A stretch of 6,262 bases of DNA from a virus: the IMG/VR virus record IMGVR_UViG_3300003103_000001, positions 1-6,262 of that record. One strand, given 5' to 3'. Under the pieces are notes generated by a model. The model had not been told where the DNA came from. It searched no databases and was given only the letters and a program-made list of their open reading frames with translations. Both the position numbers and the translations under genes were made by a program. Shown here one piece after another: positions 1 to 6,262 of this stretch; position 1 is the first letter of the stretch, and every line of letters begins with the position of its first letter.

Positions 1-52
1 AAATTTGCCCAAATTTGTCGAGCGTATAATTATCCTTTTCATATTGATTATA
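1..52. repeat. Terminal redundancy (copy 1): identical to 6211..6262, so the contig is circular with a 6,210-nt unit length
   Basis: Base-by-base comparison: aaatttgcccaaatttgtcgagcgtataattatccttttcatattgattata occurs at both ends of the window. Confidence 0.97.
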
Positions 53-201
53 AATTTAATTGTGATGATTTACGCCCTTTTGATATTGTATTTCATGCCG
101 AACGTAAATATATAAATCTGATTCATCAGCATCTCGATGATATCTATAATAATAATGTTTCACTTAAAAGACACACTACCCTAAAATTTCATGAAGATTA
201 A
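1..201 (+). CDS. VP4: Replication initiator protein (HUH endonuclease, VP4 / phiX A-like), C-terminal 66 codons plus stop. This is the continuation of 5098..6262 across the circular junction.
   Basis: Frame 1 is open from base 1 (KFAQICRAYNYPFHIDYKFNCDDLRPFDIVFHAERKYINLIHQHLDDIYNNNVSLKRHTTLKFHED) to TAA at 199..201. Position 6211 (equivalent to position 1) is a first codon position of the ORF starting at 5098, so the two pieces join in frame. Confidence 0.88.
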   Translation, partial: KFAQICRAYNYPFHIDYKFNCDDLRPFDIVFHAERKYINLIHQHLDDIYNNNVSLKRHTTLKFHED

Positions 202-367
202 ACACTCTTTTAGTTGGTGGCTTGGTCTGCTCATTGCTCTTGCCACGGCACTCGCAACTTACCTTTCAAGTTGCTCTACTACCACAAAGTTCAGCGTCAA
301 CGCTGACACTATTGCTAACCCTAATATTCACTTTTCAGATTCCACTAATTTTCAAAAATTTTGGTAA
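191..367 (+). CDS. Small putative lipoprotein, 58 aa (below the ORF-track size cutoff)
   Basis: Manual translation: MKIKHSFSWWLGLLIALATALATYLSSCSTTTKFSVNADTIANPNIHFSDSTNFQKFW, with stop TAA at 365..367. It has a basic N-region (K2, K4, H5), a roughly 20-residue hydrophobic core and the lipobox L-S-S-C (Cys codon 272..274), leaving a 31-aa mature peptide. It fills the only gap between Rep and VP1 and overlaps the Rep 3' end by 11 nt, which is typical microvirus packing. Confidence 0.5.
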   Translation: MKIKHSFSWWLGLLIALATALATYLSSCSTTTKFSVNADTIANPNIHFSDSTNFQKFW

Positions 368-416
368 TCTAAAAATGAATTTCAGTTAAACATATTTTCT
401 TAATTTACCTTAATCT

Positions 417-2219
417 ATGGCTTTGAAACTTGCACAACGAGGTGGCACACAAATTACTGCCCCTCAAGACAACAATGCCTCGTTTGTCGGTTTGGAGTAC
501 CGAACCCCCGAACGAAATGCCTTTAATCTTTCTAAACAAACTCATGGCTCTTTACAATTTGGTAAAATTTACCCAGTTTATAGCCGTATGGTTTTCCCTG
601 GTGATACCTTTAAAATCAAGGAATCCCATTTTCTGCGCTTTGCCGCTGTCATTTCCCCTATTTTGAACAAGATTAATATTACTACCATGGCATTTTACGT
701 GCCTTTCCGACTTGTTTGGAAATATTGGCCTACCTTTATTACTGGTGGTTACAATAACGACGGCGTACTTACTGACGAACTTGGCAACATGATTGACAAG
801 AACGGCTACCCCACTACCACACCTTTTGCCCCTCAACCTCCTACTTTCAATGCCCTCGACAAGCCTAATGGTGTCGATGATGTTCCCTATAGTGGCGCAG
901 TTATTGATGGTGGCTTAGGTGATTGGCTCGGTTTCCCTACCTTTGAAGCCGAATCCGATTTTATCGATGCCCGTGAAAATGAGTTAGAGAATATGCGTCC
1001 ATTATTCTCAAATATGACAATGTTGCCTTTTATGTGTTATCAAAAGGTTGTCAATGACTGGCTCACTAATAATAATATTGTCGATTCTTCCCGTGATAAA
1101 TCACTTCCACCCAGTAGTGTTTATGGTCTTGTTCCTTACGATGATACATTAGGCGAATTTGCAGAACTTGCCTACATTAATTATGGTCTCGACTATTTCA
1201 CCAGTTGTTTACCTCGTTTGCAACGTGGTGATGCTCTCCTCCTTAATTCTACCGATGACCAGATTACTTTTGATAATACTGGTGACCAATGGGTTTTCAA
1301 GAAAGGACGCAACGAAGCCCCTGGTGAATCAAATTTGCAGTCTATTGCTGGTGCTTTGCACACTACGCCACTCAACGCCTTTACTCCACAAGAAGAAGTT
1401 AACTTAAATGTTGTTGATACTCTTAAACTTCAGTATCACACCACTATCCAAGAGTTGCGTTTTCTCAATGCTATGCAACGTTGGCAAGAGAAATCTTTGC
1501 GTGTTGGCACTCGTTATATCGACTTTTTGAAATGCTATTTTGGTGTTAAATCTTCGGATAGGTCTTTACAACGTTCTGAATTTATTGGTGCATCAGTCGA
1601 TGCTGTGGTCAAAAATGATATTGACCAAACAAGTGAAACAACGCAATCGGGTACTCCTCTTGGTACTGTCGCATCTAAATTAATCGGTGTTGGTTCCTCT
1701 AAATCTTTCGATTGCTATTGTGAAGAACATGGCATGATTTTTGTAATGGCTGTTGTTACTCCTGAAACCATCTACAAAAATCGCATGCGCACTGAGTGGC
1801 TTTATAAGGACAAATTTGATTTCCTTTTCCCTGAGTTCACGCATTTATCTCCACAAGCAGTTAAAAATGCTGAGTTATACGTTCCTCGAGATGTGAAAGG
1901 TTTTGCATCTTACAATGGTCTTGCTAACTTTGGCTATCAAGACAGATTTAATGAGTTGCGTTGTGACACTAACGATGTGCATGGTGATTTTAAAAACTCG
2001 CTTTCTTTCTTTCTTCAGATGCGTAACTTTAACGCTACTCCTCGACTTAACACGAACTTCCTTAAAGCCGATGATATCGACACCAGTATCTTTGCTACTG
2101 ACACTATACAAGATGCGCAAGGTGTTAAGCATAAAGTTGACCACATTTGGGCATCTTTTAATTTCGATGTTAAGGCAGTCCGTCCACTTCCTAAACTTGC
2201 AACCCCTTCACTTATTTAG
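417..2219 (+). CDS. VP1: Major capsid protein (Microviridae VP1 / phiX174 F family), 600 aa
   Basis: This is the longest ORF. The N-terminal block FNLSKQTHGSLQFGKIYPVYSRMVFPGDTFKIK...MAFYVPFRLVWKYW follows the conserved F/VP1 pattern (hDLSh..G.l.Pi....v.PGDsf ... FyVP.R.vW) seen in phiX174 F. The size is typical of non-phiX microviruses. Recognised from memory, not searched. Confidence 0.95.
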   Translation: MALKLAQRGGTQITAPQDNNASFVGLEYRTPERNAFNLSKQTHGSLQFGKIYPVYSRMVFPGDTFKIKESHFLRFAAVISPILNKINITTMAFYVPFRLVWKYWPTFITGGYNNDGVLTDELGNMIDKNGYPTTTPFAPQPPTFNALDKPNGVDDVPYSGAVIDGGLGDWLGFPTFEAESDFIDARENELENMRPLFSNMTMLPFMCYQKVVNDWLTNNNIVDSSRDKSLPPSSVYGLVPYDDTLGEFAELAYINYGLDYFTSCLPRLQRGDALLLNSTDDQITFDNTGDQWVFKKGRNEAPGESNLQSIAGALHTTPLNAFTPQEEVNLNVVDTLKLQYHTTIQELRFLNAMQRWQEKSLRVGTRYIDFLKCYFGVKSSDRSLQRSEFIGASVDAVVKNDIDQTSETTQSGTPLGTVASKLIGVGSSKSFDCYCEEHGMIFVMAVVTPETIYKNRMRTEWLYKDKFDFLFPEFTHLSPQAVKNAELYVPRDVKGFASYNGLANFGYQDRFNELRCDTNDVHGDFKNSLSFFLQMRNFNATPRLNTNFLKADDIDTSIFATDTIQDAQGVKHKVDHIWASFNFDVKAVRPLPKLATPSLI

Positions 2220-2221
2220 TT

Positions 2222-2671
2222 ATGGAAAATTATTTTGTCCCTAAAAATCGCCCGATTTCCTCGGTTCATCTGCGTAAAAATAGTGATATTGTTCGTGTCA
2301 CTTCACAAGATGTTTTTGATGATTTGATTTCACAAGGTTACGAAGTTTACGAACTTGATGATATCAATTTTGTACCTAACGAAGTTACTAAAGTTTCCGA
2401 TATTCTTGCTCTCCACTCCAAAGGTATTGATGTCCGTTTTGTTGGTGGTCTCAACAAGCAGGAAATTTTGGACGATAGAAGTGATATTGTTAAACTTTCT
2501 TCCCCTAATCTCGAAAGTGACAAGTTGTTCCCTAACGTTATCCGTATGCGTGCAGAACTTGGTGAACGTATCAACAAGTTGAACGAATCCCATGCCCAGT
2601 TGTCCAAGGATATCGAGAATGAGCAACAGCGTATTGACTTCGAGCGTTCCCTTGGTAATAATAATGTTTAA
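2222..2671 (+). CDS. Hypothetical protein, 149 aa, acidic with a coiled-coil-like C-terminus. Possibly an internal scaffolding (VP3-like) protein.
   Basis: The ATG lies 2 nt after the VP1 stop (TAG 2217..2219) on the same strand. The ORF fills the whole VP1-VP2 interval and is followed by a hairpin plus T-tract. I recognise no motif. The scaffolding role is guessed only from size, acidity and position. Confidence 0.7.
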   Translation: MENYFVPKNRPISSVHLRKNSDIVRVTSQDVFDDLISQGYEVYELDDINFVPNEVTKVSDILALHSKGIDVRFVGGLNKQEILDDRSDIVKLSSPNLESDKLFPNVIRMRAELGERINKLNESHAQLSKDIENEQQRIDFERSLGNNNV

Positions 2672-2677
2672 TTGTTT

Positions 2678-2700
2678 GGGGCTTCTTGCCCCCTTTTATT
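2678..2700 (+). terminator. Intrinsic-terminator-like hairpin between the 149-aa ORF and VP2
   Basis: ggggc (2678-2682), loop ttctt, gcccc (2688-2692), then c-tttt-att. A GC-rich 5-bp stem followed directly by a T-tract. Confidence 0.45.
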
Positions 2701-2709
2701 CTTTATATT

Positions 2710-3924
2710 ATGTCATTCTTTAAATCTCTTTGGAATGGTATAAAGTCTGTTGGCAAAGGTATAGGCTCTGCTCTTACTGGTAACCCATTAGGCTTTATTT
2801 CTTCTGCTGTCGATATTGGTAAATCTATTTTTGGCTCAAACTCTGCTTCTAAAGAGCAAGCAAAACAAAATGAGTTTAATGCTACTGAAGCCGAAAAAAA
2901 TAGACAATTCCAAGCCGAACAATCCCAAATTCAGCGTGATTGGCAAAGTCCAGTCGCCCAGATGCAACGTTACTCCGAGGCTGGTTTAAATCCTAATTTG
3001 GTCTATGGTCAGATGCAACAAGCCCCAGTCAGTGGTGTTGCAGGTGCGCAAGCGCAATCTGTTGGTATGTCGGGAAAGCAACAACTTGCCCTTGCTCATT
3101 TTAATATTGCTGAAAAAATCTCTGAAATGAAGGTACAGCAAGCTCAAGCAAATGACCTTAATGCTTCTGCCGAGCAAAAACGTGCTGACGCCAAACGTTT
3201 AGGCATTTCCAATGAGTATGATTCTCAAACTTTACAATGGCGTATTACTTCTGCATGGCATAATATGCAATCATCTGCTCACTCCGATAGGCTTGGTGAA
3301 CTTGCTGTCGATGTCCAGGAAATTGAAACATCTATCCGTAAAGCGTTACATGCTAACGATTACGATACTCGTTTTGCCATTGACAATCTGCGCCTTGATA
3401 ATCTTACTAAAATCGCTACTTTAAATAACCTCGAACAAAATACCGATTATATAGCCGAGATGCAAGAGTATGTCGGCTATAACGCTGAAACTGGTCGTAT
3501 TTCTGCGAATGCTCTCGCTTTAAATGCCAGTTCCTACGCTAAGTTAGTGCCTTATTTGATTTATCAAGCGAGTGAGCAAGCGGGTTTATTTCATTCTCAA
3601 GCAGAGCATACCGACAAAGACGCTGAATTATTTCCAGTTCGTGCGCTCAAAACTTTTATGGAAGCATACAAGTTTTACCAAGACGGCACATTTACACAAA
3701 ATGATTTAATTCGTCTTGTCAATCGCAACTTCAACCTTGTCAATTATGGTGTTGAAGAACCTTCGAAAGGTGGTGTTTTTGGTACTGGCTTAAGTTGGCA
3801 ATCCTTTCGCCATGCCGGCTCAGGTAAAAAAATCGATAATAATCGACAAACTCAAGAAGCCGTTGAAAAGAACGGCATTAAATTCATTTATGATTTTCTT
3901 TCCAATTTCACTAATAAAAAGTAA
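2710..3924 (+). CDS. VP2: Minor capsid / DNA pilot protein (Microviridae VP2, phiX H-like), 404 aa from the ATG at 2710
   Basis: In frame with track ORF 2686..3924, but that TTG start lies inside the 2678-2692 hairpin, so the ATG at 2710 (MSFFKSLWNG...) is preferred. The N-terminus is Gly/Ser-rich (GKGIGSALTGNPLGFISSAVDIGKSIFGS) and the centre is Q/A-rich. The block QRDWQSPVAQMQRYSEAGLNPNLVYG matches the conserved AGLNP motif I associate with microvirus VP2 proteins. Confidence 0.85.
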   Translation: MSFFKSLWNGIKSVGKGIGSALTGNPLGFISSAVDIGKSIFGSNSASKEQAKQNEFNATEAEKNRQFQAEQSQIQRDWQSPVAQMQRYSEAGLNPNLVYGQMQQAPVSGVAGAQAQSVGMSGKQQLALAHFNIAEKISEMKVQQAQANDLNASAEQKRADAKRLGISNEYDSQTLQWRITSAWHNMQSSAHSDRLGELAVDVQEIETSIRKALHANDYDTRFAIDNLRLDNLTKIATLNNLEQNTDYIAEMQEYVGYNAETGRISANALALNASSYAKLVPYLIYQASEQAGLFHSQAEHTDKDAELFPVRALKTFMEAYKFYQDGTFTQNDLIRLVNRNFNLVNYGVEEPSKGGVFGTGLSWQSFRHAGSGKKIDNNRQTQEAVEKNGIKFIYDFLSNFTNKK

Positions 3925-3936
3925 TTGGTCTTCGTT

Positions 3937-3955
3937 GGTGGAACGCACCACCTTT
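3937..3955 (+). other. Short hairpin just after the VP2 stop
   Basis: ggtgg (3937-3941), loop aacgca, ccacc (3948-3952), then ttt. Confidence 0.4.
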
Positions 3956-3990
3956 AAACACTCAGATTTTTAAACTTGATTTATCCATTA

Positions 3991-4027
3991 TAAGTGCTAC
4001 GTTGTGAAACGTGGCACTTATTTTATC
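3991..4027 (+). terminator. Strong intrinsic-terminator-like hairpin (13-bp stem, GTGA tetraloop, T-tract)
   Basis: taagtgctacgtt (3991-4003) pairs with aacgtggcactta (4008-4020), with one T:G wobble (3998:4013). The loop gtga (4004-4007) fits GNRA. It is followed by ttttatc (4021-4027). Likely the end of the late VP1-VP2 transcript. Confidence 0.6.
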
Positions 4028-4064
4028 ATCATCGCAGTACACTCACACGCACGGCACCACTTTG

Positions 4065-4131
4065 AGGGGCATTATGCCCCTAAGCAATCGTTAGATTGCG
4101 TTACATTCGAAAATTGCGAAGCAATTTATCG
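4065..4131 (+). other. Cluster of three adjacent stem-loops
   Basis: A: aggggca/tgcccct (4065-4071 / 4075-4081, loop tta). B: gcaatc/gattgc (4084-4089 / 4094-4099, loop gtta). C: aaattgc/gcaattt (4111-4117 / 4121-4127, loop gaa), extended by cga/tcg (4108-4110 / 4129-4131) with A4128 bulged. B and C share the gcaat/attgc arm sequence, so alternative pairings are possible. Confidence 0.6.
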
Positions 4132-4145
4132 CATTGTTTATTCTT

Positions 4146-4161
4146 AAAAAAAAATTTTTTT
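4146..4161. repeat. A9T7 homopolymer palindrome
   Basis: aaaaaaaaa (4146-4154) is followed directly by ttttttt (4155-4161). This could be an easily melted or intrinsically bent element. Confidence 0.9.
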
Positions 4162-4197
4162 CATTATGCCGAGCGCAGCGAAAAATGTACGAAGTGC

Positions 4198-4233
4198 CAG
4201 CCGTAAATAACTACGTAGTAGTTATTATGGCTG
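4198..4233 (+). other. 16-bp bulged hairpin (candidate origin stem-loop)
   Basis: Upper stem: aataactac (4206-4214) pairs with gtagttatt (4218-4226), loop gta. Lower stem: cagccgt (4198-4204) pairs with atggctg (4227-4233), with one G:T wobble. A4205 is bulged. Confidence 0.7.
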
Positions 4234-4237
4234 TGTA

Positions 4238-4263
4238 GCGACAACCCGAAGCGACAACCCGAA
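4238..4263. repeat. Perfect tandem direct repeat, 2 x 13 nt (gcgacaacccgaa), iteron-like
   Basis: 4238-4250 is identical to 4251-4263. The repeat begins 4 nt after the 3' end of the 4198-4233 hairpin. Confidence 0.95.
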
Positions 4264-4271
4264 GAACGCAA
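4261..4271. repeat. Dispersed 11-nt direct repeat gaagaacgcaa, copy 1 (overlaps the end of the second 13-mer)
   Basis: Identical 11-mer at 4389-4399. A partial gaacgca also occurs at 3941-3947, in the hairpin after VP2. Confidence 0.8.
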
Positions 4272-4334
4272 GCAACTTTCGCTCGATGATGATTTAACTA
4301 CTTATATTTACTGCCTTTAGTTATTTGACTATTC

Positions 4335-4342
4335 TATATTTG
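4335..4342 (+). promoter_or_regulatory. Candidate Bacteroidota-type -7 box (TAtaTTTG) without a good -33 element
   Basis: tatatttg matches TAnnTTTG. The 10-mer tatatttgtt is repeated exactly at 4571-4580. No TTTG lies 19-21 nt upstream (only ttta with spacers of 15 or 24 nt), so support is weak. Confidence 0.3.
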
Positions 4343-4388
4343 TTATACACTCACTAACTTTTACTATCTTCTTACCTTACGATGTAAG

Positions 4389-4399
4389 GAAGAACGCAA
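4389..4399. repeat. Dispersed 11-nt direct repeat gaagaacgcaa, copy 2 (spans the 3' end of hairpin D and the start of hairpin E)
   Basis: Identical to 4261-4271. Confidence 0.8.
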
Positions 4400-4514
4400 C
4401 AAGCCACATTTGTTGCAAGTTAGATATTCCGTAACCCCTCTCGTCTTTGTGGACGGAATTTATAACGTGATGTCTATCAGCTTGATGCCGAAACGAAGTG
4501 GAGCGTTATAGTTC

Positions 4515-4550
4515 CCTTGTTATTTATTGTTAAATAATAAGGATATTTTT
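4515..4550 (+). terminator. 28-bp AT-rich palindrome followed by a T-tract (terminator-like; alternatively a protein-binding or recombination site)
   Basis: ccttgttattta (4515-4526) pairs with taaataataagg (4531-4542), with one mismatch and loop ttgt. It is followed by atattttt (4543-4550). Confidence 0.4.
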
Positions 4551-4578
4551 GCGATTTGTCAAAAATGCTGTATATTTG
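4548..4578 (+). promoter_or_regulatory. Bacteroidota-type promoter for the 162-aa ORF / Rep operon
   Basis: TTTG (4548-4551), a 19-nt spacer, then TAtaTTTG (4571-4578). This fits the Bacteroides -33 TTTG / -7 TAnnTTTG consensus at canonical spacing. It lies about 30 nt upstream of the ATG at 4608, and the leader has no Shine-Dalgarno sequence. Confidence 0.55.
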
Positions 4579-4607
4579 TTGCACGTTTCACTAACATTTT
4601 ATAAATC

Positions 4608-5096
4608 ATGTCTAAAAAACAAGAAAAAAACGAATCTAAAACTTATCGAATTGGTCAACATCTTGCCGAGTTTGTCCCTAAATATCAGAGTATTCGGGTG
4701 ACTACAACTATTTTTGATAATACAGGTAAATCTTATGAAAAAGTAGTTGTTGTCGATGACAAAGATAAATTTGAAAAAATGGCTGTTGTTGAAATGTCCC
4801 CCATGATGCTTGAAAATATTTTGGATTCTTGCCCTCAAAATCCCGATAAAAAGCATCGTGATTTCTTCGATAAAGATGTTTCACGCCTTTCCGTCAATCT
4901 CGCTTCCGTGTTAACTCTTTTTCCTCTTTATGACGAAACTATTACTACCGATTCTACTATTTTAGTAATATATAAGTATCGTTATAATGATGTCGATTTC
5001 GTTCTTAAATCGGTAACTCCTCTTGTTACTACCGAACGTGTTGACCAGTTGAAAAAAGATATCTGCACCAACGTTTTGCCTTTTGGCTATAAGTAA
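4608..5096 (+). CDS. Hypothetical protein, 162 aa
   Basis: The ORF starts about 30 nt downstream of the consensus promoter. Its TAA (5094-5096) is 1 nt from the Rep ATG (5098), which suggests co-transcription and translational coupling. I recognise no motif. Confidence 0.72.
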   Translation: MSKKQEKNESKTYRIGQHLAEFVPKYQSIRVTTTIFDNTGKSYEKVVVVDDKDKFEKMAVVEMSPMMLENILDSCPQNPDKKHRDFFDKDVSRLSVNLASVLTLFPLYDETITTDSTILVIYKYRYNDVDFVLKSVTPLVTTERVDQLKKDICTNVLPFGYK

Positions 5097-5097
5097 T

Positions 5098-6262
5098 ATG
5101 TGTAAAGGTCATGGCATATATAAATGTGGCAAGTGCTATTCTTGTAGAGCACGCAAACGCAATGATATAATGATTCGTCTAACCGAGCATTATAGAGGTC
5201 TGTATCGTCATTTCATACAACCTCATATTGCTGTTATGTTTGGTGTTATGACCTTTCACGATAGCTTTATTCCAAATGTTAATTTAAACCTCGATGTTGT
5301 TTGTGAGTGGCAACGCCCAGTACAAAAATTTCTCGCCAATGTTCGTGCTAAATATCCATTTCTCAATTTCCAGTACTTTATAAGTGCTGAATTTGGTGAT
5401 AAAACTGGTAGATTGCATTTGCACCCCCTTTTCATGGTAACTCCTAAATATGAATTGCTCGAGAGTGTTGGAAATTATACAAACCTTTCACAACTTAAAC
5501 GCAAGTTAGATTGTATTTCAACCCTCGAGGACGGCTCACTTTATACTCGTGTTTCTCCTCTTTTTAACTCACACAAGTATGGTGTTACTACTCGTAAACA
5601 CGATAATTTAACAGCATTCCAAGCGTACATTTATGATTTACTGCAAGAGGAGTGGTATTTTGGATTGTCAGATATTGAGCCAGTCCTTTCGGTTAACGCT
5701 GTCAAGTATGTTACTAAATACACACTTAAAGCAACTGACCCTCGTTTTGCTCGTCACTACTGGCGTTTAAAGTCCGATTTTTGGAAACCTCTCAAAAAAT
5801 CCGTTATCCCTCATAATGTCTTACACAAATGTAAATCTAAATCAAAATATGATGTTGGTTTTGATATAGAAAAGCATACAATGTATAAGCAATATTTGAT
5901 TAGTAATGGCATCGGTAAATATTTTTTTGAAACACAACAAGCCCATGAACTTCTGCACAATCTCGCTTTTGTCGAGCAACGTGTTAAAGTTCCCTTAAAT
6001 TTACATGATGATATCGAAGTTTCTTTAATACGTCCGAATAAACGTCTTGTTTATCGTGACCCCACATATATCGGAAAAGATAAAAATGAGTATTCTTTGC
6101 CTACCTCTTTTAAAAGCCATATTTTGGACCTTTATTTCGGTAATTTCACTCCTGAACGTGCTGTTGTTGGTCAATCTCTACAATTTCAGTTCAAATTATC
6201 GAGCATTTGCAAATTTGCCCAAATTTGTCGAGCGTATAATTATCCTTTTCATATTGATTATA
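5098..6262 (+). CDS. VP4: Replication initiator protein (HUH rolling-circle endonuclease, Microviridae VP4 / phiX A-like). It runs off the window end and continues at 1..201 (437 aa total).
   Basis: Not in the ORF track because there is no stop inside the window. I translated all 388 codons and found no stop. N-terminal Cys cluster: MCKGHGIYKCGKCYSCR. Motif I-like: FGVMTF. HUH motif: GRLHLHPLF (5407-5433). Dual-tyrosine motif: KYVTKYTLK (Tyr codons 5707-5709 and 5719-5721), the YxxKY arrangement of the phiX174 A protein. A downstream SNGIGKY block is also present. Confidence 0.93.
   Translation, partial: MCKGHGIYKCGKCYSCRARKRNDIMIRLTEHYRGLYRHFIQPHIAVMFGVMTFHDSFIPNVNLNLDVVCEWQRPVQKFLANVRAKYPFLNFQYFISAEFGDKTGRLHLHPLFMVTPKYELLESVGNYTNLSQLKRKLDCISTLEDGSLYTRVSPLFNSHKYGVTTRKHDNLTAFQAYIYDLLQEEWYFGLSDIEPVLSVNAVKYVTKYTLKATDPRFARHYWRLKSDFWKPLKKSVIPHNVLHKCKSKSKYDVGFDIEKHTMYKQYLISNGIGKYFFETQQAHELLHNLAFVEQRVKVPLNLHDDIEVSLIRPNKRLVYRDPTYIGKDKNEYSLPTSFKSHILDLYFGNFTPERAVVGQSLQFQFKLSSICKFAQICRAYNYPFHIDY
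6211..6262. repeat. Terminal redundancy (copy 2), identical to 1..52
   Basis: Exact 52/52 identity with the window start. Confidence 0.97.

What the first reader, a model, noticed from the sequence alone, without database searches (positions are those of the whole stretch)
191..367. Unlisted 58-codon lipoprotein ORF overlapping the Rep stop: candidate lysis or superinfection-exclusion factor
The ORF encodes a textbook lipoprotein signal peptide: MKIKH, a hydrophobic core, then the lipobox LSSC with Cys28. The mature peptide is 31 aa (CSTTTKFSVNADTIANPNIHFSDSTNFQKFW). It sits exactly in the Rep-VP1 gap and overlaps Rep by 11 nt. I recognise no lysis gene in this genome, and outside the phiX group (protein E) microvirus lysis genes are largely unknown. 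Small phage lipoproteins have known roles as o-spanins (Rz1) and as receptor-blocking exclusion proteins (T5 Llp, Cor of phi80/N15). A lipoprotein in a 6-kb ssDNA phage would be a new accessory function. The +2 to +5 residues are S-T-T-T, with none of the acidic residues that characterise the Bacteroides surface-export signal, which suggests a periplasm-facing location.
Basis: partly seen in the sequence, partly recalled or inferred. Interest (0 to 1): 0.65.

Follow-up and report, generated by a model that had tools for sequence, protein, structure and literature searches.

The report
Conserved small lipoprotein gene in microviruses
A tiny gene between the replication and capsid genes of this 6.2-kb single-stranded DNA phage is real, is the most strongly conserved gene in the genome, and encodes a 31-residue lipid-anchored peptide exported to the host cell envelope, making it the best candidate for this phage group's unknown host-lysis (or infection-blocking) function.

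Summary
ORF 191-367 (58 codons) overlaps the Rep stop by 11 nt and encodes MKIKH, a hydrophobic helix, the lipobox LSSC (Cys28) and a 31-aa mature peptide.

It is a real gene. In 16 distinct relatives pN/pS is 0.13 in this frame, against 1.6 and 3.0 in the other two frames. That is lower than VP1 (0.34) and Rep (0.52) from the same genomes. The peptide stays 84-90% identical where VP1 is 58-60% and Rep 34-35% identical.

A profile search defines an unnamed family of about 80 small proteins, all on contigs of 6.6 kb or less. The lipobox Cys is invariant, position -1 is always S/A/G, no member has an acidic residue at +2..+6, and the mature peptide is 31 aa in most members. The family occurs in lineages with only 30% VP1 identity and at three different genome positions.

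There is no match in Pfam, PHROGs, NCBIfam, PADLOC or PDB, and I found no literature on it.

The function is inferred, not shown. I favour a periplasm-acting lytic or release lipopeptide, closest in anatomy to colicin lysis proteins. Superinfection exclusion is the main rival. A Bacteroidota host is plausible but not proven.

The parts
191..367 (+). Small lipoprotein gene (58 codons plus stop)
   Evidence: ORF. In-frame pN/pS is 0.13-0.17 against 1.6 and 3.0 in the other frames. Homologues in 59 clusters at 90% identity.
191..201 (+). 11-nt overlap of the lipoprotein start with the end of Rep (Rep stop TAA 199-201)
   Evidence: The same 11-nt overlap is called in L004, L005, L008-L021.
191..271 (+). 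Signal peptide, codons 1-27: n-region MKIKH, h-region WWLGLLIALATALATY containing G12xxxA16xxxA20
   Evidence: Hydrophobicity. AlphaFold helix 4-27. 16 of the 28 precursor positions up to and including Cys28 are invariant in 19 close homologues.
263..274 (+). Lipobox L25-S26-S27-C28
   Evidence: Cys is invariant in alignments A1, A2 and A5. Position -1 is S/A/G in all 79 parsed family members, and the three unparsed members also have S.
272..364 (+). Mature 31-aa lipopeptide CSTTTKFSVNADTIANPNIHFSDSTNFQKFW. Family motif: C-[ST]-[ST]-x3-F-S-[IV]-N-A-[DE]-x-[IM]-x-N-P-x-I-x-[YF]-x-D-S-T-x4-[FW]
   Evidence: pN/pS 0.078. D50 and S51 invariant; S35, A38, P44, I46 and T52 at least 90% conserved. 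Length is 31 aa in 55 of 79 members. No confident fold predicted (pLDDT 55-58).
4548..4578 (+). Candidate Bacteroides-type promoter (TTTG-N19-TATATTTG), 29 nt before the 162-aa ORF. Probable start of the transcription unit p162-Rep-lipoprotein-VP1-p149-VP2
   Evidence: 2 matches against 0.53 expected, not significant by count. The same motif sits at the same place in L005, L012/13, L016 and L018-21, with variants in L010 and L014. Inference only.
3990..4021 (+). Terminator-like hairpin (14 pairs, then a T-run), 66 nt after the VP2 stop. Probable end of the same transcription unit
   Evidence: Inference only.

Best explanation
ORF 191-367 is a real, co-transcribed phage gene. Its product is exported by Sec, lipidated on Cys28 and cleaved by signal peptidase II. 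[quoted passage not shown]

The functional part is the mature peptide. I read it as a strand-turn(NPN)-strand segment that is disordered until it binds a conserved host envelope component.

The most likely role is to compromise the envelope at the end of infection so that virions are released. That would be single-gene lysis by a small lipopeptide, working like colicin lysis / bacteriocin release proteins rather than like phiX174 E.

Shown: the gene is real, the constraint is strong, the lipoprotein signature is kept family-wide, the gene is confined to microvirus-sized contigs, and there is no other membrane-targeted or lytic gene product in the genome.

Inferred: actual lipidation, localisation, the hairpin, the target and the lysis role.

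Sub-confidences: real gene 0.97; SPII lipoprotein 0.8; lysis/release role 0.4-0.45.
For: Coding and constraint. pN/pS is 0.13 in frame against 1.6 and 3.0 out of frame. Variable sites by codon position are 21/8/45. The gene is more constrained than VP1 (0.34) and Rep (0.52) at equal pS of about 0.55-0.6. The mature peptide is 29/31 identical between the window and L009, where VP1 is 59% and Rep 35% identical.

Lipoprotein signature. The invariant Cys follows a hydrophobic stretch in all 82 small members. Position -1 is always S/A/G, +2 and +3 are S/T in 76 of 79, and no member has an acidic residue at +2..+6. The only weak database matches are to the N-termini of lipoprotein families.

The mature part, not the membrane segment, is what is kept across deep lineages. 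Signal peptides vary in sequence, and the Cys position ranges from 17 to 79, while the mature length stays at 31 aa. So the site of action is beyond the inner membrane.

Only candidate in the genome. There is no endolysin, peptidase or holin match. Only this product has a transmembrane-like segment. The two hydrophobic overprinted ORFs are unsupported.

Independence from capsid divergence argues for a target other than the phage's own receptor.

Anatomy matches colicin lysis proteins: a 47-aa precursor, a 19-aa signal peptide, a 28-aa mature lipoprotein, lethal when over-expressed, and acting through outer-membrane phospholipase A (PMC2896534).
Against: There is no functional data of any kind.

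There is no sequence relation to Lysis_col or any other family.

Known single-gene lysis proteins evolve fast and de novo and are often embedded in other genes (PMC7693330, title and abstract). This gene is unusually conserved and has its own space.

The family is rare. tblastn found it in only 3 phage records, although 2684 records carry a related VP1. Three Parabacteroides microviruses have no lipoprotein-like small ORF. So it cannot be the general microvirus lysis solution.

AlphaFold gives no structure for the mature part.

No SPII predictor could be run.
Confidence: 0.42

Rival explanations
1. Superinfection-exclusion or receptor-masking lipoprotein. [quoted passage not shown] This would protect the infected cell and stop progeny from being wasted on debris.
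For: It is a small phage lipoprotein with no surface-export signal, the same class as Llp (PMC9586334). In the window lineage it sits next to the capsid, which is the receptor-binding gene. Its patchy distribution among microviruses is typical of accessory exclusion genes.
Against: The mature peptide is nearly invariant (29/31) across phages whose VP1 is only 58-60% identical, and it is recognisable where VP1 is 30% identical. A receptor-specific blocker would be expected to track the receptor-binding protein. Adjacency to VP1 is not kept in L028, L030 and L032. Constraint stronger than on capsid and Rep is unusual for an exclusion gene. There is no match to Llp, Cor or PADLOC models.
Confidence: 0.25
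2. Another envelope-directed accessory role. Examples are blocking a periplasmic or outer-membrane host defence, or altering vesiculation, surface structures or nutrient transporters during infection, without being the lysis effector.
For: The same localisation evidence applies. The target is unknown. The peptide is disordered alone, which suits a binder of some host protein.
Against: No similarity to any known counter-defence or defence protein. Such genes are usually variable, whereas this one is the most conserved gene in the genome.
Confidence: 0.15
3. Not a cleaved lipoprotein. Instead the N-terminal helix is a permanent membrane anchor or the active element: a holin-like or E-like membrane peptide, or a stable signal peptide that is itself toxic.
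For: In the window's subfamily the helix is unusually conserved: WWLGL.I..ATAL.TYL is invariant, with GxxxAxxxA. Three distant members (P0046, P0048, P0053) keep this helix with a different mature part. One subfamily has a 20-30-aa N-terminal extension that is atypical for signal peptides. Stable signal peptides of bacteriocin release proteins are known to be functional (references listed in PMC5727409).
Against: Across the whole family the helix sequence is not conserved, while the Cys, the small residue at -1 and the mature peptide are. That pattern is the reverse of phiX174 E, where the membrane domain carries the function (my own knowledge). A dual role (lipopeptide plus active signal peptide) is compatible with the main explanation.
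Confidence: 0.1
4. Chance ORF or conserved non-coding DNA (for example a regulatory region between Rep and VP1) that happens to be open.
For: It is short, unannotated in the closest GenBank record, and lies in an intergenic position.
Against: Substitutions are concentrated at third positions (21/8/45). pN/pS is 0.13 in frame and above 1.6 out of frame, at near-saturated synonymous divergence. The frame is open in all relatives. Homologues occur at other genome positions in other lineages.
Confidence: 0.02

Closest known systems
Colicin lysis proteins / bacteriocin release proteins (Pfam PF02402 Lysis_col; e.g. ColE7 Cel, pCloDF13 BRP)
   Same: A very small lipoprotein precursor (47 aa with a 19-aa signal peptide against 58 aa with 27). 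The mature lipopeptide is about 28 aa against 31 aa, and is polar and rich in S/T/N/D. It is exported by Sec, lipid-modified and cleaved, and acts from within the envelope to make the cell leaky or lyse so that a macromolecular cargo is released (PMC2896534). Signal peptides of some members are stable and active (references).
   Different: No sequence similarity (no PF02402 hit even at E up to 10). It is encoded by a phage rather than a Col plasmid. The probable host is Bacteroidota rather than Enterobacteriaceae. Dependence on phospholipase A is unknown. Function is untested.
Phage T5 Llp and the Cor proteins of phi80/N15 (superinfection-exclusion lipoproteins)
   Same: A small phage-encoded lipoprotein sent to the periplasmic side of the envelope (PMC9586334). 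In the window lineage the gene is adjacent to the receptor-binding gene.
   Different: Llp is about twice as long and folds into a domain (my own knowledge). There is no sequence similarity. Conservation here does not track the capsid protein.
o-spanins (lambda Rz1 and relatives)
   Same: A small outer-membrane-type lipoprotein encoded by a phage and used in lysis.
   Different: Spanins need an i-spanin partner, an endolysin and a holin, and none is present. Rz1-type mature parts are proline-rich with Cys for disulfide-linked dimers (my own knowledge). This mature peptide has one Pro and no Cys beyond the lipidated one.
phiX174 protein E and other single-gene lysis proteins (Sgl) of small phages
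   Same: A small genome with no muralytic enzyme, so one small membrane-targeted protein is the plausible lysis agent.
   Different: E is overprinted inside gene D, is not a lipoprotein, and acts through its N-terminal membrane domain on MraY (my own knowledge). Here the gene has its own space, and the conserved part is the exported peptide, not the membrane segment. Sgl genes evolve fast (PMC7693330); this one is highly conserved.
Entericidin B (small bacteriolytic lipoprotein of Enterobacteriaceae; my own knowledge)
   Same: A mature lipopeptide of about 25-30 residues that is bacteriolytic when expressed.
   Different: It is chromosomal and paired with an antidote lipoprotein. There is no sequence similarity (no Pfam or NCBIfam hit).

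Membership tests
Bacterial lipoproteins (Lgt/Lsp substrates) | Positively charged n-region followed by an uncharged hydrophobic h-region | tested here: met
   K2 and K4; W9-Y24 uncharged, KD19 1.66, AlphaFold helix 4-27. All 82 family members have a hydrophobic stretch before the Cys.
Bacterial lipoproteins (Lgt/Lsp substrates) | Lipobox [LVI][ASTVI][GAS]C with an invariant Cys | tested here: met
   L25-S26-S27-C28. Cys is invariant in A1, A2 and A5. Position -1 is S/A/G in all members. 47 of 79 fit the strict motif, and the rest deviate only at -3 or -2.
Bacterial lipoproteins (Lgt/Lsp substrates) | SPII call by a trained predictor (SignalP 6, LipoP) | not testable with these tools
   No such predictor was on hand.
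Bacterial lipoproteins (Lgt/Lsp substrates) | Diacylglyceryl modification and globomycin-sensitive cleavage | not testable with these tools
   Needs an experiment.
Colicin lysis / bacteriocin release proteins (PF02402) | Sequence membership in the family profile | tested here: not met
   No PF02402 hit for the window peptide or any of the 44 members scanned at E up to 10.
Colicin lysis / bacteriocin release proteins (PF02402) | Precursor of about 45-52 aa giving a lipopeptide of about 28-33 aa | tested here: met
   58-aa precursor and 31-aa mature part. Comparison values are from PMC2896534.
Colicin lysis / bacteriocin release proteins (PF02402) | Last gene of a colicin-immunity-lysis operon on a plasmid | tested here: not met
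   The context is Rep-lipoprotein-VP1 of a microvirus.
Colicin lysis / bacteriocin release proteins (PF02402) | Causes quasi-lysis through outer-membrane phospholipase A | not testable with these tools
   Needs an experiment.
o-spanin (Rz1-like) | Partner i-spanin gene (type II membrane protein) adjacent to or embedding it | tested here: not met
   No other gene product has a membrane segment. The overprinted hydrophobic ORFs are unsupported.
o-spanin (Rz1-like) | Endolysin and holin in the same genome | tested here: not met
   No such hits in Pfam or PHROGs for any of the six products.
Superinfection-exclusion lipoproteins (Llp, Cor) | Sequence relation to Llp or Cor families | tested here: not met
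   No Pfam, PHROGs, NCBIfam or PADLOC hit.
Superinfection-exclusion lipoproteins (Llp, Cor) | Genetic linkage to, and co-variation with, the receptor-binding protein | tested here: inconclusive
   It is adjacent to VP1 in the window lineage and in capybara microviruses but not in L028, L030 and L032. Its sequence does not track VP1 divergence.
Superinfection-exclusion lipoproteins (Llp, Cor) | Blocks adsorption or DNA entry of the same phage | not testable with these tools
   Needs a cultured host.
phiX174 E-type lysis protein | Overprinted in another gene, with function carried by a conserved N-terminal membrane domain | tested here: not met
   The overlap with Rep is only 11 nt. Across the family the membrane segment varies while the exported part is conserved.

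The most novel reading that the evidence does not exclude
The 31-residue lipopeptide is a phage 'protein antibiotic' that binds a conserved, essential, periplasm-exposed machine of Bacteroidota. Candidates are outer-membrane protein or LPS insertion, lipoprotein trafficking, or a peptidoglycan synthase or its activator. On this reading it would be the first lysis mechanism defined for microviruses outside the phiX174 group and the first lipoprotein-type single-gene lysis protein. Its extreme conservation would reflect the conservation of that target.
Probability: 0.3. Interest if true: 0.85.

Novelty: new variant of a known kind. Interest (0 to 1): 0.66.

Why it matters
How microviruses outside the phiX174 group get out of their hosts is a long-standing gap. 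Roux et al. 2012 (PMC3394797) state that phiX174 is the only microvirus with a known lysis mechanism. Kirchberger et al. 2022 (PMC9239249) list only peptidase-type accessory genes, plus small peptides of unknown function that are shared between microviral families.

This finding offers a concrete, short, synthesisable candidate: a family of about 80 small proteins with a clear export and lipidation signature, and the strongest constraint in the genome. It can be tested directly by expression in gut Bacteroidales.

If it is lytic, its target would be a new antibacterial vulnerability in a dominant gut phylum. If it is an exclusion factor, it would be the first described for ssDNA phages and would point to their receptor. 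Either way, it should be annotated in microvirus genomes, where it is currently missed or labelled hypothetical.

Tried and rejected
1. Family assignment by profile. Pfam, PHROGs, NCBIfam, PADLOC and PDB sequence searches found nothing significant. The weak hits are to lipoprotein N-termini only.

2. Structure. AlphaFold2 with a 44-sequence alignment gave only the signal-peptide helix. The mature part has pLDDT 55-58, so no fold search was run.

3. Relatives in IMG/VR and GTDB genomes. VP1 alone and the VP1 alignment found none. The family alignment was too variable for the tool. A degenerate DNA pattern for INADxIxNPxIx[YF]xD gave 0 viral hits and 3 genome hits, all chance matches inside large proteins without a lipobox. 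So no prophage copy and no host assignment was obtained. The same pattern in JGI metagenomes gave 3 true microvirus loci (L026, L028, L030) and 3 chance hits.

4. Other lysis candidates. A 92-codon hydrophobic ORF overprinted on Rep (6047-6210 plus 1-115) stays open in 8 close relatives, but its frame has pN/pS 1.15 against 0.12 for the Rep frame. A 70-codon ORF inside VP2 is broken in L019 and L020. Both were rejected.

5. Spanin and E-like readings were rejected (see the membership tests).

6. A C-terminal aromatic residue as a mimic of an outer-membrane-protein sorting signal. F or W is last in 53 of 79 members, but 21 end in K or R after a 2-4-residue extension. I do not rely on this.

7. 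Similarity of the mature motif to blade repeats of BNR_4/SBBP beta-propeller proteins. I treat it as a short strand-turn-strand resemblance, not homology.

8. Analogous lipoprotein ORFs in Parabacteroides microviruses: none found.

9. Rfam: no RNA family in the window.

Full report
**What the window is.** The 6262-base window is a circular microvirus genome written with a 52-nt terminal overlap (bases 1-52 repeat at 6211-6262). The true length is 6210 nt.

All genes are on the + strand:
- a 162-aa ORF (4608-5096);
- Rep (5098-6210 plus 1-201, 437 aa; PF23343, phrog_942);
- the small ORF (191-367);
- the major capsid protein VP1 (417-2219; PF02305, phrog_514);
- a 149-aa ORF (2222-2671);
- the pilot protein VP2 (ATG 2710-3924; pilot-protein PHROGs).

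No product matches an endolysin, peptidase or holin.

**The observation.** It is correct in every detail. The ATG is at 191 and the Rep stop TAA at 199-201, giving an 11-nt overlap. The ORF has 58 codons and the stop is at 365-367, 49 nt before VP1. The product reads MKIKH / SFSWWLGLLIALATALATY / LSSC / STTTKFSVNADTIANPNIHFSDSTNFQKFW. It has two lysines in the n-region and an uncharged hydrophobic stretch. That stretch is the only membrane-like segment among the six products and is predicted as a helix, residues 4-27. The lipobox fits [LVI][ASTVI][GAS]C, and the mature part is 31 residues. A lipoprotein-signal regular expression hits only this ORF on either strand of the genome.

**It is a gene.** A search of 5.8 billion proteins found 18 clusters at 63-91% identity. 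The window's exact peptide is on 13 public contigs, in a cluster of 42 members, none of which is named.

I fetched 20 related contigs holding 15 further distinct DNA versions of the ORF. Results for the 58-codon group:
- pooled pN/pS is 0.135 in the ORF frame, against 1.64 and 3.05 in the two shifted frames;
- it is 0.123 with the Rep overlap left out;
- variable sites by codon position are 21, 8 and 45.

Synonymous divergence is high (pS about 0.55), so the conservation reflects selection rather than recent shared descent. Over the same genomes the ratio is 0.17 for this gene, 0.34 for VP1 and 0.52 for Rep. Against L009, L004 and L014 the peptide is 84-90% identical where VP1 is 58-60% identical; Rep, available only for L009 and L002, is 34-35% identical. 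The mature part differs at 2 of 31 positions between the window and L009. This is the most constrained gene in these genomes.

**The family.** A profile search of 1.84 billion cluster representatives and a profile search of the 90% clusters give about 80 small proteins of 41-109 aa. All are unnamed or 'hypothetical', and all lie on contigs no longer than about 6.6 kb.

Family-wide features:
- The Cys is the only residue invariant in the widest alignment; D50 and S51 are invariant and S35, A38, P44, I46 and T52 near-invariant in the 44-sequence alignment.
- The residue before the Cys is S, A or G in every member.
- Positions +2 and +3 are S/T in 76 of 79 members.
- No member has D or E at +2..+6.
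- The mature peptide is exactly 31 aa in 55 of 79 members (range 30-35).

The consensus is C-[ST]-[ST]-x3-F-S-[IV]-N-A-[DE]-x-[IM]-x-N-P-x-I-x-[YF]-x-D-S-T-x4-[FW]. By contrast, the signal peptides differ widely in sequence and length between subfamilies. The conserved element is therefore the exported peptide. This pattern is what one expects of a lipoprotein whose function lies in the mature part. It is the reverse of phiX174 E.

**Where the gene sits.** There are three arrangements:
- Rep-lipoprotein-VP1. This is found in the window and its relatives and in GenBank MT135442.1, where the ORF at 3997-4173 is not annotated. It is also found, with an extra small ORF between Rep and the lipoprotein gene, in two 4.6-kb capybara microviruses, where the gene is annotated as a hypothetical protein, QCS36298.1.
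- Lipoprotein-VP2-Rep-VP1, in L030 and L032.
- Lipoprotein-Rep-VP2, in L028.

The VP1 proteins of the capybara microvirus L022, L030 and L032 are only 30-31% identical to the window's, while the lipoprotein is 38-47% identical and keeps the 31-aa mature length. The gene is thus an old, portable module of several gut microvirus lineages. It is still rare overall. tblastn finds it in 3 records of the phage collection, although 2684 records carry a related VP1. Three Parabacteroides microviruses have no lipoprotein-like small ORF.

**Host and expression (inference).** No gene in the window has a Shine-Dalgarno-like sequence within 25 nt of its start. A match to the Bacteroides promoter consensus (TTTG-N19-TAnnTTTG; the consensus is from my own knowledge) lies at 4548-4578, 29 nt before the first gene of the gene string. 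It sits at the end of the only long ORF-poor stretch. The same motif is in the same place in the close relatives, and variants occur in L010 and L014. By count alone it is not significant. A 14-pair hairpin with a T-run follows VP2 at 3990-4021. The nearest VP1 proteins with an assigned host are from Parabacteroides phages, at 31% identity. The GenBank relatives come from pig and capybara faeces. Together this fits a Bacteroidota host and a single transcription unit that includes the lipoprotein gene, but I found no prophage copy or other direct host link.

**What it does.** Nothing in Pfam, PHROGs, NCBIfam, PADLOC or the PDB matches. AlphaFold leaves the mature part unstructured. The alternation of hydrophobic residues (F33, V35, A37; I46, F48) around an N-P-N turn suggests a hairpin that forms on binding. 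So does the resemblance to a strand-turn-strand blade motif of beta-propeller proteins.

Four facts weigh on function:
- The product is exported and has no surface-export signal.
- It is the only envelope-directed product of a phage that has no recognisable lysis gene, and the two hydrophobic overprinted ORFs fail conservation tests.
- It is more conserved than capsid and Rep.
- Its sequence does not follow capsid divergence.

The third and fourth points argue for a conserved host target unrelated to the phage's own receptor. I therefore favour a lysis or release function over receptor masking.

The closest known anatomy is the colicin lysis / bacteriocin release lipoprotein: a 47-aa precursor, a 19-aa signal peptide, a 28-aa mature lipopeptide, lethal when over-produced, acting via outer-membrane phospholipase A (PMC2896534). 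This is a likeness of mechanism only, because the sequence test for that family fails.

Against the lysis reading: the family is rare among microviruses, known single-gene lysis proteins evolve fast (PMC7693330), and there is no experiment. Superinfection exclusion in the manner of T5 Llp (PMC9586334) is the main rival. An active membrane helix is a minor one. It is suggested by the invariant WWLGL.I..ATAL.TYL with GxxxAxxxA in the window's subfamily, and by three distant members that keep the helix but not the mature motif.

**Novelty.** Searches of the paper library found no description of a microvirus lipoprotein. Roux et al. 2012 say that phiX174 is the only microvirus with a known lysis mechanism. 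Kirchberger et al. 2022 report only peptidase-type lysis-associated genes, plus small peptides of about 65 aa of unknown function shared between families. Small phage lipoproteins are a known kind. This is a new sequence family of them, in a phage group where none had been described, with an untested role. I rate it a new variant of a known kind, with interest 0.66.

Noticed in passing
window 1-52 and 6211-6262: Exact 52-nt terminal repeat. It is the assembly overlap of a circular genome, so the true length is 6210 nt, and ORFs that appear to run off the window ends (Rep) close across the junction.
   Followed up: yes
window 3925-4607: A 683-nt stretch without a supported gene. It holds a 14-pair terminator-like hairpin at 3990-4021 right after VP2, and a Bacteroides-type promoter consensus at 4548-4578 that is conserved in relatives. 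What the remaining ~500 nt do (origin of replication? small ORFs?) was not examined.
   Followed up: partly
window 6047-6210 plus 1-115 (frame +2 relative to Rep): A 92-codon, very hydrophobic ORF overprinted on the 3' part of Rep. It is open in 8 close relatives, but pN/pS is 1.15 in its frame against 0.12 in the Rep frame, so it is not supported as a gene. It could not be tested in divergent relatives.
   Followed up: yes
window genes compared with L002, L004, L009, L014: Very uneven divergence of modules between the same pairs of genomes: Rep 34-35%, VP1 58-60%, lipoprotein 66-90% identity. Conversely, in genomes with 98-99% identical VP1 the lipoprotein is only 84-88% identical, with the changes mostly in the n-region. 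This suggests module exchange or very different constraints.
   Followed up: partly
proteins P0024, P0028, P0030, P0037, P0045, P0054, P0058: The mature-peptide motif SINADxIxNPxIxYxDSTN matches, 5-7 times per protein, the blade repeat SIALDSxxNPHISYYDxTNxDLKYA of large BNR_4/SBBP beta-propeller proteins that also carry PKD, dockerin or fn3 domains. This is probably a shared strand-turn-strand motif, not homology.
   Followed up: partly
proteins P0025, P0029, P0032, P0034, P0067, P0069, P0071, P0082 (L032 422-655): A subfamily carries a 20-30-residue amphipathic N-terminal extension before the hydrophobic segment, putting the Cys at position 45-50. It is either a cytoplasmic add-on to the signal peptide or a mis-called start. 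The basic residues lie just before the hydrophobic stretch, which favours the long form.
   Followed up: no
proteins P0046, P0048, P0053: Three small proteins keep the window-type helix (WWLGL/GxxxAxxxA...TY) and a Cys but have a different mature sequence. The helix may have a role of its own in this subfamily.
   Followed up: no
window 4608-5096 and 2222-2671: The 162-aa and 149-aa products have no significant match in Pfam, PHROGs or PADLOC (one weak PHROG hit, E 0.006, for the 149-aa product). The 149-aa ORF sits where scaffold-like proteins are expected, downstream of VP1. Both are conserved in length in relatives.
   Followed up: no
L001 (MT135442.1) 3997-4173: The closest GenBank genome has only 3 annotated genes. 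The lipoprotein ORF, and probably others, are unannotated there.
   Followed up: yes

Follow-up and report, generated by a model that had tools for sequence, protein, structure and literature searches.

The stretch of DNA analyzed here (hereafter the window; 6,262 nt, IMG/VR record IMGVR_UViG_3300003103_000001) represents a circular microvirus genome of 6,210 nt, all genes of which are carried on the + strand; the packaged strand of microviruses is of mRNA sense. A noncoding region of 683 nt in this genome houses a 16-bp hairpin and a pair of 13-nt direct repeats, and when the genome was scanned in 40-nt windows, the three of greatest stability all fell within 3985-4236. A strong terminator, whose loop (GTGA) is of the RNA-type GNRA class, is located at 3990-4021, just upstream of the cassette that contains the hairpin. 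Downstream of the hairpin-repeat module lies a TATATTTG box at 4335, which was not conserved in relatives, and the only conserved promoter is situated ~340 nt downstream of the module. A separate structured element with conserved loops occupies 4371-4549, beside the Rep-operon promoter; it was present in every relative and is referred to here as the universal element. The Rep protein (5098..6210 joined to 1..198) contains HUH (HLH) and YxxKY motifs and matches PF23343, a Pfam family common to gpII. Judging from the lack of Shine-Dalgarno sequences and from TAnnTTTG-type promoter boxes, the host is probably a member of the Bacteroidota. Rfam and tRNA scans of the window returned nothing relevant; the only Rfam match in the window was weak and fell within a 162-aa gene. 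In the searchable literature, neither replication origin has been defined for uncultivated microviruses, outside phiX174 and G4.

Hairpins, tandem repeats and the conserved cassette

The 16-bp hairpin is located at 4198-4233 on the + strand, and its sequence and coordinates were as given in the first-pass annotation, including a 9-bp upper stem, a 7-bp lower stem and a bulged A. The upper stem is formed by AATAACTAC (4206-4214) and GTAGTTATT (4218-4226) around a GTA loop (4215-4217; C-GTA-G, 4214-4218), whereas the lower stem pairs 4198-4204 with 4227-4233 and contains one G-T pair (4203/4228); the bulged A is at 4205. A perfect stem of at least 9 bp was also found in 38 of 200 dinucleotide shuffles of the genome, and the hairpin alone is thus unexceptional. 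Its DNA folding energy of -10.3 kcal/mol was the third best of all 40-nt windows in the genome (shuffled-genome minimum, -8.9 +/- 1.2). We regard the hairpin as real because it is conserved as a structure, and not because of its stem length or energy. When five variants were compared (the window, the relatives L028, L004 and L034, and bajarodmic virus 164), all 16 pairs were 100% paired, four pairs had undergone compensatory changes and one had been lost in a coordinated manner, and the observed covariation values were reached in none of 500 shuffles. The variable part was the loop, only 3-4 nt long, which read GTA, GCA, GAA or GTCA and always followed the form GNA or GNNA. Three of these loops (GTA, GCA and GAA) have the GNA form with a closing C-G pair, and the GTCA loop of L028 yields GCGTCAGC, a GCGNNAGC motif. 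Moreover, the bulged A and the G-T pair were invariant, leaving the two half-sites unequal. A XerCD/dif-like site was considered and rejected, the arm spacing being 3 nt rather than 6-8 and the stem being too short to mimic the 28-bp dif site.

The tandem repeats begin 3-4 nt 3' of the hairpin stem. Two perfect 13-nt direct repeats of AGCGACAACCCGA were present on the + strand at 4237-4262 (4237-4249 and 4250-4262); the unit had been annotated previously as GCGACAACCCGAA at 4238-4263, which is the same repeat shifted by one base. TRF reported period 13, 2.2 copies and 100% matches, making this the best tandem repeat in the window, and when the genome was dinucleotide-shuffled 200 times, perfect tandem duplications never reached 13 nt (maximum, 10). 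The repeat core ACAACCCGAA was invariant in both copies and in five relatives (L002, L004, L007, L028 and L061), and the first 3 nt of the unit varied. In the L034 group, another 13-nt unit (type B, CAAGTACGTGAAG, as opposed to type A, AGCGACAACCCGA) was found in 4.4 or 2.4 copies, and repeat copy number was polymorphic. When the L034 Rep was used to search for intermediates in the evolution of the repeats, only relatives of ~33% identity were recovered, all of which were without the module.

The hairpin and repeats form the 3' end of a conserved noncoding cassette of ~230 nt (4040-4270, + strand). Sliding identity along the intergenic alignment showed the cassette to be 85-95% identical between the window and L004, compared with 30-60% for the flanks, and no other nucleotide match between these genomes was as significant. 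Lineages with cassettes this similar encoded proteins that were only 24-58% identical. Six hairpins were counted between 4065 and 4233. The first, a GC-rich hairpin of AGGGGCAT-T-ATGCCCCT at 4065-4081, lies in the most stable 40-nt window in the genome; in L004 a G-C pair was replaced by C-G, a compensatory change, and L002 carried another variant. It is followed at 4085-4100 by GCAATC-GTTA-GATTGC, a hairpin conserved in L004 with a GNNA loop closed by C-G (C-GTTA-G, 4090-4095), and at 4107-4126 by AAATTGC-GAA-GCAATTT, the apex of which is the DNA mini-hairpin motif GCGAAGC (at 4116) and corresponds to GCGTTAGC in L004. A GCGCAGC mini-hairpin (GC-GCA-GC) at 4173-4179 is part of the box GAGCGCAGCGA. 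This mini-hairpin reads GTGCAAC in L004, L007 and L061, the closing C-G having been changed to T-A on both sides, and related boxes were seen in L003, L026 and L001 (GAGCGTAGCGA) and in L034 (GCGCCAGC). Another mini-hairpin, GTAC-GAA-GTGC at 4187-4197 (GNA loop closed by C-G; C-GAA-G, 4190-4194), was kept as GCAC-GWA-GTGC in L002, L004, L007, L028, L034 and L061. All of these hairpins are on the + strand, and further palindromes built on GCAAT/ATTGC were found within the cassette. When the + strands of eight lineages were scanned, GCGNAGC/GCGNNAGC motifs were 11-fold enriched in noncoding DNA (11 vs 8 matches, or 2.07 vs 0.18 per kb; p = 8e-7). GCGTAGCG occurred four times, always in the post-pilot noncoding region, and was absent from the - strand. 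A review sets out the GNA/GNNA rule for DNA mini-hairpins and places such motifs in RSF1010 ssiA as well as where primase starts on the complementary-strand origins of G4, St-1 and alpha3 (PMC13037366).

It had also been noted that long-range pairing might close the module, possibly by chance. The pairing was real, given that CGAGCG/CGCTCG, extended by TCATTAT/ATGATGA, was part of the minimum-energy fold of the window (z -2.5), but it was variable among relatives. A closing stem was also present in the minimum-energy folds of L028, L004 (19 bp, z -7.7) and L061 (z -3.9), was weak in L002 and was absent in L007. Its 3' strand (CGCTCG and ATGATGA; 4280-4292, + strand) falls beyond the conserved cassette; even so, its complementarity to the 5' strand of the stem was maintained, via different sequences, in the window, L028, L004 and L061. 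That 5' strand contains TTATGCCGAG (4164-4173, + strand), which is identical to the RSB core (TTATGCCGAGAAAA...) of the ssoA-type origins of plasmids pT181, pE194 and pSELNU1. The match was exact in L004 and L007, 9/10 in L028 and L061, and 8/10 in L002, and the RSB-like sequence was placed in the basal (loop-distal) stem in the folds of the window, L028, L004 and L061. A CS-6-like hexamer, TAGCGA, was found at 4236-4241, also on the + strand, where it overlaps the start of repeat 1 and is the only + strand TAGCGW in the genome. It begins 72 nt after the RSB start, compared with 52-67 nt in the three plasmids, and is located in unpaired sequence 3' of the hairpin, not in a terminal loop; the corresponding hexamer is TAGCAA in L007 and TTGCAA in L002. 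Moreover, TAGCGACAAC matched TAGCGACAGC of pE194 at 9/10 positions, and the composite RSB...TAGCGW pattern gave one match, vs 0.01 expected per window. For the plasmid elements, RSB has been described as part of the loop-distal stem and as required for polymerase or primase to bind, and CS-6 as the site where the primer ends.

Distribution of the module and its relation to Rep

Roughly 245 relatives were recognized by VP1, and among the relatives compared, the syntenic position gave a divided picture. The module was present in L002, L004, L007, L028 and L061, but was missing from about half of the clade, namely at the syntenic position in L003/L030, L026, L031, L032/33 and L057/58, all of which encode homologous Reps. 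Outside the clade, a search of a phage collection with the whole noncoding region recovered only bajarodmic virus 164, in which the 16-bp hairpin is found without repeats at a non-syntenic place, after the capsid gene; its VP1 was ~25% identical, and its Rep (311 aa) was 26% identical over 135 aa to that of the window. Searches of IMG/VR for close relatives, employing three versions of the hairpin pattern, the Rep protein and the universal-element loop, gave no real match. Pattern scans of metagenomes and genomes yielded one true relative, L007, the remainder being chance matches, mostly in RBS/ATG contexts. No prophage copies were found in bacterial genomes by pattern scans that needed GCC...GGC and would miss L034-type stems, and neither the module nor the cassette matched anything when plasmids were searched.

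In the first-pass annotation, the hairpin and repeats were proposed to be an origin-like module for Rep. The module would then be the viral-strand (double-strand) origin: the 13-nt repeats would be iterons bound by Rep, and the nick would fall within or next to the hairpin, in the manner of circo-, nano- and geminiviruses, pMV158-type plasmids and Ff gpII. What stood of this proposal was the structure: the module is conserved, structured and replication-origin-like, and the hairpin, the tandem repeats and the long-range closing stem are all real. As in circovirus, nanovirus and geminivirus origins and the pMV158 dso, the stem-loop is directly flanked by short tandem repeats, and this layout was conserved. 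The hairpin was kept while the repeat unit differed by lineage (type A or type B, both of period 13), which is the pattern expected of specificity determinants beside a common hairpin, and polymorphic copy number is often seen in iteron arrays. In addition, Rep carries the motifs of an HUH enzyme, and with no phiX-type origin found elsewhere in the genome, its origin must be of a different type. The window's Rep belongs to the same broad family as that of phiX174, with a two-tyrosine motif. The viral-strand origin of phiX174 consists of 30 nt inside gene A, nicked at 4305/4306, and needs neither hairpin nor repeats; when this 30-nt origin (CAACTTG/ATATTAATAACACTATAGACCAC) was compared with the window, no similarity was detected (best local score 18 vs a shuffle mean of 19.9).

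The Rep mechanism, however, was poorly supported. Nicking had been placed at or close to the loop. In the origins of circo-, nano- and geminiviruses, it is the loop that contains a conserved nick motif, whereas the 3-4-nt loop of the hairpin is variable, without a conserved nick motif or anything resembling the nonanucleotide. The comparison of relatives had been suggested as a way to see whether repeat sequence co-varies with Rep, and it does not: the repeats of the window and L061 were identical at a Rep identity of 34%, L004 combined a Rep of 35% identity with an unchanged 10-nt core, and the closest non-conspecific Rep (L003/L030, 40-41% identical) came from genomes without the hairpin-repeat module. 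A search for a Rep segment specific to module-bearing genomes found none. The absence of the module from about half of a clade with homologous Reps, and the occurrence of the hairpin without repeats, elsewhere in the genome and with a distant Rep in bajarodmic virus 164, also argue against a Rep nick site here. Taken together, these observations make the module an unlikely viral-strand origin. The universal element (4371-4549), which has conserved loops and adjoins the Rep-operon promoter, is a better fit for a Rep origin and the better candidate for the Rep nick site. CTTRATG, a phiX/pC194-like nick core, occurs within it at 4481-4487, but with three matches vs 2.25 expected, this was not significant. 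The first-pass annotation overlooked that microviruses need two origins.

Candidate roles of the module

In G4-type microviruses, the complementary-strand origin is known to be laid out as a cluster of hairpins between genes, and conserved intergenic hairpins of other microviruses were proposed previously as complementary-strand start sites. The reading that we favor, to which we give about an even chance, is that the hairpin and repeats make up the 3' portion of a horizontally exchanged complementary-strand (single-strand) origin that is read by a host enzyme. The structures and their covariation, the motifs and the discordance with Rep are observed; a priming role, the identity of the enzyme and what the repeats do are inferred, as follows. 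The signal would act only on the packaged viral (+) strand. After infection, the circular single-stranded DNA would be coated by host SSB, and the cluster of unusually stable GNA/GNNA hairpins closed by C-G (4085-4100, 4107-4126, 4173-4179 and 4187-4197), together with the 16-bp hairpin, would stay folded. Pairing of the RSB-like sequence (4164-4173) with 4280-4292 would close the module, and the 13-nt repeats would be left single-stranded, or nearly so, between the large hairpin and the closing stem. A host enzyme might then recognize this fold and lay down a short RNA primer on the repeat region, directed toward or stopping at the hairpin base; candidates are RNA polymerase, by analogy with plasmid ssoA origins, and primase, by analogy with the origin of phage G4. 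The single-stranded DNA would subsequently be turned into the replicative form by host DNA polymerase. Because it would be read by a host enzyme, such a module would be independent of the phage Rep and could be exchanged between distant microviruses as a cassette. Plasmid sso elements are known as position-flexible, host-limiting and exchangeable modules.

Comparison with known systems is consistent with a complementary-strand origin in several respects. The G4, St-1 and alpha3 origins belong to the same virus family, consist of an intergenic hairpin cluster on the packaged strand with GCGNAGC/GCGNNAGC-type SSB-resistant mini-hairpin caps and a priming site beside a hairpin, and are Rep-independent. 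However, the G4 origin has three hairpins, no tandem repeats and no RSB-like motif, and the likeness is one of layout and mini-hairpin motifs; the host of the window, probably one of the Bacteroidota, also differs. With ssoA origins (pT181 palA, pE194, pMV158/pLS1), the window shares the identical RSB core in a loop-distal stem, a GAGCG-N-AGCGA box with a GNA/GNNA mini-hairpin, a downstream CS-6-like TAGCGA (72 nt vs 52-67 nt), and a structured element of ~130-230 nt that behaves as an exchangeable cassette unlinked to Rep. This likeness rests on short motifs, because a search of the module with an nhmmer profile of seven staphylococcal ssoA sequences gave no significant match and pairwise local alignments with ssoA were marginal (2/200, 10/200, and one not significant). 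Unlike in ssoA, the CS-6-like hexamer of the window falls outside any terminal loop and is altered in some relatives, and the box is separated from CS-6 by the inserted 16-bp hairpin and tandem 13-mers. To our knowledge, no single-strand origin has tandem direct repeats, and the repeats, the most striking feature of the module, are therefore unexplained by the sso analogy. The intergenic region of Ff phages (f1/M13) contains a terminator, a hairpin complementary-strand origin used by host polymerase, and the gpII origin, with an AT-rich stretch between the origins. The window has the order terminator, hairpin cassette, AT-rich stretch and second structured element, and its Rep matches the Pfam family shared with gpII; there is, however, no sequence relationship with Ff, and the functions of the window's parts are putative.

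Other observations count against a complementary-strand origin. CS-6 is degraded in L007 and L002, whereas the ACAACCCGAA core is invariant. The host is probably one of the Bacteroidota, whereas ssoA origins are known from Firmicutes and not from Bacteroidota phages. Folding energies of the + and - strands revealed no asymmetry. Finally, the half of the clade without the module would have to start its complementary strand elsewhere, and the universal element could itself be such a site.

Part of the evidence would also suit duplex operators, that is, inverted and direct repeats bound in the replicative form by a host or phage protein that governs transcription or replication timing, or some other accessory role in host adaptation. 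Compensatory changes are also expected in an inverted repeat bound by a protein dimer, and covariation hence does not discriminate. The GCAAT/ATTGC palindromes of the cassette, an invariant repeat core with variable spacers, which is typical of protein-binding sites, and a patchy, laterally transferred distribution all suit such an accessory module. However, no encoded protein was found to co-vary with the module, the loops obey the GNA/GNNA rule of single-stranded DNA hairpins, which is not required of a duplex operator, the half-sites are unequal, and the only conserved promoter is ~340 nt downstream. We consider operators unlikely, slightly more so than a Rep nick site. That the region acts as RNA, either as a structured untranslated segment or as a small RNA made by read-through or from an internal promoter, is highly improbable: all genes share the module's strand, hairpins would form in RNA too and the TATATTTG box could be such a promoter, but the strong terminator lies just upstream, the box is downstream of the module and not conserved, Rfam had no match in the noncoding region, and the loops are of the DNA-type GNA and not RNA-type.

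Significance for gut microviruses

Returning to the complementary-strand origin, a more specific version is proposed only tentatively, and we would not be surprised to see it fail. Gut microviruses of Bacteroidota would carry a plasmid-like exchangeable complementary-strand origin cassette, composed of an RSB-like stem, GNA-capped hairpins and an expandable 13-nt array with a CS-6-like hexamer per unit, which is swapped independently of Rep and capsid and sets which host converts the phage single-stranded DNA to duplex. If this plasmid-like reading is true, sso-type modularity and a tandem-repeat priming platform would each be described for the first time in the Microviridae, and the single-strand origins of phages and of rolling-circle plasmids would be connected across phyla.

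In the current study, two candidate elements were told apart in one abundant gut clade, an exchangeable hairpin-repeat cassette that does not track Rep and a universal element by the Rep promoter. Should the cassette be a complementary-strand origin read by the host, it would constitute a horizontally moving determinant of host range, and swaps of noncoding cassettes would then matter for the inference of hosts and of recombination in microvirus metagenomics.

Genome organisation and its noncoding region

The window holds one whole microvirus genome, a circle of 6,210 nt, plus a 52-nt terminal overlap in which bases 6211-6262 copy bases 1-52 (assembly overlap of the circle); Rep (437 aa; motifs HLH and YVTKY) therefore spans the window ends (5098..6210 joined to 1..198). 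The + strand carries all genes, which also include VP1 (417-2219), the pilot protein (2686/2710-3924), and ORFs of 58, 149, and 162 aa. The pilot gene is followed by a 683-nt noncoding region (3925-4607). A post-pilot noncoding region of 620-810 nt was found in all recovered relatives (VP1 identity 58-99%; pig, human, and other gut data) except L057/58, where a noncoding region lies directly 5' of Rep instead. Among phages with names, those of Parabacteroides are closest (VP1 identity about 31%). No gene of the window was preceded by a Shine-Dalgarno sequence, and TAnnTTTG boxes occur at 4335 and 4571; given what is known of Bacteroides promoters and translation, these features point to a Bacteroidota host.

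An intrinsic terminator (3990-4021) consists of a 14-bp stem, a GTGA loop, and a T-run; its apex CGTTGYGAWAACG is clade-conserved, and its lower stems covary (L004, L026, L057, and L058). Bajarodmic virus 164 carries, 3' of its pilot gene, a perfect GC-rich hairpin of roughly 90 nt (3466-3555) whose loop contains GCGTAGCGA. In the window, segment 4548-4578 holds a near-palindrome TTTGCGATTTGTCAAA, kept in L026, L034, L057, and L058 and diverged in L031, followed 3' by the Bacteroidetes-type -7 box TATATTTG. This segment is probably the main promoter with its operator, and the type of -7 box, combined with the absent Shine-Dalgarno sequences, is a clue to the host phylum.

Conservation of the hairpin, tandem repeats, and closing stem

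The 16-bp hairpin (4198-4233) and the two 13-nt repeats (4237-4262) described in the first-pass annotation were confirmed in presence and position, and they are part of a replication-type element. None of 200 shuffled genomes contained a perfect tandem duplication of 13 nt. By stem length or energy alone the hairpin is statistically unremarkable; it stands out by conservation. All 16 pairs were kept in each of the five distinct variants compared, with compensatory changes at four pairs (A-T to G-C in L028, C-G to G-C in L004, and two lower-stem changes in L034), and the observed pairing and covariation values were reached in none of 500 shuffles. Moreover, the bulged A and the G-T pair were invariant. 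In bajarodmic virus 164, one pair is lost on both sides. In that genome (1847-1954), both arms of the hairpin recur farther 3', first the 3' arm (GAGTTATTATG) and then the 5' arm (CGTAAATAACTC), on either side of a GC-rich hairpin, and the whole makes up an inverted, interrupted duplicate.

The suspected closing stem formed when the window, L028, L004 (19 bp, z -7.7), and L061 (z -3.9) were folded; it was poor in L002 and absent from L007. Its 5' strand is conserved; its 3' strand is lineage-specific in sequence, with complementarity kept. The repeats also vary. The window and L061 have identical units, of which L004 shares the 10-nt core (type A), and the L034 group retains the hairpin with the unit CAAGTACGTGAAG (type B) at an unchanged period. 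Copy number changes rapidly, since L034 (4.4 copies) and L035 (2.4 copies) are 100% identical outside a 26-nt, two-unit array difference (L034 3828-3884). An 11-mer, GAAGAACGCAA, occurs directly 3' of the window's repeats (4261-4271) and again directly 3' of the first hairpin of a downstream structured element (4389-4399); it is kept in the window's own group, L004 does not share it, and the recurrence may be fortuitous.

The proposed Rep-origin reading of the module

According to the first-pass annotation, Rep would bind the repeats as iterons and nick in or near the hairpin loop; we consider this unlikely. Circovirus, nanovirus, and geminivirus origins hold a conserved nick motif in the loop, whereas here the loop is 3-4 nt long and is the hairpin's only freely varying part (GTA, GCA, GAA, or GTCA). 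The proposed co-variation of iterons with Rep did not hold, as identical 13-mers occur in L061, whose Rep is 34% identical, and a 10-nt repeat core is retained in both copies in L004 (Rep 35% identical), with no nucleotide similarity found between the Rep genes of L004 and the window. The nearest non-conspecific Reps (L003/L030, 40-41%) come from genomes without a comparable hairpin or repeats, and the module is likewise missing from L026, L031, L032/33, and L057/58. Furthermore, the hairpin alone, 94% identical, lies 3' of the capsid gene in bajarodmic virus 164 (VP1 about 25% identical to that of the window; Rep of 311 aa). A Rep segment specific to module-bearing genomes was looked for and not found, nor was a phiX-type origin sequence found in the window. 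The different unit at the same period in the L034 group is the look expected of specificity repeats; however, in no phage protein were the two type-A lineages closer to each other than to type B. Any protein binding the repeats is more likely of host origin. In the L034 group, the N-terminus of Rep (L034 4981-5050) has also lost a Cys cluster, C...CxxCxxC, that all the other Reps of the clade have.

A better candidate for the Rep nick site would be a predicted structured element (4371-4549) located directly upstream of the Rep-operon promoter in every clade member, including L057/58, because it combines universal presence and Rep linkage with a loop that is conserved while its stem varies. Its hairpin (stem 4426-4432/4453-4459) covaries around a conserved loop containing TCTCGT (4439-4444; TCTCGCATTTAAGGG in genomes other than the window), compensatory changes affect 10 of 16 predicted pairs, and CTTGATG lies at 4481-4487; the second domain contains CTTRATGSCGAAAC. 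It may equally well serve, throughout the clade, as the start site of the complementary strand.

A candidate complementary-strand origin cassette

On the evidence, the module is better read as a complementary-strand origin cassette, strand-specific and recognised by the host, than as a Rep iteron origin, and we hold the cassette reading at about even confidence. The cassette (4040-4270), which ends just 3' of the second 13-mer, is a series of hairpins, five of which have GNA or GNNA loops closed by C-G: GCAATC-GTTA-GATTGC, AAATTGC-GAA-GCAATTT (containing GCGAAGC; GCGTTAGC in L004), GTAC-GAA-GTGC, GC-GCA-GC (4173-4179; GT-GCA-AC in L004, L007, and L061, a compensatory closing-pair change), and the 16-bp hairpin. 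The same rule defines exceptionally stable DNA mini-hairpins, which SSB binds poorly and which have been reported in RSF1010 ssiA and, in G4, St-1, and alpha3, where primase starts at the complementary-strand origin (PMC13037366). On the + strand, such motifs are 11-fold enriched in noncoding regions (8 lineages, p = 8e-7); all four occurrences of GCGTAGCG lie in the post-pilot noncoding region, frequently within a terminal loop (L003, L026, and bajarodmic virus 164). The loop of the terminator just 5' of the cassette is, by contrast, of the RNA-type GNRA kind. CATTATGCC occurs at 4070-4078 (apex and 3' arm of a GC-rich hairpin, 4065-4081) and at 4162-4170.

The module also resembles ssoA-type plasmid single-strand origins. 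Their RSB motif is described as a loop-distal stem that polymerase or primase needs in order to bind, and CS-6 as a primer stop. The window's TTATGCCGAG (4164-4173, overlapping the second CATTATGCC) matches the RSB core of pT181, pE194, and pSELNU1 at every position and likewise forms a loop-distal stem; the CS-6 motif, TAGCGA, follows 72 nt downstream, versus 52-67 nt in these plasmids. In addition, TAGCGACAAC agrees with pE194 TAGCGACAGC at 9/10 positions, and the box GAGCGCAGCGA resembles ssoA GAGCGTAAGCGA/AGCGCCAGCG. For the composite pattern, the expectation is 0.01 occurrences per window, and TAGCGW occurs once on the + strand of the genome. We treat ssoA as a working analogy and do not claim membership, because an ssoA profile search did not detect the module, pairwise alignments were marginal, CS-6 is degraded in L002 and L007 whereas the repeat core ACAACCCGAA is invariant, a comparable 10-mer lies by chance inside L034 VP1, and the known ssoA origins come from Firmicutes.

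A duplex operator or accessory module is somewhat less probable than even the Rep origin. An RNA element is improbable. Of all parts of the module, the tandem 13-mers are the least well explained; under the cassette reading, each unit would bring a CS-6-like (T/A)AGC(G/A)A, and the single-stranded repeats, lying between hairpin and closing stem, would be the platform for priming or termination. Between the window (about 4040-4270) and L004 (1095-1330), the cassette is 85-95% identical, whereas its flanks are 30-60% and the proteins 24-58% identical; this difference implies that a noncoding cassette was laterally exchanged or replaced between microvirus lineages.
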